Shown: piece after piece, positions 1 through 64,000 of the stretch | Position numbering within the stretch: position 1 is the first letter of the stretch | Layout: each line of letters opens with the position of its first letter | Assembly: GCA_028279595.1 (NCBI GenBank) | Contig: JANQNK010000003.1 | Span: 160,001 to 224,000, forward strand | Direction: 5' to 3' | Length of the DNA stretch: 64,000 nucleotides | From: Thermoplasmatota archaeon | GTDB taxonomy: Archaea > Thermoplasmatota > JAKEGO01 | Position numbers and translations under genes: made by a program | The notes under the pieces: generated by a model | The model's database searches: none | What the model was told of the DNA's origin: nothing | What the model saw: the letters and a program-made list of their open reading frames with translations, nothing else

Positions 1-46
1 CGCGACGTTTCTTCATTCCTGGTATGGAATCTGGTGATCCGGCCAT
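1..46 (-). CDS. 5' fragment of a CDS running off the window; probably a second TadC/FlaJ-type pilus membrane protein
   Basis: ATG at 46 two bases after the stop of the upstream TadC-like gene, open to the window edge (MAGSPDSIPGMKKRR...); product inferred from the usual gene order only. Confidence 0.3.
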   Translation of the reverse strand, partial: MAGSPDSIPGMKKRR

Positions 47-48
47 CG

Positions 49-966
49 TTACACCTTCGGGGTCGCCATCCTCACGAACGTGATGTACGCGAAATGCACC
101 ACGGGCATCGCGATCCATGAGAACATGTACATTATCGTATCTCCTGCGCTGTATCCGGACCCGCTGATCCAGAATGTGATCGTTAGGATGATCATCAGGA
201 ACATCGGCATCGCCACGGCAACGATGACGTAGGACTCGGCCATGAAGGCCAGCGTGTCAAGGAAGGACTTCTGTTCCCTCCTGTTCTGGAGCATGTAGTA
301 CTCGCCCCTGTTGAGGAAGTAGAGCTTGAGGTCGCCGCCGGATGTCAGGGTTCCGACGACCCCCTGCAGGAACTCCTGCCACTGGGTGGAGGGCGACCGC
401 TTCACCGCCCTCTTCAGGGCTGTCAGCAGGTCCGTCCCCAGGAGGGTCATGTCCCTGTAGATCCACTTAGCCTCGTCGGCGATCTCTCCGTATATGTGCT
501 TCTGGGCAGAGAGTGACATGAAGATCTTCTGCGGGGTCGCGTTCGCGGCGGCCATCGCGGCGACGAAGTTCGCGGCGTACGGCAGGTACACCTCTATGTC
601 GTCAGCACGGGCCTTGACCTTCATCCGCGGCCAGGCCTTGAATCCCATGAACACTATCAGCGGTATCGCCAACGAGCCCAGGGCTATCAGCTGGAATATC
701 GGAACGAGAAGCTCCATTCCGGCCCCGGCCATTATCGGGATCAGCACGAAACCCATGAGGAAGAACATGAGGACACCGACGATCGCGGAGATGAGCGTGG
801 CCATCCACATGGTCGCGATGTAGACCTCCGCCAGCATGGGCATGTGGCCCTTCTCCAGGTACTCCCTCAGGCTGTAGTTGCGCTCAGCCGACCTCTTGGC
901 CATACCGTAGAACGTCTGGTATGACAGTCGCTGGAAGGGATTGAGTATATCCTTTTCGTCAGCCAT
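49..966 (-). CDS. Type II secretion system F / TadC-FlaJ family pilus platform membrane protein
   Basis: Multi-TM 305 aa with LPYA..., 'GTDLLTALKRAVKRSPSTQWQEFLQG' and 'LAFMAESY' T2SSF-like segments; directly downstream of the secretion ATPase. Confidence 0.85.
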   Translation of the reverse strand: MADEKDILNPFQRLSYQTFYGMAKRSAERNYSLREYLEKGHMPMLAEVYIATMWMATLISAIVGVLMFFLMGFVLIPIMAGAGMELLVPIFQLIALGSLAIPLIVFMGFKAWPRMKVKARADDIEVYLPYAANFVAAMAAANATPQKIFMSLSAQKHIYGEIADEAKWIYRDMTLLGTDLLTALKRAVKRSPSTQWQEFLQGVVGTLTSGGDLKLYFLNRGEYYMLQNRREQKSFLDTLAFMAESYVIVAVAMPMFLMIILTITFWISGSGYSAGDTIMYMFSWIAMPVVHFAYITFVRMATPKV

Positions 967-969
967 TGT

Positions 970-2742
970 TCATCCCCACTCGACCGCGTCGGGGGCTCCC
1001 TCCGGCAGCGATGCGACCGGTTCCTCGAAGCCCTCGCCCAGCGATTCCGCCTCTTCCGCGCCCTCTAACTCCGCCGTCCTCTTCGTCCTTATCCTATCGA
1101 TTCCGAGTCGCCTCAGTACATCGTCGGGATTGACGTAGTACTCGTTGATGATCCCGGATGCTTCCCTGTAATCGTTAACGTCGTTCTCCACCATCCACTC
1201 GAGGATCCTCTGCCTGGTCTTGAGCTCGGCCGTCAGGCTCTCCTTGTCCAGGTTGGCCAGGACCATGACGTTCTCCAGCACGTAGCTCTTTCCGAAGAAC
1301 TCGTACTCGTCCTCGGCCGGGTTCCACCTGAACGCCTCGTTGGTGAGCAGCTCACCGGTGTGCGGATCGAGACCGATGACCTCGACGAGCTGCTTGCAGC
1401 GCCTGACGCGCTTCTCCTTGATCCTCGTCTGGATCTGGATGGAGCAGGCGTCCAGCGACGGCAGCATGACCCGCGGGATGTCGATCGGCTTGTTCTCGAG
1501 ACGATGGATGAGGCTTGGAACGGAATCCGCGTGCACTGTGGAATAGGTGGTGTGCCCCGTGGCCATCGCCTGGAACAACACGTATGCCTCGGGACCACGG
1601 ATCTCTCCCACGATGATGTACTCCGGCCTCTGCCTGAGGGCGGCCTTCAGGAGGTCGTACATGTCGATGGCGCCGGTCACCTTACCGGAGGCGGTGGCCT
1701 CTCCACCGAAACCCTCACGGGTACAACCCGGTACCCAGTTCGGGTGAGGAAGGTTAACCTCCCTGGTCTCCTCGATGGAGACGATCTTCACCTGGTGTGG
1801 AATGAAGAGCGAGATGGCGTTCAGGCTCGTCGTCTTTCCGGAAGCCGTACCTCCGACGAAGAGCATGGACATGCCGTACTGCACGGCCATCCAGAGATAG
1901 GCCATGAGCAGCGGCGAGAAGGTCTGGAACTTGATCAGGTCGGTCGGTGTGAACGGCTCCTCCCTGAACTTACGGATGGTGTACGTGGAACCCCTCGTCG
2001 AGATGTCCTTTCCTAGGGTCATGACGACACGGGAACCGTCCATCAGCGTGGCGTCTAGCAGGGGTTCAGCGACGGAGATGTGCTTCCCGCAACGCTGGGC
2101 CAGCCGGATGATGTAAGACTCCAGTTCGAACTCGTCGGGCCACATGATGTTGGACTCGAGGGACTCGTGCCTGCGGTGGTAGATGAAGACCGGGATCTCC
2201 GGTCCGTCGCACGAGACATCCTCGATGTTCGGGTCGGACATGAGCGGATCGATCCTACCGTATCCCAGCAGGTCCCTCCTGACGTAGTAGAAGACCTTGT
2301 CGATGGAGACCTCCCTCACGTCGTCGGTCATGTTCTTGAAGAGCCCGTAGGACTTGATGATCTTGTCAACGATGCCCCTCAGATAATCGATCGGGTCCTC
2401 CTCCAGGTCCTCGAGGCGGATGTCGAACGTCCGGACCAGGACCTCCTCGATCAGGTTGACCGCGAACTCCTCGTCCGGGTCCAGCGGAGGCTCTATGACG
2501 TAGTGATAGCGAAGGTGGTTCTCCCTGTTGAAGACGATCTTGACGTAGACGAGGTTCTCGTGGACGACGTAGGTCTCCAGGATCTCGTACATCGGCAGGC
2601 TCAGATCGGGCACCGGCGGTGCCAGTTTCGTCCTGATATCGTCCTCCTGCATGAACTTCTTGACCTGCTTCTCCGTCGACGACGCCTTGCCCTTGGGTTG
2701 AGCCTTCTCCTCCTCGGGAGTCTCATCGGCTTTCATGGCCAT
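970..2742 (-). CDS. Type II/IV secretion (archaeal type IV pilus) assembly ATPase, FlaI/TadA/VirB11 family
   Basis: Walker A GGTASGKTT, Asp box SIEETRE, LRQRPEYIIVGEIRG, His box TGH..STVHA. Confidence 0.93.
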   Translation of the reverse strand: MAMKADETPEEEKAQPKGKASSTEKQVKKFMQEDDIRTKLAPPVPDLSLPMYEILETYVVHENLVYVKIVFNRENHLRYHYVIEPPLDPDEEFAVNLIEEVLVRTFDIRLEDLEEDPIDYLRGIVDKIIKSYGLFKNMTDDVREVSIDKVFYYVRRDLLGYGRIDPLMSDPNIEDVSCDGPEIPVFIYHRRHESLESNIMWPDEFELESYIIRLAQRCGKHISVAEPLLDATLMDGSRVVMTLGKDISTRGSTYTIRKFREEPFTPTDLIKFQTFSPLLMAYLWMAVQYGMSMLFVGGTASGKTTSLNAISLFIPHQVKIVSIEETREVNLPHPNWVPGCTREGFGGEATASGKVTGAIDMYDLLKAALRQRPEYIIVGEIRGPEAYVLFQAMATGHTTYSTVHADSVPSLIHRLENKPIDIPRVMLPSLDACSIQIQTRIKEKRVRRCKQLVEVIGLDPHTGELLTNEAFRWNPAEDEYEFFGKSYVLENVMVLANLDKESLTAELKTRQRILEWMVENDVNDYREASGIINEYYVNPDDVLRRLGIDRIRTKRTAELEGAEEAESLGEGFEEPVASLPEGAPDAVEWG

Positions 2743-2968
2743 ACAACATCACCCCTACGCACTTGGCTCACGTCTACATGTATGCGTTCAATACTATATA
2801 TCTTTATTCGAGGGGAGGTCCAGAATACGGACGGTCAGGGCGGGACCCTGGCCATCGGAATATCGGTCGGTTTCCGGCGCCCTGAACGACCTTCCTACCG
2901 GGCACTTCGATCCCACCGGTGGCATACCGTTTTATAACCCTCTTCCGCTATGGCCGAACGGTGATCGA

Positions 2969-4480
2969 ATGGACCTCCACCTGAAAGGAAGACTGGTGCT
3001 CAGCAGGGAGACCGACATACCCGGACTAGAAGGGTTCCTGTCGGAATCGAACTCCACCGTTCTGGCCAAGGGCGCTCCAGAGGGAATGGGGGCCGAGGTC
3101 ATCTCTCATAGGCTGGAGGGCAACGAGCTCCATCTCGAGATCAGGAGCCACGAGTCCGTCAGGGCCCACGACGCCATGCTCCGTCTGAAGAACGCGTTCG
3201 CCGCCAAGTTCGGCAAGGAGTTCAAGGTCGGGGTGCGGGATATCGTCATCGACACCTATGACATTACTTTCGACATCGAGAAGGAGCCAGTGCACGACGT
3301 GAACCTGCCATTCGTGGAGAGATTGTCCTTCGAGGGTACCAAGGCGACTATCCATCTCGTGGACGTCGAGGAGGAGTTCCTGCAGGGCAATTACATCGAC
3401 AGGATGATCTCCAGGGTCCAGGAGAAGATCGAGGGGCAGTACTACGAGGGCAAGGGCGAGTTCTGGAAGGAGATGTGGACCTCGCCGGAGAAGCCCGTGA
3501 AGTGGAGCGACGACCCCACGGACGCGATGCTCGACGCCGGATGGCTGAAGCAGGGCCCCACCAAGGGGAAGTGGTTCCTCAGGCCCCAGGCCGCCGCTGT
3601 CCTGAGGGCCATGGAGCGGATCGCCGTCCAGGAGATGCTCCTGCCGCTCGGATACCAGGAGGTCATCGAGTCCCATTTCGTCTCGTTCGACATCTGGTTG
3701 AAGACCGGCCACCTCGAGGGTTCTCCGAACGAGTTCTACTACGCCTTCGAGCCCGAGACCAGGGACCCCGCCGCCTGGGAGCGGTTCAAGGACATCGTCA
3801 AGATCACGAAGAAGGTGCCGGAGGACGAGCTCCTGAAGCTCGTCAAACCTTCCAATGCCGGTCTTTGCTATGCTCAGTGTCCGGTGACCTACTGGTCGTT
3901 CCAGAACAAGACCATCGCCGACGGCTCCCTGCCTCTACTGCTCTTCGAGAGGGCCGCTAACTCCTCGAGGTACGAGTCCGGCGGCCGGCACGGCATGGAG
4001 AGGGTCGACGAGTTCCACCGGATAGAGGTGATCTTCATCGGCTACCAGGACCAGATAATGAAGGTGCGGGAGGACCTGCTCGAGAAGTACAAGTACGTCT
4101 TCAACGACGTCCTCGACCTCGAGTGGCGGATGGCCTGGGTCACACCCTTCTACATGCAGCAGGCCGGTCAGGTCGGCATCGACGACGAGGACAAGATGAT
4201 CAAGGGCACCATAGACTTCGAGGCCTTCCTACCATACCGGGGTGACAGGGATACGAGTGAATGGCTCGAGTTCCAGAACCTCTCCGTACTGGGAGACAAG
4301 TTCACGAGCGCCTTCAACATCAAGGGGCAGAAGGGAGAGGTCTGGTCGGGCTGCACCGGGATCGGCCTGGAGAGGTGGACCACAGCTTTCCTCTCCCAGC
4401 ACACCATCGACCCGGAGAACTGGCCCGAAGGGTTCAGGAAGTACCTGCCTGAACTGCCGGAAGGCTACGATCTGCTATGA
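2969..4480 (+). CDS. serS: Seryl-tRNA synthetase, methanogen-type (type 2)
   Basis: RAHDAMLR N-domain, GKWF, YAQCP, RYESGG..G.ERVDEFHRIE, EWLEFQN, SGCTGIGLERW; start moved to ATG 2969 after a GGTGAT RBS. Confidence 0.9.
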   Translation: MDLHLKGRLVLSRETDIPGLEGFLSESNSTVLAKGAPEGMGAEVISHRLEGNELHLEIRSHESVRAHDAMLRLKNAFAAKFGKEFKVGVRDIVIDTYDITFDIEKEPVHDVNLPFVERLSFEGTKATIHLVDVEEEFLQGNYIDRMISRVQEKIEGQYYEGKGEFWKEMWTSPEKPVKWSDDPTDAMLDAGWLKQGPTKGKWFLRPQAAAVLRAMERIAVQEMLLPLGYQEVIESHFVSFDIWLKTGHLEGSPNEFYYAFEPETRDPAAWERFKDIVKITKKVPEDELLKLVKPSNAGLCYAQCPVTYWSFQNKTIADGSLPLLLFERAANSSRYESGGRHGMERVDEFHRIEVIFIGYQDQIMKVREDLLEKYKYVFNDVLDLEWRMAWVTPFYMQQAGQVGIDDEDKMIKGTIDFEAFLPYRGDRDTSEWLEFQNLSVLGDKFTSAFNIKGQKGEVWSGCTGIGLERWTTAFLSQHTIDPENWPEGFRKYLPELPEGYDLL

Positions 4481-4513
4481 TGGAAGGAAATACCCGGCAA
4501 GAATTCAACTGTC

Positions 4514-4720
4514 CTAGAGGTCGAAATCACTGCTGAGGAGCGAGGAAGCGCTCTTATACTCTCCGCTACGGCCCGAGTCCATCTCCTCGAAGACCTCGGG
4601 ATCGATGTCGTCCATGGATATCTGGTTCTTGCACTCGGGACAGCGTGTGAGCCTGTCCTCCAACAGCTGGAGTGCGTTGACCTCGACCATGACCTCGCAC
4701 CTTGGACATTCTATCTGCAT
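4514..4720 (-). CDS. Small zinc-ribbon protein
   Basis: CPRC...CPEC pair, 68 aa. Confidence 0.7.
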   Translation of the reverse strand: MQIECPRCEVMVEVNALQLLEDRLTRCPECKNQISMDDIDPEVFEEMDSGRSGEYKSASSLLSSDFDL

Positions 4721-4757
4721 CGGTGTTCCTCTCGCGACAATCGGACTCCCAGTTTAT

Positions 4758-7700
4758 TTATTTTCTGGTGGTTCTCCGCTTGCTGGGGGGTTTGCTGGAA
4801 TTCACTATAGGAGGTCGTTTTACCTTCTTACCCTTCATTGGAGATATCGGCCCCCCTTCATCCTTGGGTAACGATCTCGTCTCTCTCCTCTCCTCCATCA
4901 TCCGTTTCCGTTTGACGATACGTAGCAGGAGGACGACAAGTATCACAGCAGCAAGGAAAAGGATGGAGTTCTGCAGAACCATACTTGAATCGATCTCGAG
5001 CGGATGGTCGCTAGTGTCCTTATGGGGATTTCTGATCACGATCTCCTGTTCTATGATATCCGAATAATGGGCGCCGTCGGAAACTCGGATCTCGAATGAG
5101 TGTCTTCCGCTCCCATAATCGTCGGCCCATAGCCTGAGGGTCAACATGAAAGACGTTAAATTGACATGATCGACATTGGGACGGACCTCTGTCCAATTAC
5201 CACCATTCACCTTCATTTCCACGGTGAAAATGTTTCCCCTGTCTTCTGTCACATTGAATATGATGTAGAATGATGTACCGACATTTACCTTTTTGCTGGT
5301 CCTTTCATCGATCGAAATGACCGGAATTCCATCGATGTCCCCGGGAGGCTCGATATAGGTCGTGAAGGACCTTGACAACGGGGAGAAATCATATGTGTCT
5401 GTCCTGATGTAGTAATGGTGGTCGACTATTCCATCTTCATTCTCGTCCGTTGTCCATCTCGAATAGTGGTTGTTCCACCAGTAGATCTTCTCGATTCCTG
5501 CTGCATCGATATTTTCATGGTTTCGAACGAAATCGTTAAAGTAAATCTCTCCGTTCGTCTCATAGGTCTTTATCCCACTCTCCAGATTCGCGTACATCCA
5601 CGATCTCGTAATGTTCAATTCTTCGGTATCATAGATTAAAAATCCAAATTCGTTATGAGAGACGTTGACCAGGGAGATGTCTACCTGATAGCAATCAATC
5701 AAAGATATCCCAACATAATGGTCGGTGATGCTGCAGTTGGAGATCATCACATTCGAGCAGCTGTCGATGTAAAGGCCGTCCGATGTGAATTGGCTACTCA
5801 ATGGATATGGAAAATCGTATCCACTGCCCCCGTCCAATGTCAAGTTCATGATCGAGATATTGTCTGAATCCCAAACCATGACTGCTCCCATCAGAGGAGC
5901 GATCATCATGTCTCTGATCGTGACATCAGAGCAATTGACCAGAATGAGCTGAGTGGAATCTTCGGTTATCACTGTCTCTACCTCGGACACAACCAAGGTC
6001 GGAAATTCCCCATCGATCGAGCAATTTTTGAATTCTGATTCCATGAATCCCATGGTCCCGAGTGGTTCGACAAAGATATCACCAGATATATCGCACTCGG
6101 TAAACCGATTCGTCCCCCTAACGAAAACGATGAAATCCGAAGCTTCGATCGAACAATCAGTGAATCGGCTGTCGCCCGATAGGATGATCAACGTCCTGTT
6201 CGTAATTGAACATTCTTTGAACCGATTATCGTTTCCATCGATCTGAACGGATCCTGTCCCATTGATAACCACATCATCGAATCGGTTTCGATCCCCTGTC
6301 ACGATGAGATCGCCTGTCATCCGGTTCAACTCGATCCCATCGATAGAATTGTCGTTGCCGATTATCTCGAACGATTGGTTCGCGAATCCTACCCCATTCA
6401 CATCCGCGATCTCGTTCCCATTCCCTCCTATCCTGATGTACGACTCAGGGCCGACCTCTGAGACGGATGAATGATCGAAAGACATCGATGCATTGGAACC
6501 ACTTATCGAAATGAAGTTCGATATAAGGGTGGTATTGACTATCGATCCATTATTACCGATGTCCAATTCCGAAGGCAATACGTAATACCAATTGAAGCCA
6601 CTGGATACCAGCTGGAATCGGGAATCGGCAATATTGACGTCATCGTTCACGCGTAAACGAAGGTATGCGTTATCGACGATACAATCTGAGATCGTTACAT
6701 TATCGAAATCAGCGATGTAAAATCCAATCGTAGGATAACTGGAGATGTAGTATTTTCTCAAGATATTGAGAATATTAACATTTCCGATCCTGAGCCTTTG
6801 ACCATTCGTTAAATAAAGCCCTTCAGTGGAGTTCTGGACAGACAGTGAATCTATGACAACATCGTTAATCCCTTCCATTCTGATACCTTTTTGAATTCCT
6901 TCACACGTGATGTTCCTAACCGTGATGTTAGAAGAAGAGTAAACACGTATCCCGTCACCCTCCAACATCAATGAGTTCTGGACGGTGATGTTCTTACAGG
7001 ATACCGCAATCATCCCTCCCACTCCATCATAGGTCTGGTCCTCCTCATCGACCAAGACGAGATATCTACCGGTTAGTGTGGAACAATTGACCAATGAGTA
7101 CGATCTGACGCGAGCTTCGAAATATATATTGTAATCCAATCCTCCCCTGATAACACAATTCATCAGAGTCAGATCGTTTGCATACTCGACGTCCAGCCCA
7201 TCCTCCGAAAGAAATGTGGAATTCACCGCAGTGAGATCGGTGCGGTATAGTTCGAAGTCACTCAGGTCTGTTTCGATCGTGACATTGTCGATGTACACAT
7301 TGTGACAATCCTTGAAGATCATTCCAGTAGAGGCCCCGGTGATCGTGGAATCCTTAACCAACAGGTCATGGCAATCTTCGGCAATGATGGAATTCAATCC
7401 ATTCTGGTCAACTATCGTGATATTGCTACAATTATTGATGATGATTTGTCCAGCGATATCAGAATACAACATGTCAGTCTGGTCATGGATAATGATCAAT
7501 GGCCTTCCATCCACGGTTGTGTTTTCAATGATGATATCTTCGATTGCTACTTCCTCTCCAATTACCACCCCTGAACCGAATAGTTCGCAACCGCTTATGT
7601 AGGTCGTTTCATCGATAAAAATGGACCCCATCGTGCAATTGGAAATGGTGACATTTTTCGCTACTGTTGGTCCAAGGATACCTAATCCATAACCGGTTCG

Positions 7701-8231
7701 ATCGATGACCGAGTCAACGATCAATGTGGAACCTGAGGTAACTATTGCAGTATAAGGTGCATTGAGTATGGTCACATTCCTGATCTCGTTCTTGGAATAA
7801 TCCTCACTTCTCGATAGATCCATTGATCCGTTTATAAGTACACAATCCTCTATGAGGAATGTTCCGTCCCTAGAATGAATGAGATCGTCGTAAGTAGAGT
7901 TCGTACTCATTGTGAATCCGGAGATCGATACTCCTGGCTCGTAAATACCGAGGCCAGAATAGTCAAACTTAAGAAAGGTATTCGAGGAACCATTTCCAAT
8001 TATGGTGATCGAATCAAGAATGGATAACCTTGAGAGCCAGTAGGTACCAGCATGGACTCTGATTGTATCATTATCATTTGCGGTGTATATAGCCCATGAC
8101 AGGGAACCTGAGTCCGCACCGTCCCAATCGTCATCAACGATGTAAGTCTCACCCGAGGACAAACCGATTGATAAAATCACGACTAACAAGACCGCGGTGA
8201 TTAGGAGTCCCCTGAGCATGGTGTTCCCCAT
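4758..8231 (-). CDS. Large secreted, membrane-anchored parallel beta-helix (NosD/pectin-lyase-like) protein
   Basis: Signal peptide, VDDD...GTY N-terminal motif, many I.N.TI beta-helix repeats, C-terminal TM plus basic tail; lower GC than neighbours. Confidence 0.8.
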   Translation of the reverse strand: MGNTMLRGLLITAVLLVVILSIGLSSGETYIVDDDWDGADSGSLSWAIYTANDNDTIRVHAGTYWLSRLSILDSITIIGNGSSNTFLKFDYSGLGIYEPGVSISGFTMSTNSTYDDLIHSRDGTFLIEDCVLINGSMDLSRSEDYSKNEIRNVTILNAPYTAIVTSGSTLIVDSVIDRTGYGLGILGPTVAKNVTISNCTMGSIFIDETTYISGCELFGSGVVIGEEVAIEDIIIENTTVDGRPLIIIHDQTDMLYSDIAGQIIINNCSNITIVDQNGLNSIIAEDCHDLLVKDSTITGASTGMIFKDCHNVYIDNVTIETDLSDFELYRTDLTAVNSTFLSEDGLDVEYANDLTLMNCVIRGGLDYNIYFEARVRSYSLVNCSTLTGRYLVLVDEEDQTYDGVGGMIAVSCKNITVQNSLMLEGDGIRVYSSSNITVRNITCEGIQKGIRMEGINDVVIDSLSVQNSTEGLYLTNGQRLRIGNVNILNILRKYYISSYPTIGFYIADFDNVTISDCIVDNAYLRLRVNDDVNIADSRFQLVSSGFNWYYVLPSELDIGNNGSIVNTTLISNFISISGSNASMSFDHSSVSEVGPESYIRIGGNGNEIADVNGVGFANQSFEIIGNDNSIDGIELNRMTGDLIVTGDRNRFDDVVINGTGSVQIDGNDNRFKECSITNRTLIILSGDSRFTDCSIEASDFIVFVRGTNRFTECDISGDIFVEPLGTMGFMESEFKNCSIDGEFPTLVVSEVETVITEDSTQLILVNCSDVTIRDMMIAPLMGAVMVWDSDNISIMNLTLDGGSGYDFPYPLSSQFTSDGLYIDSCSNVMISNCSITDHYVGISLIDCYQVDISLVNVSHNEFGFLIYDTEELNITRSWMYANLESGIKTYETNGEIYFNDFVRNHENIDAAGIEKIYWWNNHYSRWTTDENEDGIVDHHYYIRTDTYDFSPLSRSFTTYIEPPGDIDGIPVISIDERTSKKVNVGTSFYIIFNVTEDRGNIFTVEMKVNGGNWTEVRPNVDHVNLTSFMLTLRLWADDYGSGRHSFEIRVSDGAHYSDIIEQEIVIRNPHKDTSDHPLEIDSSMVLQNSILFLAAVILVVLLLRIVKRKRMMEERRETRSLPKDEGGPISPMKGKKVKRPPIVNSSKPPSKRRTTRK

Positions 8232-8341
8232 TCAAACGACTCTGTTCAAACATAAAGGGTTTATGGTCATCATTTTCCATCGAGGCTAATCCGAATCCCA
8301 CATGATTTCCAGAGAGCCAGACGTCGAGGATAAGTACGATT

Positions 8342-9382
8342 TCACTCCACTTCGACCTTGTACCCGGTATTGTTGACGGGAGCGGTGATGACCCTGTCGA
8401 CGATGTCGCTTTCAGTCATCATTCGCTCGAATGCTGCGGCATCAACGACGGGAACAACGCCTGTGACACTTGGTCCCACAGAGCTCATACCGACCAGCTT
8501 CGCCCCGGCGTCCCTCATCCGCTTGGAAAGGTCCCGAATTCCCTGCGGATCAGCGTGATGCTCGATCTCGGCGACCTTGGAACCTAGCGATTGTATGCTC
8601 TCGATCGCCTCGGTCATCCCATCGAGGTCCATGGACTCCATCGCGGGGACCAGGTCCATGAGCATGATGTGCGTCTTCCTCTGCGCGTCCCTGTCATCGA
8701 GGTCCCTCGCCCTGTTCATCAGGAGCTCGACCTCATCCTCGCCCGAGTGCCTGTCGGGATCGCCGGCGATGACCGCCATAACGACCGAGAGATCGTCCGG
8801 GAGGGGAGCCCTGTGTGCTATCCCGAGCCCGTCCGACATGATAACGAATCCTCCGTAGAGTCCAGCAGCGGGTCCGACCCCGGTCTCGAATCCAGGGATC
8901 ACTCCATCCGGGTGGTCCTCGATGAAGTTCCGGCCGATGATGTAACGAAGGTCCCTGCTCTCGAGAGGCTTTCCAAGGACGTGGTTGACAGCGACCGCCA
9001 CTGCGGTCATCAACGCGCTCGTCGAGCCGAGTCCGAGATGCCTGATGCCGTGGTCCTCGGCCTCGATCTCGAGGCATCCGTCGTAACCTGCAGCTCCCGC
9101 GACGACGCGGGCGGCGTGCTCGACGACGTTCGATCTCGATGAATCGAAGACCCATTCCTCGGAGGGTCTGGCCTTCGCAACGGCGTCGAGGCCGATGGCG
9201 TGCCCTATCCCGCCACCTCCTGGTTTCCCTGGTGAGAACCGGCGCATGTCGATGACTGACAGGTGGGTCCTGCAGGGCACCACTGCTTTGGCCATCTCAT
9301 GCAATTTTATGGAACCCGTACTGTAGAATGAATCGTCAAGGAACGTGCCCGGTCTGAGGACCTCCATGGAACTCCAATCCAA
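8342..9382 (-). CDS. GHMP-kinase-fold protein, beta-RFAP synthase-like family
   Basis: PCRTHLSVIDM..GGGGIG, H.GLGSTS, GMSSVGP motifs. Confidence 0.75.
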   Translation of the reverse strand: MDWSSMEVLRPGTFLDDSFYSTGSIKLHEMAKAVVPCRTHLSVIDMRRFSPGKPGGGGIGHAIGLDAVAKARPSEEWVFDSSRSNVVEHAARVVAGAAGYDGCLEIEAEDHGIRHLGLGSTSALMTAVAVAVNHVLGKPLESRDLRYIIGRNFIEDHPDGVIPGFETGVGPAAGLYGGFVIMSDGLGIAHRAPLPDDLSVVMAVIAGDPDRHSGEDEVELLMNRARDLDDRDAQRKTHIMLMDLVPAMESMDLDGMTEAIESIQSLGSKVAEIEHHADPQGIRDLSKRMRDAGAKLVGMSSVGPSVTGVVPVVDAAAFERMMTESDIVDRVITAPVNNTGYKVEVE

Positions 9383-9449
9383 CCCCGGTATTAGTCATTT
9401 TCCCGGATGCTCCAAAAGGAAGATGTAATCCGCGGAAGCATTGGAGACC

Positions 9450-11555
9450 ATGCGGGCGTACCCCTTCTCCGTTAGGCGCACCTGGCTCGATGCGGTCCCT
9501 CTGATCATCGTGTTTGTCATGGGGGCGCTCGCTCTTTCCCAGGTGAGAGGATCGGTGACCATCGCCGAGGTCCATTACAACACGTTCAGTCAGGGCGAGG
9601 ATGATGAGTTCATTGTGATCCGCAACGACGGACCCGACGTGGTCGACCTGTCGGGATGGGACATTACTGACAACGAGGACGTGTCCCCGTTGAACGGCAG
9701 CCTTTCTCCCGGTGGAAGTATGGTCCTCACGCGTGATCTGGAAAGCGTTCTGGAGAAGGAGCCCGACTTCTTCAGTCGGAGGTTTTCATGTGTTCTGGGT
9801 CCATATCTTGAACTACGGCTTGCGAACGACGGAGATGAAGTTGTCCTCAGGGAGCATGATCGTGTCATGGATGCTTTCGTCTATGGTGATGGGACATCGG
9901 GCACCGGATGGCTCGGCCCCCCATCGCCTTCCCTTTACGAGGGTGAGATCGCCGTCAGGAGTGGCCGTGATACCAATACGTCATCGGACTGGACCACTGG
10001 CCGCCTGCACAGGCTTGGTCAATCGGACTTCGTTCCAGGATACTTCATGGCGGAGTCTATCACAGCGTTGGTCACCCCGGACTGCACCGACGGGCCGATC
10101 ACTGACCTGATCGGATCGGCGAACGAGAGCATCCTTGTCGAGGCCTACGAGATCCTCTCTCTCGCGATCGCTGATGCCCTCTCCAATGCCTCACGCCTAG
10201 GGGTCGATGTTACGGTCCTGCTGGACGGCGGTCCGGTAGGATGGAACTTCTGGAACGTCTATGAGGTGGAATATCGCGAGCGCTACAGGTCCCTTGAGAA
10301 GGTGTACACCGAGAAGTCGCTGGTCGATAGGATGGTCTCGGCCGGGGTAGACGTCAGGTTCCACACGGGTATCGATCCGAGATACGTCTTCATCCATTCG
10401 AAATGCATAGTGGCCGATGATGCCGTCCTTGTGTCCTCGGACAACCTGGTCGAGGGGGCCTTTCCGAACGAACTTCGATTCACAGGCACGTCCGTGAGAG
10501 GAAGCCGGGGGTGGGCAGTGATCCTTCGAGGAGGCGAGATCTCGGACCACTTCAGGGCAGTGATCGAGCATGACATCGAAGGATACGATGTAGTTCGGTG
10601 GGGGACTCCACCATACGATCCACCGCCGTCCTACTTCGAATTGGGCCGGGATCCTGACGAATGGGTGTGGACATCGCCGGTTCAGCCTGTCGTCATCGCT
10701 CCCTTTCATGTCAACCGTTCGGTGCCGATCCTTCCCGTGCTGTCACCCGACTCCTCCTCTGGATGGCCCATCGTGGCGATGATCGAGAACGCAACGGAGT
10801 TCGTGTACGTCGAGCTCCTTGACCTCAATCCCAACTGGAGCCGGATGGGCGGGAACGCGTATCTGGAAGCCCTCCTCGATGCCGCTGGAAGGGATGTCGA
10901 TGTCCGGGTCCTTCTCGATCCCACATGGGCCCGAGAGGGAGGGTCCTTCGATAATCATGAGATGTCAAAGGCCCTGGTCGAAGCATCGGAATCATTGCCG
11001 GAGCTCGAATGTCGGCTCCTCTCCCCTCACGGGCTGACGATGCTCCACAACAAGGGTGTCGTCACCGAGAAGAGCGTCCTCGTATCGAGCATCAACTGGG
11101 GCTTCAACTCCGTGTTCAGGAACCGTGAGACCGCGGTCATCATCGAGGACAGGGAGATCGCTGGATACTATCGAAACGCGTTCTTTCAGGACTGGAACAG
11201 GTCCGTTCTCGACAAGGTCGGGGTTTCGATCTCATATGACGGTAACTACGCCGTTCGACTGGCCGGTGTGAACGGCTCACATCAGGTGGATGTCAGGATA
11301 GGTGATGTACACACCTTCTCCGACGTCATCCGAGAGGATGAGACGAGGACCGTTCCGCTCATCCGGTCCAGCGGACCAGTAACTATTACGATCGATGGGT
11401 CGACCATTCATCTGACCGACTCGACAACTGATGTCACAGCCAGGGACCGGACCGACAGGAAGGTCGATGATGGTGCGGTCGACCTGGGGATCCCAGCGAT
11501 GGCCATCGTGGCGATGGTCGTGTGGTACATCATCTTCCGAAAACTGCGGGGATAG
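9450..11555 (+). CDS. Lamin-tail domain plus phospholipase D family protein, membrane anchored
   Basis: Signal peptide, 'DEFIVIRN...VDLSGW' LTD, two HKD-like motifs (HSKCIVAD, HNKGVVTE), C-terminal TM. Confidence 0.85.
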   Translation: MRAYPFSVRRTWLDAVPLIIVFVMGALALSQVRGSVTIAEVHYNTFSQGEDDEFIVIRNDGPDVVDLSGWDITDNEDVSPLNGSLSPGGSMVLTRDLESVLEKEPDFFSRRFSCVLGPYLELRLANDGDEVVLREHDRVMDAFVYGDGTSGTGWLGPPSPSLYEGEIAVRSGRDTNTSSDWTTGRLHRLGQSDFVPGYFMAESITALVTPDCTDGPITDLIGSANESILVEAYEILSLAIADALSNASRLGVDVTVLLDGGPVGWNFWNVYEVEYRERYRSLEKVYTEKSLVDRMVSAGVDVRFHTGIDPRYVFIHSKCIVADDAVLVSSDNLVEGAFPNELRFTGTSVRGSRGWAVILRGGEISDHFRAVIEHDIEGYDVVRWGTPPYDPPPSYFELGRDPDEWVWTSPVQPVVIAPFHVNRSVPILPVLSPDSSSGWPIVAMIENATEFVYVELLDLNPNWSRMGGNAYLEALLDAAGRDVDVRVLLDPTWAREGGSFDNHEMSKALVEASESLPELECRLLSPHGLTMLHNKGVVTEKSVLVSSINWGFNSVFRNRETAVIIEDREIAGYYRNAFFQDWNRSVLDKVGVSISYDGNYAVRLAGVNGSHQVDVRIGDVHTFSDVIREDETRTVPLIRSSGPVTITIDGSTIHLTDSTTDVTARDRTDRKVDDGAVDLGIPAMAIVAMVVWYIIFRKLRG

Positions 11556-11612
11556 CACGCGCTCTGCCCACTGGGGATATCTCGTCTGATGGACCCCTGT
11601 CCTCCTATCGGT

Positions 11613-11834
11613 CTAACTCCCCAGGTCCCACTTCTCGGAGAACCTGTGGTGGTGTAGCTCGATGTTGTCAGCAACGTTCTGGTTCCAGTCGACAGAGGCT
11701 TCGTCACATTCGTGGCACACCACTCCCTCGAGCGGGATCTCGGTTTTTATCTCCCACTCGTCCCTGGGGTAGAACGTGCAGTCCTTGCACCAATGCCATA
11801 CGTGACTATCATATGACCTCGCGTACCTCTTCAT
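11613..11834 (-). CDS. Small putative zinc-finger protein
   Basis: WHWCKDC...CHEC; start taken at ATG 11834. Confidence 0.6.
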   Translation of the reverse strand: MKRYARSYDSHVWHWCKDCTFYPRDEWEIKTEIPLEGVVCHECDEASVDWNQNVADNIELHHHRFSEKWDLGS

Positions 11835-11895
11835 ATGCGGACCCAACTATATGAATCGGATTCTCGCCTATATAATTCTTTTTATCAGTTGGGAC

Positions 11896-12348
11896 TTAAA
11901 TATGGCTCGAACACTGGCAGAATCCTACAGTTGCTTCCGACGTCGCGATGAAGATGTAAGCCTCCTCGACGCCCTTCACCGCTTGGAGCTCATTGAACAT
12001 CCTTCTGACATCTTCGGCTTCCCCCGAGAACATCATGGCCTCGCAGCATGGGGCGTGGTCGATGTCCATGTCGGAGTGCATGAAGGACCTGATCGTGCCC
12101 TTGTGTTTATGACGGACACTCGAGACACGATCGTCCGAGTCGTGGTCGTACAGGATTATCATGACTCCCTCCACGACCCCACTCATGTCCTCAAGCGAAG
12201 CCTTCTTCCTCATGAACTCCCTGAGGGCGTCCCGGACGAGCTCGGACCGGCTGACGTAGCCCATCTCGGATTTCGCAGAATCCATCTCCTCCACGGTCAC
12301 TCCCGGCAGGCTGATCGAAATGACGTTCGTCTCCTTCTGCACCATCAC
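11896..12348 (-). CDS. NikR-like (RHH plus ACT-like) metal-responsive regulator
   Basis: ISISLP...GYVSRSELVRDALR RHH; GVMIILYDH and H/C-containing C-domain. Confidence 0.85.
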   Translation of the reverse strand: MMVQKETNVISISLPGVTVEEMDSAKSEMGYVSRSELVRDALREFMRKKASLEDMSGVVEGVMIILYDHDSDDRVSSVRHKHKGTIRSFMHSDMDIDHAPCCEAMMFSGEAEDVRRMFNELQAVKGVEEAYIFIATSEATVGFCQCSSHI

Positions 12349-13160
12349 TCCATCCTCCTGTAGGCGGCGACGAAGATGAAGATACCGGCCATCGTGAAGA
12401 CTATCACCCCGCTTGTGGCGACGTCGTAGATGGCCGAGAGGATCATTCCCAGGAAGGCGCTGGACATACCGAACAGAACCGCTGCGACGGTCGTGCCGCG
12501 GAACGACAGGCCCAGTTGAAGGGCGGACAATCCCGGGAGGACTATGAGGGCAACGACGAGGATTATCCCCACCACCTTGATGGAGATGACTATGGTCACG
12601 GCGACCAGTATATTGAATCCTATGGACAGGGTCGTCACCGGTATACCGACAAGGCGCGCTGCCTGGTCATCGAAAGTCATCGAAAGGAGTTCCTTGTAGA
12701 AGACACCGAGGAAGACAACGGCGATGACGGCAAGAGTTGTGACAGTCTCCAGGTCCTGCTGATCGATCGTCAGTATCGAACCGAATAGGTAGGAGAAGAG
12801 CTCGATATTGAAGCCGTCGGCCAGCGAGATCACTATCAGGCCTCCAGCGAATCCAACGGCGAGCATCACGGCTGTGGCTGCGTCGGAGGACGCCAGTCCA
12901 AGTTTCTTCATGTAGGATATGCCCAGAACCGCGAGTATTGACACTATCATTGCCGTTAGGAAAGGATCGATGCCGAGGAAGAGTCCCAGGGCTATGCCGC
13001 CAAAGGCGGTGTGGGCTACACCATCGGCCATCATGGCCTCCTTCCTGAGTATGAGGAAGAGGCCCACCCAGGAGCACACGAGGGCAGTGATCGCCCCTCC
13101 GATTATTGCGTTCCTGAAGAAGGTGTACTCGAAGAGCCTAGGTATATCGAACAGTGTCAA
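12345..13160 (-). CDS. znuB: Zn/Mn ABC transporter permease (ZnuB-like)
   Basis: ABC-3 motifs DGVAHTAFGG, YLFGSIL, FDDQAARLVG. Confidence 0.88.
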   Translation of the reverse strand: MTLFDIPRLFEYTFFRNAIIGGAITALVCSWVGLFLILRKEAMMADGVAHTAFGGIALGLFLGIDPFLTAMIVSILAVLGISYMKKLGLASSDAATAVMLAVGFAGGLIVISLADGFNIELFSYLFGSILTIDQQDLETVTTLAVIAVVFLGVFYKELLSMTFDDQAARLVGIPVTTLSIGFNILVAVTIVISIKVVGIILVVALIVLPGLSALQLGLSFRGTTVAAVLFGMSSAFLGMILSAIYDVATSGVIVFTMAGIFIFVAAYRRME

Positions 13161-13894
13161 TGCCGTTGTTCCACCCCGCAGCTGTGTTCGTGGAATACGA
13201 AATGGAAATGGTCACCGTATCCCTTCCGGAGCAGATCGTTGGGGTCGAGGTCGGGTGCGACCTTCGCGAAATGCACGTCCCTGCTGACGCACATCGCCTT
13301 GGACATCCTGCAGAATACTGCCATAAGGTCGTGGGAGACGAGCAGGATGGTTATGTTCCGGTCCTGGTTCAGGACACTGATCCGCTCGTAGAAACGCTCC
13401 ATCGTCGTAGCGTCCACGCCGGCAACGGGTTCGTCGAGGATCATGAGGTCCGGGTCCCGGACGAGGGCCTTCGCCACGAAGACCCTCTGCTTCTGGCCTC
13501 CCGAGAGGTTGCCTATGCGCCTGTTCGCAAGCCTGGTCAGCTCCATGGCCTCGAGGGCCGAGTCTACGGCCGCCCAGTCCTCCTTTCTAAGCGGTCTTCC
13601 GAGATTACCCCGCCTCACCCTCCCTAGTCCGACCATCTCCTTCACCGTCAGGGGGAACTGGGTGTCGAAATTGATGGCTTCCTGGGAGACGTAGGCCACG
13701 CGTTCCCACTGCCGGAACCTAGAGATGTCCTTCCCGAAGAGGCGGATGCTTCCACGCTTTATCGGCAGGATCCCAAGTATCGCGTGGATGAGCGTCGTCT
13801 TTCCGCCGCCGTTCGGTCCGACGATCCCGACGAAGTCACCAGCCTCGATGTCGAAGGTCGCTTTCCTGACAACCAGCTCCTTGGACCTCATCAC
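13157..13894 (-). CDS. znuC: Zn/Mn ABC transporter ATP-binding subunit (ZnuC-like); true start probably further upstream
   Basis: GPNGGGKTT, LSGGQKQR, LDEP, SHD; the frame stays open upstream (see findings). Confidence 0.88.
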   Translation of the reverse strand: MMRSKELVVRKATFDIEAGDFVGIVGPNGGGKTTLIHAILGILPIKRGSIRLFGKDISRFRQWERVAYVSQEAINFDTQFPLTVKEMVGLGRVRRGNLGRPLRKEDWAAVDSALEAMELTRLANRRIGNLSGGQKQRVFVAKALVRDPDLMILDEPVAGVDATTMERFYERISVLNQDRNITILLVSHDLMAVFCRMSKAMCVSRDVHFAKVAPDLDPNDLLRKGYGDHFHFVFHEHSCGVEQRH

Positions 13895-13998
13895 ATCGAG
13901 GTTACGGACCTCGAGAACGGGGGTCCTATCGATGGAGCGATCGGTCGTCCTTCCATTTACTACGGTGTCTGCCTTCGACCCGACTGTAACCGACGCTA

Positions 13999-15393
13999 TC
14001 AGACCACTCCCAATCCTATCTTCAGGTTGTCGAGGTTCTTTTCCATCTGCTCGATGTAGTCCATTCCGTCGATCCTCCCAGTCATGAGGTATATACGTAG
14101 GACATTGACGTTCTCTCCCGTCTGTTCCTCAACCTCCGTTTCCAGGGTCTCCGCGAAATTGGTAGGATAGACCGGATCGACGAAGATCGAGTAGATCTCC
14201 TCGTCCTCCATCAGCTCGGCGAGTTCGATGATGTCCGACGTGCTCGGTTCCTCTTCGGCCCATCCCTCGATAAGACCATGCTGTTCGAACTCGTATCGGC
14301 TGGACAGGTATCCGAAGGCGGAGTGCAACACGATGATACCCGACACGGGCGCATCTGAGAGGTTGTGCATGTATGCGTGGTCCAACTCCTCGAGCTCATC
14401 CCTCAACGTTTCCCATCTGTCCGTGTAGTAGGCCTCGTGGTCGGGGTCTTCCTCGACAAGGGCGTCATAGATGGCCTCAGCCTCCTGAACAGCGGTGAAC
14501 GGTGAGATCCATGTATGAGGATCGTTCGGTCCGTGATCGTGTCCATCATCGTGTCCATCATCGTGGCCGTTATCGTGGTCATCATGCTCGTGGAGATGTG
14601 CTATCCCGAGCTTGACCAGCTCCTCCTCCGTGGTATTGAAGTGGATCATGTAAGTGGTGTTCCCCTCGAGGTCGTAGACCCCGTGCCACTCGAACGGATC
14701 CTCGTGTTCGTGTTCCTCATGTTCATGTTCCTCGTGTTCGTGCTCCTCGGGCTCGACGGTCTCGTTGCCCAGAGACACGAAGAATCCCATCTCCTCCTCA
14801 TCGTGCTCGAGGAAGATAGCGAACTCGCCCTCCTCCTCCGGCTCGAAGGTCAAGTATCCGACGTAGGTGCCGTTCTCGTCGTGCAGTGTAAGGTTGTAGC
14901 ACACGCCGTCCTCGATGTCGGCCGCTGCCGACTCGTTGGGACCGGCGGAGATCGCCTCGAACGGGCCGTCCTCGAAGAGATGGTGTCCAGCCTCCACGAC
15001 CGGATCGACATTCTCCAGGAGCTCGAGCCCTTCCGAGGTCTTGATGATGTCCTTGTTCGAGGTACTGATCGCTGGCAACAGGTCATCCTCCACCCACGCG
15101 TCTATCCCGGTGCCGCTGTAGATCAGGATATCGGCATCGTCCGCCTCGACGATGTCGGAGACTGACGGCTGGAACCCATGGAGCTCAGTGTTGTCCGGTA
15201 TGATGGTCTCTACGTAAACGTATTTACCTCCTATCCGATTGGCGAAATATCCGTGGGGATAGAAGGATGCGACGACCTTCACCTTCCCCGCTTCGGCCTC
15301 TTCCTGTTCTATCGACTGCTGGATGGCAACACCCAGCCATGTCGAGACCAACACGATTGCCACAATCACTAGAACTATCTGTTTCTTATTCAT
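13999..15393 (-). CDS. znuA: Zn/Mn ABC substrate-binding protein (ZnuA/AdcA-like) with inserted domain and His-rich tracts
   Basis: VVASFYP, ELHGFQPS, DPHTWISP, HSAFGYL motifs; N-terminal TM anchor. Confidence 0.88.
   Translation of the reverse strand: MNKKQIVLVIVAIVLVSTWLGVAIQQSIEQEEAEAGKVKVVASFYPHGYFANRIGGKYVYVETIIPDNTELHGFQPSVSDIVEADDADILIYSGTGIDAWVEDDLLPAISTSNKDIIKTSEGLELLENVDPVVEAGHHLFEDGPFEAISAGPNESAAADIEDGVCYNLTLHDENGTYVGYLTFEPEEEGEFAIFLEHDEEEMGFFVSLGNETVEPEEHEHEEHEHEEHEHEDPFEWHGVYDLEGNTTYMIHFNTTEEELVKLGIAHLHEHDDHDNGHDDGHDDGHDHGPNDPHTWISPFTAVQEAEAIYDALVEEDPDHEAYYTDRWETLRDELEELDHAYMHNLSDAPVSGIIVLHSAFGYLSSRYEFEQHGLIEGWAEEEPSTSDIIELAELMEDEEIYSIFVDPVYPTNFAETLETEVEEQTGENVNVLRIYLMTGRIDGMDYIEQMEKNLDNLKIGLGVV
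14529..14747. repeat. Coding tandem repeats: 12-bp units (HDDG) and 15-bp units (EEHEH)
   Basis: HDDHDNGHDDGHDDGHDH and EEHEHEEHEHEEHEHED inside znuA. Confidence 0.8.
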
Positions 15394-15463
15394 CTATCAT
15401 TACCCCCTTTAGACCTCGGTTGAATCAGAGCAAGGTTAATATATTAATATTTTCCCAGATTTA

Positions 15464-15506
15464 TTAATCATTACTATTATTATGTCCTGGCCTTAGTAAT
15501 TATTAA
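15464..15506. promoter_or_regulatory. Putative NikR-type operator (13-bp inverted repeat, 17-bp spacer)
   Basis: TTAATCATTACTA-N17-TAGTAATTATTAA (12/13 match) in the AT-rich divergent promoter between znuA and the second NikR-like gene. Confidence 0.6.
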
Positions 15507-15640
15507 CATGGTCAGTCCACTCGAGGTCGACGAGGGGTCTTTCTGTTCGTGGTCAACTATAAATCGGATGAAATCTTAATAATCCATGTAGGGGGATTTG
15601 ACATAGAGCGAGTTAGGCAGGTCCCCCAGGAGGGATACAG

Positions 15641-16045
15641 GTGAACGAGAACGAGAACACCGTAATACAGTCCTTCAGCGCACCTGCGGACCTGATCGCC
15701 AAGCTCGATGAGCTTCAGAAGGAGCGCGGATACTCTTCGAGGTCCGAGGTCGTAAGGAAGGGGCTGAGGCACTTCTTCTCTCTCATCGACGAGAGGATCG
15801 AGGGCGACCACCCGGAGGGTGTGATCGTGACCTTCCATCCTAGGAAGGCGAACGCGGCCGTGTCTGATATAAGACATAAGTATGCGGATATACTGATCGG
15901 CTACACCCATTCCCATACCGGAAGCAAGCTGTGCAACGATGTGATGCTGGTCAGCGGACCGAACGACCAGGTCAGGTCGATGATTGACGAGCTCCGGGCG
16001 ACACGGGACGTCAGCCTTGTACAGTTCGTGCCGGCCCCCAAGTGA
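15641..16045 (+). CDS. Second NikR-like regulator
   Basis: SFSAP...GYSSRSEVVRKGLR RHH; H...HSH.....C metal motif. Confidence 0.8.
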   Translation: MNENENTVIQSFSAPADLIAKLDELQKERGYSSRSEVVRKGLRHFFSLIDERIEGDHPEGVIVTFHPRKANAAVSDIRHKYADILIGYTHSHTGSKLCNDVMLVSGPNDQVRSMIDELRATRDVSLVQFVPAPK

Positions 16046-16067
16046 TCGGACCACTCACCCCTTGCCT

Positions 16068-16823
16068 TCAGAAAGCTCCAGCGATTGCATCGAACAGTCC
16101 CAGGAACCTCAATCCTATAACAAGGAGGAAGACACCGAAGACCCTTCTGAGATTCTCCCTTGAGATACTTATCGTAGCCCTGGCTCCGATCATCGCAGTG
16201 ACAGCCCCCGCCACACCGATCGCGATCCCCGCGGTGATGTCAGGAACCCCCTGATAGACGTACTGGGCCGTGGCTGCCGATGCGTTCACTACGATCACGG
16301 CTGACGACGTCCCCACGGCATGCCTGATGTCGAAGCCCATGTAGATCGTCATGAACAGCACCATGACGATCCCTCCGCCGATCCCAAGGAACGCAGCCAC
16401 GATCCCGACGAGGAAACCATACGGGATGATGACCATCGGATTCGACCTGGGCCTCCCGGCCTTCAGGGATTTCCCAGTATGGAGGAATCGATAAGAGAGG
16501 ATGAGCAGGAACACTCCGTAGATGAGCTTGATGGCCTCGGTCGGAGTGTTTATGGAAGCCAGTGCACCGATCTGTGTGCCAGCTATTGCCGGTACAGCCA
16601 GCATCACCGCTGTGCGAGGTTTCACATGGCCGAGCTTCCTGTGGGTCGCACTTCCGGATAATGTTATGATAATTATCGCAACGAGCGAGGTGGCGATCGC
16701 AACGTGCGGATCGACCCCTATCAGGATGAGGGAGGGTACTATGATGATGCCTCCCCCGATACCCAGGAGACCGCTGGCCAACCCGGCCAGGAGACCGATG
16801 ATAACCCCCACCAGTGGGTCCAT
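16068..16823 (-). CDS. Sulfite exporter TauE/SafE family permease
   Basis: Duplicated G.LGIGGG...A.(A/G)TS repeats, about 8 TM. Confidence 0.88.
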   Translation of the reverse strand: MDPLVGVIIGLLAGLASGLLGIGGGIIIVPSLILIGVDPHVAIATSLVAIIIITLSGSATHRKLGHVKPRTAVMLAVPAIAGTQIGALASINTPTEAIKLIYGVFLLILSYRFLHTGKSLKAGRPRSNPMVIIPYGFLVGIVAAFLGIGGGIVMVLFMTIYMGFDIRHAVGTSSAVIVVNASAATAQYVYQGVPDITAGIAIGVAGAVTAMIGARATISISRENLRRVFGVFLLVIGLRFLGLFDAIAGAF

Positions 16824-16989
16824 GGTACCGGAAAAGAGCGGTCGTATTTAAGGTTCCCCGGGTTAACCTCCCGAACGCCAAGCCGTACCAAAGTCCATCA
16901 GGCATTGGCCGCTTCAATATATATTGTCGCCAAAGCCCTTTGGTCGGGAACCAACATTTATATGAGGGATGCGATTCCCACAGGATAGC

Positions 16990-17187
16990 ATGCAGGTAGA
17001 GATGGACAGGGTGGACTACATCACGGAGACCGCCCTCACGATCAGGGACACCCGTCGGAGGACGACGGTTCCCAAGGCGATAGTCGACCGACTGGAGCTG
17101 GAGAACGGCGACAAGATCAGGTGGATAATGTTCGACGACAAGTCGATAGTGATCACCAAGGTCAAGAACGGTTTCTCCGAGGATTGA
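16990..17187 (+). CDS. AbrB/MazE/SpoVT-family DNA-binding protein
   Basis: TTVPKAIVDRLELENGDKIRW swapped-hairpin motif. Confidence 0.75.
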   Translation: MQVEMDRVDYITETALTIRDTRRRTTVPKAIVDRLELENGDKIRWIMFDDKSIVITKVKNGFSED

Positions 17188-17201
17188 GGGACTGATAACG
17201 C

Positions 17202-18143
17202 ATGGTGTTCCTCGATCCTGCCTCAATCGTCGTTATCGGCTTCATATCCCAGTTCATCAACGGTTCGCTGGGAATGGGCTTCGGAGCGACCTCGTCTTCG
17301 CTCTTCATAGGCCTGGGTCTCTCCCCGGTCATAGTGTCTGCATCGGTGCACATCGGCAAGGTCTTCGCAGGCTTCGTTTCGGGGGCCTCGCATCAACACT
17401 TCGGCAATGTGGACAAGGAGCTGACGATGAGGTTGACGGCCATGGGTGTCGTCGGCGGCGTCATCGGAGCCTTCTTCCTTTCGAGGCTGGCCACCGACTT
17501 CGTGGTCCCGTTCATCGCGATAATCCTGCTCATCATGGGCCTTCGTATCTTCCTTCGTTTCTTCATCCAGAAGGCAGAGGCCCATCCTGGTCCCCCCTGG
17601 GGGCAGTTCTCCACCAGATTGCTTATCCCGCTGGGTTTCGTCGGAGGCCTCGTCGATGCATTCGGCGGAGCGGGCTGGGGCCCGATCTGCATGGCCTCTC
17701 TGGCTGGCAGGACGAAAAAGGAGATCCGTGTCCTCATCGGGTCGGTGAGCATGGCGGAGTTCTTCGTCTCACTCGCAGTGGTCGCTACCTTCATAGTGCT
17801 CCTCGGTGAGGGGGGTTTCTTCCTGTGGCTCGTCTTTCCTTTAGTGATAGGAGGCGTCCTGGCAGCACCGATAGCGGCCTATGCCACGACCAGGATCACA
17901 CCCACCAGGCTCGGTATGGTCGTGGGCATATTCCTGGTCGTGATTAACACCATCACTCTTGCAGGATCGCCATTCCTCACGGACGGGCCGATACCCGTTC
18001 CATCGGCCGCGATCGTGATCATGATCACATCGGCCGTGCTGTTCACCGTTTGGTGGAAGAAGTGGCGTCTGATCAAGACCAGGGAGGAGAGACAGAGGGC
18101 TCGGCGCAGGTTCGGCCGGGCCTTCAGGCAGAGGAAGGCGTAA
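17202..18143 (+). CDS. Sulfite exporter TauE/SafE family permease
   Basis: GSLGMGFG, ASVH, H..GNVD, DAFGGAGWGP motifs. Confidence 0.85.
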   Translation: MVFLDPASIVVIGFISQFINGSLGMGFGATSSSLFIGLGLSPVIVSASVHIGKVFAGFVSGASHQHFGNVDKELTMRLTAMGVVGGVIGAFFLSRLATDFVVPFIAIILLIMGLRIFLRFFIQKAEAHPGPPWGQFSTRLLIPLGFVGGLVDAFGGAGWGPICMASLAGRTKKEIRVLIGSVSMAEFFVSLAVVATFIVLLGEGGFFLWLVFPLVIGGVLAAPIAAYATTRITPTRLGMVVGIFLVVINTITLAGSPFLTDGPIPVPSAAIVIMITSAVLFTVWWKKWRLIKTREERQRARRRFGRAFRQRKA

Positions 18144-18177
18144 CGTTTTTAATGACGTAGCGTTGCTGGGTATCCCT

Positions 18178-19047
18178 ATGTCGGAAGAGAAGGGCTGTGG
18201 CTGTGGCACCAAAAACGACGTCAGCGATGAGGAGATCAGGCGCATCGTCAGGGAGGGCTATGCCCAGATATCCAACGAGGGATCCTGCTGCAATCCGGTC
18301 GTGTCCAGCACGCCCAGCGACACCGATGACCTCGCAAGGCACATCGCGAAGAAGATGGGCTATTCCACCGAGGAGCTCGACTCCATCCCGGACGGGGCAA
18401 ATCTCGGTCTGGGATGCGGGAACCCTGTCGCTCTCGCTTCGTTGGAGGAGGGCGAGACCGTCGTCGACCTAGGGTCTGGCGGAGGGCTCGACTGCTTCCT
18501 CGCCGCTGACCGGGTCGGTGAGACCGGCCGCGTCATCGGCGTGGACATGACCCCCGAGATGATCGAGAGGGCCCGCGGGAATGCCGCATCCGGGAACTAC
18601 ACCAATGTTGAGTTCCGCTTCGGCAAGATCGAGGAGCTGCCCATCGACGATGGAACGGTCGATGCCGTCATATCCAACTGCGTGATCAATCTCTCCCCGG
18701 ACAAGGCGCGGACCTTCGCAGAGGCGTATCGTGTCCTGAAGCCCGGCGGCCGCCTCATGGTCTCCGACATAGTCTTGCTGTCCGAGATCCCCGAATCCAT
18801 CCGGAACAGCGCAAAGGCCCTGGTAAGCTGTCTGGGCGGAGCGGTGATGAGGGACGAGTACCTGCGGCTGATCGAAGAGGCTGGATTCGAGGGCACCAAG
18901 GTCATCGACGAGATGGTCTTCCCGGTATCGGAAACGTCCAACGTCCCCACGGAGTCGGTCTGCTGCGGACCCGAGGTCTCCGAAGACGACATCGCCCGCG
19001 CCGAGGGCCAGGCAGTGACGGTGAAGGTACTGGCCTGGAAGCCGTAG
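18178..19047 (+). CDS. arsM: Arsenite S-adenosylmethionine methyltransferase
   Basis: NLGLGCGNP, DLGSGGGLDC, GVDMTPEM, SNCVINL, CLGGA conserved Cys residues. Confidence 0.88.
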   Translation: MSEEKGCGCGTKNDVSDEEIRRIVREGYAQISNEGSCCNPVVSSTPSDTDDLARHIAKKMGYSTEELDSIPDGANLGLGCGNPVALASLEEGETVVDLGSGGGLDCFLAADRVGETGRVIGVDMTPEMIERARGNAASGNYTNVEFRFGKIEELPIDDGTVDAVISNCVINLSPDKARTFAEAYRVLKPGGRLMVSDIVLLSEIPESIRNSAKALVSCLGGAVMRDEYLRLIEEAGFEGTKVIDEMVFPVSETSNVPTESVCCGPEVSEDDIARAEGQAVTVKVLAWKP

Positions 19048-19096
19048 GCAACGTAGAAGGATTTTATAGTCGGTCCCCGATAGTCGAACGGGTACC

Positions 19097-19651
19097 ATGG
19101 AGATCGACGACACCCCCGTCAGCCAATGGGGTATACTGAAGATGCTGACCGTCGTCCTGTGTCTAGCGATATTCGTGAGTCCGTTCCTTCCACAGTACTG
19201 GTACGAGGAAGAGACCCGTCACGCCATCACCCTCGAGGTGATCGACACCGAGGACAAGGACGTCAACGGGTTCGACGACGATTCCGTCGGTGGCGCTTCC
19301 AACGGTCAACTTTACGTCCTCTGCAGCATGTTCATCCTAGGGTTCATATTCATCGGACACGAGATCTCGGTGGAGATCCGTGGAGACAAACAGCGGATAA
19401 ACGAACTTCTTGCGATGGCGTTCGCTTTCGTCATGTTCGTACATTCAGCAAGCTTCTCCTGGTGGCTGGCGGACCAACTCGAGGACCAGTACACCGATGC
19501 GGGAGTCGGAGTTGGTGTTTATCTTGTGGTGTTCTGCTCGCTTATCCTGATGTTGACCACATACCTCCTGTGGAGGGAGAGGGAGCGCCCTGACTTCGCG
19601 ATAGTCACGGACAAAAGGGAAGACCTAGCACCTACCGCGGACGGTCGTTGA
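19097..19651 (+). CDS. Hypothetical 4-TM membrane protein
   Basis: Four hydrophobic segments, host-like codon usage. Confidence 0.65.
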   Translation: MEIDDTPVSQWGILKMLTVVLCLAIFVSPFLPQYWYEEETRHAITLEVIDTEDKDVNGFDDDSVGGASNGQLYVLCSMFILGFIFIGHEISVEIRGDKQRINELLAMAFAFVMFVHSASFSWWLADQLEDQYTDAGVGVGVYLVVFCSLILMLTTYLLWRERERPDFAIVTDKREDLAPTADGR

Positions 19652-19652
19652 G

Positions 19653-20642
19653 ATGGTAAGACGCCCAGACAATGTCTCCCAATTGGACCTGATCTACATC
19701 TTCGGTAAACCCCATGAACTGATCAAGTTCACGGTCATCCTACTATTGTTGGGACTGTTCTCATATCTCTTCAGTTTCATGTTCATGTTTGCTCAATGTT
19801 ATTGTCCAGAGGAAGTCATCGGGTTCTTCCTGCTCGGTAATTCCTTCTTTCTGTTCGCCATACTCATGACTCTGATCTCAAAAAAACAATCCTCTGAGAA
19901 AGGATTGTCCTCCTCCCAGGCCTTTTCACTTTCCGCATTACTAGGATTTCTCGTCGGATTTCCTCTTTACACATTTCCTCCGTATTATGAACGCCCCGAT
20001 CAGCTCATATGCTTCTCGGCCTGCCTTGTGCCGACCCTTGGTCTTGTGATCGCGGCTGGTAACCTCCTCTTAACGACGATTCGTGAAACCCGTGCCCTGG
20101 AAAGCGTAAATAGATCTGATGCGTCCTTAAAGGAATTGAGAACCAGCAGGCCGTCAACGAGTGCTCGAAAGTACTATCCCCGATCAGCAGAGTCCGGAAA
20201 AGCTGCGTCTAGGAGCATCCCCCTCTTCATTTTCGTTGCGTTCATTGTAGCCTACCCGATAATGACGAACCTTCCAGAATATTTCACCGGAATGAGTACA
20301 CCCACCGCTACGATGGAGCTGAACCAAACAACAGATGGTAACTACACATTGAACACATCCTCATTGGACATTTCTTCTGTCCGACTCGAATGGGTCAAGA
20401 TACAAATCATAAATCGGACCCGAGTCCCGGTCTATCAGATCGATCTCGATGATCTTAACTCGACTCAAAATTTTTCATCCACGGTTCAGTTCATCGACAA
20501 TGATGATGACTATCGTTGGACCGAAGGGGACGAATTCCACGTTGCATCCGCTGACAACGGTGGCTATGCAGAACCAGGATTCATAATCCGTTTGATATTC
20601 GATCCTACAGATAAAACCATTGCATCGGTCGAATTCAACTAA
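19653..20642 (+). CDS. Multi-TM membrane protein with C-terminal pilin-like extracellular domain
   Basis: About 5 TM, then TPTA...DGNYT...FIDNDDD....GDEF...GG...G.IIRLI; lower GC. Confidence 0.55.
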   Translation: MVRRPDNVSQLDLIYIFGKPHELIKFTVILLLLGLFSYLFSFMFMFAQCYCPEEVIGFFLLGNSFFLFAILMTLISKKQSSEKGLSSSQAFSLSALLGFLVGFPLYTFPPYYERPDQLICFSACLVPTLGLVIAAGNLLLTTIRETRALESVNRSDASLKELRTSRPSTSARKYYPRSAESGKAASRSIPLFIFVAFIVAYPIMTNLPEYFTGMSTPTATMELNQTTDGNYTLNTSSLDISSVRLEWVKIQIINRTRVPVYQIDLDDLNSTQNFSSTVQFIDNDDDYRWTEGDEFHVASADNGGYAEPGFIIRLIFDPTDKTIASVEFN

Positions 20643-20839
20643 CGGTTCTGATAGGTCGCTATGAAACGCTCCAGCGAGCGGTCGTATGTCCTCTCGACAT
20701 CAGCTGGGAATAGGCAACCTGGAAGCTCTCCATTCCTCCAGTGCTTCTTCAGGCATTCGCAGCACTTCCCCCTGGTGCCGCACGAGGTGTAGGTACAGGT
20801 ACAATTCTCGGCATTCTCTTCGAGATGACATTCGACCAT
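20639..20839 (-). CDS. Small Cys-rich protein (DUF6485-like)
   Basis: CTCTYTSCGTRGKCCEC...ELPGCLFP...TYDRS. Confidence 0.75.
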   Translation of the reverse strand: MVECHLEENAENCTCTYTSCGTRGKCCECLKKHWRNGELPGCLFPADVERTYDRSLERFIATYQNR

Positions 20840-20957
20840 GGTCTCACATCCGTCGTCAACGCTTCGGTCAGCTACGGCATCCGCGCGCCCGCACTAACAC
20901 CCTGCGGGTGTGCGTGCGGTAGCGTCACACCTGTGATTGAAAGGGATAATGACCCGA

Positions 20958-21947
20958 TCAGTCCATGTCCTTGAGCGCCTGTGTCATGGCAGGGACGATG
21001 TCGTGCAGGTCCCCGACGATGCCGTAGTCGGCGACCTTGAAGATGGTCGCTGTCGGGTCCTTGTTTATCGCGACGATGACGGTGGATCCCATCATTCCGG
21101 CCCTGTGCTGGACGGAACCGCTGATGCCGCAGGCGATGTAGAGTTCGGGCGAGACCGTCTTTCCGGTCTGTCCGACCTGGTGGTCCTGGGCTATCCAGCC
21201 GTTGTCCACTGCGACACGGGAACCGCCGACCTCTCCTCCGAGGACCTCGGCGAGCTGGCGGATGTTCTCGAATCCGTTCTCGCTTCCGACGCCCCTTCCA
21301 CCGGCGACGATTATCTTCGCCTCCTCGAGGTTGACGGTCTTCCGGGCCTCCTTCACCACTTCGAGGAACTTGACCATCATGTCCGCGTCGACGGATTCGA
21401 AGTCGACCTTGACGACCTCGCCTGTCCTCGACGTGTCCGGCTCGATCGGTTTCATGACCCCCGGCCTGCATGTCGACATCTGCGGCCTCTTCTCGGGGCA
21501 CATGATCTGCGCCATGAGGCTGCCGCCGAAGGTCGGTCGTGTCGAAACGAGCAGTTTCGATTCCGGATCGATGTCCAGGCCGGTGCAGTCAGCTGTCAGT
21601 CCTGTGTACAGCCTCTGGGCCACACGGGGCGCGAGGTCCCTTCCGATATGGGTGGCCGGGAACACCACGATCTCGGGCTTGTACTCCTCGATGATCTTGC
21701 ATGCCGCCCTCGTGTAGGGGAGCGTAAGGAAATGTTCGACCTCGGGCGCGTCCGCGAGATAAACCGTGTCCGCTCCGTGCGCAAAGAGGTCCTGTGCCAT
21801 GGACTCGACGCCGCTCCCTATCAGGATGGCCCCGAGCTTGACACCGAGGTCGTCGGCGAGCTTCCGGCCCGAGCCGAGGAGCTCGAAGGCGACCTTCTGG
21901 ATCGTCCCCTCACGCTGTTCCGCATAAATGAAAACATCACCTGTCAT
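20958..21947 (-). CDS. etfA: Electron transfer flavoprotein alpha subunit
   Basis: GLTADC, TRPTFGG, GGRGV, QVGQTG, GISG..QH, AINKD; real start ATG 21947 after a GAGGTGA RBS. Confidence 0.93.
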   Translation of the reverse strand: MTGDVFIYAEQREGTIQKVAFELLGSGRKLADDLGVKLGAILIGSGVESMAQDLFAHGADTVYLADAPEVEHFLTLPYTRAACKIIEEYKPEIVVFPATHIGRDLAPRVAQRLYTGLTADCTGLDIDPESKLLVSTRPTFGGSLMAQIMCPEKRPQMSTCRPGVMKPIEPDTSRTGEVVKVDFESVDADMMVKFLEVVKEARKTVNLEEAKIIVAGGRGVGSENGFENIRQLAEVLGGEVGGSRVAVDNGWIAQDHQVGQTGKTVSPELYIACGISGSVQHRAGMMGSTVIVAINKDPTATIFKVADYGIVGDLHDIVPAMTQALKDMD

Positions 21948-21952
21948 TTGAA

Positions 21953-22741
21953 TCACCTCAGCACGTTCTTGTCTTGAAGACGTTCGATAAGCGTGCCGGC
22001 GGCCTCCTTTGCCGTCCCCTCTATGAGCTCGCCCTCCCTCTTCGGGACCATGACGAAGGTCTTCTTGACCTGGGTAGGCGAACCCTTCAGCCCGATCTTG
22101 GCCTCGTCGGCGTTCAGGTCGGCGGCGGTCATCTTCCCGACCTCCTTGTCCCTGTACGCGGTGACGATGCCCTTGATGGTCGGATAGCGCGGCTCGTTCA
22201 GATCGCCGATCACAGTAATGACGGCGGGCAGCGACGTCTCGAGCGTCTCGTGTCCGTCCTCGAGGGCGCGCTCGATGACCGCCTTGTCGCCCGATATCTC
22301 GACCTTGCGTGCGTAGGTCACCTGTGGGAGCTCCAGCGACTCCGCGAGCTGGGGTCCGACCTGGGCCGTGTCCCCGTCGATGGCCTGCCTGCCGCATATG
22401 ATGAGATCGAACTTCCCGATGGCGTTCACCGCCCTTGCGATGGAGTAGGCCGTTGCCCAGGTGTCTGATCCTGCAAAGGCTCTGTCGGACAGAAGGATCG
22501 CCTCGTCCGCACCCATCGCGAGGGACTCCCTCAGCGCGTCGTCGGCCTGCGGTGGACCCATGGTCAGGATTGTTATCTTCCCGCCCTCCTTCTCGCGGAT
22601 CCGGAGCGCCTCCTCGATGGCGTGCTTGTCATCGGGGTTGATGATGCTCGGCACACCCTCGCGGATGAGCGTTCCCTTCTTCTCGTCGATCCTTACATCG
22701 TTCGTGTCTGGCACCTGTTTTATACAGACGATAATATCCAT
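21953..22741 (-). CDS. etfB: Electron transfer flavoprotein beta subunit
   Basis: IVCIKQVPD, NPDDKHAIEEA, GRQAIDGDTAQVG, NEPRYP. Confidence 0.93.
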   Translation of the reverse strand: MDIIVCIKQVPDTNDVRIDEKKGTLIREGVPSIINPDDKHAIEEALRIREKEGGKITILTMGPPQADDALRESLAMGADEAILLSDRAFAGSDTWATAYSIARAVNAIGKFDLIICGRQAIDGDTAQVGPQLAESLELPQVTYARKVEISGDKAVIERALEDGHETLETSLPAVITVIGDLNEPRYPTIKGIVTAYRDKEVGKMTAADLNADEAKIGLKGSPTQVKKTFVMVPKREGELIEGTAKEAAGTLIERLQDKNVLR

Positions 22742-22745
22742 TCGA

Positions 22746-23885
22746 TCACCTCAGCAGGCTCCCCGCGATGACCATCCTCTGGACCTCGGATGTACCCTCG
22801 TAGAGCTCCGTGATCTTCGCGTCCCTGTACAGCCTCTCGACCGTGTAATCCTTAATGTAACCGTATCCGCCGTGGACCTGGATCGCATCCCGCGTTACGC
22901 GGACCGCCACGTCCGAGGCCATGAGCTTCGCCATCGCCGCGGCGACGCTGTACGGTTTTCCGGAATCCTTGATGTAGGCCGCCTTCCTCACCAGGTGGCG
23001 GGATGCGGCTATCTCTGTGGCCATGTCCGCCAGCATCCACTGGATGGCCTGGAACTTGGAGATGGCCTTTCCGAACTGCTCCCTCTCCTGGGAGTACTTC
23101 ACGCTCTCCTCCATCGCGGCCTGTGCGATCCCGACCGCCTGGGAGGCGATGCCGATCCTGCCGCCGTCCAGGGTTCCCATTGCGATCTTGAACCCCTTTC
23201 CCTCCTGTCCGAGGAGGTTGTCGGCCGGGACGGCCATGTCCTCGAAGAAGAGTTCGGCTGCTCCGTTCCCGCGGATACCCATCTTGTCCTCGACCTTCCC
23301 GACGGAGAAACCGGGGAACTCGCGCTCGACTATGAACGCGCTGATACCTCGCGCTCCAGCGGTCGGGTCCGTGAGTACGAATATGACGAACGTCTCTGCC
23401 GCCTCGGCGTTCGAGATGAAGACCTTTGAACCGTTGATGATGTACTCGTCGCCCTCCTTCACGGCGACGGACCTCTGGGACCCCGCGTCCGTCCCGGCTC
23501 CGGGTTCCGTTAGGCCGAACGCACCGAGACGTTCACCCCTGGCCACGGGGCCGAGGTACTGCTCCTTCTGGGACTCGGTACCGAACTTCTCGAGGGGGTG
23601 GCACACCAGTGAGTTGTTGACCGACATCAGTACGCCCGTCGTGGCGCAGGCCTTCGAGACCTCCTCCACGGCTATTGTGTAGGAAACGGAATCAACGCCT
23701 CCGCCGCCGTACTTCGGGTCCGTCATCATGCCGAGGAGCCCGAGCTTCGCTAGCTTCGGGACGGTCTCCCGGGGGAAACGGCCCTCCTGGTCGATCTCCT
23801 GCGCCAGGGGTGCTACCTCCTTCTCGGCGAAGTCCCGCACGGTCTGCTGGACGAGACGTTGCTCCTTCGTCAGTTGAAAATCCAT
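22746..23885 (-). CDS. bcd: Acyl-CoA (butyryl-CoA-type) dehydrogenase
   Basis: FGLTEPGAGTD, NGSKVFIS, R.QFGK, HGGYGY, YEGTSEVQR. Confidence 0.85.
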   Translation of the reverse strand: MDFQLTKEQRLVQQTVRDFAEKEVAPLAQEIDQEGRFPRETVPKLAKLGLLGMMTDPKYGGGGVDSVSYTIAVEEVSKACATTGVLMSVNNSLVCHPLEKFGTESQKEQYLGPVARGERLGAFGLTEPGAGTDAGSQRSVAVKEGDEYIINGSKVFISNAEAAETFVIFVLTDPTAGARGISAFIVEREFPGFSVGKVEDKMGIRGNGAAELFFEDMAVPADNLLGQEGKGFKIAMGTLDGGRIGIASQAVGIAQAAMEESVKYSQEREQFGKAISKFQAIQWMLADMATEIAASRHLVRKAAYIKDSGKPYSVAAAMAKLMASDVAVRVTRDAIQVHGGYGYIKDYTVERLYRDAKITELYEGTSEVQRMVIAGSLLR

Positions 23886-24023
23886 CTAGTGCACTCTCCA
23901 GATGTCTGGTCGAGCAATTGGATTTCCTTACTTAAACGTTTTCGTGACAGAGGGGTCCGACGGTCCCCTGACCAATCGATGAACGTCGTTACGGAATGCG
24001 TAACTGAGATGGACCACTTGCGA

Positions 24024-25397
24024 CTATCTCAGAGTCCTCCTCCGGCGTTTCGCTGATATCGGGATGACCACCGCCATGGACAGGAATATCAGTCCTGCCT
24101 CGAATCCAGGCGTGCCCTCGTCCTCATCCTCGGCCTCCTTCGGCGAGATGTATGCCGTGTACACGGGATCGTGCTCGATCCGATAGCCGTTCCATTCGGG
24201 GAATGCCACGGCGTACCAGAAGTGACCGAACTTGAACGCATGGGCCGCGAAGAACATGAACACCTGGGGATTCTTGAACAGGGTCTGGTAGTAATCCGTC
24301 ATCGCGTAGCAGGTCAGGGTGAACAGTCCGAGCGAGAACCCTGCCTGCCATCTTACGATCCCGAACTCCTCGTTCCTTGGAGCGACGAGCATGTTGTACG
24401 CCTGGATGTCGTCGCCTATCGTGGTGCCGTTGGTCTCGTCGATGAGGTCGTACGTTCCCCTGTAACCGACCTTGAACGCCCTCTCGTTGCTTTCTCCTAC
24501 CTTGACCTCGAGGTCGTCCGTGACGTCGGTGATGTTCCCGTCGAGCTCGTTCCCGTCGAAGTGATGGAGTGCGAACTTCGATGTGAAGACGCTCACGTAG
24601 TGGACGACGGATATGCCCATCGTGTCGGGGATATCGGTGACATTGAGCTTGAATGGGATTCCGAGGAAGACCCCCCATAGTTCGGTGACCTGGCCGATCT
24701 CGTAGAACGTCTCCGCCCTGATGGTGTCCTCGCCGAAGGTCACCTCGTAGGTGATGGTCAGTTCACTGAACTTGACGATGTATCCGGTGGCGAGCCAGAT
24801 CGACAGCTGGTTGGGAACGGCGACGGCGTAGAGGTTCCGGTATCTCATCCCGAAGGTGTACGTGTGTCCGTCCTTGTCGATGTCTATGACGTCGACCTCC
24901 GGTGCGTAGGTCTCGTTCGTCTCGTTGCCGATGACCTCACCGATGCCGAACGGGATCGCGAACAGTGTCTCCTCGTTCCCGGGGTCCGGAAGCATGTTCT
25001 GACCGGGTCCGGTGCCGTTGTACGAGTCGTTGTAGGTCATCAGGAACGCCAGGACGGCGCCCAGGAAGACCTCGTGGCCGCCGGGGGTCCAGTAATGCAT
25101 CCCAAAGAGCTGGTACGGCAATGTGGAGACGTTGTTGTCCTTGGTGTAATCGCGGAACGCGATCAGGAACGCCTGTGCGTCCCCCTCCTGGACGTAGGAC
25201 ATCGCGAACCTCGCGTCCCCTCCGTCGTGTTCGATCGTTATGTTGTCGTTCGTCCACATGTCCTCCTCGAAGGTGTGTCCGAGGAGCTCCTCCTCCTGAC
25301 CCTTCTCCCATTCCGTCGGCACGACGGCCGATACATTGGGTGTCAGGAGCATTCCAACTACGATAACTATCACGTACGTTGTGACCCATCCCTTCAT
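24024..25397 (-). CDS. Secreted surface protein with PGF-CTERM-like sorting signal
   Basis: Signal peptide; C-terminal TPGFE + TM + RRRR. Confidence 0.75.
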   Translation of the reverse strand: MKGWVTTYVIVIVVGMLLTPNVSAVVPTEWEKGQEEELLGHTFEEDMWTNDNITIEHDGGDARFAMSYVQEGDAQAFLIAFRDYTKDNNVSTLPYQLFGMHYWTPGGHEVFLGAVLAFLMTYNDSYNGTGPGQNMLPDPGNEETLFAIPFGIGEVIGNETNETYAPEVDVIDIDKDGHTYTFGMRYRNLYAVAVPNQLSIWLATGYIVKFSELTITYEVTFGEDTIRAETFYEIGQVTELWGVFLGIPFKLNVTDIPDTMGISVVHYVSVFTSKFALHHFDGNELDGNITDVTDDLEVKVGESNERAFKVGYRGTYDLIDETNGTTIGDDIQAYNMLVAPRNEEFGIVRWQAGFSLGLFTLTCYAMTDYYQTLFKNPQVFMFFAAHAFKFGHFWYAVAFPEWNGYRIEHDPVYTAYISPKEAEDEDEGTPGFEAGLIFLSMAVVIPISAKRRRRTLR

Positions 25398-25477
25398 GGT
25401 TCCCACCTAAGTAAACATCGGACTCAGGGTATTTAATCGTACTGAAAACCGGATATGTCCCTCCCACCAGCCCCCCT

Positions 25478-25571
25478 CCCCAACCTAGAATGACACTCAG
25501 GACCTAGCGATGGGTCCATTAAGAAAACCATAACTGACCCCCCGCCGGGTCCCCCCCAACGTAGAATGACA
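25478..25571. repeat. 18-bp direct repeat pair CCCCAAC(C/G)TAGAATGACA
   Basis: Copies at 25478-25495 and 25554-25571 (17/18 identical), intergenic. Confidence 0.7.
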
Positions 25572-25612
25572 GCCAGAATTGGACGACAGACCGAGGAACC
25601 AGGTCGAGTACC

Positions 25613-26002
25613 TTATGCTAGGTTGTCCAACATCATCTCGACGGCGGTGCCGATCTCGTCGCCCTCGTCTGAGGACCAGAAGCGTGAGAGAGACGTCTCG
25701 ATGCCACCGCGGACGTTGGCGGTCACAAGGACATGGACCCACTTCGGCTTTACCGCGTCAATGAAATCATCGACGACCGTGTTCAGGAGGTCCTCGTGTA
25801 TCGTGCGTTCGTCCAGGAACTCGACGAAGTAGAGCTTCAGGGACTTGAGCTCGACCAGGGCCGCCTCGGGCTCATAGGTGATCATCACCCTGTAGTAGTC
25901 CGGAAGCCCGGTCATCGGACAGCGGGAGACGACCTCCGCGGTGTCCAACCTGATGGCGTATCCCTTGTCTTCGTTGGTGTTCTCGAGGGTCTCCAATGTC
26001 AT
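25613..26002 (-). CDS. queF: 7-cyano-7-deazaguanine reductase (QueF, unimodular)
   Basis: CPMTGLPD catalytic Cys/Asp, VELKSLKLY QueF motif, HE, NVRGGI. Confidence 0.85.
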   Translation of the reverse strand: MTLETLENTNEDKGYAIRLDTAEVVSRCPMTGLPDYYRVMITYEPEAALVELKSLKLYFVEFLDERTIHEDLLNTVVDDFIDAVKPKWVHVLVTANVRGGIETSLSRFWSSDEGDEIGTAVEMMLDNLA

Positions 26003-26117
26003 CGATGTTCCTCCCCGCGGGATGATGAGGTCGGTCTCGATATAAATAAATCACCGCCGTGGGCCCGCAAATGTTCAAAGCGTTACAGATATGGTTATAT
26101 ACCCATCATTCCGAGGT

Positions 26118-26305
26118 AAGTTCGAGGGCGGGAAACGGCCCGGTCCAGCACTTATCGATCCTCGCGTTCCGGGCTCCATCCCCTTTTCAAGATCCCGCTC
26201 TCACAGACGCCACCCAATGGGGGCGTGGGAGCGGTCCTTCGCCGGGGTCCCGAAATGACCGGCATGCAGGACCACACCCCATACACCTCCTGCGCCCCCC
26301 AACCC
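26118..26305 (-). ncRNA. Candidate structured non-coding RNA (closing stem plus four hairpins)
   Basis: Complementary ends and four internal stems; G-U pairs favour the minus strand; TATTAAA about 25 nt upstream. Confidence 0.45.
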
Positions 26306-26368
26306 ATTTCCGTTACATTTCTGCAAAACGTTTAATATCGTCCGTTTGATAGTGTCCATGGTGCTCGT

Positions 26369-26887
26369 ATGAACGGTGAAGAAGCCCCTGGACAGGAATC
26401 CCGACAGCGCAACATCATGGACCTCGAGCTGAAGAAGGGCGTATCATATCTCATTGTAGATCACATCGAGGACGCATACACCCTCTTCAAACGCTATTCC
26501 AGGGAAGCGAAGGGTATGTGCGTCACGAGGACCCCTCCCGAGGAGGTCGAACATATTTACGACGTCCACAACGTCACCTTCAAGTGGCTGACGCACCTGA
26601 AGGTCGACCAGGGCGTCCGACCGACCGAGCTCCACATCCTCTTTCCCTCGATCCAGCAGTTCATGGAGGGTGGAGACTTCATCATAATCCTCGACGGTCT
26701 CGAGTACCTGAAGGTGCACAATGGCTTCGACGAGATATTGAAGTTCATCCAGTCCTTCAGGGACCACGTCTACATGAAGAAGGGACTTCTTCTCGTGCCG
26801 GTCTCCCATGATGCGCTATCACCCATGGAGATATCCCTGATTCGGAGGGACCTCATGCCGATCGAGGACCTCCTCAAGAAGCTCTAG
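26369..26887 (+). CDS. DUF835-domain protein (inactive KaiC-like P-loop domain)
   Basis: GMCVTRTPP, WLT, IILDGLEYL..NGF..ILKFI...D. Confidence 0.8.
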   Translation: MNGEEAPGQESRQRNIMDLELKKGVSYLIVDHIEDAYTLFKRYSREAKGMCVTRTPPEEVEHIYDVHNVTFKWLTHLKVDQGVRPTELHILFPSIQQFMEGGDFIIILDGLEYLKVHNGFDEILKFIQSFRDHVYMKKGLLLVPVSHDALSPMEISLIRRDLMPIEDLLKKL

Positions 26888-27699
26888 TTCTCCGTTTCCG
26901 GAACGGCCAGCTCCTCATCTGGAGCCTTGAGCAGGAGCCTGAGGTCGTCCAGGAGTCCGAGGTAGACGCCGTCGATCAGGAAAACCTTCGCCTTCTCAAG
27001 GTCGACGTAACCGTTCCGGAGGAACGGCCCGAGGAGGTCGTCGTCCTCGTTTACCGGAGATCCCGACCCGTACTCGCTGAATGCGGGCATTACGATGGCT
27101 TCGCCGTCAGGCTTCTCACCATACCTCTTCAGGAACGGCTCCTCGGCGATCGGTGCGCGCATCCAGCAGACCTCCGACATTCGGGTACCGAGGTCGTCCC
27201 TGAACGCTACGGAAGGGTGCTGATGCCCCATTACAACGACCTTCTGTTTCGCCACCTCAGGAGTAGGATATGAATGACCGTGGAACAGACCAACTCCCTC
27301 AATCACGATACCTGTCGCCGGATGGACCGTGATAAGTTCGGGATAGTCGGCCCAGCCCGGGACCAGTTTGGACAACGATCCGTCGTGGTTACCTGGGACA
27401 ATGTGTACGGGAACGATGTCTGCGACCGCCTTGAGGAAGTTCGGGACCTCGTCGGCCTCCTGCTGCGCTATGGCCCCTATAGAGTTCTTGACATCTCCGA
27501 GAAGGACGATCTCCTCGGCGCCGGTGTCCTCCACGAGCGATTTGATTCGTCTCAGAAGTCCCTTTGTCTGGCTAGGTAAAGTGACACCTGCGTCATGGTA
27601 CTCGGCCTCGATACCGACGTGGAGGTCCGCTATCACCAGGACCTTCCTCTTGCCGTCGATGAGGAGCGCAGCCTCGTCGGGCACGGGTTCTACGTTCAC
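26884..27699 (-). CDS. Calcineurin-like metallophosphoesterase
   Basis: ADLH, LLGD, GNHD, HGH, GHQHP, MPAFS; start taken at GTG 27699. Confidence 0.85.
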   Translation of the reverse strand: MNVEPVPDEAALLIDGKRKVLVIADLHVGIEAEYHDAGVTLPSQTKGLLRRIKSLVEDTGAEEIVLLGDVKNSIGAIAQQEADEVPNFLKAVADIVPVHIVPGNHDGSLSKLVPGWADYPELITVHPATGIVIEGVGLFHGHSYPTPEVAKQKVVVMGHQHPSVAFRDDLGTRMSEVCWMRAPIAEEPFLKRYGEKPDGEAIVMPAFSEYGSGSPVNEDDDLLGPFLRNGYVDLEKAKVFLIDGVYLGLLDDLRLLLKAPDEELAVPETEN

Positions 27700-27858
27700 G
27701 AGCCACCCAAAGCGGACATGTGTAAAAAGGGTATCCCGAAGCCGAACGAACTGATAGCAGGAGCACTGGGACCGGGCGCTTAAGACCACGTTGACCTCCA
27801 TGAATAACGTCCGGGCCAAGTGCTCCCTCATCCGGTTATGAAAATTGATAATTGGAGA

Positions 27859-27886
27859 CCACCCCCGGGCCCATCCCCGGGGGTGG
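27859..27886 (-). terminator. GC hairpin just outside the distal att; probable original 3' element of tRNA-Trp
   Basis: CCACCCCCGGG-loop-CCCGGGGGTGG directly abutting the att repeat. Confidence 0.55.
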
Positions 27887-27887
27887 A

Positions 27888-27905
27888 TGGTGGGAGCACT
27901 GGGAT
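27888..27905. repeat. att site (distal copy) TGGTGGGAGCACTGGGAT
   Basis: Identical to 36576-36593. Confidence 0.92.
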
Positions 27906-28004
27906 GAGAAGCCCACCGAGTACCTTGAGAATCTGAATCAATACGGCCAATTCATTCGAGAATTGTTCTCGAACCGTCCTCCGAGGATCGGTCAAACCGC
28001 TTAG
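27906..28004 (+). CDS. C-terminal half of an att-spanning ORF (complete only in the excised circle)
   Basis: 32 sense codons + TAG, in frame with WWEHWD encoded by the att core. Confidence 0.5.
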   Translation, partial: EKPTEYLENLNQYGQFIRELFSNRPPRIGQTA

Positions 28005-28020
28005 TTAGGGTTGATGTACA

Positions 28021-28149
28021 ATGGAATCGGAACTGAGTGATGAGGTTAACGAGAGGAAAGAACTAAAGAAGCACGCCGAGGACATCGAAAAGGCATTCGA
28101 CTACAATCCCGAATGGAACCACCTGAAAAAGAAGAAGAAGAAGAGGTGA
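28021..28149 (+). CDS. 42-aa protein with Lys-rich tail (not in ORF track)
   Basis: MESELSDEVNERKELKKHAEDIEKAFDYNPEWNHLKKKKKKR; its 3' end contains the GAGGTGA RBS of the next gene. Confidence 0.55.
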   Translation: MESELSDEVNERKELKKHAEDIEKAFDYNPEWNHLKKKKKKR

Positions 28150-28153
28150 ATTT

Positions 28154-28540
28154 ATGGAATCATCGGGGACTGAACTTCCTGAATTCTCTCATTTCGACGT
28201 TGCACCTCACGGCATACCCATTCGAGTTGACATTCCAAAGGACGGTGTCTATGTCGGCCGTGTTCTCGAATCGGAACTCCTTAATCCGAATAAGGAACCG
28301 GTGAACTCCGTCTTCTATCATGTGAAGATCCTCACGGTAGAGTGTGAGTGTGAACCTTCTCTTACCGTTTACGATATTCCTCGACTCCGCTGTCCAATAG
28401 ACGAGCAGGAAATCGTGTCCATTGGAAACGTCCTTGTCATCAATGTATTCCTCATGAGTCAACGGATGGTTTTGACTCCTTTATCCGAAATCAAGCAGTC
28501 ATTGAACATGATCAAAGAGGTCCAGGGGGCTTTGTTTTGA
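28154..28540 (+). CDS. Hypothetical element protein (beta-rich)
   Basis: GAGGTGA RBS; 4-nt overlap with next ORF. Confidence 0.65.
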   Translation: MESSGTELPEFSHFDVAPHGIPIRVDIPKDGVYVGRVLESELLNPNKEPVNSVFYHVKILTVECECEPSLTVYDIPRLRCPIDEQEIVSIGNVLVINVFLMSQRMVLTPLSEIKQSLNMIKEVQGALF

Positions 28541-28947
28541 AGTTGTCACCTGAGGAGACGATCACTCATACGCAAGCTGGCTCGTCACGTCTCCTTCAAG
28601 AGCGGAACGTCCCCATCGATACAGTCCTCCCCCCGGACCTCGTCCTCCTCACAGTGTTCGTTGAATGCAAGAACGGAATGGCCGTCAGAGACTATGATGT
28701 AGTAGTGACGGGTGAGGACGAAGTCTTCCGAGGTAGAACCGATAAGACCGGCCACATCGACTTCTATGTCCCTGACGGTCAAGAGATGATGATCGTCAAC
28801 GGGGATGACGTTTACGAACTGTACATGGAAGGCAACGGATATGTAACGCTTACGTCTCCGACGGACCTACCGCCGAAAAGACCACCTTCAGCGTCACTTC
28901 TCGAATCATTGCTATTGCCACAGGGTAGTCAACGTCCTTCCACTTAG
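28537..28947 (+). CDS. Hypothetical protein, possibly transthyretin/carboxypeptidase-regulatory-like beta fold
   Basis: LTVFVE..NG.AV....V.V......GRTDKTG...F.VPDG pattern. Confidence 0.5.
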   Translation: MKLSPEETITHTQAGSSRLLQERNVPIDTVLPPDLVLLTVFVECKNGMAVRDYDVVVTGEDEVFRGRTDKTGHIDFYVPDGQEMMIVNGDDVYELYMEGNGYVTLTSPTDLPPKRPPSASLLESLLLPQGSQRPST

Positions 28948-28960
28948 TGTCACGCTTTTC

Positions 28961-29028
28961 GCATGTCGTCCGGGGTATTGGTGATTCCGATCCTCTCTCA
29001 TCTTCTCCCGGGCCCCCGGACGGCATGT
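28961..29028 (+). terminator. 15-bp stem-loop closing the left-end operon
   Basis: GCATGTCGTCCGGGG...CCCCGGACGGCATGT with G-U pairs on the + strand. Confidence 0.5.
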
Positions 29029-29237
29029 ATTATAAATTCGATAAGTAATTCCAATATCCCAACTGATGAATGAGATAATACTATGACAAATGTAGAAGGA
29101 TACTATTCATCTATTTTGTAATTGGTTCAGTTACGATTATAATAATTCGTATTCCCAATTGAAGGATATGAATAGGATCCATATTTAGTTGTTCTAATGT
29201 AGATGATGAGTTTAACCGGGAATAAGAAAATTGGTAG

Positions 29238-29502
29238 AGATGTACCTCACCAGTAACTAACGACATCGAAGACGATGGTATACTTGAACATTATTTTGTA
29301 ACTGACAATGGTTACACATATGTTATTAAACCATATGGTGGATATATATGGAAGGTACGTACCAAGGGTAATTTCAGAGGTACTGGGTGCTTTGTTTTTT
29401 CTTGCTAGGGCATGGTAAGTTAATATTTGATAATCTGATGATGATAACAATAATTATACACCATTGATGCAAAGAAAGGTGTTATATTATATACATTAAA
29501 AC
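29238..29502 (+). pseudogene. Degraded FG-GAP/PQQ-type beta-propeller gene remnant
   Basis: Stop-interrupted fragments TSPVTNDIEDDGILEHYFVTDNGYTYVIKPYGGYIWK and LYTIDAKKGVILY. Confidence 0.4.
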
Positions 29503-29727
29503 AACTGTAAGAAACTGTTCTATTAACCAATATCCATTGGAATGAATAATTAAAAATAGAAGTATAATAAATTGGTTTCAATCCTATAGTACTGTTATGG
29601 TATTGTTTTATTATTAGAAGATGTCGCTATCTAATGTATATTTATGGTCATATACTATTTATACCTGTAAATTCGCTTCTATTTTGTTAATGAATTGAAG
29701 TGGTCAATGGTCTTACGACGTGATAGT

Positions 29728-29940
29728 ATGGGCTCTAGAAACCTAAAAAAGATTAGCGTGAAAAAGATCAAATTTTATTCTTATTTATTGTTATATTTGA
29801 TTGGATGGGTATTTTTTATCGTGGGTACAGTTCATTTAATATTGTGTTACGACCAAAAAGACTTTCGGACTCCATTTATTCTAATTATAGGTATAAATTT
29901 AATTTTCTTGAGTTTATACCATATTGACTCGGATTACTAG
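29728..29940 (+). CDS. Small 2-TM membrane protein
   Basis: Basic N-terminus followed by two hydrophobic helices. Confidence 0.45.
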   Translation: MGSRNLKKISVKKIKFYSYLLLYLIGWVFFIVGTVHLILCYDQKDFRTPFILIIGINLIFLSLYHIDSDY

Positions 29941-29946
29941 TGTTAA

Positions 29947-30268
29947 CCGATAAGGCTATCCAAGTATCGGGGCGTTGTTTTACACGTGTACCCGTCTCAC
30001 ACGTGTAACAACAACGTAGGCGGGAGATGAACGGTAACGTTCATCGAGGGGGCTATTCCCTATACTGTTTTTCAATTCTAACCGTAATAGGTATTGTCTC
30101 CGTGGATCTACCGTCGCACCCTCCCGTTAGGACGACAGAAGGAGGGGCGGTCTATTCTTTTCTACCTCGATCTTCTCTGTATTCTCTATGCCCCTCCCGG
30201 CGTCCGTGGGGAGGGGTGCCGACCGGGTCGCCGCAGGCGACCCCTATGAATCTAATTTAAGGTCGGCA
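29947..30268 (+). other. GC-rich, highly structured non-coding block (ncRNA or origin-like site)
   Basis: At least six stems inside otherwise AT-rich DNA; see findings. Confidence 0.55.
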
Positions 30269-30451
30269 GGTTGAGAGGAATTAGAATGTTTGAAAATGAA
30301 AACATTAGCTATTCCTATGAAATTCTTAAGAAAACGTCCGAAAAGGGGTTGTGAGAACTCTTTGGGGATTTTCATTTTATAAATACTTTGGATACAATGG
30401 TCCTAAAGTTATATGTAGTATACAAGTATATACACTAAAAGTAGTGGTAAA

Positions 30452-30742
30452 ATGGGCGATTACACGACCGTAAAGATCAGCAAGGATACTCTTCGATTAA
30501 TGGACCGCGTTCAATCCTTTTTCACCTATCGTTACGGTAAGAAATTGACCAAGGATCAAGTCCTTCGTACAGCTCTTCTCAAGTTCGATTATCGACTAGC
30601 TAGTAATCTTCATCAAACGGACCTCTCTTTCAACGAATATATCAAGATGCTCGAGGACGACGTCGGCTTGTCTTCGTCCGAAGGAGAATGGAAGACCTTC
30701 AAGGGCGTGAAAGTGTGGTGCGGTCCCGTCAATAAACGTTAA
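30452..30742 (+). CDS. Ribbon-helix-helix (CopG/antitoxin-like) DNA-binding protein
   Basis: YTTVKIS strand, then helices KDTLRLMDRVQ and TKDQVLRTALL; palindromes GTATAC and GTATATAC upstream. Confidence 0.65.
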   Translation: MGDYTTVKISKDTLRLMDRVQSFFTYRYGKKLTKDQVLRTALLKFDYRLASNLHQTDLSFNEYIKMLEDDVGLSSSEGEWKTFKGVKVWCGPVNKR

Positions 30743-30933
30743 TACTGTTTTACTGAAATTGGAGTTGGGGGTCCCCCGGTAATAACATGAGATCATTTCG
30801 GAGGTAAGTACCGGATCGGACACGGTCCCTTCGTAATTCACTGGGATTACAAATAAAAACCTACCACGTAAAAAAATGGTCAATGGAGATATAAGGGATG
30901 GTGGACTATTTGAAAATAGCGGAGTGGTGATAT

Positions 30934-32241
30934 ATGAAGGGAATAATCACTAAATGGATTGTTATTCAAATAATCGTTTTATTAATTATTAGTTCGGTGA
31001 CATATTTATACGGGAAAGAGTTGAAGAAAGAGGAAGAAGAAATAGTGGGTCGGTATAAAACTAGAAATCCTAACGATATTATATTCGATAAGACTATGAC
31101 ATATACATTATATCAATCAATGATTGGTGATTTACATATTGAGAATTCTCTGGATCAATTTCCGTTTACGCCAGAAAATGAAAATCAGACAAGATATGAT
31201 AACAATAATTATACAAATTCGTTTTATGCAGATTGTCAAGTAACAACAAATTCGTCACATGTAACAGATGAAAACTTAGTATGGATGTTTCCAGATCCAT
31301 GGGATGATGGAATGCGACCCATGGGGTCGGTTCTATTAACAACATATGTGAATATTACACATGATTGTCATCTTAATGATGCGTTATTCAGTTTCTGGTT
31401 AACAGCTCGGTGTGATGATGAAGAATATAAAAATAGCCAAATCGATTTTAAAATGAAATCTTCAATATTATTACCTGATAAATTGATGACAGATCGATTA
31501 AGAGATACTAGGGGTCGGATGATGTTTTCTCCAAATGAGACAATTCGTGTTGGAGAGCAGAAGCAAATTATCTTTGATTTTAATTTCATAAATCCTTCGA
31601 CATGGAGATTAAATACGGGTGATAAATTATTATTTCAGTTACAATATTGGATTATGAATCCAATAATATTAGATCCAATTCAAAACGTGTCAGAGGAAAA
31701 TGTACCGGTGAAATTATTTTTAATTTATGGTGGTGTTAATCCATCTTATTATAATATTTCATTAGAAAGGGGTATTGGATTAATTCATGAGATTGATTAT
31801 TCATTTAATGAACCAAACGAATATCGATATTGTTTTATTCCTCCAATTAATCATTCGATTAATAAGGTAACATTAGTTATTGAGGGATTAAATCTAGAAT
31901 ATATTTCTTTTTATTCCTCCTTGTCAATGAATAATGGTGATAGACTAAACAAAAGTTGGGTTTATATTTATTTACCATATAATTACCATCCCTGTTTAAC
32001 TCTTCGGTTTCAATTAGAAATGATTAATGGTGAAATTGGATCTTTTAAAACGTATCTTGATGGTGAACCCGAACAAAGGTATGTAAGGGAAGGTAAGGAG
32101 GGAATTCATGATGATGTTATGTTTTTGTTAAATATTGTGATTCCGGTATTTTCGTCTGTAATATTAATTCAAATAGCGTATAGATATCAAAAGAAAAAGG
32201 ATTCTCAGAAGTCAGTAAAGTCAGAAAACTTTCATGATTAA
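30934..32241 (+). CDS. AT-rich secreted/membrane-anchored hypothetical protein
   Basis: GGAGTGGTGA RBS, N-terminal hydrophobic segment, C-terminal TM plus basic tail. Confidence 0.7.
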   Translation: MKGIITKWIVIQIIVLLIISSVTYLYGKELKKEEEEIVGRYKTRNPNDIIFDKTMTYTLYQSMIGDLHIENSLDQFPFTPENENQTRYDNNNYTNSFYADCQVTTNSSHVTDENLVWMFPDPWDDGMRPMGSVLLTTYVNITHDCHLNDALFSFWLTARCDDEEYKNSQIDFKMKSSILLPDKLMTDRLRDTRGRMMFSPNETIRVGEQKQIIFDFNFINPSTWRLNTGDKLLFQLQYWIMNPIILDPIQNVSEENVPVKLFLIYGGVNPSYYNISLERGIGLIHEIDYSFNEPNEYRYCFIPPINHSINKVTLVIEGLNLEYISFYSSLSMNNGDRLNKSWVYIYLPYNYHPCLTLRFQLEMINGEIGSFKTYLDGEPEQRYVREGKEGIHDDVMFLLNIVIPVFSSVILIQIAYRYQKKKDSQKSVKSENFHD

Positions 32242-32411
32242 TGACGAGTGACGTAGCGATATTTATGTATTGTATATCCCGCTAATGTGTTTAATGTGAA
32301 GGAAAAACCTTCGCAAACTCCTACTCTAGCGTTAAAAAACGTAAGAAAAGGGGTCATCACAACAATTGGTGTTTGAGAAATTATTTATAGAATAAACGTA
32401 TAGTATAATCC

Positions 32412-32528
32412 ATGTCAGTGAAAATGGAATTTCAGTTTGAATTATCGAAGAATATCGCTGATATTGATCAAATATTAATGAATATTGAAGCAAGTGATGA
32501 TGAATTATTCGATTTACTGTATTTATAG
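32412..32528 (+). CDS. Possible 38-aa acidic peptide (not in ORF track)
   Basis: MSVKMEFQFELSKNIADIDQILMNIEASDDELFDLLYL, ends 18 nt before the next gene. Confidence 0.3.
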   Translation: MSVKMEFQFELSKNIADIDQILMNIEASDDELFDLLYL

Positions 32529-32546
32529 GTAAATGACGGTGTATTA

Positions 32547-33116
32547 ATGGCTCATAAAAGAGGTAAGGGAAAGAAGAAAGGTGGGAAGATTGAACCATTT
32601 CCTGAAGCATTAAAACGAGTTGAGGTATTAGCTCGAAGACTTAATCGAAAGGTTGAACGTGCCGTAGCAATACAGACTACTCCTGAAGAGGAAAAGGAAT
32701 TCCATTCAATACTTGTTGAACATGGAAAATTTGCAATACCATTTCGTTGTGAAGGTGAAGTGGTTATTTGTTTCATGCCTATTGGTATCGAAAAAGAAGT
32801 TAAAGAAAAATTTAAAGGAGTACCGTATGAAAAGCGGAGACGGTTATATTTTCACTTATTACGAGATCTACAATTGAGTAACAGAGTTGGATATACAATA
32901 AAACCTCTTGGGATTAAGTTGATTGATCAAATTGATGAAGTATATTTAGAATGTAGCAGTATTATTGAGGATACGAGTGGTGAATCTGCAAATAGACTTG
33001 CAGATATTATTCAAGAAATGGTCATTATGATGTTAAAGGCTGGGAAATATTTTGGTGGTGAAGAAGAAAAAAGTGATTCGAAACCGGATACTTTTACGGT
33101 AATGTATCATCAATAA
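32547..33116 (+). CDS. Hypothetical protein, possibly DUF2299-like
   Basis: 189 aa; 'KRRRLYFHLLRDL' central helix; 15 nt from the next gene. Confidence 0.55.
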   Translation: MAHKRGKGKKKGGKIEPFPEALKRVEVLARRLNRKVERAVAIQTTPEEEKEFHSILVEHGKFAIPFRCEGEVVICFMPIGIEKEVKEKFKGVPYEKRRRLYFHLLRDLQLSNRVGYTIKPLGIKLIDQIDEVYLECSSIIEDTSGESANRLADIIQEMVIMMLKAGKYFGGEEEKSDSKPDTFTVMYHQ

Positions 33117-33131
33117 TAGGTTGAGGATAAG

Positions 33132-33908
33132 ATGGAAAAACGGTTTGTGGCATTTTTCGATGTGTTGGGTTTTTCCGATCAAATTCAGCGGACAAGTGCA
33201 AAAAATGTGATGAAAGAGTATTCGAAATTTATTCAGGACTTATCCAAATCGGAAGGTTCGGAACTTAATGCGTTTATTAGTTCAGATTCAATTATTGTAT
33301 ATACTGAGGATTTATCTGTTGAATCATTTAAATCTATAGTGGATTATTCGGGTAGGTTGTTTGTTAGAGCTTTTCGTAATCATTTTCCATTACGTGGTGC
33401 AATAGATGGTGGAGAATTCGAAATTAGTGATGATCGTCTAGTATATGTTGGTCGTGCATTAATTCGGGCATATAAAGCTGCTTCATCTCAAAAATTGTCA
33501 GGTGTGATTTTAACACCCAATTGTGAAATGGTCTTAGAATCATCGGAATATGCTGGAATTCTCGAAGGAATGGATCGATCATTGAAACTAATTCAAAGGT
33601 CAATACAGATAAAAACTTCTGGTGTCTCTGGTTCATCTGACCGTGAAGGAATTCGGTATTGTGTTAATTGGGTACATGTTTTACACAGTGGTCGAGGCAG
33701 TCGGAAGGAACAGATGACGAAAAAGGAATTTTACTCAAAATTTGTACCAAAACGTAAGGCTGATTTTATTTTTGAATTAGATGTTGAAGAAAAAATCGAA
33801 AATACATATGGATTTTACGATTATACATATAAAATATTATCTCAGACTCGGTTTTTACCTCGTGGTAAAAGGGAAATTTGGCGTAGAACTATCAAGAAAT
33901 CAAAATAG
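33132..33908 (+). CDS. Divergent class III nucleotidyl-cyclase-like protein
   Basis: FVAFFDVLGFS (first Asp), ISSDSII (second Asp), LRGAI..G, VG.ALI.AY. Confidence 0.65.
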   Translation: MEKRFVAFFDVLGFSDQIQRTSAKNVMKEYSKFIQDLSKSEGSELNAFISSDSIIVYTEDLSVESFKSIVDYSGRLFVRAFRNHFPLRGAIDGGEFEISDDRLVYVGRALIRAYKAASSQKLSGVILTPNCEMVLESSEYAGILEGMDRSLKLIQRSIQIKTSGVSGSSDREGIRYCVNWVHVLHSGRGSRKEQMTKKEFYSKFVPKRKADFIFELDVEEKIENTYGFYDYTYKILSQTRFLPRGKREIWRRTIKKSK

Positions 33909-34092
33909 ACTGTTTTCAATGATGTATAATTGTGGTTGTATGGAATTCAATGACGCATAACTATCGATGTGCGTCAAGATCGTTATGAATATGAGATGGG
34001 CTGATGTTTACATGTAGGTATCTGCGTTTGGTGAAATCCGAGAAAATTTTATGGATTAACGAAATTATGAATGTGAATGTGAATATGAGGCG

Positions 34093-34491
34093 TCATAATT
34101 CCAATTTTGCTTGCGGTGATAATGGATCAGGGAATGAGTTTAGAATGAATTGGTGGAGTTTGTATGATAAGAAAATCGTGTAACATGATGACACACCGAT
34201 TACAGGTAATGTAATATAAGGATTGGATGAGAATGAAATTGCGATTGTGTTTAATGTTATTATTATTACTCCAATTGGAAGTACGAGTAATACTTTTTTC
34301 AGTTCAGTTCGAACTGATGTTGCTACTGTGATGGCTTGAGGGGGTGTTGGTATAGATTCGAAATAGGGGCGTAGTAAATTCTTCCAATTATCTACGTATC
34401 TTACTAGACCTATGAATACTAAACCGATTAAAGCTGCTAATGATTGCGCAAATGTAGAAAGAATCCATATTGATTGTTCTTCGGTTACCAT
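34093..34491 (-). CDS. Small 3-TM membrane protein
   Basis: ILSTFAQSLAALIGLVFI plus two further hydrophobic helices. Confidence 0.65.
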   Translation of the reverse strand: MVTEEQSIWILSTFAQSLAALIGLVFIGLVRYVDNWKNLLRPYFESIPTPPQAITVATSVRTELKKVLLVLPIGVIIITLNTIAISFSSNPYITLPVIGVSSCYTIFLSYKLHQFILNSFPDPLSPQAKLEL

Positions 34492-34547
34492 GAATAATGA
34501 GTGGGTGACTAATGTAAAAAAGTTTGTAAAAAAATAGTCAATGCCGA

Positions 34548-35189
34548 TTATAAAAAGTTGATGTTATCATATTTGAATGTTTCAACCCAATCCGGAAAAT
34601 TTTCAAAACATTGGTGCAAATCAAAATGATAATCTTTGAAGATGTCAGAGTGAGTTTCGGGTAGTGGTAATATATTACGCATTTCAAAGACAAATAAATC
34701 TAGAGGGTAAATGTCGGTTGGGAATAAAAATCCAGGTCCTGTATTGGGTATGAAATTTCCCGCGGGATATCGTGGAATTTCATAAAAGGGGTTAAATCTG
34801 TGGCAAATCGTGCTGATTCGTGAAGAATGAAGAAATGGATAATTTCGATTCTTATCGAGTAATCTACACTGGTTGAGTAATTCCTCAAGATCGTGTATTC
34901 TATTCGGAATCTCATTATGATTTGCGTATTTAATGAATGATTTTAGGTATAATTCAATACATTGTTGAGCTTCAAAAAAACTGTAGGGATAAATGTGGTG
35001 ATAGAACAGGATTCGGGATAAGAAATAATGAAGGTCTGCTGAAGAAATGAAAATGGTGTAACTCATGTTTTTAAGTTTGGTGTCGAAATCAGGATCTTTA
35101 ATACGTTTCGATATGTTAACAAATTCTTTATTTTTTAAAGTTGTTAGTTCGTCTACGTACATCTTTACATCATCTAATAGTGATTTCAT
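34548..35189 (-). CDS. HEPN-domain protein
   Basis: F.AQQCIELYLKS...HDLEELL...Y...RYP pattern. Confidence 0.8.
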   Translation of the reverse strand: MKSLLDDVKMYVDELTTLKNKEFVNISKRIKDPDFDTKLKNMSYTIFISSADLHYFLSRILFYHHIYPYSFFEAQQCIELYLKSFIKYANHNEIPNRIHDLEELLNQCRLLDKNRNYPFLHSSRISTICHRFNPFYEIPRYPAGNFIPNTGPGFLFPTDIYPLDLFVFEMRNILPLPETHSDIFKDYHFDLHQCFENFPDWVETFKYDNINFL

Positions 35190-35283
35190 TATTCATCGGT
35201 ATAATGGAGTAACATTGTATAAAAATGTGTAATAAAAATGGTTAATGTGCACTATATATGTGGAGATATGTGGTGAATTGTGA

Positions 35284-35454
35284 CTAGGGGGGTAGTGGTT
35301 TGTAGCGGTCTTCAAGGATATTTAGATAATATCTTGTTGCCTCTTTGATGATATCTGCTCTGTTGTTGTAACCAGCATCTGGATAGTCTGAAAGGAAGTT
35401 GTCAATTCGGTTAAGTAGGTTGTTTGGTAAACTAACAGAAGTATGTCGGGGCAT
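35284..35454 (-). CDS. 56-aa CopG/RHH regulator divergent from the integrase (not in ORF track)
   Basis: MPRHTSVSLPNNLLNRIDNFL...GYNNRADIIKEATRYYL, a canonical RHH pattern. Confidence 0.8.
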   Translation of the reverse strand: MPRHTSVSLPNNLLNRIDNFLSDYPDAGYNNRADIIKEATRYYLNILEDRYKPLPP

Positions 35455-35554
35455 GTCTCAAAATGGGTCTAAGAACTATATAAAACATGTAAATATTTAA
35501 ATGGAAATATGGCTGTAGATATATTTATATATGCATATTTGTATTGTGGTGTAG

Positions 35555-36538
35555 ATGCCCACCGATGTGGAGGTCGTGAAAACATCTGAAATTTCCGTGT
35601 TAGAGCGCTGGATACAGGAGATGCGAGCTCGGAACGTAGGCGATTATACAATTAAGCGATATCGTGCGGTTATCGAGCCATCACTTTCCTTCGCCTTGGA
35701 TGAGGGTTATCCTGACCCTATTGATTGGGATATCATTCAAGTTGGATCAATTCTTGATGGTATAGGTCGCAACTCCTGGAAGATCCGTGTGATGAAGCTG
35801 TTCTTAAAGTGGGTCGGGAACGACGTCCTTGTGAAGAACAGGATACTTCATCCGAAGCATCAACATCTTGGTCGATGGCTAAATCAGAACGATTGTCAAA
35901 AGCTTGTTACTCTTGCCCAAACCCCACTTGAACGAGTCGTCATCCACTTTATGATGGAGTTGGGACTACGACGAACTGATCTCTTACGTCTACGTGTGTT
36001 AGATATCGATTTCAGTTGCTCCCGCGTTAACGTACGAGGTAAAGGCTTTCATGACGGCAAGCTACGTGTTCTCCCATTCCATCCTTGTTCACAAGAGGTA
36101 ATCCGGTCATATCTCGAATACCGCGAATACGTTTTCCAAGTTGCACGTCAACGAAGTATTACTCAACCCGAGGATCCTGAAAATCTCCTCGTATACGAAA
36201 GAGGCGGAGAAGTCATAGGATACAAGAGCACCGCCATCGATAATCTCATTCAACGACTAGCGTCACGTCTAGGATTTCATTTCAGTTCTCACGATCTTCG
36301 GAGAACCTTCGGTCGCAACCTTTACTATGCGACAAATCGTGATATCGCAGTAGTTTCTTACGCTCTCGGTCATAGTGATATCCGGACCACGATGAAGTAC
36401 CTGGGTCTAGGATATGATGACCTTCAAAAAGGCATGGTAGACATGGCGAAGATGTGGGAATCGCAACCACATATTGCCGCCGAAGTGGTACTAAAACGGC
36501 GAAATGGAGGACCTAGCAATGAACCCAATTCAGGCTGA
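35555..36538 (+). CDS. int: Tyrosine recombinase/integrase (intact, not split by att)
   Basis: GLRRTDL (R), VRGKG (K), HDLRRT, LGHSD, TMKY catalytic residues. Confidence 0.93.
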   Translation: MPTDVEVVKTSEISVLERWIQEMRARNVGDYTIKRYRAVIEPSLSFALDEGYPDPIDWDIIQVGSILDGIGRNSWKIRVMKLFLKWVGNDVLVKNRILHPKHQHLGRWLNQNDCQKLVTLAQTPLERVVIHFMMELGLRRTDLLRLRVLDIDFSCSRVNVRGKGFHDGKLRVLPFHPCSQEVIRSYLEYREYVFQVARQRSITQPEDPENLLVYERGGEVIGYKSTAIDNLIQRLASRLGFHFSSHDLRRTFGRNLYYATNRDIAVVSYALGHSDIRTTMKYLGLGYDDLQKGMVDMAKMWESQPHIAAEVVLKRRNGGPSNEPNSG

Positions 36539-36593
36539 AACAACTGAAAAACCCCGCAAAAGCGGGGAAAACGACTGGTGGGAGCACTGGGAT
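36519..36593 (+). CDS. N-terminal half of the att-spanning ORF
   Basis: GGAGG at 36506-36510, 8 nt before ATG 36519; reads in frame through the att core. Confidence 0.5.
36547..36567 (-). terminator. Element-supplied terminator for tRNA-Trp
   Basis: CCCCGC-TTTT-GCGGGG followed by TTTTT on the minus strand. Confidence 0.65.
36576..36593. repeat. att site (tRNA-proximal copy)
   Basis: 3' 18 nt of tRNA-Trp including CCA. Confidence 0.92.
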
Positions 36594-36613
36594 TCGAACC
36601 CAGATCAGCGGGT

Positions 36614-36709
36614 TTCGCCTATCAGGCAAAGTGGCTTTGGGGTCGTTGCTCCAGTTAGTCATCACGACATCAGCAAACCCGTTGCAACTCATTTCCCCAA
36701 TGCGGGTAA
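36614..36709 (-). ncRNA. tRNA-Trp intron-encoded box C/D guide RNA
   Basis: CTGA and GTGATGA boxes; guides CGGGTTT and TAACTGGAGC complementary to the exon2 and anticodon junctions. Confidence 0.8.
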
Positions 36710-36799
36710 CTGGAGCCCGCGAGGATGCCAGGTTACCCCATGCTCCCACATGCTCGAGAGCATCCTCCGGGTCCCGTCGGAGCGGTCGGTCCACTGGGT

Positions 36800-36907
36800 T
36801 CAAGCCTTGCGCTGACGCAGCGCCTTCTGCCGGCGCCGCATGCGCTTCTTGCGCCATTTCCAGCGCATGTTGCCCTTCTTCTTCCAGCTTCTCGAGCCTC
36901 TCTTCAT
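36800..36907 (-). CDS. rpl41e: Ribosomal protein L41e (eL41/eS32) (not in ORF track)
   Basis: MKRGSRSWKKKGNMRWKWRKKRMRRRQKALRQRKA; GGAGAGTGG RBS. Confidence 0.85.
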   Translation of the reverse strand: MKRGSRSWKKKGNMRWKWRKKRMRRRQKALRQRKA

Positions 36908-37047
36908 GAGCCACTCTCCGTTGACTGCGCTGGAATAACTGGTTCTCCTATTTAAAGGTTGATAGGTTGGTTCAGTCTCTCAAAAGTGTGTTGGTATGTA
37001 CCTTTCAATGTGGGAACGTGTATATATCCAAAATCACATTCCGTGGT

Positions 37048-38205
37048 ATGAAGATATGGGTGGCCACCTTAGTTTTCATATTAGTGCTCAGTGGATATGG
37101 GGCGCGAGCATCTTTACCGGTTCAACAGCTTGAAGTCAGTAATGTGTATAGGACTGCAAATCCTGATGTATTCAATGATACGATCGTCTGGGAAAGAGAT
37201 GATCCTTGGCATGACCGCATAATTCAATCATACGATATTCGGTCTAACACCAAATCTATCGTAACCAATCAAACCAGATTCTATTCGAACAATCTTAGCT
37301 GTGACCTTAGAGGAAAAGCACGTAATCCCACTGCACTCGAAGATGCGATCATATGGCAGGATGAAATATTCTATGATTGGTCACAGACGATCGATGGGAT
37401 TGTATATTTGAATCTTACTAATGGACAGCTGTCATTAGTATCAAATGCAACGGAATATTCCGTCAATCCAGACGCTTATGGAGACATCATCGCATGGGAA
37501 TCAGGCTGGGATCAGAAGAATATCACATATCATCATATCTCAACTAACGAAACCATTAAAATCGATAGAAAATACAACCAAATCACACCGCAGGTGTATC
37601 AGAATTATCTTGTCTGGAATGAATATGATGGGGTCCCCTCTGTCGGTTGGACTAGGATCTACGTGAAGAATTTAATCACAAGCGAAATCGTCCAAGTAGG
37701 TGGAGATGGTGTAAAGTCCCCCTCCATTTATGGTGACAAAATTGTCTACGAGCATTGGGTATTTCCAGATGATGAAGGTGATGAACTCATTCGAGACATA
37801 TACATGCATAATCTAACAAGTGGAATTACAATCCCCATCTGCACCGATCCTGGTGATCAATTGATCCCTAAGATCTATGAGGATCAAATTGTTTGGATTG
37901 ACAATAATGATGGCGGATACCATATCGTATCTCACAATTTACAAACCGATGAAACTCTTAAGGTATGTACAGATCCCGAATTCGATCGGTACCATGTCGA
38001 CATTCATGGAAATGTAGTCGTATGGAGCGGTCATAATGAGGACGAATCAAGGTTGTTTTATTCGAATCTTTCATGGGAGCCGATTCCCGATCCGCGAATA
38101 ATCGAAACTATCGATAATGGATCCATAACCTCTGAAGTGATCATTGGATCATTGATTGTGCTGGGTATCATCGGACTTGTAGGTTTATGGAAGCAAAAGT
38201 CCTGA
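37048..38205 (+). CDS. Secreted beta-propeller (TolB-like repeat) protein, membrane anchored
   Basis: Repeated P.I.GD.IVW units, DIYMHNL, C-terminal TM; lower GC. Confidence 0.8.
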   Translation: MKIWVATLVFILVLSGYGARASLPVQQLEVSNVYRTANPDVFNDTIVWERDDPWHDRIIQSYDIRSNTKSIVTNQTRFYSNNLSCDLRGKARNPTALEDAIIWQDEIFYDWSQTIDGIVYLNLTNGQLSLVSNATEYSVNPDAYGDIIAWESGWDQKNITYHHISTNETIKIDRKYNQITPQVYQNYLVWNEYDGVPSVGWTRIYVKNLITSEIVQVGGDGVKSPSIYGDKIVYEHWVFPDDEGDELIRDIYMHNLTSGITIPICTDPGDQLIPKIYEDQIVWIDNNDGGYHIVSHNLQTDETLKVCTDPEFDRYHVDIHGNVVVWSGHNEDESRLFYSNLSWEPIPDPRIIETIDNGSITSEVIIGSLIVLGIIGLVGLWKQKS

Positions 38206-38222
38206 TAGACTTACGAATGATC

Positions 38223-38263
38223 AAAAAAGAAAAAAAAGAAAGAGTGAGCGCCTCGCGGCGCTC
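38223..38263 (-). terminator. Hairpin plus oligo-T terminator of the SSB gene
   Basis: GAGCGCC-GCGA-GGCGCTC followed by long T-tracts. Confidence 0.75.
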
Positions 38264-38294
38264 GATTGTCTGTTGGGTGTGTCACAACCGGTTC

Positions 38295-38720
38295 TCAGAA
38301 CCTGTTGTATCCGCCGCCACTGCCGCCATCCCTGCCTCCGTAGCGGGGATTCCTGCGGGGCATGTCGAACTCCCTGTCGGACATGTTGGTCTCGGTGTTG
38401 GCCTCGAGCTCCTCTTCGGCTTGGCTCATTGAGCCGTACTTGCCGATGTTGAGCCTCATGTGGCCCCTGACCAGGGAGATGTAACCGTTGTCCACCTGTA
38501 GTACGTCCCCGACGCTTACCTGCTCGGCCTGATCGTCCCAAAGGGACATCAGGATCCCGCCGGTGTCGTCCGCGACGAGTGCCTCGGTGACCATCCTGGT
38601 CGGTCCGAACCTCGAGGGTATCTCCTTCGGCTCGGATTTTTCGACTACCTTCACAAGAACGTACGCCCTCTTTGACTCGGGCGACAGTTCACTGACGCTT
38701 ACACGCTCTTCGCCTTCCAT
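38295..38720 (-). CDS. Single-OB-fold ssDNA-binding protein (RPA/SSB)
   Basis: VTEALVADDTG...LW...NGY......LNIGKYG; Gly/Arg-rich tail. Confidence 0.88.
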   Translation of the reverse strand: MEGEERVSVSELSPESKRAYVLVKVVEKSEPKEIPSRFGPTRMVTEALVADDTGGILMSLWDDQAEQVSVGDVLQVDNGYISLVRGHMRLNIGKYGSMSQAEEELEANTETNMSDREFDMPRRNPRYGGRDGGSGGGYNRF

Positions 38721-38813
38721 GGTAATGCCTCATTGTCTTTTATGGTCCTTCGCTCTGGGACCACCCTATCGACAGGACATCTAGTATAACTATCTTTGCC
38801 CGGCCCTTATCGT

Positions 38814-39311
38814 TCACATCGGGTCCACTGGCTCGACCTCGTCGGTCTCGTCGAAGAGCTTCCGGCTGCGCTCCAGGATCTCCACCGATTTCAACTCACC
38901 GATGAGGCGGTCCTCGCCGTCGACGATGGGAAGGTCGTTGAGGTGGTGCTCGACTATGAACCGCGTCGCCTCGACGACGGTGGTGTCGTGCATCACCGGG
39001 GTGGGATCATCCATGAACTCGTCGACGTTCTCCTTGAACACCTCGCGGAGGAAACGGAAGTACGACGTGATGCCGACCTCGCGTACCTTGAGCCTGTAGC
39101 CCACCTGCCGCATGAGGGTGTTTATCGTTACTGTCCCGACGAGGACCCCTTCCTCGTCGACGACGTACACCTTCGTCGACTGGTCAGCTCCGATCAGCGC
39201 GTCGATGGCATCGCTGAGCGGGCTGCCCAGCGTCACTGATGCCGCCACGCATTCGCATCCTTCCATTATGTCCTCGACGGTCTGGTCGAGGATGTGCTTC
39301 TCTTCCGGCAT
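38814..39311 (-). CDS. CBS-pair protein
   Basis: VYVVDEEGVLVG and LPIVDGEDRLIG. Confidence 0.88.
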   Translation of the reverse strand: MPEEKHILDQTVEDIMEGCECVAASVTLGSPLSDAIDALIGADQSTKVYVVDEEGVLVGTVTINTLMRQVGYRLKVREVGITSYFRFLREVFKENVDEFMDDPTPVMHDTTVVEATRFIVEHHLNDLPIVDGEDRLIGELKSVEILERSRKLFDETDEVEPVDPM

Positions 39312-39312
39312 T

Positions 39313-40824
39313 TCACTCTCCCTCCTTTGCCATGTGGACCGTCGTCTGCGGGAACGGTATGTCGATGCCCGCCTTCTCGAACCTGTCGTGGACCTCGGTG
39401 TTCAGATAGTCGTCCACTGACCACCTGTTGTCCCTGTCGTCCAGCCAGACGATGACCTTGAACATTATCGCGGAGTCACCCAGATCGCTGAACCGGATCA
39501 CGGGCTGGAGGTCCGGATCGTCCTTCAGGATGTGCTCGTTCGCGTCGATTATCTCCTTCAGGATGGCCTTCACCTGGCGTGTGTCGGAATCATAGCCCAC
39601 TCCGATGTTCTTGGAGATCTTGCCGGGATCGTCCGCATTGTCGAAGAGCGCGATGATGTCGGACCCGATCTTGTTGTTCGGTATCGTGACCATCGCCGCG
39701 TCCGAGTATCGATACAGACGGGTCGACCTCAGCCCGATCTTCCTGACCTGGTACCAGGTGTCGTTCCCGAGGATGATGTTGTCACCCTTCTTGAAGGGCC
39801 TGTCCGTGAGGATGAAGATCCCGCTGAAGAAGTTCGATAGGGTCTCCTGCGCGGCGAAGGCGATGACCATGCTGATCACCACCCCTCCTGCCACGAAGAG
39901 GGTGAGATCGATCCCGAGGTGACTGAGAAGTGCTCCCAGCGCTATGATCCCGATGATCACAACACCGATCTTCTCTATCAATGGGATTAGCATGTCGTCG
40001 AGGTCCGTCGCGGTCTTGCGGGACATGATGTGTCCGTAGAACACCACGACCTCCTTGAAGATCTTGTATGCCATGTAGAATATTATTATCGTGAACACGA
40101 GGTAGTAGATCTGATCGAACAGTGAGATCAACCATCCCGGTATGATGTGGTCGATCACCCTCAGGGAGACGATCGCACCATAGAGGAACAGGAGCACGAT
40201 GATCGGCGTGTGCACGATGGCAAGGACCCTGTCGTCGAGCTTGTTCTTGGATTTCTTCGTCCAGTGCTTCACGACCGGGTCCATGGTGATCACTGCGAGG
40301 AACGAGATACCCAGCCAGAGGAGGACGTTCATGACGAAGATGCCGTAGGCGTTGTCAAGCGGCGGACCGAAGGGATTCTCCCAGATCCCGAAGACGAGGT
40401 CAGTGTCCACGTCGGGTTTGGGTTCGTCAATGGTGATCACGACCTTGTGTTCCGAGTACTTGACCGGTGATCCGTTCTGGTAGACCATGAACTCGACGCT
40501 GATGCGTTCCCTGCCCTCTGCATCCGTTGGGACCACAACTGTGAGCGTGAAGGTGCGTGCATCCGAATAGGGAAGGAACGTGGTCATCGGTGACATGGAT
40601 ATGTTCCATCCGCCGATCTCCGATATCGTAACGTTCACGGTGAAGTTCATCTCGAGCTCATCGACGTTCCTCAGCGTCCAGATGAACTCGTACGTGTCCC
40701 CCTTGTTGACATCCCGTTCGTAACCGTCGATCTCGATGATGTCGACGGTCTCCGCACCTACGGCAGGCGCGAGGAGTATCGTCAGGACTGCGAGAATGAC
40801 TATCGCTAGCTGCTGTCGCATCAT
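39313..40824 (-). CDS. MscS-family mechanosensitive channel with N-terminal extracellular domain
   Basis: AFAAQETLSNFFSG, RPFKKGD, IGLRST, IPN, GIDIPFPQ. Confidence 0.9.
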   Translation of the reverse strand: MMRQQLAIVILAVLTILLAPAVGAETVDIIEIDGYERDVNKGDTYEFIWTLRNVDELEMNFTVNVTISEIGGWNISMSPMTTFLPYSDARTFTLTVVVPTDAEGRERISVEFMVYQNGSPVKYSEHKVVITIDEPKPDVDTDLVFGIWENPFGPPLDNAYGIFVMNVLLWLGISFLAVITMDPVVKHWTKKSKNKLDDRVLAIVHTPIIVLLFLYGAIVSLRVIDHIIPGWLISLFDQIYYLVFTIIIFYMAYKIFKEVVVFYGHIMSRKTATDLDDMLIPLIEKIGVVIIGIIALGALLSHLGIDLTLFVAGGVVISMVIAFAAQETLSNFFSGIFILTDRPFKKGDNIILGNDTWYQVRKIGLRSTRLYRYSDAAMVTIPNNKIGSDIIALFDNADDPGKISKNIGVGYDSDTRQVKAILKEIIDANEHILKDDPDLQPVIRFSDLGDSAIMFKVIVWLDDRDNRWSVDDYLNTEVHDRFEKAGIDIPFPQTTVHMAKEGE

Positions 40825-40922
40825 GCTCCCGCATTGAACGGTCCCTTATTTGATTCTTTTCCTGACCTAGAACGATTCCCCAAATGAGGTGTCAAGTCCC
40901 CGATCGGTACGAGGGTGAGGCC

Positions 40923-41270
40923 TCAGATCATGTGGTGGATCAGCGGAAGCTGCTCCAGCGGGAAGCTGTAGTCCATGCCGAACCTGTCGTCGAGGAACCT
41001 GCGCCCCTCTCCCGTGATATCGTAGGAAAGGAGCGCTGCGAAGAAGTCTCCCCCCGTTCGAAGCTCGTTAGAGGGAGAGATAAGTCCCTCCCTCTCCAGA
41101 TGATCCAGATGACGTGTGAGGTCCTCGCGTGACCTGTTGAGCAGGAGGATCAGCTCCATCATCGAAGTCCTGCCGTCGGTATGGTCTGCTACGATCTCCA
41201 TGATCCTGGTATCGATAATACTGTTACCCCGCGCCGCAGCCCTTCCCTTGAACGTGCAATCCACCACCAT
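40923..41270 (-). CDS. Winged-helix DNA-binding protein
   Basis: EL...LNRSREDLTRHLDHLEREGLI...YDITGEGR. Confidence 0.7.
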   Translation of the reverse strand: MVVDCTFKGRAAARGNSIIDTRIMEIVADHTDGRTSMMELILLLNRSREDLTRHLDHLEREGLISPSNELRTGGDFFAALLSYDITGEGRRFLDDRFGMDYSFPLEQLPLIHHMI

Positions 41271-41533
41271 GTCACCACCTTGCTTGCCCTCTTCGCAAGG
41301 TAATTTGTGCGTTTTGAGTATATAAACCCCCTTTGGTTATTTGACACGGTCCTCACGTGGTGTAATACAAGCGAATATGCGCTAAATGGGTCTGAAAGTG
41401 CCGAAAACGCAGGAATCCGGACGGTGGTATCACGGAAGCGACGCCCCAAAAGAGTTGATCGCCGGACGCTGCACCCTGTGGGGGGGAGATGAGCGTCTAC
41501 GGCATCGATGGGGACCCGATGCAATGTGGGGCG

Positions 41534-41644
41534 TCACTTCCCGTTTTTCATCCTGAGCAGCAACTGGACCCTGTACAGGTTCGTCAGGACGCGCGCCCTT
41601 CCGAACTCGATGGTCTCGATCGGTCCAGCCGTCGTGTCGTACAT
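41534..41644 (-). CDS. 36-aa small protein (not in ORF track)
   Basis: MYDTTAGPIETIEFGRARVLTNLYRVQLLLRMKNGK; GGTGG RBS, TTATATA near 41691, host-like third-position GC. Confidence 0.6.
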   Translation of the reverse strand: MYDTTAGPIETIEFGRARVLTNLYRVQLLLRMKNGK

Positions 41645-41790
41645 GTTTCGCCACCGTCCATTTCGCTGCAGAAATACACCCGTTTCACGCTATATAAGCG
41701 GACCTTGGTTACTACCTGAAACCCTTGGTGGTATGCCTCAAACATGCCCTGAAACGGGCGTTTTTCGGCGTTTTAAGGGTGAAGTCCCGA

Positions 41791-43644
41791 TCACCTTCTC
41801 CGGCGGAATACCGCGAACAGAGCGATCGTGGATACGACCGTCAACATGAGGGTGAACTCGGGCACCTTCTCGGGTGCATCATTATCCGTCATGTTTCCGA
41901 GCGGGTATCTATCCTCGGCGCTCCCGGCCCCGTCGATCGGATACGTTCCGGTGCCGTTCCAGTCCGACCAGTAGTTACCCTCGCTGTCATCGTCGTCCCA
42001 GAGGTTCGTGGACGAGCTGTCTGCACCCTGGGAGCCGGTGCCTCCGTTGTTCACGATGTTGTTGTGGTGGATGCTCATATCCGAACAGGACGACAGTTCG
42101 ATACCGTAGGCGTTGTTGTTGAATATCTCGTTCCATGCGATGGTGCCGTTGTCCGACGAGTAAAGGTAGATCCCTTGGGCGCTCCCCTCGTAGACCGAAT
42201 TGTTTGTGATGGTCAGTCTGGACGTTGAAGCCGCTCCGTAGATCCCCTGGTCCGTGTTGTCATCGAAGTCATTGCCGGATATGGTGCAATCCTCGATGCC
42301 CGTCATCATGCGGACACCGTTGTCCGAGTTCTGGCGGAGGGTGTTGTTCGTGATCGTGGTGTTGTGGCTGTTCTGGTGCACGTAGATGCCATCGCTCCAC
42401 GAGTTGTTGATCGTGTTGTTGTGTATCAACGACATGTACGAATCCCTGACCCAGATCCCGTCTCCAGTTCCCCACATGATATGGGAGTCCTGGATCGTGG
42501 TGTACTCGCACCAGAAGTACACATAGATCGATGTGATCCCGTTCTTCGTGAAGGTGCATCCCTCGATCAGTGTGTAATGCGACCTGAAATATAGGACGAT
42601 ACCGCGCAGACCGTCCCTTATCGTACAGTTCCTTATCACGGTGGACATTGCCCACTCGGTCTCGATGTTGCTGCTCCCGCCTCCGCTGATGTAACTGTCC
42701 GCCACCGTGCAGTTCTCCGAGGTCTGGATGAAGATCCCCCGGTAAACGCCCTTGAACGTCCCGTTCGTGACATTGATCCAATCGCACTGGTGCATGGATA
42801 TGGCCGTGTCCGTGTTCTCCGTCGAGAACCCATCGAGATCGATGTCCGCACAGTTCGCAAGTATCACCATACCGACGCTGGTCGGAACGGAAACGTCGCT
42901 CGAGTTCGTCAGATAGTAGACGGGCAATCCGTTTACATCGGTGTTCTCGAACCAGTGCGTTGTCGTCCTGGCCTCCAACGAACCATCCAGGGACGGGCTG
43001 TCGTAGTTGAATGTGGTATCGGTGAAGTTGACGAGTGTCGTCGAATCGATGCTGAATCCGAATCGCGAGTTGTTCTCGAAGGTGCAATCGTTCACCCGCG
43101 CCCTGTTCACCTGGAACAGACTGACCCCATTCCATGAGTTGTTGTGTATGTAACAGTTGGTGAGCTTGAGGCGGTCAGCGTTGTAATAACGTATCCCATC
43201 AGTGGAACCGGTTATCACCGTATCGATTATCTCGAGGTCATCGTAGTCATCGTCGTAAATTCCGTGGGTCCAAATACCCGATCCGTTCCCTACGATCGTG
43301 AACCCCTTGATGGTGACCTCGTCCGAGATGACGTTGACCGCATAGTCGTTCCCCGGACCCTCGATCAGCACGAGGTCCGAGCCGTTCCCCTTCATCCAGA
43401 TATTGTTGTCGATATCGATGCTCTCGTAGTAATTACCCTCGTAGACCCTGATCCTCTTCTGCCCGACGGAGGCGTTGGACCCGGTGGCGTCGATGGCCTC
43501 CTGGATCGTTCCGTAATCGGCCCAGGTCCCGTTGTCGTCATCCACGATTATCTGTCCCTCGGCCTCCCCTGTCACCAGAACGAGACCGGCGAACAGCAGG
43601 AATCCGAAGCATAGCAGTATCAGTATCCTCTTGTAACCCCACAT
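41791..43644 (-). CDS. NosD-like parallel beta-helix surface protein with PEF-CTERM signal
   Basis: TIQEAID, beta-helix repeats, GNYWSDW, VPEF + TM + RRRR. Confidence 0.85.
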   Translation of the reverse strand: MWGYKRILILLCFGFLLFAGLVLVTGEAEGQIIVDDDNGTWADYGTIQEAIDATGSNASVGQKRIRVYEGNYYESIDIDNNIWMKGNGSDLVLIEGPGNDYAVNVISDEVTIKGFTIVGNGSGIWTHGIYDDDYDDLEIIDTVITGSTDGIRYYNADRLKLTNCYIHNNSWNGVSLFQVNRARVNDCTFENNSRFGFSIDSTTLVNFTDTTFNYDSPSLDGSLEARTTTHWFENTDVNGLPVYYLTNSSDVSVPTSVGMVILANCADIDLDGFSTENTDTAISMHQCDWINVTNGTFKGVYRGIFIQTSENCTVADSYISGGGSSNIETEWAMSTVIRNCTIRDGLRGIVLYFRSHYTLIEGCTFTKNGITSIYVYFWCEYTTIQDSHIMWGTGDGIWVRDSYMSLIHNNTINNSWSDGIYVHQNSHNTTITNNTLRQNSDNGVRMMTGIEDCTISGNDFDDNTDQGIYGAASTSRLTITNNSVYEGSAQGIYLYSSDNGTIAWNEIFNNNAYGIELSSCSDMSIHHNNIVNNGGTGSQGADSSSTNLWDDDDSEGNYWSDWNGTGTYPIDGAGSAEDRYPLGNMTDNDAPEKVPEFTLMLTVVSTIALFAVFRRRR

Positions 43645-43772
43645 GGTTATCCCGGCCAGAAATCGAGGAAGGGTTACTTAATGCTACCTGATGGTTTGAC
43701 CCGGACCCGTCCATCCTGGCTCCTACCACCCGCCCATTGTCTCCAACGCTGGTGCGGGGTCCAGATCCGACC

Positions 43773-45221
43773 TCAATATCTGCGTCTGCGGACGACGATG
43801 GCCATGAGGAACATCGCTGCCAGCGAGATCATCACTGTGAATTCCGGGACCTTCTCAGGAGCGTTCGTCGGGAATGGGTCGTCAGCGGGCGCGTCGTCCT
43901 CGGCGTTCCCTGCCCCGTCAAGCGGATAAGCTCCGGTGCCGTTCCAGTTGTCCCACCAGTTGCCCTCGGATCCGTCCGTCCATTGATTATTGCCGGTCTC
44001 GTCCGCCGCCTGCGGCGAGTTGTGGTTCTTCAGGAAGTTGTTGTGGTGGATGACGTTGTTCCAGCAGTCCCAGCCGACATAGACGCCGTACTCATCGTTC
44101 CAGATGATCTCATTGTAGGTTATCGTGTTGTTCTCGGAGCTCCCCAGTCCGATACCGTACAGCAAGTTGTACTGGTATGTGCAGTTAGTGATGAAAGTCC
44201 AGTTGCAGTTGATCAACGTCGTTCCGTTGTAGGAGTTGTTGAAGACGTTGCAGACCATGAAGGCGTTCCGGTCGCTCATGGTCATCAGGACGCCGTCGTA
44301 GGTGCTCTCGCTGATCTCGGTGTTCTTGAAGAGGTTGTCATGGCACAGGTACATGTATACCCCTCTCCAGGTATGGTTGGATATCGAACAGTTGTCGAAT
44401 GTGTTGTTGTTGCAGGATTCCAGGCTCAACCCATCGTAGTTGTCCCACTTGAAACCATTCTCGTGGAAGGTGGTGTTCCGGAAGGTGTTGTTCTCAGCGC
44501 TGTACCAACCCAATCCCTCGTAGTAGTTCCTCGAGAGGTCGCACATCTCGAACGTGTTCCAGTATACCTGCCAGCCGCCTATCCCGGCCCCAGTGGTCCG
44601 GTTCACGGTACAGTTGTAGAAGTAACTGCCGTTGACGTAGTGCATCTGGATGCCGACCTCGGCGCCCCTCATGAAGAGGCTGTTCGTGAACGTCACGTTG
44701 TCTATTGTCTCGAGGTTCACATTATGGGTCCTGTAGACGTAGAGGTTGTCGAAATAGCTCCAGTTGACGTTGACGAGGTTCAGCCCGTAACTGTCGGAAC
44801 CGAAGGTCCTGTTCATGGAGCAATTATATGCCCGCGCGTTGGAGCAGTTCTGAATGTCCAGGATCCCGTACCTGTACCGGTGGCTAGTCATCCCGATGTT
44901 CTCGATCTTCACGTCATCGGCCCTGACCGCGATCGCGCTCCCGTCCTGCCCGCCATCCACGATGGTCTCGTTCGTGCCGTTGCCGATCAACCTCATCGAC
45001 TTGTTCACGACGACGTTCTCCTCGTACAGGCCCTCGTGGATGAAGATCCAGTTCCCGGCCGTCGTGTTGTCGATCGCATCCTGGATGTTGTCGAAATCCG
45101 CTCCAGCCCAATCATCGTCGACAGTGACCTCCAATGGTCTTCCACCAACCAGTCCTGCAGTAACAAGCACGATCGAAAGCAATCCGACTATCGTCAACAT
45201 TCGTACCGGTCCCATTTTCAC
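43773..45221 (-). CDS. NosD-like parallel beta-helix surface protein with PEF-CTERM signal (paralog)
   Basis: NIQDAID, GLYEENVVVNKS, GNWWDNW, VPEF + TM + RRRR. Confidence 0.85.
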   Translation of the reverse strand: MKMGPVRMLTIVGLLSIVLVTAGLVGGRPLEVTVDDDWAGADFDNIQDAIDNTTAGNWIFIHEGLYEENVVVNKSMRLIGNGTNETIVDGGQDGSAIAVRADDVKIENIGMTSHRYRYGILDIQNCSNARAYNCSMNRTFGSDSYGLNLVNVNWSYFDNLYVYRTHNVNLETIDNVTFTNSLFMRGAEVGIQMHYVNGSYFYNCTVNRTTGAGIGGWQVYWNTFEMCDLSRNYYEGLGWYSAENNTFRNTTFHENGFKWDNYDGLSLESCNNNTFDNCSISNHTWRGVYMYLCHDNLFKNTEISESTYDGVLMTMSDRNAFMVCNVFNNSYNGTTLINCNWTFITNCTYQYNLLYGIGLGSSENNTITYNEIIWNDEYGVYVGWDCWNNVIHHNNFLKNHNSPQAADETGNNQWTDGSEGNWWDNWNGTGAYPLDGAGNAEDDAPADDPFPTNAPEKVPEFTVMISLAAMFLMAIVVRRRRY

Positions 45222-45282
45222 ACCTCTGGTCGGCGCCCCCGCGCCAACTGACGAATCGAAGCTTTACGTAATAAATCTTCCC

Positions 45283-47556
45283 TCAGTCCTTCCTCGGAAG
45301 CGTCCTGCCCATCTGGAAGCCCAGGAACAGGGCGACCGCGATGGAAGCGATGGTCAGTCCGAGCATCGCGAACATCAGCCAATCGTCGGTGAAGTCATCG
45401 GAACTGTCGGGCCTTGAACGGATGTCGTCCACCTCGAACAGTTCTGTCTCAATGGTGATGTAACCGCCGGAGTACTGATCAGATGGGGGTCCGAAGTCGT
45501 ACGGCGATGTGTCACGGGAAACGGGAGCTTTCGCTACGGTGCCCGGAGCCACGCGAATGTCGACGTGGGTCGTGTACTCTATCCTCGGCTCGGGGAACTC
45601 GTCCTCGGGCCCGTCTATGAACACCTTGACCGCCTCGCCGTGTACGTTGAAGTGGGCCCAGCCGGGGCCGGACACATCCGACTCCCACACCTTGGTCCCG
45701 TCGTTGTCGAACGGCTGGGGTACCAGGTCGTTCTGTCCGTCACCGTCGAGGTCGGCCCAGACGTCGACGTTCCCCCACGTGAGCTCGTCGTAGTTGATCG
45801 GCTCCCAGTGGAACGTGACGGTGATGTGCTCCGAACCCTCGGGCAGATGGACACGGTGCGCCTGGTCGGTCGCGTAGGATCCCGCAGGCGACGTTGGATT
45901 CTGGCTCTGGTTGATGAAGTTCGCCCACTCCCCGCGCCAGGTGGTCTTCAGGATGTCCGTCGCCGACCATATCTCCTTCTTCGAGAGTATCTCTCCGTAG
46001 ATGGTCAACGCCGTGTCCACCGAAGCGTCGGGATTGTCGGGCTGACCGTCGTTGTTGTCATCCGCGGTCCTGAGCTCCTCTAGTACGAGACATACGGCTA
46101 CCGCCTTTGTGGCGTTGACAACCCCGTATCCCTGCGCGAAATCGAAGGGCTTGTCATTGATGCCGTCGTCGAACTGATCAGGGATCAGGTTGCTCCCGGT
46201 CGGCTCGATGTAGTCGGCGGTCATCTTCATTATGTACTCGGCCTCGTGGATACGGGTGTTCTCCATGGAGTCCCAGTCGTCGAATTCGTTGGTCGAGTTC
46301 GGAGTGAACTCCTCGTGATAGTCGCTGACCTTCATACTGGGAGCGGCCTGCCACATCAACGCGGCGAGTCCGGCCACGTGTGGACATGCCATGCTCGTAC
46401 CGTTGATGGCCATGTAGTACATGTCCTCGTCGATCCGCTGGTAGGTGTCCAGCCACGTGCCCCGGGGTGTCGTCGCCCATATGTTCTGGCCCGGCGCGGC
46501 AACGTCCGGGTAGGTATCGAAGTTCCCGGCCTGTCCGCGGGAGGAGAAACCCTCGATCGCATTGCCCGCCTTGGCCGCTGCGGCAACACCGATCACCGCA
46601 GGAGTGTTGGACTGACCGCTTGTGTTGATTGCACGTCCGTCACCATTGTCATTGCCGGCGGCGAAGACAACTACGACATTGTTCTCGTAGGTGAGCTTCT
46701 CCGAGATGATGCTTACAGGGGAGTCCGGATTGTACTCCTGTCCCGCGCCGCCCCATGAATTGCTGACGACCCTGATGTTGTGCGGGTTGTTCCCCGGTCT
46801 GCTGTGGTCGTAGACGAACCACAGCCCCTCGACGACCTCCCAGTTCACCGGGGTCCAGTCGCCGCCGACCCCAATGAGGTTCGCTCCTGGGGCTACACCC
46901 TTCCGCAGACCGCCGGATGCATCGCCGTTCCCAGCGACTATCCCTGCGCAGTGCGTCCCGTGGCCGTATGACGTATCGGTGTTCTCCATCTGGGTCCACG
47001 GCTCGCCAGCGCTGCTGTGCCAGTTCTCAAGGGTCTTCTCCCTGTAATCGAGGTCGGGATGACCGGCGTCGACCCCGGTGTCAACAACGGCAACGGTCAC
47101 TCCGCGTCCGTCGATGCCCAGCAACATGGCGAGGTCGTCGAGCTCCTGGTCGGGTGCCCCATCGCGGATGGGTACCCTGTTCCAGACGTCCTGCGCCCCG
47201 ATCGTGGCCGTGGACAGCTGCAGGTTCAGATGGACCGGATAGTTGTGCTCCATCCACTTGACCGCGTCGAGACCGCTGACCGCGAGCAAACCGTCCTTAT
47301 CACCCGAGATGAGCATTGCGCCGAGTTCATCGATCGTGTCCAGGACCCGAACGTCCACGCTGTAAACGGAATCCATCTCACCCGGATCCGAGAACATGAC
47401 CACGACCTCCTCTCGGTCGCCGGGTCCCATGTCGTGGATGATCTCGATGAGATTTGGGTCGATGACGGAGAGCTCGACGTCCGTCTCGGCTGTGGTCGAG
47501 ACCGGTATGAGAACGGTCGATATCAGCAGGATTGCTATGAACGGAGCGGCCTTCAT
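45283..47556 (-). CDS. Membrane-anchored S8 (subtilisin-like) serine protease
   Basis: VVDTG, HGTHCAG, AAGN, GTSMACPHVAG; start taken at ATG 47556. Confidence 0.92.
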   Translation of the reverse strand: MKAAPFIAILLISTVLIPVSTTAETDVELSVIDPNLIEIIHDMGPGDREEVVVMFSDPGEMDSVYSVDVRVLDTIDELGAMLISGDKDGLLAVSGLDAVKWMEHNYPVHLNLQLSTATIGAQDVWNRVPIRDGAPDQELDDLAMLLGIDGRGVTVAVVDTGVDAGHPDLDYREKTLENWHSSAGEPWTQMENTDTSYGHGTHCAGIVAGNGDASGGLRKGVAPGANLIGVGGDWTPVNWEVVEGLWFVYDHSRPGNNPHNIRVVSNSWGGAGQEYNPDSPVSIISEKLTYENNVVVVFAAGNDNGDGRAINTSGQSNTPAVIGVAAAAKAGNAIEGFSSRGQAGNFDTYPDVAAPGQNIWATTPRGTWLDTYQRIDEDMYYMAINGTSMACPHVAGLAALMWQAAPSMKVSDYHEEFTPNSTNEFDDWDSMENTRIHEAEYIMKMTADYIEPTGSNLIPDQFDDGINDKPFDFAQGYGVVNATKAVAVCLVLEELRTADDNNDGQPDNPDASVDTALTIYGEILSKKEIWSATDILKTTWRGEWANFINQSQNPTSPAGSYATDQAHRVHLPEGSEHITVTFHWEPINYDELTWGNVDVWADLDGDGQNDLVPQPFDNDGTKVWESDVSGPGWAHFNVHGEAVKVFIDGPEDEFPEPRIEYTTHVDIRVAPGTVAKAPVSRDTSPYDFGPPSDQYSGGYITIETELFEVDDIRSRPDSSDDFTDDWLMFAMLGLTIASIAVALFLGFQMGRTLPRKD

Positions 47557-47639
47557 CGTCGGAATTATGGTCACTGAATATTTAAGATTGGCGCCTTCAT
47601 GCAATTGGGATGCTGGGTGGTGCGGTATGATCTGGGCCA

Positions 47640-49127
47640 CTAGGGCGGCTGTACGGATCCCCTCGGTCCAGTCTCGGGCATGTCGGGGACCATCGGCAGG
47701 GCGATAGTGACCTTGGTCCCTTCGTCCACGGCGCTCTCTATCGAGAGCCGTCCGTAGTTACGCTCGACCATGTCCCTGACCATCGCGAGACCGCTGCTGG
47801 TCGGATCCTCCGCGCTGGTGGCATAGGGGTCCAGTGCGCTCCTCAGCTTCTCGCTGGATATCCCGGAACCCTCGTCAGAGATCATCACCTTCAGGTAGGA
47901 GCCCTCCGGAAGCTCCATCTTGACCCTCTCGATCTCCTCGAGGTCCTTGAGCTGTATGGATATTGAACCACCCCCCTCCATCGCCTCGATGGCATTGTCC
48001 ACCAGGGTTATCAGGGTCGACTGCAGATCGACGGCGCTCGCGTACACCCGGTACTCCCCTGGGTCGGCCTCGAATGATATCTGCACGTTGTCCGGCAGTC
48101 CCATCCTCATCATCTTGACCGTACCCTTCATGAGGATCAGGAGACTGTGCTCCGATGCTGACTCCGAGGTCATTCCCGTGACGTCGAGGACCTGGTTCAC
48201 GAGCCTCGAGCATCGCTTGCCTCCGGTGTATATCTCACGTAGCCACTCACGCATCTCCTCGTCCTCGAGCTTGGTGTAAACGAGCTGTGAGGCGCCGATG
48301 ATCATGTTGAGGATGTTGTTGACCTCGTGGGCAAGGCCCATTCCCATTGCGGACATCGCGTCGAGCTTCTGGGCCCTCCGGGCCTCCTTCTCGAGGACCC
48401 GGTGTTCGGTGACGTCCTGTGCAAGCCCCATGATCGAAGGCTCGCCGTGGTATGTAACGCCTGTCGTCGTGATCTTGACCATCCTGTACCCCTCGCGGGT
48501 CTTCATGCGGATCTCGGAGTTGGGTGTCTCGCCCTTGACCGCCCGCTCGTACAGGTCCTGCATCTTCTCCCTGTCGGCCGAGTGGATGGTGTCGGTGAAG
48601 TAGAGGCCTTCGAGCTCGGACCTGTCGGTCTCGAGGATCCGTTCCATGCTCTGGTTGGCATAGCGGAACTTGCCCTTCTGGAGCATGAAGATGCCGGAGG
48701 GATTGTGCTCGGCGAGGGTCCTGTAGACCTCCTCGCTGGCTTTCAGCCTCGCCTCCATCTTGTGCCTGTAGAGGGCCATCTGTATGGTGGTGTGGAGCTC
48801 CCGTCCCTCGAAGGGCTTCAGAAGATATCCGTAGGGGCTGGTCTCCCTCGCCTTCTCGACGGTTGCGTTGTCGGAATAGGCGGTCAGGTAGACTATCGGG
48901 ATGTCGACCTTGGAACGTATCTCACCCGCGGTCGCGAACCCGTCCATCTCCCCCTTGAGCTTGATGTCCATCAGGATGATGTCAGGTCTGTCGGACAACG
49001 CGGTGTCGACGGCGAGGGCGCCGCTGGACGATATTCCGGTGACCTCGTAACCCATGTTGATGAGGCTCCGCTTGATGTCCTCTGCGACGATCCTCTCGTC
49101 CTCGACGATCATTACCCTGGTTTCCAT
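47640..49127 (-). CDS. REC-PAS-HisKA-HATPase hybrid with degenerate G2 box
   Basis: REC (ILMD), PAS, AHEVNN H-box, DEGSG. Confidence 0.85.
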   Translation of the reverse strand: METRVMIVEDERIVAEDIKRSLINMGYEVTGISSSGALAVDTALSDRPDIILMDIKLKGEMDGFATAGEIRSKVDIPIVYLTAYSDNATVEKARETSPYGYLLKPFEGRELHTTIQMALYRHKMEARLKASEEVYRTLAEHNPSGIFMLQKGKFRYANQSMERILETDRSELEGLYFTDTIHSADREKMQDLYERAVKGETPNSEIRMKTREGYRMVKITTTGVTYHGEPSIMGLAQDVTEHRVLEKEARRAQKLDAMSAMGMGLAHEVNNILNMIIGASQLVYTKLEDEEMREWLREIYTGGKRCSRLVNQVLDVTGMTSESASEHSLLILMKGTVKMMRMGLPDNVQISFEADPGEYRVYASAVDLQSTLITLVDNAIEAMEGGGSISIQLKDLEEIERVKMELPEGSYLKVMISDEGSGISSEKLRSALDPYATSAEDPTSSGLAMVRDMVERNYGRLSIESAVDEGTKVTIALPMVPDMPETGPRGSVQPP

Positions 49128-49200
49128 CCACTCACCGGTCGATATTCATGGTTAGACCGCGATACTATCGATTGCCCCGCATCTGATCTCTGCTGCTTCC

Positions 49201-49902
49201 TCACTTGGCGATCGTGATGCCGCCAGCGCCTATGTCATACGTCATGAGTTCGGTCGGCGTCGGCGTGTTCCGCATCTTGATGATGTCCATCGCGCGCTCC
49301 CTGTTCCCCGTGTACGGATTGTCGCGCTTCTGCAGGCGTATGGCCCCGTGGGCCCAGAAGAGCGCCATGTCATTGAACTCCTTGGAGGTCGCGCTGTCGA
49401 TAATGACGAGGGCTGTAATCCCTTTCCGCTTGAGGCCGTGGATGAGGAGGCCGAACTGGTCCTTGAAGTCCTGGACCGTGAGGTTCGCCGTGTAGCTGCC
49501 GAGGCTGTCAATGACGACCGCCTTCGTTCCCTCCGGGAGGTCCTGGAGGATCCCGACGAAGTTGCCCTTCCTGGCCTCGTGGGTGATGATCATTGCCATC
49601 TCCATCTCGATGTCGTCGAGGGTGGCAAGGTCCATGAAGTTCAATGTGCCGGCGTCCTTCGGGCCCTTGAGGTCCCACTCGAACGATTCCGCCTGCGCTA
49701 TGAGGTCGTTCGGGTCCTCCTCGCTGGCCATGTAGACGGTGTTCAGCCCCGCCTTCATGCATGCATTGACGAATTGGAGGCAGAATATGGTCTTTCCCGC
49801 TCCTGCGTTCCCAGTCACCACGATCGTCCTGCCAACCGGAAATCCGCCGAGCGCCTCATCGATGCCCTCTATCCCCGTCGATATCCTGTCCATCTTCCAC
49901 AC
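49201..49902 (-). CDS. Single-domain KaiC/RAD55-like ATPase
   Basis: STGIEGID..LGGFP, GNAGAGKT, SEE, VVIDS, IIKMR. Confidence 0.88.
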   Translation of the reverse strand: MWKMDRISTGIEGIDEALGGFPVGRTIVVTGNAGAGKTIFCLQFVNACMKAGLNTVYMASEEDPNDLIAQAESFEWDLKGPKDAGTLNFMDLATLDDIEMEMAMIITHEARKGNFVGILQDLPEGTKAVVIDSLGSYTANLTVQDFKDQFGLLIHGLKRKGITALVIIDSATSKEFNDMALFWAHGAIRLQKRDNPYTGNRERAMDIIKMRNTPTPTELMTYDIGAGGITIAK

Positions 49903-49930
49903 ACTCCGTCAAACCGTTATCCGTTCCTTC

Positions 49931-51145
49931 CTATTTATCCTTCGTGCTGATGTTGTACTCGAAGCTGCAGGTGTCCGCTCCGCCGGCGATGGTGGTCTTG
50001 TGTGCCACCGACACCTTCTCGTCCGTCCATCCCGCGCTCCTCATGACCATGGTCCGGCACACGAGGCAGAACACAGGGTTCCCCCGTGCCTCCTCTACCC
50101 ACGGACATGCCTTGAAATGCAGTTCATCACCGACCATCTCGGTCTCGATGCCGACGTCCTGGAACAGCGTGGCTATCCATCCCTGAAGGCACTGGAAGTC
50201 GGGAAGCTGTTCCGATCCCTCTTCAAGGGAGCAAACCGAATCCTCGAGGAATCGGGGCCTCATCTGGGCCTCGAAGCGCTCCGCGAAGCTCTTGATGAGC
50301 TCGTCCCGGACCTTTGCGGGGACGCTGCCAGCGAATACCGGCAGGGCGCTGATGAGGAATCCATAGACCTCTCCCTTGGCCTTCTCGCGCTCTAGCGCTT
50401 CCGCCTTCTTCCGTTCCGTGATGTCCCTGAAGAACCCTCTGGTCAGGACGACCTGACCGTCCTTCACGAGCGCATTGACGTTCCCCTCGACGGTTATCCG
50501 GTCCCCATCCTTGGTCATGAACTCGGTCTCGATACCGGCGAGGGGACTGCCCGACATGACCTCCTTGAACATCACCATGCATTCCTCGCGATGATCGGGG
50601 CAAATGATGTCGAATACGTTCAGACCGGGTAGGTCCTCATCGGCAAATCCCAGGGTCTCCTTCCATGCCCGGTTCACATGGATGATCTCACCCTGTGGAC
50701 CGACCTGCTGGATCAGGTCCATCGAATTGTCGAAGAGGTCCCGCAGATGGGCCTCGCTCTCTCGGAGATCCGTCTCGAGCTTGTGCTTGTGGAGGGCCAT
50801 CTCGATGTTCGTGTGGAGTTCCCTCTCCTCGAAGGGTTTGAGTATGTACCCGAACGGATCGGTCAATTTTGCCCTTGATAGTGTATCGTCATCCGAGTAT
50901 GCGGTGAGGTAGACGATCGGTATGTCCATCCTCTCGCGGATACGCTCGGCCGCTTCGACGCCGTCGATGTCGCCCTTGAGGACTATGTCCATCAGGACCA
51001 GGTCGGGTCCCTTGTCGATGGCCAGGGCGACTGCGTCGTCACCCGTGGCGGCCGCACCCACGATGTCGTATCCGAGCGCCTCCAGGGTCGACTGGATGTC
51101 CATCGAGACTATGCTCTCGTCCTCGACGACCAGGATCCCGGTCAT
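49931..51145 (-). CDS. REC-PAS protein with V4R/MetOD1-like output domain
   Basis: REC, PAS, C-terminal CPW...FCLVC...TIAGGADTCSF. Confidence 0.8.
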   Translation of the reverse strand: MTGILVVEDESIVSMDIQSTLEALGYDIVGAAATGDDAVALAIDKGPDLVLMDIVLKGDIDGVEAAERIRERMDIPIVYLTAYSDDDTLSRAKLTDPFGYILKPFEERELHTNIEMALHKHKLETDLRESEAHLRDLFDNSMDLIQQVGPQGEIIHVNRAWKETLGFADEDLPGLNVFDIICPDHREECMVMFKEVMSGSPLAGIETEFMTKDGDRITVEGNVNALVKDGQVVLTRGFFRDITERKKAEALEREKAKGEVYGFLISALPVFAGSVPAKVRDELIKSFAERFEAQMRPRFLEDSVCSLEEGSEQLPDFQCLQGWIATLFQDVGIETEMVGDELHFKACPWVEEARGNPVFCLVCRTMVMRSAGWTDEKVSVAHKTTIAGGADTCSFEYNISTKDK

Positions 51146-52197
51146 TGACCCTCACTCCTCTTCTTCGACTTCTGCTCCTGGAACTCAACGGTGAACTTCG
51201 TCCCATCTGAGCTGTCGATATCGATGGTCCCGTCGAGCTGGTCCACGAGCGTGTTCACCAGCTGCATTCCGAGTGAGTCGGTAGAAGCGAAGTCGAAATC
51301 GTCCGGCAGGCCCACGCCGTCGTCCGCCACCCTGAGCATGTATCCGCCGTTGGTGCTGGCCAGGGTGATGAAGATCGTCCCCTTACGATCGTCGGGGAAC
51401 GCGTACTTGAAGGAGTTGGAGGCCATCTCCGTTATCATGAGACCGCAGGGAATGCCCGTCTCCACGTTCAGGTTGATGTCCTCGATGTTCATCTCGATGG
51501 CGACGTTCTTCGACGTTGCCGAGTAGGTCCTGCGGAGCTGGTTGATGAGGGTCCTCGTGTAGTCCGAGAAATCGATGGACTCGAGGTCGTCGGACCGATA
51601 GAGACGCTCATGGACGAGCGCCATGGACTTGACGCGGTTCTGGCTCTCCCTGAAGATGTCGAGGACGACCTCGTCCTCGATGAAGCGTGATTGTAACTGT
51701 AACAGGCTGGAAACGATCTGGAGGTTGTTCTTGACCCTGTGATGGATCTCCTTGAGGAGCCAGATCTTCTCCTCCAGGGATCTCTTGATCTGCTCTTCCG
51801 CCTTCTGCCGCTCGATGCCGTACCTGATGGCCTTCACCAGCAGGGCCCCGTCGGCCTTCCCCTTGACGATGTAATCCTGCGCCCCCTCGCGCATGGCCCT
51901 CAAGGCTATCGTCTCGTCGTCGAGTCCGGTCATCACGATGATCGCGGTCGACGGCGCATGCGCATTCATGACGAGGAACGTGTCGAAACCGCTCGAATCT
52001 GGAAGTGTGAGGTCTAGGAGTATCAGATCGAACTTCTCGTCGTTGATGAGGTCGATGCCCTCCTTCAGCGTCTCGACCCTCTGGAGGTCGATGCTCGTGG
52101 CACCAACCTCGAGTAGCATCTCCTGCATCAGCCGGGCGTCGCCCGGATTGTCCTCGACCAACAGGACCTTCGTGGTTAGGTCATCCATCTCCGTCAC
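51142..52197 (-). CDS. REC-HisKA_2 histidine kinase
   Basis: REC, then [30 protein letters not shown]. Confidence 0.9.
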
Positions 52198-52672
52198 CGC
52201 GCGGGAGCTTCACCAGCGTGAGCCAGAAGTTCTCGATCGATTTCACGACCTCCATGAACTGTCCGAGATCCACCGGCTTCGTGATGTAGCAGTTTGCATG
52301 ATGATCGTACGTGTTCAGGATGTCCTCCTCCGCCTTCGATGTCGTGAGGATGACCACGGGGATCAGCTTGAGGTCGTCGTCCGCCTTGACCTCCGCCAGG
52401 ACCTCCCTGCCGTCCTTCTTCGGAAGGTTCAGGTCGAGAAGGACGATGTCGGGACGGGGCTTCTCTGCGTACTTCCCCTCCTTCCTGAGGTACTCCATGG
52501 CCTTCTGTCCGTCGTCAACGACGTTCAGATTGGTGCGCACCTTCCCATCCTTGAACGCCTCCAAGGTGAGGCGCGCGTCCCCGGGATTGTCCTCCACAAG
52601 CAATATCTCAACGGTCTCTCCCATCTTGTTCACTGCCATCATCTCTCCCTCGAAGCTCTCTCCATCCATCAT
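52181..52672 (-). CDS. Stand-alone response regulator (Rcp1-like)
   Basis: [28 protein letters not shown]. Confidence 0.92.
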
Positions 52673-55600
52673 GGCGTCTCACTCCTGTTAATCGGGAAGG
52701 TGAAATTAAAGGTTGCGCCCTCGCCGGGCTCGGACTCGACCCAGATCTCCCCACCGTGTCTTTCCACTATCCGCTTGCACACCGCCAGACCGATCCCGGT
52801 GCCCTCGTACTCCTCCCGGCCATGAAGCCTCTGGAAGATGACGAATATGCGCTCCTTGTACTCCGGATCGATGCCTATGCCGTTGTCCTTGACGGATATC
52901 TTCCACATCCTCTCTTCCTGCTCCACTCCCACGTGTATCTTCGGCGAAGAGTCGCCGCGGAACTTGATCGCGTTGGCCATCAGGTTCTGCATGAGCTGCG
53001 CGAGCTGCGACGGGTCTCCCGAGATGGGAGGGAGGTCATCGTGGGTGATCTCGGCACCGCTCTCCTCTATAGCTATCTTGAGGTTCGCGGTGGCGATGTC
53101 GAATATCTTCTGGAGTTCGAGGGGTTCGAACGGCTTTCCCCTCGTATTGACGCGTGAGTATTGAAGCAGGTCGTTGATGAGCGTCTGCATCCGCTTCGCT
53201 CCGTCCACGGCGTACTCGATGAACTCGTCGGCGTCGTCGTCAAGCTTGCCCTTGTACCGGCGTTCGAGGAGCTGGACATAGCTGGCGACCATCCTCAATG
53301 GTTCCTGCAGGTCGTGGGAGGCCACGTAGGCGAACTGCTCCAGTTCCTTGTTGCTTCGCTCCAGCGCCTTCGCGTAGTCCTGGACGTCATGCTCCACCTG
53401 ACGCCTGAGCGTGATGTCCCTGACGGCTCCGAGCTCGGCGTAGTCGCCGTCGAACATGATGTTGGATACCGAGAACTCGCAGTACCTAACGTTCTTTCGA
53501 CGTGTCATGATGCGCGCCTCGTAGGTGTGGGGGGCGCCCTTCCCCTCACGCCGCGCCTTGGTGACCTCCTCAATGACCTCGCGGTCCTCGGGGTGTATGA
53601 GATCGAGCATGCTCATCTCCATGAGCTCCTTGGTGTTGTACTCGGTGATGTCGCAGACCCTCTCGTTGATGAAGACCAGTCCGCCGATGGCCTCGATGTA
53701 GACCCCGTCGTGGCTCCTCTCGACGAGGGTCCTGTACTTCTCCTCGCTCTCCCGGATGGCCTCCTCGACCTTCCGTCTCGCGCTTATGTCCCTTGCGATA
53801 CCCTGGATCGCTACCGGGACCCCTCCCTTCAGGACGAGCGATGACATGACCTCGACCCAGACACGGCTGCCGTCCTTGCGCTTGAGCCTGAACTCCACAG
53901 GGTCCCGCTGATAACCGACCTTCATCAGCTCCTCCACGGTCCCGAACGCCTTCTCGAGGTCCTCCTCCTCGAGCAGGGTAGCAAAGTTCACTCCGCCGAT
54001 CTCCTCCTTCCTGTATCCTGTAAGGTCCTGGGCCGCCTGGTTGGCGTCTATGAAGTGACCCTCGAAATCGCTAGTGTAAACGGCGTCCATCGAGCCGTCG
54101 AAGAGGGACCTGTACCTGTCCTCCATGTCCTTGATCGCGATCTGTGCCTGCCTTCTCTGAATTGCGACCGAGGCCTGGTTGATCAATGCCTCGATGAGCT
54201 CCAGGTCCTCGAGCTCGTTCTTCCTCTTCGGTATGATAATAACTGAACCGAACTGCTTTCCCTCGTTGATTATCCCCATCTCGTAGATGCTCCTGATCCC
54301 CATCATCCTGCCGCCGGTATTGATCACGGATGCAGGCAGGACACCGCTCGTCAATGCGGCGAGGTCCCCCTCCAGTTTCTTCAGATGGGGTCTGTCACCC
54401 TTGAACCTGGCTTCATCGGTCAACGGGAACTCCATCCCGACGATGTCCTTCCCGATGAGCTTCAACGCCTTACGCGCCTTATCATCGATCCCGTGGACGG
54501 ACCTTATGACCATGGCGTCCTTCCTATCATCATAGAAGAGCATGAAGATGTATCCCTTGCCGATCTGTTCGAGGACCTTGTCCCCGATGAACTCGAAGAT
54601 GTCGTACTCCATGGGAAGGTCGGCGTACTCGACGGTCATCTGCGAAAGCAGTGCCATATCGTGGAAGTACTTCCTCTCCTTCTCCTGGGTCTTTCGCCTC
54701 TCCGTGACGTCCCGCCCCAGCATGACCAGGCCCTGGACGTTCCCGGACGCGTCCCTGATCACCGAGGTCGTGAAGGAGACGGGTATCGATCTACCGCCAG
54801 GTCGCATGATGCTGGCATCGAGGTACTTCTTCGCGTCCTTTCCGACGACCTGCTTGTACCATCTCTCGCCAAGGGCCTTCCCGTCGCTGCCGGTGAATAT
54901 CTTGGTCATCGGCATCCCGATGAGGTACCGCTCGGTCATCCCGGTGAGCCTGCTAGCGGCCTTGTTGACCTTGACGATCGTCCCTGTGCTGTCGACGAGG
55001 AAGAGCGAATCCGACATGTTCCTTGTGATGTTCCCGGCGGCTGTCGCGGGATTGATGTTGAAGAGGCCGTACTTCGATATCCCGTATGCGATGAAGAAGT
55101 TACCGAAGGTGAACGACGTTATCTGCATCTCCGGATAACGGCTTCCCGCCAGCATCTGGCCGATGGATGAGAAGCTTCCGAAGAGGATCGGGACCACGAG
55201 GCCCACGGTCACGAACTTCGCCTGCCCTTTCTTTTCCGCATCCTCCTGCTTCAGGTAATAACTGAGGCAGAGGTAGAGTGCGAGGAAGCTCATGAGGACG
55301 GCCCAAATGGGAATGACCGCTCCGATGATCGGGTCCCCCATGCTCTCGTAGGTCCATCCCCAGTAATACTTATCGGGGCGTCCCATGAACTCATCCATGA
55401 ACAGGCCGAACGACGACAGGATGAAGGCGGGACCGTAGATCAGGACGTATGAGAGCCTGCTTTTGAGGAATTCGGTCGATTCCGTGTAGACCAGTGCGAA
55501 ATTCAGGAGGAGCGCGACGGCGAAGGGCCACAGTGTATAGGCCTTCAACCAGAATTCCGCCATCTCGTAATCCCCGGCTATCCTGAGCTGGAACTCGATG

Positions 55601-55752
55601 AATGCGAAGGCGGCGATCGTCAATGAGAGGATCGCGAACATCCGGCTCTTCTGATCGCTCGAATTCCTCAGTACGATATGGGCGACGAACGCCGAGACGA
55701 CGAACGCGTTGAACGAGAGGTATGCATAGATGTTCAGTTGCGCCCCCTCCAT
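52669..55752 (-). CDS. 7TM-PAS-GAF-like-PAS-PAS histidine kinase (Cph1-type kinase core)
   Basis: N-terminal TM region, PAS repeats, [25 protein letters not shown]. Confidence 0.9.
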
Positions 55753-55966
55753 ACTAGGGAGCCATGAACGATACCTCTGGATGGACCGTGTCCGGAAAAT
55801 TCGGTTCCACCAGCGTCATAGCGCTTTCGTCCCACCGACTCCACCGCTCAACGAATGTCCCTGTATACTATATATGTGTTATGTGCTCGTAACCCTTGTA
55901 TTCCTGCAAATAACCACGGTCCTTTATATATGAAACAGGACCGTCGATATCTCGGTTCGACGGTGT

Positions 55967-58153
55967 TCAGGTCCTGTCCTTGTACTTCAGGTCCTTGAAC
56001 CTGATCACGAACGCGGTCCCGCCGCTCCTGTCGATCTCCACCGTTCCGTCAAGGTGGTCGGTCAGTGATCCTATCAGCTGCATGCCGAGCGTGTCCTTTG
56101 CCCCGATATCGATCCCTTCAGGCAGACCGACGCCGTCGTCGGATATCCTGAGCTCGTACTCGGAGTCAGCAGTCTCCTTCAGAAAGAGGGATATCTTGCC
56201 CTTCCTTCCCTCCGGGAAGGCGTACTTCAGTGCATTGGATATCAGTTCGTTCGCAATGAGCCCGCAAGGGATACCCGTGTCGATGCTGAGGTGGATGTCC
56301 CCGACGTCGATCTCGTACGCGACGACCTCCGAGTTCACCCCGTAGGACTGGAAGAGGAACGACGTGAGTGTGGAAAGATACTCACCGAAGTCTATCTTGG
56401 CCAGGTCATCGGACTCGTAGAGCTTCGCGTGTAAAAGCGACATCGTCCTGATGCGGTTCATGCTCTCCATGAACATCAGATGCGAGACGTCGTCCGAGAC
56501 CTTCTTCGACTGCAGGTGCAGGAGGCTGGATATGATCTGGAGGTTGTTCTTGACCCTGTGGTGGATCTCCTTGAGGAGGATCTCCTTCTCCCTCAGGTTG
56601 GCGCGGATCCGCTCCTCAGCCTTCTTCCTCTCCGTGACGTCGCGGCCGACCTCGATGACCCCGATCACTAGGCCGTTCTCGTCGAAGTGACGGCTTGCAT
56701 TCCAGGCGACGGTCCTCTCGCCGCCGTACTTGGTCTTGATCACCGTCTCGTGGTCCTGGTCCATCTCCCCTCCGCCGAGGATCCGGTTGAACCTCTCCTT
56801 GACGGCCTCCCTGGCCGTCTTGTCCGGATAGAGCCATTTCCAGATCTCGGTCCCGCCCACGATATCCTCCGATTCGTAACCGCTAATGGTCTCCGCCGCC
56901 TTGTTCCACACTAGGACGTTCATGCTGTCGTCCATGACCGTGAGCCAGTCGTTCGCGTTGTCGACGATGAACTTGAGGAAGTTCGAGACCTTCTCGAGCT
57001 CGATCTCCGCCCTCTTCTGCTGGGTCACGTCCTTGACGGCGATCCCGAGCCTGCTGCCCGGCATCCTGAAGGCGCGGATGTTGTAGTAGCCCTCCGACAG
57101 CTCGCCCTTCAGGTGGAACGCCTCCTCCTCGAAGGGTTCGCCGGTTCTCATGACCTCGAGGAAGGCGTCCTTGAGCTTCAGGTCGGCGATGGGCGGCCAG
57201 ATGTCCTCCATCTCCCTGGCTATCCACTCGTCCACGGAGCGTTTGATCAGGCGCTCGGCCTCCGGGTTCCCCTCGAGTAGCACCAGGCGGTCCTTGCCTT
57301 CGCGCTGGAATATGAGGAGTCCGGTCGGGATCGACCTCACGATGTCGGCGGAGGTCTGGAACGATTCCATCAGCGCCTTGGCGGCCCGAAGCCTCTCCGT
57401 TACGTCGTGGAACACGACCATCACAACGCCTATGGTCCCCATCTCGTCCTTGATGGGCGTCCCGCGGTACTCGATCATCTGCTCCGAACCGTCCTTCGAA
57501 ATGAGTACAGGGTTCTCCGCCCTCTGCTTTTCCAGCTCCCCCTCGAGGATCTGCTGGGCGGTGTTCGTGAACCTCTCACCGCTCTGGTCGTCGACCACCC
57601 TAAAGACGTCGTCCAGGGCCTTTCCGTATGCGTCCTCCTGGGACCATCCCGTCAGCTCCTGGGCAATCGGATTGATGTAGGTGACGATGCCGTCGGTGTC
57701 GGTCGTGATCACGGCATCTCCGATGCTCTGCAGGACGGTGGAGAGCCATTTCTCGCTCTCTCGGATGCTCTTGTCGATCCTGTGCTTGTTGAGGGCCATT
57801 TCGATGCCCGTGAACAGGTCCCGGTCCTCGAATGGCTTCAGTATGTATCCGAACGGGTTCGTCTGCTTCGCCCTGTCCAGTGTGACCTTGTCATTGTACG
57901 CCGTGAGATAGATTATCGGTATGTCGAGGAACGATCGGATCCTGTCGGCCGCCTGGACGCCGTCCAGATCGCCCTTCAGTTGAATGTCCATGAGGACCAG
58001 GTCGGGCCTGTAGGTCTCGGCGCTCTCGACGGCCTCGGCGCCCGTGGACGCTATCCCGCACACGTCGTAACCCAGCGATTTGACCCTGTACTGGATGTCC
58101 TTCGCGACGATCTTCTCATCCTCTACGACCAGCACCTTGATGTTCGCCATCAA
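55967..58153 (-). CDS. REC-PAS-PAS-PAS-HisKA_2 histidine kinase
   Basis: REC, three [19 protein letters not shown]. Confidence 0.9.
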   Translation of the reverse strand: MMANIKVLVVEDEKIVAKDIQYRVKSLGYDVCGIASTGAEAVESAETYRPDLVLMDIQLKGDLDGVQAADRIRSFLDIPIIYLTAYNDKVTLDRAKQTNPFGYILKPFEDRDLFTGIEMALNKHRIDKSIRESEKWLSTVLQSIGDAVITTDTDGIVTYINPIAQELTGWSQEDAYGKALDDVFRVVDDQSGERFTNTAQQILEGELEKQRAENPVLISKDGSEQMIEYRGTPIKDEMGTIGVVMVVFHDVTERLRAAKALMESFQTSADIVRSIPTGLLIFQREGKDRLVLLEGNPEAERLIKRSVDEWIAREMEDIWPPIADLKLKDAFLEVMRTGEPFEEEAFHLKGELSEGYYNIRAFRMPGSRLGIAVKDVTQQKRAEIELEKVSNFLKFIVDNANDWLTVMDDSMNVLVWNKAAETISGYESEDIVGGTEIWKWLYPDKTAREAVKERFNRILGGGEMDQDHETVIKTKYGGERTVAWNASRHFDENGLVIGVIEVGRDVTERKKAEERIRANLREKEILLKEIHHRVKNNLQIISSLLHLQSKKVSDDVSHLMFMESMNRIRTMSLLHAKLYESDDLAKIDFGEYLSTLTSFLFQSYGVNSEVVAYEIDVGDIHLSIDTGIPCGLIANELISNALKYAFPEGRKGKISLFLKETADSEYELRISDDGVGLPEGIDIGAKDTLGMQLIGSLTDHLDGTVEIDRSGGTAFVIRFKDLKYKDRT

Positions 58154-59955
58154 TCTTCCTCCTTTCCTTCCTCGAACTCGATCCTGAACCCGACGCCCGG
58201 TCCGTTCAGGATCTCAATGCTGCCCTCGAGCTGCTCGACCAGGGTCCTGATCAGGACCATGCCCATGGATTCCATCTCCCGGGGGTCCGCGCCCTCGGGC
58301 ATACCGATCCCGTCGTCAACGACGCTGAGCACCATCCCCCCTTCCTCGGACCTATGGAACCCGATCGTAATGCTTCCCTCGCGGCCGTCTGGGAACCCGT
58401 GCTTGAGGGAGTTGGAAACGAGTTCGTTGATCATGAGCCCGCAGGGGATCGCAGCGTCGATCCCTAGATGGATGTCCTCGACGTCCATTCCGATGGTGAC
58501 GCTGCCGGTCTCGTGGAGGTACGACCTCTTGAGTCCCGATATCAATGTGTCGATGTAGTCCAGGAGCTCGATCCTCGACAGGTCCTCCGACCGGTAGAGC
58601 TTCTCGTGGACGAGCGCCATGGACTTGATGCGGTTCTGGCTGTCCCTGTAGAGCTCTTCCGTCGGGATGTCCTTCCCGAGCTCGCCCTGGAGGTTGAGCA
58701 TGCTGGAGATCACCTGGAGGTTGTTCTTGACCCTGTGGTGTATCTCCTTCAGCATCAGTTCCTTCTCCCTCAGTGACGCCTTCGTCCTCTCGTCAGCCTC
58801 GACCCTCTCCGTGACGTCGGAGATGATATGGACCGCGCCCGTGATCGCACCGTTCTCGTCGAGGATCGGATCGATGGTGATCTCGAGCCAATTGTCGTCG
58901 TATCGGATCACCTTCGTAGCCCGGGCACGCGACCTGAGCACGTCACCCATCGGGCATCCCGATTCGGGTCCCTCCGGACCCCCGATGAGCTCGTAGCAGT
59001 TGGATCCGATGATCTCCGTGAACGGCTTCCCGATGAGCTTCGCGGTGGCCCTGTTGCACTGTATGATCACGCCGTCCTCGTCCAGAAGACTGACGGCGTC
59101 TCCCATGGAGTCGAATGTCGACACCCACTGGCGGACGGCCGTTCCCAACGCCTCCTCCGCCCATCTCCTGCCCGTGATGTCGATGAAGGTGACGAGGTCT
59201 GCGAAGTGACCGCCGTACTCGATCGTCTTGGAGTACATATCGACCCATTTGGTCTCCCCGGCCTTGTTGATCAACCTGTACTGGTAATTGTTGACGACGT
59301 CCTTCTCGCCGGCCTGCTTCTTCCTGGCCTGCTCCATGACGAAGTCAAGGTCCTCGGGATGTATGACGTTCGCGAACTCGTTCGGTGCCCAGGAGGTTAT
59401 CTCGTCGATGGAGTAGCCCGTGGCGTTAGCGGCCGCCTGGTTGGCATACTTGAAGACGCCGTCCTGCAGGATGGCTATCCCTAGAAGCGACTGCTCCGAC
59501 AGGAGCCGGAACATCTCCTCGCTGTCCTTGAGGGCCCGCTCGATCATGATCGATTCGGTGACGTCCTGGAAGCTCCCTTCGTAATAGTCGAGGTCTCCCT
59601 TCTCATCCCTTATCTCGCGGGAGTTCTCGACCATCCAGATGGTCCCGCCGTCGACCCGTCTCATCTGGGCCGTGAAGTTCTGGACCACGCCGTGCTCGGC
59701 CATGTTCCTCGTCCATTCGCGGCGAACCTTGTCATCCACGTAGAACTCCCCGGCGTTCATACCGCGAAGGGTATCGAGGTCCGGGCATCCGAGCATCTCG
59801 AGAAGTGCCGGGTTCGCGTCGACGACGTCCCCCGAAGGGGTCGTCCGGTACAGCCCTATCGGTACCCTGTCGTACAGGTCCCCGAGGTCCCGCTCGATGC
59901 CTCCGGCTCCCCGTCCCTTCTCCGCCTCGCCTGCTTCCACCTCAGGTCTTTTCAT
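58150..59955 (-). CDS. PAS-PAS-PAS-HisKA_2 histidine kinase
   Basis: Three [19 protein letters not shown]; start taken at ATG 59955. Confidence 0.9.
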   Translation of the reverse strand: MKRPEVEAGEAEKGRGAGGIERDLGDLYDRVPIGLYRTTPSGDVVDANPALLEMLGCPDLDTLRGMNAGEFYVDDKVRREWTRNMAEHGVVQNFTAQMRRVDGGTIWMVENSREIRDEKGDLDYYEGSFQDVTESIMIERALKDSEEMFRLLSEQSLLGIAILQDGVFKYANQAAANATGYSIDEITSWAPNEFANVIHPEDLDFVMEQARKKQAGEKDVVNNYQYRLINKAGETKWVDMYSKTIEYGGHFADLVTFIDITGRRWAEEALGTAVRQWVSTFDSMGDAVSLLDEDGVIIQCNRATAKLIGKPFTEIIGSNCYELIGGPEGPESGCPMGDVLRSRARATKVIRYDDNWLEITIDPILDENGAITGAVHIISDVTERVEADERTKASLREKELMLKEIHHRVKNNLQVISSMLNLQGELGKDIPTEELYRDSQNRIKSMALVHEKLYRSEDLSRIELLDYIDTLISGLKRSYLHETGSVTIGMDVEDIHLGIDAAIPCGLMINELVSNSLKHGFPDGREGSITIGFHRSEEGGMVLSVVDDGIGMPEGADPREMESMGMVLIRTLVEQLEGSIEILNGPGVGFRIEFEEGKEED

Positions 59956-60406
59956 CCGCAACACCAAGACTCTCGTTCAGTATGAGCCAGTAGAGATTGA
60001 GCGCCCGAACCATCTCGAGCAGTGAATCGAAATTGACGGGCTTGACGAGATACGAGTTGGCGCCGAGGTCGTAGGCCCTCTTGATGTCCGAGATCTCCTT
60101 TGAGGAGGTCAGCACGACCACCGGCAACCTGCTCAGGCCCGGATGCTTGCGGAGCCAAGCGAGCACGTCGAACCCGGAGCTCCGGGGGAGCTTTAGGTCC
60201 AGGAGGAGCAGGACCGGATGGGGATACGCTTCCCTGTCAGCGTACTGGCCGTTCCCGGCCAGGTAGTCCAGCGCCTGGTCTCCGTCCTCTACGACTTGGA
60301 TCGGGTTCCCGATCTCGGCCTTCTTGAATGCCCTCTTCACGAGCAGTACGTCGTTCGGGTCGTCCTCGACGAGCAGGATCGTGTAGTTCTCGACGTTCAT
60401 CTTCAT
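59942..60406 (-). CDS. Stand-alone response regulator (Rcp1-like)
   Basis: LLVEDDPND, LLDLKLP, LTSS, ANSYLVKP. Confidence 0.92.
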   Translation of the reverse strand: MKMNVENYTILLVEDDPNDVLLVKRAFKKAEIGNPIQVVEDGDQALDYLAGNGQYADREAYPHPVLLLLDLKLPRSSGFDVLAWLRKHPGLSRLPVVVLTSSKEISDIKRAYDLGANSYLVKPVNFDSLLEMVRALNLYWLILNESLGVADEKT

Positions 60407-63400
60407 TCCTCCCTCAGGAGCTCGAACCAGAATCGGCTGCCCTTTCCGACCTCCGATTCCAGACCGACGTTCCCGTTCATCCGGGCGACTCCCTTCCGCA
60501 CGATCGCGAGCCCGATGCCCGTCCCGGGGAACTCCTCGGAGCCATGTAAACGCTCGAACACCCTAAAAATCTGTTCCTGGTGCTCGGGAGCTATCCCGAT
60601 GCCGTTGTCCTCCACCCAGATCCGGACCCAATCCTCCCTGTCCTCGGCGTATATCCGGAGGTCTGGCTTGTCGTCCGGATCGACGAACTTGATGGCGTTC
60701 GTCACGAGATTCACTATCACCTGCGTGAGTGTCGGCGGGTTTCCCATGACCGAAGGCATGTAATCGCCCACCGTGATCTTCACATCCCTCGCCGACAGGT
60801 CGTGCCTCAGGTGCTCGAGGATCTCCTCGACCACCTCGCTGAGCTCCACCGGCTCGGGCGTGATATCCGTCAGGCTGAGCCTGCTGTAGACCAGGAGGTC
60901 CTGGATGAGGGAGTCCATCCTCTCGGACCCGCTGATGATCCTCTGGGCGTACTCCCTGCCCACGTCATCGAGCTTCTCGCCGTAGTCCTCCATCAGGGCC
61001 TGGCTGAACCCGTACATGGCTCGCAGGGGAGCCCTGAGGTCGTGTGATACGGAGTATGCGAACGCCTCGAGCTCGGCGTTGGACTCCTCGAGCTCTGCCG
61101 TCCTGTCCGCGACGAGCTCCTCGAGGTGACGCCTGTAGATGATGAGCTCCTCCTCGGCGTACTGTCTCTGTATGGCAGCGCCGAACGTGTCCGCAGCGAC
61201 CTTGATGGCGTCAAGTTCCGCGTTGGACCATACCCTCTCGGTCCGGCACTCGTCGAATCCGATGGTCCCCCACCAGTCGTGTCCTACGAAGATCGGGGCG
61301 AAGGTCACCGAGCGGACGCCAAGGTCCATGTACTGGGCCCTCCACCGGTCCGGGAAGTCACGGACGTGACCCTGGGTGACCTGCTGTCTCGAGAGAGGCC
61401 CCTTCCAGAAGGCCAGCCGTGATTCGTTGATCGGGATGGTGTTCACTGCGAGGTCCGTCTGCGGCTTGGCTATCGCACCGGTCCACTCGTAACGCAGTGT
61501 GGTGAGCATGCCGCCGCCAGGGACGGGTTCGTTCTCGTAGATGTAGACGCGGCAGACGTCGGTCCCATTGCCCAGGCGTGACAGGATCTCCTTGATCCCC
61601 TCCTCCCAGTATGTCGTCTCGAGGAAACGCTCTGCAGCGAAGCCCACGGCCTCGAGGATGTCGTCCCGGCGGCGTATGTCCTCCTCCGCCTTGATCCTCT
61701 CGGTTGTGTCGGTGATGAAGCCCTCGAGGGCCTGCAGGTTGCCGGCCTCGTCGAACACTCCCTGGCCCTGCTCCCACACCCACCGCTCCTCGCCCCGGGC
61801 CGTATGGATCCTGTAGACGAGCTGGAACGGTTTGTTATCTCGGAGGCTGGTCTGGATCTCGTTCCAGGCGTACTCCCTGTCGTTGGTGTGGATGAGCTCC
61901 GTGTACGCGAGCTGCTTGTTACCGATCAGCTCGGACGGGTGGTGGTCGGTAAGGTCGAGGCACCCCTCGCTGATGAACTCCATTGTCCTCTCCCTGTCGT
62001 TCCGGCACCTGTAGGCCATCCCTGGGAGGTTGCTCATCAGGGTCGCGAGAGCCCTCTGGCTCTCCTCGAGCGCACTCTCGGCCGTCACGAGGTCCGCGAT
62101 GTCCAGGACGACCGCGTACGCACCCTTGTAGTGTCCCTCGGTGTCGTAGACGGGAACGGCCGACGTGATTGTCTGCACCCTCGATCCGTCCTTCCTGATG
62201 TATGCGACCTCGTAGGAGTTCGATCCCCCCTCCTTCCTCATGCGCATCTGCTCCTCCATTATCCGGAGGTTGTCCTCGTCGAGGAAATCGGTCACCGGCC
62301 GTCCGATGATCTCGTCCCTGTCATAGCCGAGGATCTCGCAGTGCCTCTCGTTCACGTAGATGATGACCCCGTTCTCGTCCCTGATGCCGAGCCCCTCGCT
62401 CATCGTCTCGACGAGGGTCCTGTACCTCTCCTCGCTCTCGAGGAGTGCGCCCTCAGCCTGCTTCGCTTCGGTGATGTCCTCGAAGAGGGAAACGAAGTAA
62501 CCCTCCCTCGGGCTGTAGGCCGACACCGAGAACCACCTGTCGAAGGCCCTGATGTTGATGATGAACCTGGTCTGCTTGCCCGTGGTCGCCACCTGGCCGA
62601 AGATCCCTATCATATCGGGGTCCGAATCCCGGACGTCGGGGATGACATCGGTGGCGTTCTTGCCGATTATCTCCTCCCTGGTCAGTCCAGTGAAGCTCTC
62701 GAAGGAGTCGTTGACCTCGAGGAAGACCCAGTCCTTGACTGATCCGTCGTCCCCGGTCACGACCTTGTTGTAGGCGAATCCGTTGAACATGTTGTCGAAC
62801 AGGGACCTGTAGCGCAGCTCGCTCTCCTGCAGCGCTTCGAGGGCCCACTTCCCTTCGGTGATGTCGACGAGGTACCCTTCGAGGTAGCCCTCTTCCGGGA
62901 ATATCTGCGCAGACAGGCTTCCCCAGAAGACCGTGCCGTCCTTCCTCTTGAAGCGGGTCTCGAAGTTGTCCACCTTCCCGGCGACCTTGAGCTTGGCCAG
63001 AAGTCTTTCCCTGGCGCTCGGGTCGATGTAGAGGTCCCCTGATCTGAAGTCCTCCATGAAGAGTTCCCTGTCGGTGTATCCGAACAGGCGCGAGAGCTGG
63101 GCGTTGCACTCGATGATCTCCCCCGTCGAGATCCGGGTCCGGTACAGTCCGACCAGAGCGCTGTCGAAGAGGTTCTGGTACTTCTCGGTGCTCTTGATGA
63201 GCTCCTGCTCGACCTTCTCCCTCTCGTCGACCTCCTGCTTGACATGGTCGTACGCCGTCCTCAGCTCCGTCGTCCTCTCCTCGACGATCTCCTCGAGATG
63301 GTCCCTGTGCTGACGGAGCTCCTCCTCCGCCTGTCTCCTGAGCGTGATGTCGCGCACCGATCCCAGGGTCGCATAGTTGCCCCCGTAGCCGATCCTCGAG

Positions 63401-64000
63401 ACTGAGAACTCGCAGTGCCTCGGGTTCTCCATCTTCGTCATGATCTGGGCCTCGTATATGCTGGGTACCCCTTCGCCCGCCTCCCTGCGGGCCTCAAGGT
63501 CCCCGACGGTCTCCCTGTGGTCGGGGTGTATGAGGTCCTGCATCGACATGTCGTACAGTTCCTCCTTCGAGTAGCCGGTGATCTGGGACGTCCTGTCGTT
63601 GACGAATAGGAACCTGTCGCCCTGGTAGATGTATACCATGTCGTGACTCTGCTCCACAAGGTTCCTGTACCTCTCCTCGCTCTCCACCATGGCCTGCTCG
63701 GCCTGCCGCCTGCCAGTTATGTCGCGGACCGCCCCCAGGGATGCCGGGGAGCCCTCGTAGACGATCCTCTCGACCGAGAACTCGCAATGCCGTTCCGTGC
63801 CGTCCTTCGAGAGCACCCGGGCCTCGTAGACCCTCGGGGCGTCCTCGTTCTCCTCCCTCTGCCTCTCGATCGTGACGGCCCGGTCCCCGTCCTCATCGTG
63901 GAGCAGTTCCTCGAGCGACATGCCGATGAGTTCGGTCTTCGGGTATCCCGTGATCTCGACCGTCCTGTCGTTGCAGAACACGAACCTGCCGCCCTGGAGG
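60403..64000 (-). CDS. Multi-PAS/GAF histidine kinase, 5' end beyond the window
   Basis: At least 6 PAS, a GAF, SHDLRAPLR, NAIKF, GTGIGL; frame open to the edge. Confidence 0.9.
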   Translation of the reverse strand, partial: LQGGRFVFCNDRTVEITGYPKTELIGMSLEELLHDEDGDRAVTIERQREENEDAPRVYEARVLSKDGTERHCEFSVERIVYEGSPASLGAVRDITGRRQAEQAMVESEERYRNLVEQSHDMVYIYQGDRFLFVNDRTSQITGYSKEELYDMSMQDLIHPDHRETVGDLEARREAGEGVPSIYEAQIMTKMENPRHCEFSVSRIGYGGNYATLGSVRDITLRRQAEEELRQHRDHLEEIVEERTTELRTAYDHVKQEVDEREKVEQELIKSTEKYQNLFDSALVGLYRTRISTGEIIECNAQLSRLFGYTDRELFMEDFRSGDLYIDPSARERLLAKLKVAGKVDNFETRFKRKDGTVFWGSLSAQIFPEEGYLEGYLVDITEGKWALEALQESELRYRSLFDNMFNGFAYNKVVTGDDGSVKDWVFLEVNDSFESFTGLTREEIIGKNATDVIPDVRDSDPDMIGIFGQVATTGKQTRFIINIRAFDRWFSVSAYSPREGYFVSLFEDITEAKQAEGALLESEERYRTLVETMSEGLGIRDENGVIIYVNERHCEILGYDRDEIIGRPVTDFLDEDNLRIMEEQMRMRKEGGSNSYEVAYIRKDGSRVQTITSAVPVYDTEGHYKGAYAVVLDIADLVTAESALEESQRALATLMSNLPGMAYRCRNDRERTMEFISEGCLDLTDHHPSELIGNKQLAYTELIHTNDREYAWNEIQTSLRDNKPFQLVYRIHTARGEERWVWEQGQGVFDEAGNLQALEGFITDTTERIKAEEDIRRRDDILEAVGFAAERFLETTYWEEGIKEILSRLGNGTDVCRVYIYENEPVPGGGMLTTLRYEWTGAIAKPQTDLAVNTIPINESRLAFWKGPLSRQQVTQGHVRDFPDRWRAQYMDLGVRSVTFAPIFVGHDWWGTIGFDECRTERVWSNAELDAIKVAADTFGAAIQRQYAEEELIIYRRHLEELVADRTAELEESNAELEAFAYSVSHDLRAPLRAMYGFSQALMEDYGEKLDDVGREYAQRIISGSERMDSLIQDLLVYSRLSLTDITPEPVELSEVVEEILEHLRHDLSARDVKITVGDYMPSVMGNPPTLTQVIVNLVTNAIKFVDPDDKPDLRIYAEDREDWVRIWVEDNGIGIAPEHQEQIFRVFERLHGSEEFPGTGIGLAIVRKGVARMNGNVGLESEVGKGSRFWFELLREE

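Follow-up and report, generated by a model that had tools for sequence, protein, structure and literature searches.

We analyzed a window of DNA (the whole stretch of 64,000 nt, from whose first letter all positions are counted) from a rare Thermoplasmatota archaeon, in which an 8.7-kb mobile element, here called e1, lies in the gene for tRNA-Trp. It is bounded by an exact 18-bp direct repeat, TGGTGGGAGCACTGGGAT, of which the 2.29-Mb assembly holds two copies (27888 to 27905 and 36576 to 36593) and no other, against none for the reversed control. The left att core copy marks the element/host junction far from the integrase gene (int), while the right copy lies within the tRNA and constitutes its 3' end, including the encoded CCA. 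This target, a tRNA-Trp(CCA) gene with a long intron (36576 to 36747, minus strand), was detected by ARAGORN only when the intron option was set; Rfam gave a subthreshold tRNA match at the locus and a weak box C/D (sR40) match. On its host side, the left core directly adjoins a hairpin with an 11-bp stem (27859 to 27886, minus strand; -27.3 kcal/mol), after which the minus strand becomes T-rich. This hairpin is the native 3' flank of tRNA-Trp and originally came after the 3' end of that gene, before integration. A further hairpin, with a 6-bp GC stem, sits between the int stop codon and the right core (36552 to 36567; -12.7 and -12.9 kcal/mol on the two strands; z of about -3). Because it is followed by T5 when read on the tRNA strand, it is likely the replacement terminator for tRNA-Trp, and together with the T-runs before the core it probably terminates the tRNA. 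An isrK-like Rfam match at this hairpin was discarded, as it merely reflects the hairpin and U-run. The G+C content is 46% in int and 46 to 53% in the module at the left end, against 27 to 35% in the cargo between them; such a difference of both ends from the cargo is expected if one core module is cut by att. A family search of the ORFs of e1 recovered no recognizable replication or transfer genes, and the assembly contains no attP or empty-site contig.

The int gene (35555 to 36538, plus strand) is intact and encodes a 327-aa tyrosine integrase. The protein matches the Pfam family PF00589 (Phage_integrase; E = 6.2e-19 over residues 108 to 283) and has the features of a tyrosine recombinase of that family; R139/R140, K163, H246, R249, H273, and Y282, which we take to be the catalytic positions (R, K, H-x-x-R, H/W, Y), are invariant between it and the Int of a second element, e2 (see below). 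Both att copies lie outside the int ORF, which is complete between them, as in archaeal type II (pNOB8-like) integrases, and none of the collections searched yielded a close relative of the integrase. A TATA box at 35524 to 35531 (plus strand; 16.7 bits), 31 nt before the int ATG and thus at leaderless-type spacing, is the top-scoring match of a TATA/BRE matrix trained on the host genome, with sites most frequent at -29 to -32; the host genome uses a TTTAAATA box at about -30. The same two boxes precede int in e2, at -57 and -32. A gene for a ribbon-helix-helix (CopG-like) protein (35284 to 35454, minus strand; weak Pfam RHH_1 match) is divergent from int. Such a gene stands beside int in all three elements of the family, the e1 copy being 56% identical to that of e2.

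Overlapping the last 20 nt of int, in the +1 frame relative to it, is the start of a small ORF that we call orfX. Its 5' part (36506 to 36575, plus strand) comprises a GGAGG (36506 to 36510) ending 8 nt ahead of ATG 36519 and 19 codons leading to the right core. GGAGG is among the Shine-Dalgarno (SD) words enriched 5- to 10-fold before host genes (AGGTG, 9.8-fold; GGTGA, 7-fold; GGAGG, 5-fold). In the integrated state the frame continues antisense into the tRNA (ORF 36504 to 36815). When the cores are joined, it passes through the core, which codes for six linker residues, into the 3' part (27906 to 28004, plus strand; 32 codons and a TAG at 28002 to 28004), yielding an unbroken ORF of 57 codons. 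An earlier note on this DNA had described the 18-bp att core, the GGAGG-led ATG at the integrase 3' end, the antisense run, and the rebuilt 57-aa ORF, and all of these were recovered in our analysis. The after-core part contains no in-frame ATG or GTG. It is predicted to form a single helix (residues 9 to 28 of a 38-aa fragment; pLDDT 83 to 87), followed by a conserved tail ending in GQTA. No part of orfX matches a Pfam family and, as judged from Pfam and the predicted structure, OrfX is without a DNA-binding domain. The open frame across the junction is not in itself beyond chance, for frames picked at random positions remain open over at least 32 codons in 51% of trials genome-wide and in 25% inside the element, and significance arises only via the paralogous elements. 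An SD-led ATG would turn up by chance within at most 30 open, in-frame codons with a probability of 0.022 per element, which gives about 5e-4 for two independent cores.

Behind orfX lies a tightly packed module on the plus strand. It begins 16 nt after the orfX stop codon with orf42 (28021 to 28149), which has no family match and no counterpart in e2. After a 4-nt gap comes orf128 (28154 to 28540), coding for a small protein that contains a PKD/CARDB-like beta-sandwich repeat unit: its residues 42 to 104 have 16 phmmer matches in one 4,124-aa protein with Pfam PKD_4 repeats, phmmer also matches it to a CARDB protein, and it shows weak collinear similarity (E = 0.019) to the first gene after orfX in e2. 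Finally, orf136 (28537 to 28947; TTG start) overlaps the orf128 stop by 4 nt and is 33% identical over 69 aa to a 282-aa e2 protein. A closing hairpin (28961 to 29028, plus strand; -35.1 kcal/mol, z = -3.86) has a T4 ahead of it at about 28955. With a simple matrix, which weak or atypical promoters could escape, we found no TATA/BRE site of at least 6 bits on the plus strand between 27800 and 29030 of e1 and no TATA site of at least 10 bits within 800 nt after the core of e2, where the best site on the left side (8.4 bits) falls in host flank sequence some 70 nt upstream of the core. The earlier note had reported coupled ORFs 16 nt behind the split frame, closed by a hairpin, and no TATA box in 27906 to 28020; the ORF list, folding, and matrix scan agree with it on each count. 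In the joined forms of both e1 and e2, the DNA after int is free of T5 runs as far as the left module extends; T-runs and a hairpin come after it.

The element family as delimited here consists of three copies, all in one metagenome-assembled genome. The second, e2 (contig C7; 14.5 kb), is inserted in tRNA-Pro through an 18-bp core unrelated to that of e1, and its Int is 44% identical to e1 Int. When its ends are joined, an ORF of 53 codons passes through the core, and the next gene begins 17 nt later. The third, e3, is a decayed element in tRNA-Arg, a deletion derivative that is internally deleted relative to e2 and has a TAA stop in int; it keeps the start side of orfX, and its after-core part is unrelated to those of e1 and e2. 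The distance from the int stop to the core is 37 nt in e1, 7 nt in e2, and 13 nt in e3, and all three, e2 included, have an ATG that is led by an SD, lies in the +1 frame, and overlaps the last codons of int. Conservation of this pre-core stretch alone is no proof of coding, because the stretch also encodes the Int tail and the hairpin and T-runs. After the core, the e1 and e2 peptides align with a local score of 47, against 16.7 +/- 3.6 for shuffled sequences (z of about 8; 0 of 20,000 shuffles reach 47). The similarity is limited to one frame, the other five scoring from -40 to +1, and identity by codon position is 13, 19, and 9 of 31. Even the four codons before the stop, which spell GQTA in both elements, differ in every third base (GGT CAA ACC GCT versus GGA CAG ACA GCA). 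On this sequence comparison, the two after-core peptides are homologous and protein-constrained over 31 residues. The homologous C terminus thus comes from two independent elements of one genome, e1 and e2, and searches recovered no orfX homologues beyond them. In neither does the after-core part have an RBS-led start, a host-type TATA box, or an oligo-T before the next genes. Since the element carries the start of orfX at one end and the conserved body of orfX at the other, the gene is whole only in the excised circle. That a nonintegrase gene is split at att is well supported by these sequence patterns, and the proposal of the earlier note that a separate gene is split while the integrase stays intact thus gains backing from a paralog with a homologous C terminus.

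Among three distant relatives whose ends were found, one (G214, in tRNA-Pro) is laid out in the same way, and there the next gene overlaps through an ATGA. The earlier note had held that stops across att in related elements would speak against its reading; the close paralogs have none, and one distant relative (G135) has a TAG stop within its tRNA-Gln core. The integrase of G313 itself reads through the core, and G313 and G229 both have an int ORF that runs into or through it in an Mx8-like manner.

Our preferred reading, to which we assign a probability of roughly 60%, is that the small gene and the left-end operon are whole only in the circle. In such a family of small tRNA-integrating elements, the attachment site would lie inside orfX, downstream of and overlapping an intact int. 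The int end would supply the promoter (TATA at -31), the RBS, the ATG, and an N-terminal stretch that varies; the six-residue linker would be encoded by the 18-bp core derived from the tRNA; and the far end would contribute the conserved ~32 residues, with one helix and the GQTA tail, followed within 16 nt by the apparently promoterless, packed orf42, orf128, and orf136 and the terminator hairpin. As no oligo-T run intervenes, we infer that in the circle int transcripts continue across attP, that ribosomes begin orfX at the SD-ATG overlapping int, and that the left-end genes are coexpressed. In the integrated state, the int transcript would run antisense into tRNA-Trp, orfX would give nothing but a meaningless hybrid product, and the module at the left end would presumably be silent. 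The genes behind orfX are thus probably also intact as an expression unit only after excision, and the sequence is consistent with excision fusing int and the left-end genes into one operon, with recombination as the switch. More speculatively, OrfX or the module behind it may serve the episomal phase.

Several other explanations were weighed against this one. The after-core ORF could be real but expressed when integrated, from a start at or near the left junction, its continuity in the circle being incidental. Frames open by chance are frequent in the host genome, and both integrated forms offer a candidate start: TTG 27852, the only start upstream of the after-core frame in e1, and, in e2, an ATG created by the junction, from which a product of 37 residues could in principle be translated. 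However, neither has an SD, the e1 TTG lies within the 11-bp GC hairpin of the host flank, and the upstream host gene sits on the opposite strand. Moreover, no TATA-like site of at least 6 bits occurs in the flank of e1, that of e2 has only the weak one of 8.4 bits, some 70 nt upstream of the junction ATG, and the host flanks of e1 and e2 are unrelated, whereas the int-side SD-ATG arrangement is common to e1, e2, and e3. We regard expression from the left junction as unlikely. The arrangement might instead be a relic in elements that are no longer mobile, the split having no present regulatory role. The decay of e3, the absence of a circular form from the assembly, and the lack of recognizable replication or transfer genes in e1 would fit a relic. 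Yet e1 and e2 have perfect 18-bp repeats and intact integrases with all catalytic positions, and their orfX halves remain intact and in frame despite the 44% Int identity, so that we give this explanation little weight.

Very little weight, in our view, attaches to the idea that there is no gene across att at all, and that a chance frame is flanked by similarity due to integrase arm sites, the replacement terminator of the tRNA, and the region where the next gene starts. It can draw on the 25 to 51% of trials in which frames this long stay open, on the hairpin and T5 before the core on the tRNA strand, on an identical 18-nt block before the core in e2 and e3, and on the DNA word AGCCAG, which the distant relatives keep before the core whatever the frame. 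But the after-core pattern, with the second codon position most conserved, the third at random level, GQTA codons that differ solely at the third base, and five dissimilar other frames, is of a protein type unexpected from DNA-level signals. The lowest probability of all was given to the after-core helix being in effect a state-dependent tail of Int, like that of Mx8 IntP/IntX, reached by a +1 ribosomal frameshift in the overlap or recently detached as orfX, with the downstream genes as passengers. The position of orfX in the +1 frame, overlapping int, in all three elements, the course of the integrase ORF into or through the core in G313 and G229, and the altered activity of Mx8 Int upon a swap of its C terminus (PMC6070905) are compatible with such a tail; against it, orfX has its own SD and ATG in each element, no frameshift signal was recognized, and the G313 tail has no significant similarity to orfX.

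The preferred reading, a gene and operon made whole by excision, has partial parallels in known systems. In mycobacteriophage BPs and its relatives, attP lies inside the repressor gene 33, resulting in integration-dependent immunity; the integrated and free products differ in about the last 33 residues, so that recombination sets the state of the gene, the promoter-proximal part being a functional DNA-binding repressor and the lost part a degradation tag (PMC4557955). Like gene 33, orfX is a nonintegrase gene beside int that contains attP, with a conserved coding frame in e1 and e2. Unlike the situation in BPs, the conserved part of orfX is the one cut from its start, the promoter-proximal piece being a variable stretch of about 19 residues; the host is an archaeon, and promoterless genes follow the split gene. 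A BPs-type DNA-binding repressor was ruled out for OrfX, which has no Pfam family, a single predicted helix, and 19 residues plus a linker. In Tn916, transfer genes are described as transcribed only via the joined ends (Celli and Trieu-Cuot 1998, as cited in PMC5812530), and circularization is needed for Pcirc of ICEclc to transcribe genes across att (PMC5812530). Here too, going by sequence signals, the circle would put an end promoter upstream of genes at the other end; however, Tn916 and ICEclc make a transcriptional fusion only, whereas in our elements coding sequence would also be assembled across att, and transcription would flow outward from int rather than into it as in ICEclc. In phage lambda, sib is an RNA processing site that retroregulates int and lowers its expression. 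As with sib, sequence across attP would act on the int-operon RNA only when the ends are joined; unlike sib, the orfX side would be coding sequence and an operon extension.

Among archaeal elements, integration of the SSV type splits the gene of a "suicidal" integrase (PMC7253208, PMC8371274), and in IntP/IntX of the Myxococcus phage Mx8 the att site lies in the integrase coding sequence (PMC6070905). The present elements share with both an att inside a coding sequence that belongs to the recombination module, so that integration rewrites a protein, but the gene cut here is an overlapping ORF distinct from the integrase. An SSV-type integrase was ruled out, as int reaches its stop codon before the core in each of e1, e2, and e3, and so was an Mx8-type one, as attP is not within the int 3' end in any of the three. 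Of the novelty that the earlier note saw relative to SSV/pTN3-type elements, the intact integrase stands, while an attP in a nonintegrase gene (PMC4557955) and a need for circularization to transcribe genes across att (PMC5812530) have bacterial precedents. SNJ2 likewise has an archaeal tyrosine integrase gene whose 3' end abuts a tRNA-derived core, with small overlapping accessory genes that are cotranscribed; its Int excises alone, and integration needs Orf2 and Orf3 (PMC5861418). Its helpers are upstream of int and unsplit by att, whereas e1 has the divergent ribbon-helix-helix gene there; given this and the result of a tblastn search of a phage and archaeal-virus collection with e1 Int, which gave no match at E <= 1e-8, an SNJ2-type module was ruled out.

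By analogy with SNJ2, where Int needs helpers to integrate, an episome-only helper would be sensible, and OrfX might be such an integration helper or integrase partner, absent when Int only needs to excise. A possible but doubtful extension is that OrfX is a state sensor incorporated in the recombination site: the full protein and the left-end genes would be made from the episome only and, with Int, might for instance favor integration or block reexcision, while the integrated copy would make Int alone, which only excises. Were this true, directionality control would be encoded by the topology of attP, orfX would be the first archaeal nonintegrase gene assembled by site-specific recombination, and some relatives would carry the same tail fused to Int. 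The GQTA C terminus could be a candidate recognition motif.

The element under study (e1) is bounded by an exact 18-bp direct repeat, the core (27888-27905 and 36576-36593), whose copies lie 8.7 kb apart and are the only two in the whole 2.29-Mb, 21-contig assembly (0 for a reversed-pattern control); no contig of the assembly carries the joined ends of a circle (attP) or an empty site. The right copy forms the 3' end, including the encoded CCA, of a tRNA-Trp(CCA) gene (36576-36747, minus strand) identified by ARAGORN with the intron option. Default ARAGORN and the Rfam gathering thresholds miss this gene because of its long intron, leaving sub-threshold tRNA and box C/D matches. Weak box C/D sRNA matches (Rfam sR40, 18.3 bits, E = 0.31; sR3) fall in the intron (36641-36696, minus strand), which fits the intron-encoded guide known for euryarchaeal tRNA-Trp. 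The element encodes an intact tyrosine integrase (int; 35555-36538; Pfam E = 6e-19) and a divergent ribbon-helix-helix gene, and its left end holds three tightly packed ORFs (orf42, orf128, and orf136) closed by a strong hairpin. In these respects e1 is typical of tRNA-integrating elements that keep their integrase intact.

Joining the two cores in silico assembles a small gene, orfX, which integration splits. Its ATG at 36519, preceded by GGAGG (36506-36510), lies within the last codons of int in the +1 frame, and the frame runs for 19 codons to the core and six more through it. In the integrated state it continues antisense through the tRNA (ORF 36504-36815), and in the joined form it gains 32 codons up to a TAG at 28002-28004, for a total of 57. 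The earlier note had described this 57-codon ORF, and its start, its passage through the core, and the joined frame were all correct on re-derivation, as were the note's other sequence statements; it also rightly held that int is intact while a separate gene is split, since attP crosses the overlapping orfX and not int.

An open frame across the attachment site alone is not remarkable, as at least 32 open codons were found in 51% of random position/frame trials genome-wide (57.5% GC) and in 25% of those within the element. The start is a rarer feature: the probability that a Shine-Dalgarno (SD)-led ATG lies no more than 30 open in-frame codons ahead of a fixed point is 0.022 in this genome, and the corresponding chance for two elements with unrelated cores is about 5e-4. 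The segment on the coding side beyond the far core (the after-core part) has no in-frame ATG or GTG in e1, and in the integrated element the sole start codon upstream, as far as the first stop, is a TTG that lacks an SD and lies inside a GC hairpin (11 bp) in the host flank. Two more integrases of the e1 subfamily are encoded in the same genome. One belongs to a paralogous element (e2) on contig C7, whose Int is 44% identical to that of e1 and adjoins tRNA-Pro(TGG) in the same convergent layout; an exact 18-bp repeat unrelated to the e1 core bounds it, with copies 14.5 kb apart. When its ends are joined, a frame of 53 codons opens from an ATG that is led by GAGGTGA and overlaps, in the +1 frame, the 3' end of int, passes the core, and ends in GQTA as in e1, with the next gene 17 nt on (versus 16 nt in e1). 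By their alignment, the after-core parts of e1 and e2 (31-32 residues) are homologous, with a local score of 47 against 16.7 +/- 3.6 for shuffles and none of 20,000 shuffles as high. An alignment anchored at the stop codons scores +42 in the orfX frame, against -40 to +1 for the five alternative frames, identities at the three codon positions number 13, 19, and 9 of 31, and the third base differs in all four GQTA codons. The frame-specific score and the codon-position pattern therefore argue for selection on the protein rather than on the DNA, and the conservation of the frame through the attachment site, which the earlier note had proposed as a check in relatives, is seen in e2.

The third element (e3; contig C14:112264-117597) lies in tRNA-Arg(TCG), a gene absent from the whole-genome ARAGORN output and found by a locus-level run, and is bounded by a 14-bp repeat of the tRNA 3' end spanning 5.3 kb. 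Its int carries a TAA, and its far end is unrelated to the after-core part of e1 and e2; on the int side, the layout is intact, with an SD, an ATG, an e2-like N terminus, and a frame open through the core. By tblastx, it is a decayed deletion derivative of an e2-like element that has lost most of its interior. An 18-nt block before the core is identical in e2 and e3, and it serves as coding sequence for the Int tail and the orfX N terminus alike and carries T-runs on the tRNA strand, so that conservation before the core is not assignable to orfX alone. What supports coding by orfX, as read from these alignments, is the after-core part together with the frame relationship. We put the probability that the split gene is real at about 0.75. 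A separate stretch, about 100-200 nt long, shows DNA-level conservation across e1 (30150-30300), e2 (locus L067:5250-5440, minus strand), and e3 (locus L068:3030-3210, minus strand), with a long invariant run and a hairpin showing compensatory changes (stem GGGTCGC/GCGACCC in e1 versus GGGGCCC/GGGCCCC in e2 and e3). Because tblastx matches it in several frames and on both strands, it is probably noncoding; an origin or other cis-acting site would fit, as would a small RNA.

The int stop codon is separated from the core by 37 nt that contain a 6-bp GC hairpin, followed by T5 on the tRNA strand, and the native host flank at the other e1 junction has its own hairpin and T-rich run; e1 therefore probably supplies a replacement terminator for tRNA-Trp.

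As the host is an archaeon, promoters were sought in both intact elements with a TATA matrix trained on its own genome (85 sites). Long ORFs of this genome are enriched at -16 to -3 for the SD words AGGTG (9.8-fold), GGTGA (7-fold), and GGAGG (5-fold). An TTTAAATA-type box preceded by A-rich sequence is also present, most often at -29 to -32 relative to the ATG, a position implying many leaderless mRNAs. The best TATA score in e1 belongs to int (16.7 bits at -31). The earlier note had seen no TATA box in 27906-28020, and the matrix scan agrees over a wider range, with no plus-strand site of at least 6 bits from 27800 to 29030; a 6.1-bit TATA-like site lies at 27721, and the nearest plus-strand sites of at least 10 bits upstream of the left end are >1.5 kb off, past an opposite-strand gene. 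In e2, int has boxes at -57 and -32, and the 800 nt past the far core hold no site of at least 10 bits; the top site on that side (8.4 bits) belongs to the host flank and precedes the core by about 70 nt. A T5 run directly follows the first downstream gene of e2. In joined e1, no T5 run occurs from int to the end of orf136, which is followed by T4 and a -35 kcal/mol hairpin, and both ends are 46-53% GC, unlike the cargo. The promoter, T-run, and GC data thus fit a single transcription unit in the circle, in which int, orfX, orf42, orf128, and orf136 would be read together and which integration would cut. We regard the complete model, in which expression of the left-end module also depends on excision, as somewhat favored, at less confidence than the split gene itself.

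The products offer few clues. No Pfam family matches orfX. Its core-plus-C-terminal fragment, modeled on a two-sequence alignment, is predicted to be helical over residues 9-28 of 38 (one helix; pLDDT 83-87), with a nonhelical tail that ends in GQTA. The residues encoded by the core are entirely different from one element to the next, which fits a linker dictated by the tRNA. A complex prediction of Int with the 38-residue fragment scored 0.06, which weighs neither way on binding. The left-end genes match no Pfam or PHROG family; orf128 (28154-28540) is little more than one PKD/CARDB-like beta-sandwich unit, present in 16 copies in a 4,124-aa metagenomic protein, and is weakly collinear with the first downstream gene of e2, and orf136 has a domain in common with one of the e2 proteins. 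The e2 proteins have no Pfam family, with one weak P-loop match, and Pfam and PHROG searches gave no pointer to replication or transfer functions in either element.

A word-based search with the joined 62-residue form of orfX recovered no homologs, and a profile of the e1/e2 after-core part returned noise (E of at least 0.01 per genome) against 401 genomes of the phylum. Scans of viral, genome, and metagenome contigs recovered no close Int relatives; the best protein matches (38-42% identical) come from Methanomassiliicoccales or Thermoplasmata MAGs, on contigs that are cut off or not tRNA linked, and among the three genomes of the order and class this one alone has the integrase. More distant integrases (31-38% identity) are present in about 6% of 400 genomes sampled from the phylum, in many cases convergent with a tRNA. 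Both element ends were located for three such distant relatives, and five further loci showed no repeat within the sequence at hand. The check on the frame gave a divided answer here: in G214 (tRNA-Pro, 26 kb), an SD-led 56-codon ORF passes through the core and the next gene overlaps it by ATGA; in G135 (tRNA-Gln), a TAG lies within the core; and in G313 (tRNA-Ala), the integrase ORF itself crosses the core. After-core peptides of these relatives have no significant similarity to orfX, and those of G214 and G135 resemble each other marginally (p about 0.02). The G214 layout thus indicates that the design recurs, though not necessarily as an ancestral trait. In the tRNA-Ala relatives (L008 in G229:C29 and L047/L048 in G313:C1), the stop codon of the integrase ORF lies within the tRNA or shortly beyond the core; circularization would give these integrases another, longer tail, as an archaeal counterpart of the C-terminal swap of phage Mx8. 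A conserved AGCCAG(T)A word, 5-25 nt before the core, recurs in the int-tRNA spacers of Methanomassiliicoccales-type relatives (L012, L018-L020, L028-L031, L053, L054, L057, L061, and L064), whatever the tRNA or reading frame, and is probably an integrase-binding site.

A review of archaeal tyrosine recombinases describes two designs only, with the integrase either split (type I, "suicidal") or intact (type II), and notes that no directionality factor is known in archaea, all characterized integrases working without an excisionase-type factor (PMC8371274). The SNJ2 integrase excises alone, and its integration requires the cotranscribed Orf2 and Orf3 (PMC5861418), which are the sole helpers known for archaeal integrases. 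The closest analogs of e1 are bacterial: in mycobacteriophage BPs, the repressor gene contains attP, and integration shortens its product by 33 residues (PMC4557955); the transfer genes of Tn916 are transcribed through the joined ends only, and ICEclc gains the Pcirc promoter upon excision (PMC5812530); and integration rewrites the Int C terminus in Mx8 (PMC6070905). The G214-type layout sits beside this last design, in which, however, the integrase's own tail is swapped. What is new here is the combination, in an archaeon, of an intact int, a distinct small gene that overlaps int and is put together across attP, and the promoterless module that this gene leads.

The control of recombination direction in archaeal integrative elements is poorly understood. 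If the reading given here is true, a conserved small gene such as orfX, whole in the circle alone, coupled to int in translation, and heading a promoterless module, would be a simple means of sensing whether the element is free or inserted; a role for orfX in directionality itself is speculative and, in our estimate, rather unlikely. As genes spanning attP are invisible in integrated copies, element ends should be joined in silico ahead of gene calling.

The e1 cargo (29000-35500) is 27-35% GC between the two richer ends and looks like a separately acquired module; among its genes are one for a HEPN-domain protein (34548-35189, minus strand; Pfam E = 4e-11), one for a 258-aa protein with a match to phrog_23933, and several orphans. 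Just past the tRNA, a 412-aa ORF (36967-38205) with a signal-anchor-like N terminus and a hydrophobic C-terminal segment lies in a stretch of 40% GC, against a host level of 57%, and this region may be the leftover of another insertion at tRNA-Trp.

Follow-up and report, generated by a model that had tools for sequence, protein, structure and literature searches.

A reduced integrative element in the tRNA-Trp gene of a Thermoplasmata archaeon and its virus-like relative in the same genome

An insert of 8,706 bp was identified at the 3' end of a tRNA-Trp gene that has an intron, in the metagenome-assembled genome (MAG, 2.29 Mb) of an uncultured Thermoplasmata archaeon, within the 64,000-nucleotide stretch of DNA analysed here (the window). 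We tentatively favour the explanation that it belongs, as a reduced member dependent on a helper, to an uncatalogued Thermoplasmata family with an SNJ2-like layout, the full-length form of which is a 14.5-kb element located in tRNA-Pro of the same genome. An inert remnant was judged nearly as likely. The element is a pared-down relative of this virus-like 14.5-kb element, and is therefore either a hitch-hiker needing a helper or a remnant undergoing decay.

Insertion site and gene content of the element

The original prediction of an approximately 8.7-kb integrative element in tRNA-Trp with perfect att repeats agreed with the results. The repeat TGGTGGGAGCACTGGGAT was identical over 18/18 bp at 27888-27905 and 36576-36593, and the search of the whole genome detected these two copies and no others. 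The repeat corresponded to the final 18 nt of tRNA-Trp, with the encoded CCA included. The tRNA at this locus was not called by default ARAGORN or Rfam, and was detected by ARAGORN with the long-intron setting. The features at the insertion site are listed below.

27888..27905, no strand: attL, displaced copy of the tRNA-Trp final 18 nt (exact repeat)
36552..36567, minus strand: element-borne terminator-like hairpin with T-run, now 3' of tRNA-Trp
36576..36747, minus strand: tRNA-Trp(CCA) with a 96-nt intron, read from 36747 to 36576; attR is 36576-36593

The replacement terminator for the tRNA, which had also been proposed, was the hairpin CCCCGC-TTTT-GCGGGG followed by a T-run (36567-36552), and the original trailer hairpin of tRNA-Trp remained outside the insert at attL (approximately 27852-27887). 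The comparison of tRNA-Trp loci in relatives, suggested with the prediction, provided an empty site: in the only same-family genome, which is of a different genus (n=1), tRNA-Trp was directly followed by a similar trailer hairpin, with neither insertion nor integrase. The element is a tRNA-targeting tyrosine-integrase integrative element that entered the final 18 nt of tRNA-Trp by tyrosine recombination, and its integration restored the tRNA-Trp end and a terminator.

The predicted AT-rich cargo between moderately GC-rich ends was also seen, the GC content being 0.44-0.52 at both ends, 0.28-0.35 in the middle and approximately 0.57 in the host flanks. The GC skew over the cargo was +0.23 to +0.35 independently of gene strand, which fits a history of asymmetric, rolling-circle-like replication. 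The genes and other features within the element were as follows.

27906..28004, plus strand: distal half of the attP-bridging ORF
28021..28149, plus strand: charged 42-aa ORF of no family, beginning 17 nt past the bridging ORF
28154..28540, plus strand: 128-aa ORFan, corresponding in position, and weakly in sequence, to the gene (147 aa) that opens the operon of the tRNA-Pro element
28537..28947, plus strand: 136-aa ORF, corresponding to the Ig-like central part of the 282-aa membrane protein of the tRNA-Pro element (tblastn E 1.3e-7)
28950..29940, no strand: AT-rich stretch (0.30-0.33 GC) with no convincing gene
29945..30320, plus strand: structured GC-rich non-coding block common to three elements, candidate origin or ncRNA
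30299..30385, plus strand: first copy of the promoter-like segment, with TATA-like box, preceding the 96-aa gene
30452..30742, plus strand: 96-aa protein, N-terminus RHH-like by pattern only
30934..32241, plus strand: 435-aa ORFan with N-terminal hydrophobic segment, C-terminal TM anchor and nine N-x-S/T sequons
32304-32389: promoter-like segment, copy 2, upstream of the 189-aa gene
32547..33116, plus strand: 189-aa protein, a weak DUF2299/YbjN-like match being the only lead
33132..33908, plus strand: 258-aa cargo protein with class III nucleotidyl-cyclase fold
33949..33999, no strand: imperfect inverted-repeat motif, conserved, common to the tRNA-Pro and tRNA-Arg elements
34093..34491, minus strand: small membrane protein, 132 aa
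34548..35189, minus strand: HEPN-domain cargo protein, 213 aa (PF05168, 4.3e-11)
35284..35454, minus strand: RHH regulator, 56 aa, divergent from the integrase and kept in all three elements (NikR RHH domain)
35555..36538, plus strand: intact tyrosine integrase, 327 aa, with all catalytic residues (Pfam Phage_integrase 6e-19)
36504..36593, plus strand: proximal half of the attP-bridging ORF, overlapping the integrase 3' end and reading through the att core

The integrase, the divergent RHH gene and the element-borne terminator were all located at the tRNA-proximal end. The integrase retained the catalytic residues R139, K163, H246, R249, H273 and Y282, as had been claimed, and these were invariant in a six-sequence alignment; no pleolipovirus relatives of this integrase were detected at E 1e-5. 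Of two RHH genes originally proposed, the 56-aa gene held up with a match to the NikR RHH domain (6e-5, using the family profile). The assignment of the 96-aa protein came from its N-terminal pattern, and the search gave no match; its homologue in the tRNA-Arg element was 35% identical, and none was shared with the tRNA-Pro element. The two halves of the bridging ORF are joined in the circular form alone, where they encode 62 aa; the C-terminus of this product, RIGQTA, matches that of the bridging ORF in the tRNA-Pro element (ELGQTA). By analogy with the haloarchaeal pleolipovirus SNJ2, excision to a circle would rebuild an integrase-led operon.

Searches of the element ORFs against Pfam, PHROGs, NCBIfam and PADLOC detected no Rep, primase, MCM, relaxase or capsid families and no ATPase family, and the motif scan found neither a Walker A nor an HUH motif in any real ORF. 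DUF7845 (PF25227) and Rep_trans (PF02486) were absent from the whole genome. As originally stated for replication and relaxase genes, neither a replication initiator nor an NTPase nor a gene for transfer was detected in the element, within the detection limits for ORFans. The accompanying claim that it lacked any structural protein was upheld for capsid families, but the 435-aa ORFan is a possible envelope protein and the ORF at 28537-28947 corresponds to part of a membrane-protein gene of the sister element. No relatives of the 435-aa ORFan were found by sequence search; it resembles a type-I surface glycoprotein and could be an envelope or surface glycoprotein. No relatives of the 128-aa ORFan were found either, and its match to the 147-aa first operon gene was weak (E 0.019).

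The AT-rich cargo consisted of the class III cyclase-fold protein, the HEPN protein and ORFans. Relatives of the cyclase-fold protein stood alone beside defence-type genes in two of the three contigs examined (restriction-like helicase, YobI ATPase, SLFN/AlbA), with no conserved partner adjoining them in the three. A cyclic-nucleotide defence of the Pycsar/CBASS type was considered and rejected: the cyclase fold was there, but PADLOC matched no defence system on the element, and neither a nucleotide-sensing domain among the cyclase neighbours nor an effector was found.

Sister elements and the conserved non-coding block

The same MAG contained two sister elements, each having att repeats of its own, one in tRNA-Pro (14,530 bp; G000:C7:7400-21947) and one in tRNA-Arg (5,320 bp), giving a size series of 14.5, 8.7 and 5.3 kb for one family in one genome. 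The order of markers was identical across the elements, namely the integrase, the RHH gene, the attP-bridging gene, the non-coding block and another two motifs outside coding DNA. The amino acid identity to the sisters was 43-44% for the integrase and 45-56% for RHH. The co-residence of the element and its candidate helper rests on metagenomic binning. No relatives of the family were found outside this MAG in the collections searched, in accordance with the proposal of an undescribed family, and no published description of the 14.5-kb element was found.

The tRNA-Pro element was virus-like, with a ten-gene operon encoding a P-loop ATPase (Walker-A GKVASGKT; weak terminase-ATPase match, 0.0015) and membrane proteins. 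It also encoded Ig-like proteins, and a TIR protein at the equivalent place adjoining RHH. The last operon gene encoded a 416-aa putative initiator, for which there was no PDB sequence match and no DUF7845 or Rep_trans signal in the genome; the pLDDT of its AF2 model was only 32. With this element the tRNA-Trp element shared the integrase (44% aa), RHH (56% aa), the bridging ORF C-terminus, a weak match to the first operon gene, the Ig-like portion of the membrane protein of 282 aa, the block (82% nt) and the inverted-repeat motif in the same order, and an AT-rich accessory region adjoining RHH. In contrast, the ATPase (263 aa), the 211-, 110-, 105-, 305-, 832- and 416-aa genes and TIR were missing from the tRNA-Trp element, which carried cargo of its own and the 96-aa gene shared only with the tRNA-Arg remnant. 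The tRNA-Arg sister was decayed, its integrase being interrupted by a TAA stop and the 416-aa gene being reduced to its C-terminal 172 aa (84% identity).

The non-coding block of approximately 350 nt showed 82-98% nt identity over matched parts among the elements, far above coding DNA. The identity to the tRNA-Pro copy was 82% over 191 nt, and that to the tRNA-Arg element was 84-91% over three stretches of 53-83 nt, two in the block and one in the promoter-like segment. The integrase genes were near alignment saturation (0.62 compared with 0.59 for shuffled sequence), while the block scored 0.86. The fold z-score of the block was -5.5, with two compensatory pairs among the three copies; it folded better on the plus strand, with G-U pairs there, and Rfam gave no match. 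In the tRNA-Pro sister the block lay directly 3' of the last operon gene. It is a candidate for the cis-acting replication origin of the family, and could instead be an ncRNA.

Alternative explanations

In the favoured explanation, excision would yield a circle with the integrase-led operon rebuilt, and the conserved block would act as the cis-acting origin. Its own initiator and particle genes having been lost, the element would depend on a full-length relative supplying these in trans both for its copying and for its spread, and would therefore be a satellite-like hitch-hiker. The helper dependence is putative, and the 14.5-kb tRNA-Pro element is the candidate helper type in the same genome. 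Between transfers the element would be inherited vertically, and the AT-rich cargo beside the RHH switch (the cyclase-fold, small membrane and HEPN proteins) would pay its way. The att repeat, tRNA, terminators and empty site, the intact integrase, conserved RHH and open bridging ORF, the collinear markers, the conservation of the block, the missing replication genes together with the ATPase and the membrane and Ig-like proteins of the sister, and the GC skew of the cargo all speak for this explanation.

The closest competitor, possible and only slightly less probable, is an inert remnant, that is, a provirus of the family whose replication and particle genes were deleted and which is inherited only vertically and is heading for decay, the integrase still being intact because the loss was recent. 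The 136-aa ORF is a truncated piece of the membrane-protein gene, without the signal peptide and the four C-terminal TM helices of the 282-aa protein, and approximately 1 kb is gene-less where the tRNA-Pro sister has four genes; the sole ORF in this gene-poor stretch encodes 81 aa with two predicted TM segments (29695-29940). These features resemble decay and count against the helper-dependent explanation, and they contradict a self-standing design for the element first described as "minimal", as signs of loss from a larger virus-like backbone. The possibility raised at that time, a deletion remnant of a provirus backbone, was borne out in this respect. The clearly decayed tRNA-Arg element also shows that family members decay in place, and no relatives elsewhere display persistence of the reduced form, the family having been found in this MAG only. 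Against a remnant, however, none of the integrase, RHH and bridging ORF is interrupted, the att copies are perfect over 18 bp, the block and two motifs are far more conserved than coding DNA despite approximately 44% aa integrase identity, and the cargo genes stay open over long distances in DNA of 30% GC, in which a random frame soon meets a stop codon.

It is improbable that the element is a cargo island without a replicative stage, which only excises and re-integrates or travels in vesicles, with the block as a regulatory or other ncRNA gene, and which persists because the cargo benefits the host, for example in virus defence. The HEPN protein, the class III cyclase fold, the defence-type neighbours of its relatives in two of three contigs and the TIR protein in the equivalent slot of the sister are all consistent with such an island, as are the plus-strand fold of the block with its G-U pairs and the duplicated promoter-like segment that may drive both cargo operons. 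On the other hand, the cargo showed no PADLOC system match, nucleotide-sensing effector or conserved partner, and the block, without Rfam match, occupies the position of the SNJ2 origin, directly downstream of the last operon gene in the sister.

Complete pleolipovirus genomes are 7-17 kb. A novel type of minimal virus or plasmid that is autonomous, with the 435-aa glycoprotein and the 81-aa two-TM protein as envelope proteins and with the block served by host enzymes or by an initiator that escaped recognition, is similarly unlikely: the 8.7-kb size falls inside that range, the 435-aa protein has an envelope-spike signal, C-terminal anchor and sequon pattern, and several ORFs, being without detectable relatives, may have a function, but the NTPase motif is wholly absent, unlike in the sister, the membrane-protein gene is truncated, the only lead for the 189-aa ORF is a chaperone-like family (DUF2299/YbjN), and the 128- and 136-aa ORFs are below the size of known initiators.

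Relation to known systems and significance

A small CDS that spans attP and restores a replication operon has been documented for pleolipoproviruses and SNJ2 (PMC7911831; PMC13107129). The tRNA-Trp element shares with SNJ2 and haloarchaeal pleolipoproviruses the integration into a tRNA 3' end, the small CDS running from the integrase 3' end across attP in the circle only, the integrase-led operon that would be rebuilt on excision, and a conserved, hairpin-rich non-coding region downstream of this operon. In contrast, it has no Rep-Arvir/DUF7845 (none genome-wide), no NTPase, no recognisable VP3/VP4 counterparts and no CxxC protein after the bridging CDS, and its host is not a haloarchaeon. Among the traits of Pleolipoviridae, the initiator and NTPase were absent and the attP-bridging CDS, which is frequent and not defining, was present; for the spike and VP3-like proteins, the 435-aa ORFan was spike-like in topology, without relatives, and the 81-aa ORF had two TM segments.

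As in virus satellites, autonomous replication and particle genes were lacking within the detection limits for ORFans, and the block and motifs were common to the tRNA-Pro and tRNA-Trp elements as potential cis signals. Bacterial phage satellites (P4-like, PICI) carry accessory or defence cargo by the integrase and in most cases retain genes for a primase or replicase and for the redirection of packaging. The tRNA-Trp element resembles them in having an integrase and a small regulator, in its reduced gene content and in the fixed position of its variable cargo, but there is no homology. The satellite pSSVi encodes the integrase by which it enters a tRNA gene, and it cannot spread without a helper virus. 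Like pSSVi and pSSVx, the tRNA-Trp element is small and without a full particle module, but helper dependence is demonstrated for those satellites and is presumed here, and the virus type and host phylum differ. Plasmid-type replication genes are retained in pSSVx and SRCEs, whereas none is detectable in the tRNA-Trp element. These two satellites of Saccharolobus fuselloviruses were the only archaeal ones known before the haloarchaeal SRCEs (10.1101/2025.02.15.638363).

A more specific and rather doubtful version is a working satellite of an enveloped pleolipovirus-like Thermoplasmata virus, replicated and exported by the 14.5-kb relative, which would have given up the initiator, ATPase and most particle genes and kept the origin-like block and the switch gene completed by excision. 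If true, no pleomorphic archaeal virus would have had a known satellite before, and this one would bear defence-type cargo.

Very few systems with archaeal virus satellites are known, and the proviruses and mobile elements of Thermoplasmatota are barely catalogued; a survey of more than 7,000 genomes reported 30 provirus regions in Thermoplasmatota and Nanobdellota together (PMC13573593). The shrinkage series reveals which parts are retained, namely the integrase, RHH, the attP-bridging gene and the structured non-coding block, and provides a concrete candidate pair of helper and hitch-hiker together with a candidate origin accessible to in vitro tests. Even if it is a remnant only, the element still marks the conserved non-coding signals and the cargo slot of the family for annotation.

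Integration site in the tRNA-Trp gene

The tRNA-Trp element, an insert of 8,706 bp at 27888-36593 of the window (C19:160001-224000 of a 2.29-Mb MAG, 86% complete), was bounded by the 18-mer TGGTGGGAGCACTGGGAT at 27888-27905 (attL) and 36576-36593 (attR), with no other copy genome-wide. The 18-mer is the reverse complement of the 3' end of a minus-strand tRNA gene, CCA included. This gene, tRNA-Trp(CCA) at 36747->36576, was detected by ARAGORN with an intron limit of 200 nt; it was overlooked by default ARAGORN and by Rfam at gathering thresholds because of its 96-nt intron. The intron contained box C/D-like motifs (GTGATGA once and CTGA twice) and ACTGGAGC, complementary to the anticodon arm, and is the classical self-guiding archaeal tRNA-Trp intron.

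An element-borne GC hairpin with a T-run (36567-36552) was located downstream of the intact tRNA-Trp gene. The displaced 18-mer at attL was followed by another, different hairpin, similar to that after tRNA-Trp in the sole genome of the same family, where tRNA-Trp and, upstream of it, the L41e and SSB-like genes were all present and the insertion was absent. The insert had a GC content of 0.44-0.52 towards either end and of 0.28-0.35 in its interior, compared with approximately 0.57 outside. The perfect att repeats, the tRNA terminator replaced by the element and the AT-rich cargo between GC-richer ends, all claimed in the original prediction, were confirmed by these observations, and the same-family genome provided the empty site that it had proposed to look for.

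On the opposite side of the tRNA-Trp gene lay another small AT-rich insertion, an ORF of 412 aa (36967-38205, plus strand, GC 0.40-0.41) between the L41e and SSB-like genes; in the same-family genome these two genes are neighbours. Pfam had no match for the product, which had a hydrophobic segment at its N-terminus and a TM anchor at its C-terminus. With 10 sequons and recurring '...W(E/Q)...' units, its sequence looks like that of a surface beta-propeller.

Gene content of the tRNA-Trp element

Features of the tRNA-Trp element (window coordinates)
28154-28540: 128-aa protein, no relatives among 5.8 billion sequences
30934-32241: 435-aa ORFan with signal-like N-terminus, C-terminal anchor and nine sequons
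32547-33116: 189-aa protein, weak DUF2299/YbjN lead only (Atlas, 0.89)
33132-33908: class III nucleotidyl-cyclase fold (AF2 pLDDT 86.6; Foldseek against PDB, E 2e-7, probability 1.0)
34548-35189, minus strand: HEPN protein (4e-11)
35284-35454, minus strand: 56-aa RHH regulator (family profile against NikR RHH domain 6e-5, HicB3 2e-3)
35555-36538, plus strand: tyrosine recombinase (Pfam 6e-19; PHROG integrase 1e-26)

All six catalytic residues were present in the integrase, in agreement with the original prediction, and a XerA-like match (2e-30) lay under the cut-off. The closest integrases outside this MAG shared 36-42% identity and carried Methanomassiliicoccales and Thermoplasmata names, on uninformative contigs. 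Phage and plasmid records gave partial matches only (27-33%), and a search for related loci with the integrase across genome and viral contigs found none.

The cyclase-fold protein had about 56 distant relatives, mostly bacterial, in which D10, D52, R88 and G89 were invariant. They were solitary beside defence-type genes in two of the three contigs examined, and no partner gene was conserved next to them. The bacterial relatives, of about 245 aa, were found next to a restriction-like PLD/helicase gene, or a YobI-ATPase together with an SLFN/AlbA gene; these settings are defence-island-like, and the family, also represented by phrog_23933, is unnamed. For the 435-aa protein, there were zero relatives among 1.84 billion representatives and a weak Atlas lead (0.79), and PDB sequence searches were empty for both the 189-aa and a 96-aa protein.

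Rep, primase, helicase, relaxase and capsid families were absent from the element in Pfam, PHROGs, NCBIfam and PADLOC, and its real ORFs contained neither Walker A nor HUH motif, as expected from the claim that it had no recognisable replication, capsid or relaxase gene. DUF7845 and Rep_trans were not found anywhere in the genome, and a simple repeat scan detected no CRISPR arrays in the MAG. The GC skew was +0.13 to +0.35 on the plus strand over 29000-35500, whichever strand the genes use. Such strong positive skew over the cargo is consistent with past asymmetric replication, without being proof of it. The cargo of the tRNA-Pro element, a sister in the same MAG, was skewed in the same direction but less strongly.

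An exact 20-nt direct repeat, ATGATAACAATAATTATACA, was present at 29441-29460 in a gene-less stretch and at 31196-31215 inside the 435-aa ORF; its chance occurrence is marginally unlikely given the local composition. A promoter-like segment (AAAAC.TT...AAAACGT..GAAAAGGGGT...TATA-like box) was duplicated at 30299-30385, upstream of the 96-aa gene, and at 32304-32389, upstream of the 189-aa gene, and also preceded the 96-aa homologue in the tRNA-Arg element, another sister. It may be a shared operator.

Sister elements and the structured non-coding block

The genome encoded two paralogous integrases with 44% and 43% identity to that of the tRNA-Trp element, and a third, more distant one (33%); each adjoined a tRNA and a GC drop.

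Sister elements in the same MAG
tRNA-Pro(TGG) element: contig C7, att AAATCCGGGCGGGCCCA at 7400 and 21930, 14,530 bp
tRNA-Arg(TCG) element: contig C14, att CCCTGCGGGTCCG at 112264 and 117584, 5,320 bp

All three elements had a common end structure of the tRNA 3' end, the convergent integrase and then the divergent RHH gene, whose product shared 56% (tRNA-Pro) and 45% (tRNA-Arg) identity with that of the tRNA-Trp element. In the closed circle, read with the integrase as a top-strand gene, the markers were collinear in the order of integrase, bridging ORF (a small gene completed only across attP), first operon gene, Ig-like part of a 282-aa membrane protein, structured GC-rich non-coding block (29945-30320), inverted-repeat motif and RHH gene. 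The bridging ORF starts within the integrase 3' end and spans attP. It encodes 62 aa in the tRNA-Trp element, ending in ...RIGQTA, and its counterpart of 53-55 aa in the tRNA-Pro element has a matching C-terminus, ...ELGQTA. The first operon genes (128 and 147 aa, respectively) matched at E 0.019 with EPVNSV in both, and the Ig-like part matched 28459-28866, the frame of a 136-aa ORF, by tblastn (E 1.3e-7).

The tRNA-Pro element carried a ten-gene operon from attP to the block, as well as a TIR protein gene beside the RHH gene.

Products of the tRNA-Pro operon
263-aa protein: Walker A GKVASGKT, weak terminase-ATPase match (0.0015)
282-aa protein: signal segment and four TM helices
305-aa protein: hydrophobic segment at the N-terminus
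832-aa protein: weak Ig-like hints
416-aa protein: soluble; encoded at the end of the operon, immediately before the block

The 416-aa protein gave no signal in HMM and PDB sequence searches, its AF2 model was unusable (pLDDT 32), and BLAST against 400 Thermoplasmatota genomes found nothing outside this MAG. Its KIYAK...RFEI stretch may be similar to the tyrosine motif of Rep_trans.

The tRNA-Arg element derives from a tRNA-Pro-like element by decay: a TAA stop interrupted its integrase, and of the 416-aa gene it retained no more than the final 172 aa (84% identity). This element (C14:112264-117596) also carried a beta-helix protein gene and an 85-nt 'tRNA-Ala(CGC)' called by ARAGORN at C14:114635-114719. 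The span from attP to the block was 2 kb in the tRNA-Trp element compared with 9 kb in the tRNA-Pro element; the 136-aa ORF was devoid of the signal peptide and TM bundle of its 282-aa counterpart and was followed by about 1 kb of 0.30-0.33 GC without a convincing gene.

Within the block, 30119-30302 was 82% identical to the tRNA-Pro element over 191 nt, and the tRNA-Arg element matched at 89% over 83 nt, with two more stretches at 84% and 91%; the copies of these two sisters shared 98% over 82 nt. With one global aligner, the block core scored 0.86, compared with 0.62 for the integrase genes and 0.59 for shuffled sequence. The 376-nt block folded with z-scores of -5.5 on the plus and -4.2 on the minus strand, and the consensus comprised two GC hairpins plus a stem that encloses an invariant AT-rich loop, with compensatory changes at two pairs among the three copies. 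Rfam at E<=1 over the tRNA-Trp element gave chance matches only, none within the block; BLAST of the block against 400 Thermoplasmatota genomes found nothing besides this MAG, and an exact 23-mer of it had no match in genome or viral contig collections.

A fourth element (C9:44275-54492, 10.2 kb) occupied a tRNA-Ala(CGC) gene that has an intron, with TGGACCCAGCGGGATTTG as its 18-bp att. It was rejected as a family member, as its integrase had 33% identity but its layout was opposite, with zero shared genes. The integrase lay at the tRNA-distal end, and two more partial att copies were found at 44148 and 44180.

Nature of the element and likeness to SNJ2

The att pair, tRNA, intact integrase and sister family lend good support to the predicted tRNA-Trp integrative element, which very probably is a real insertion and belongs, with the tRNA-Pro element, to one family; members of this family were found in this MAG only. 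Our first-ranked reading, held tentatively, is a still-excisable, helper-dependent derivative, because nothing in the integrase, RHH gene, bridging gene or att sites is damaged, the non-coding signals are still conserved in the absence of a cognate initiator, and a full-length relative is present in the same bin, co-residence being judged by binning. An inert remnant, ranked a close second, would agree with the truncated gene in the tRNA-Trp element and with the decay of its tRNA-Arg sister, as against the intact integration functions. A non-replicative cargo or defence island, with the block as an RNA gene, is improbable, and so, to the same degree, is an autonomous minimal virus or plasmid.

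Haloarchaeal pleolipoproviruses frequently have a CDS that spans attP and is located between the integrase and the gene that follows (PMC7911831). In SNJ2, the integrase-containing operon is rebuilt on circularisation, its last gene encodes the initiator Rep-Arvir, the origin is a conserved hairpin region just 3' of the operon, and replication requires every operon ORF (PMC13107129). The layout of the tRNA-Trp element fits this scheme, whereas DUF7845, an NTPase and a pleolipovirus-type integrase match are absent. Since the layout is that of SNJ2 and the homologous genes are absent, the element would, by analogy, work like an SNJ2-type switch, yet judging from its sequence it does not qualify for Pleolipoviridae.
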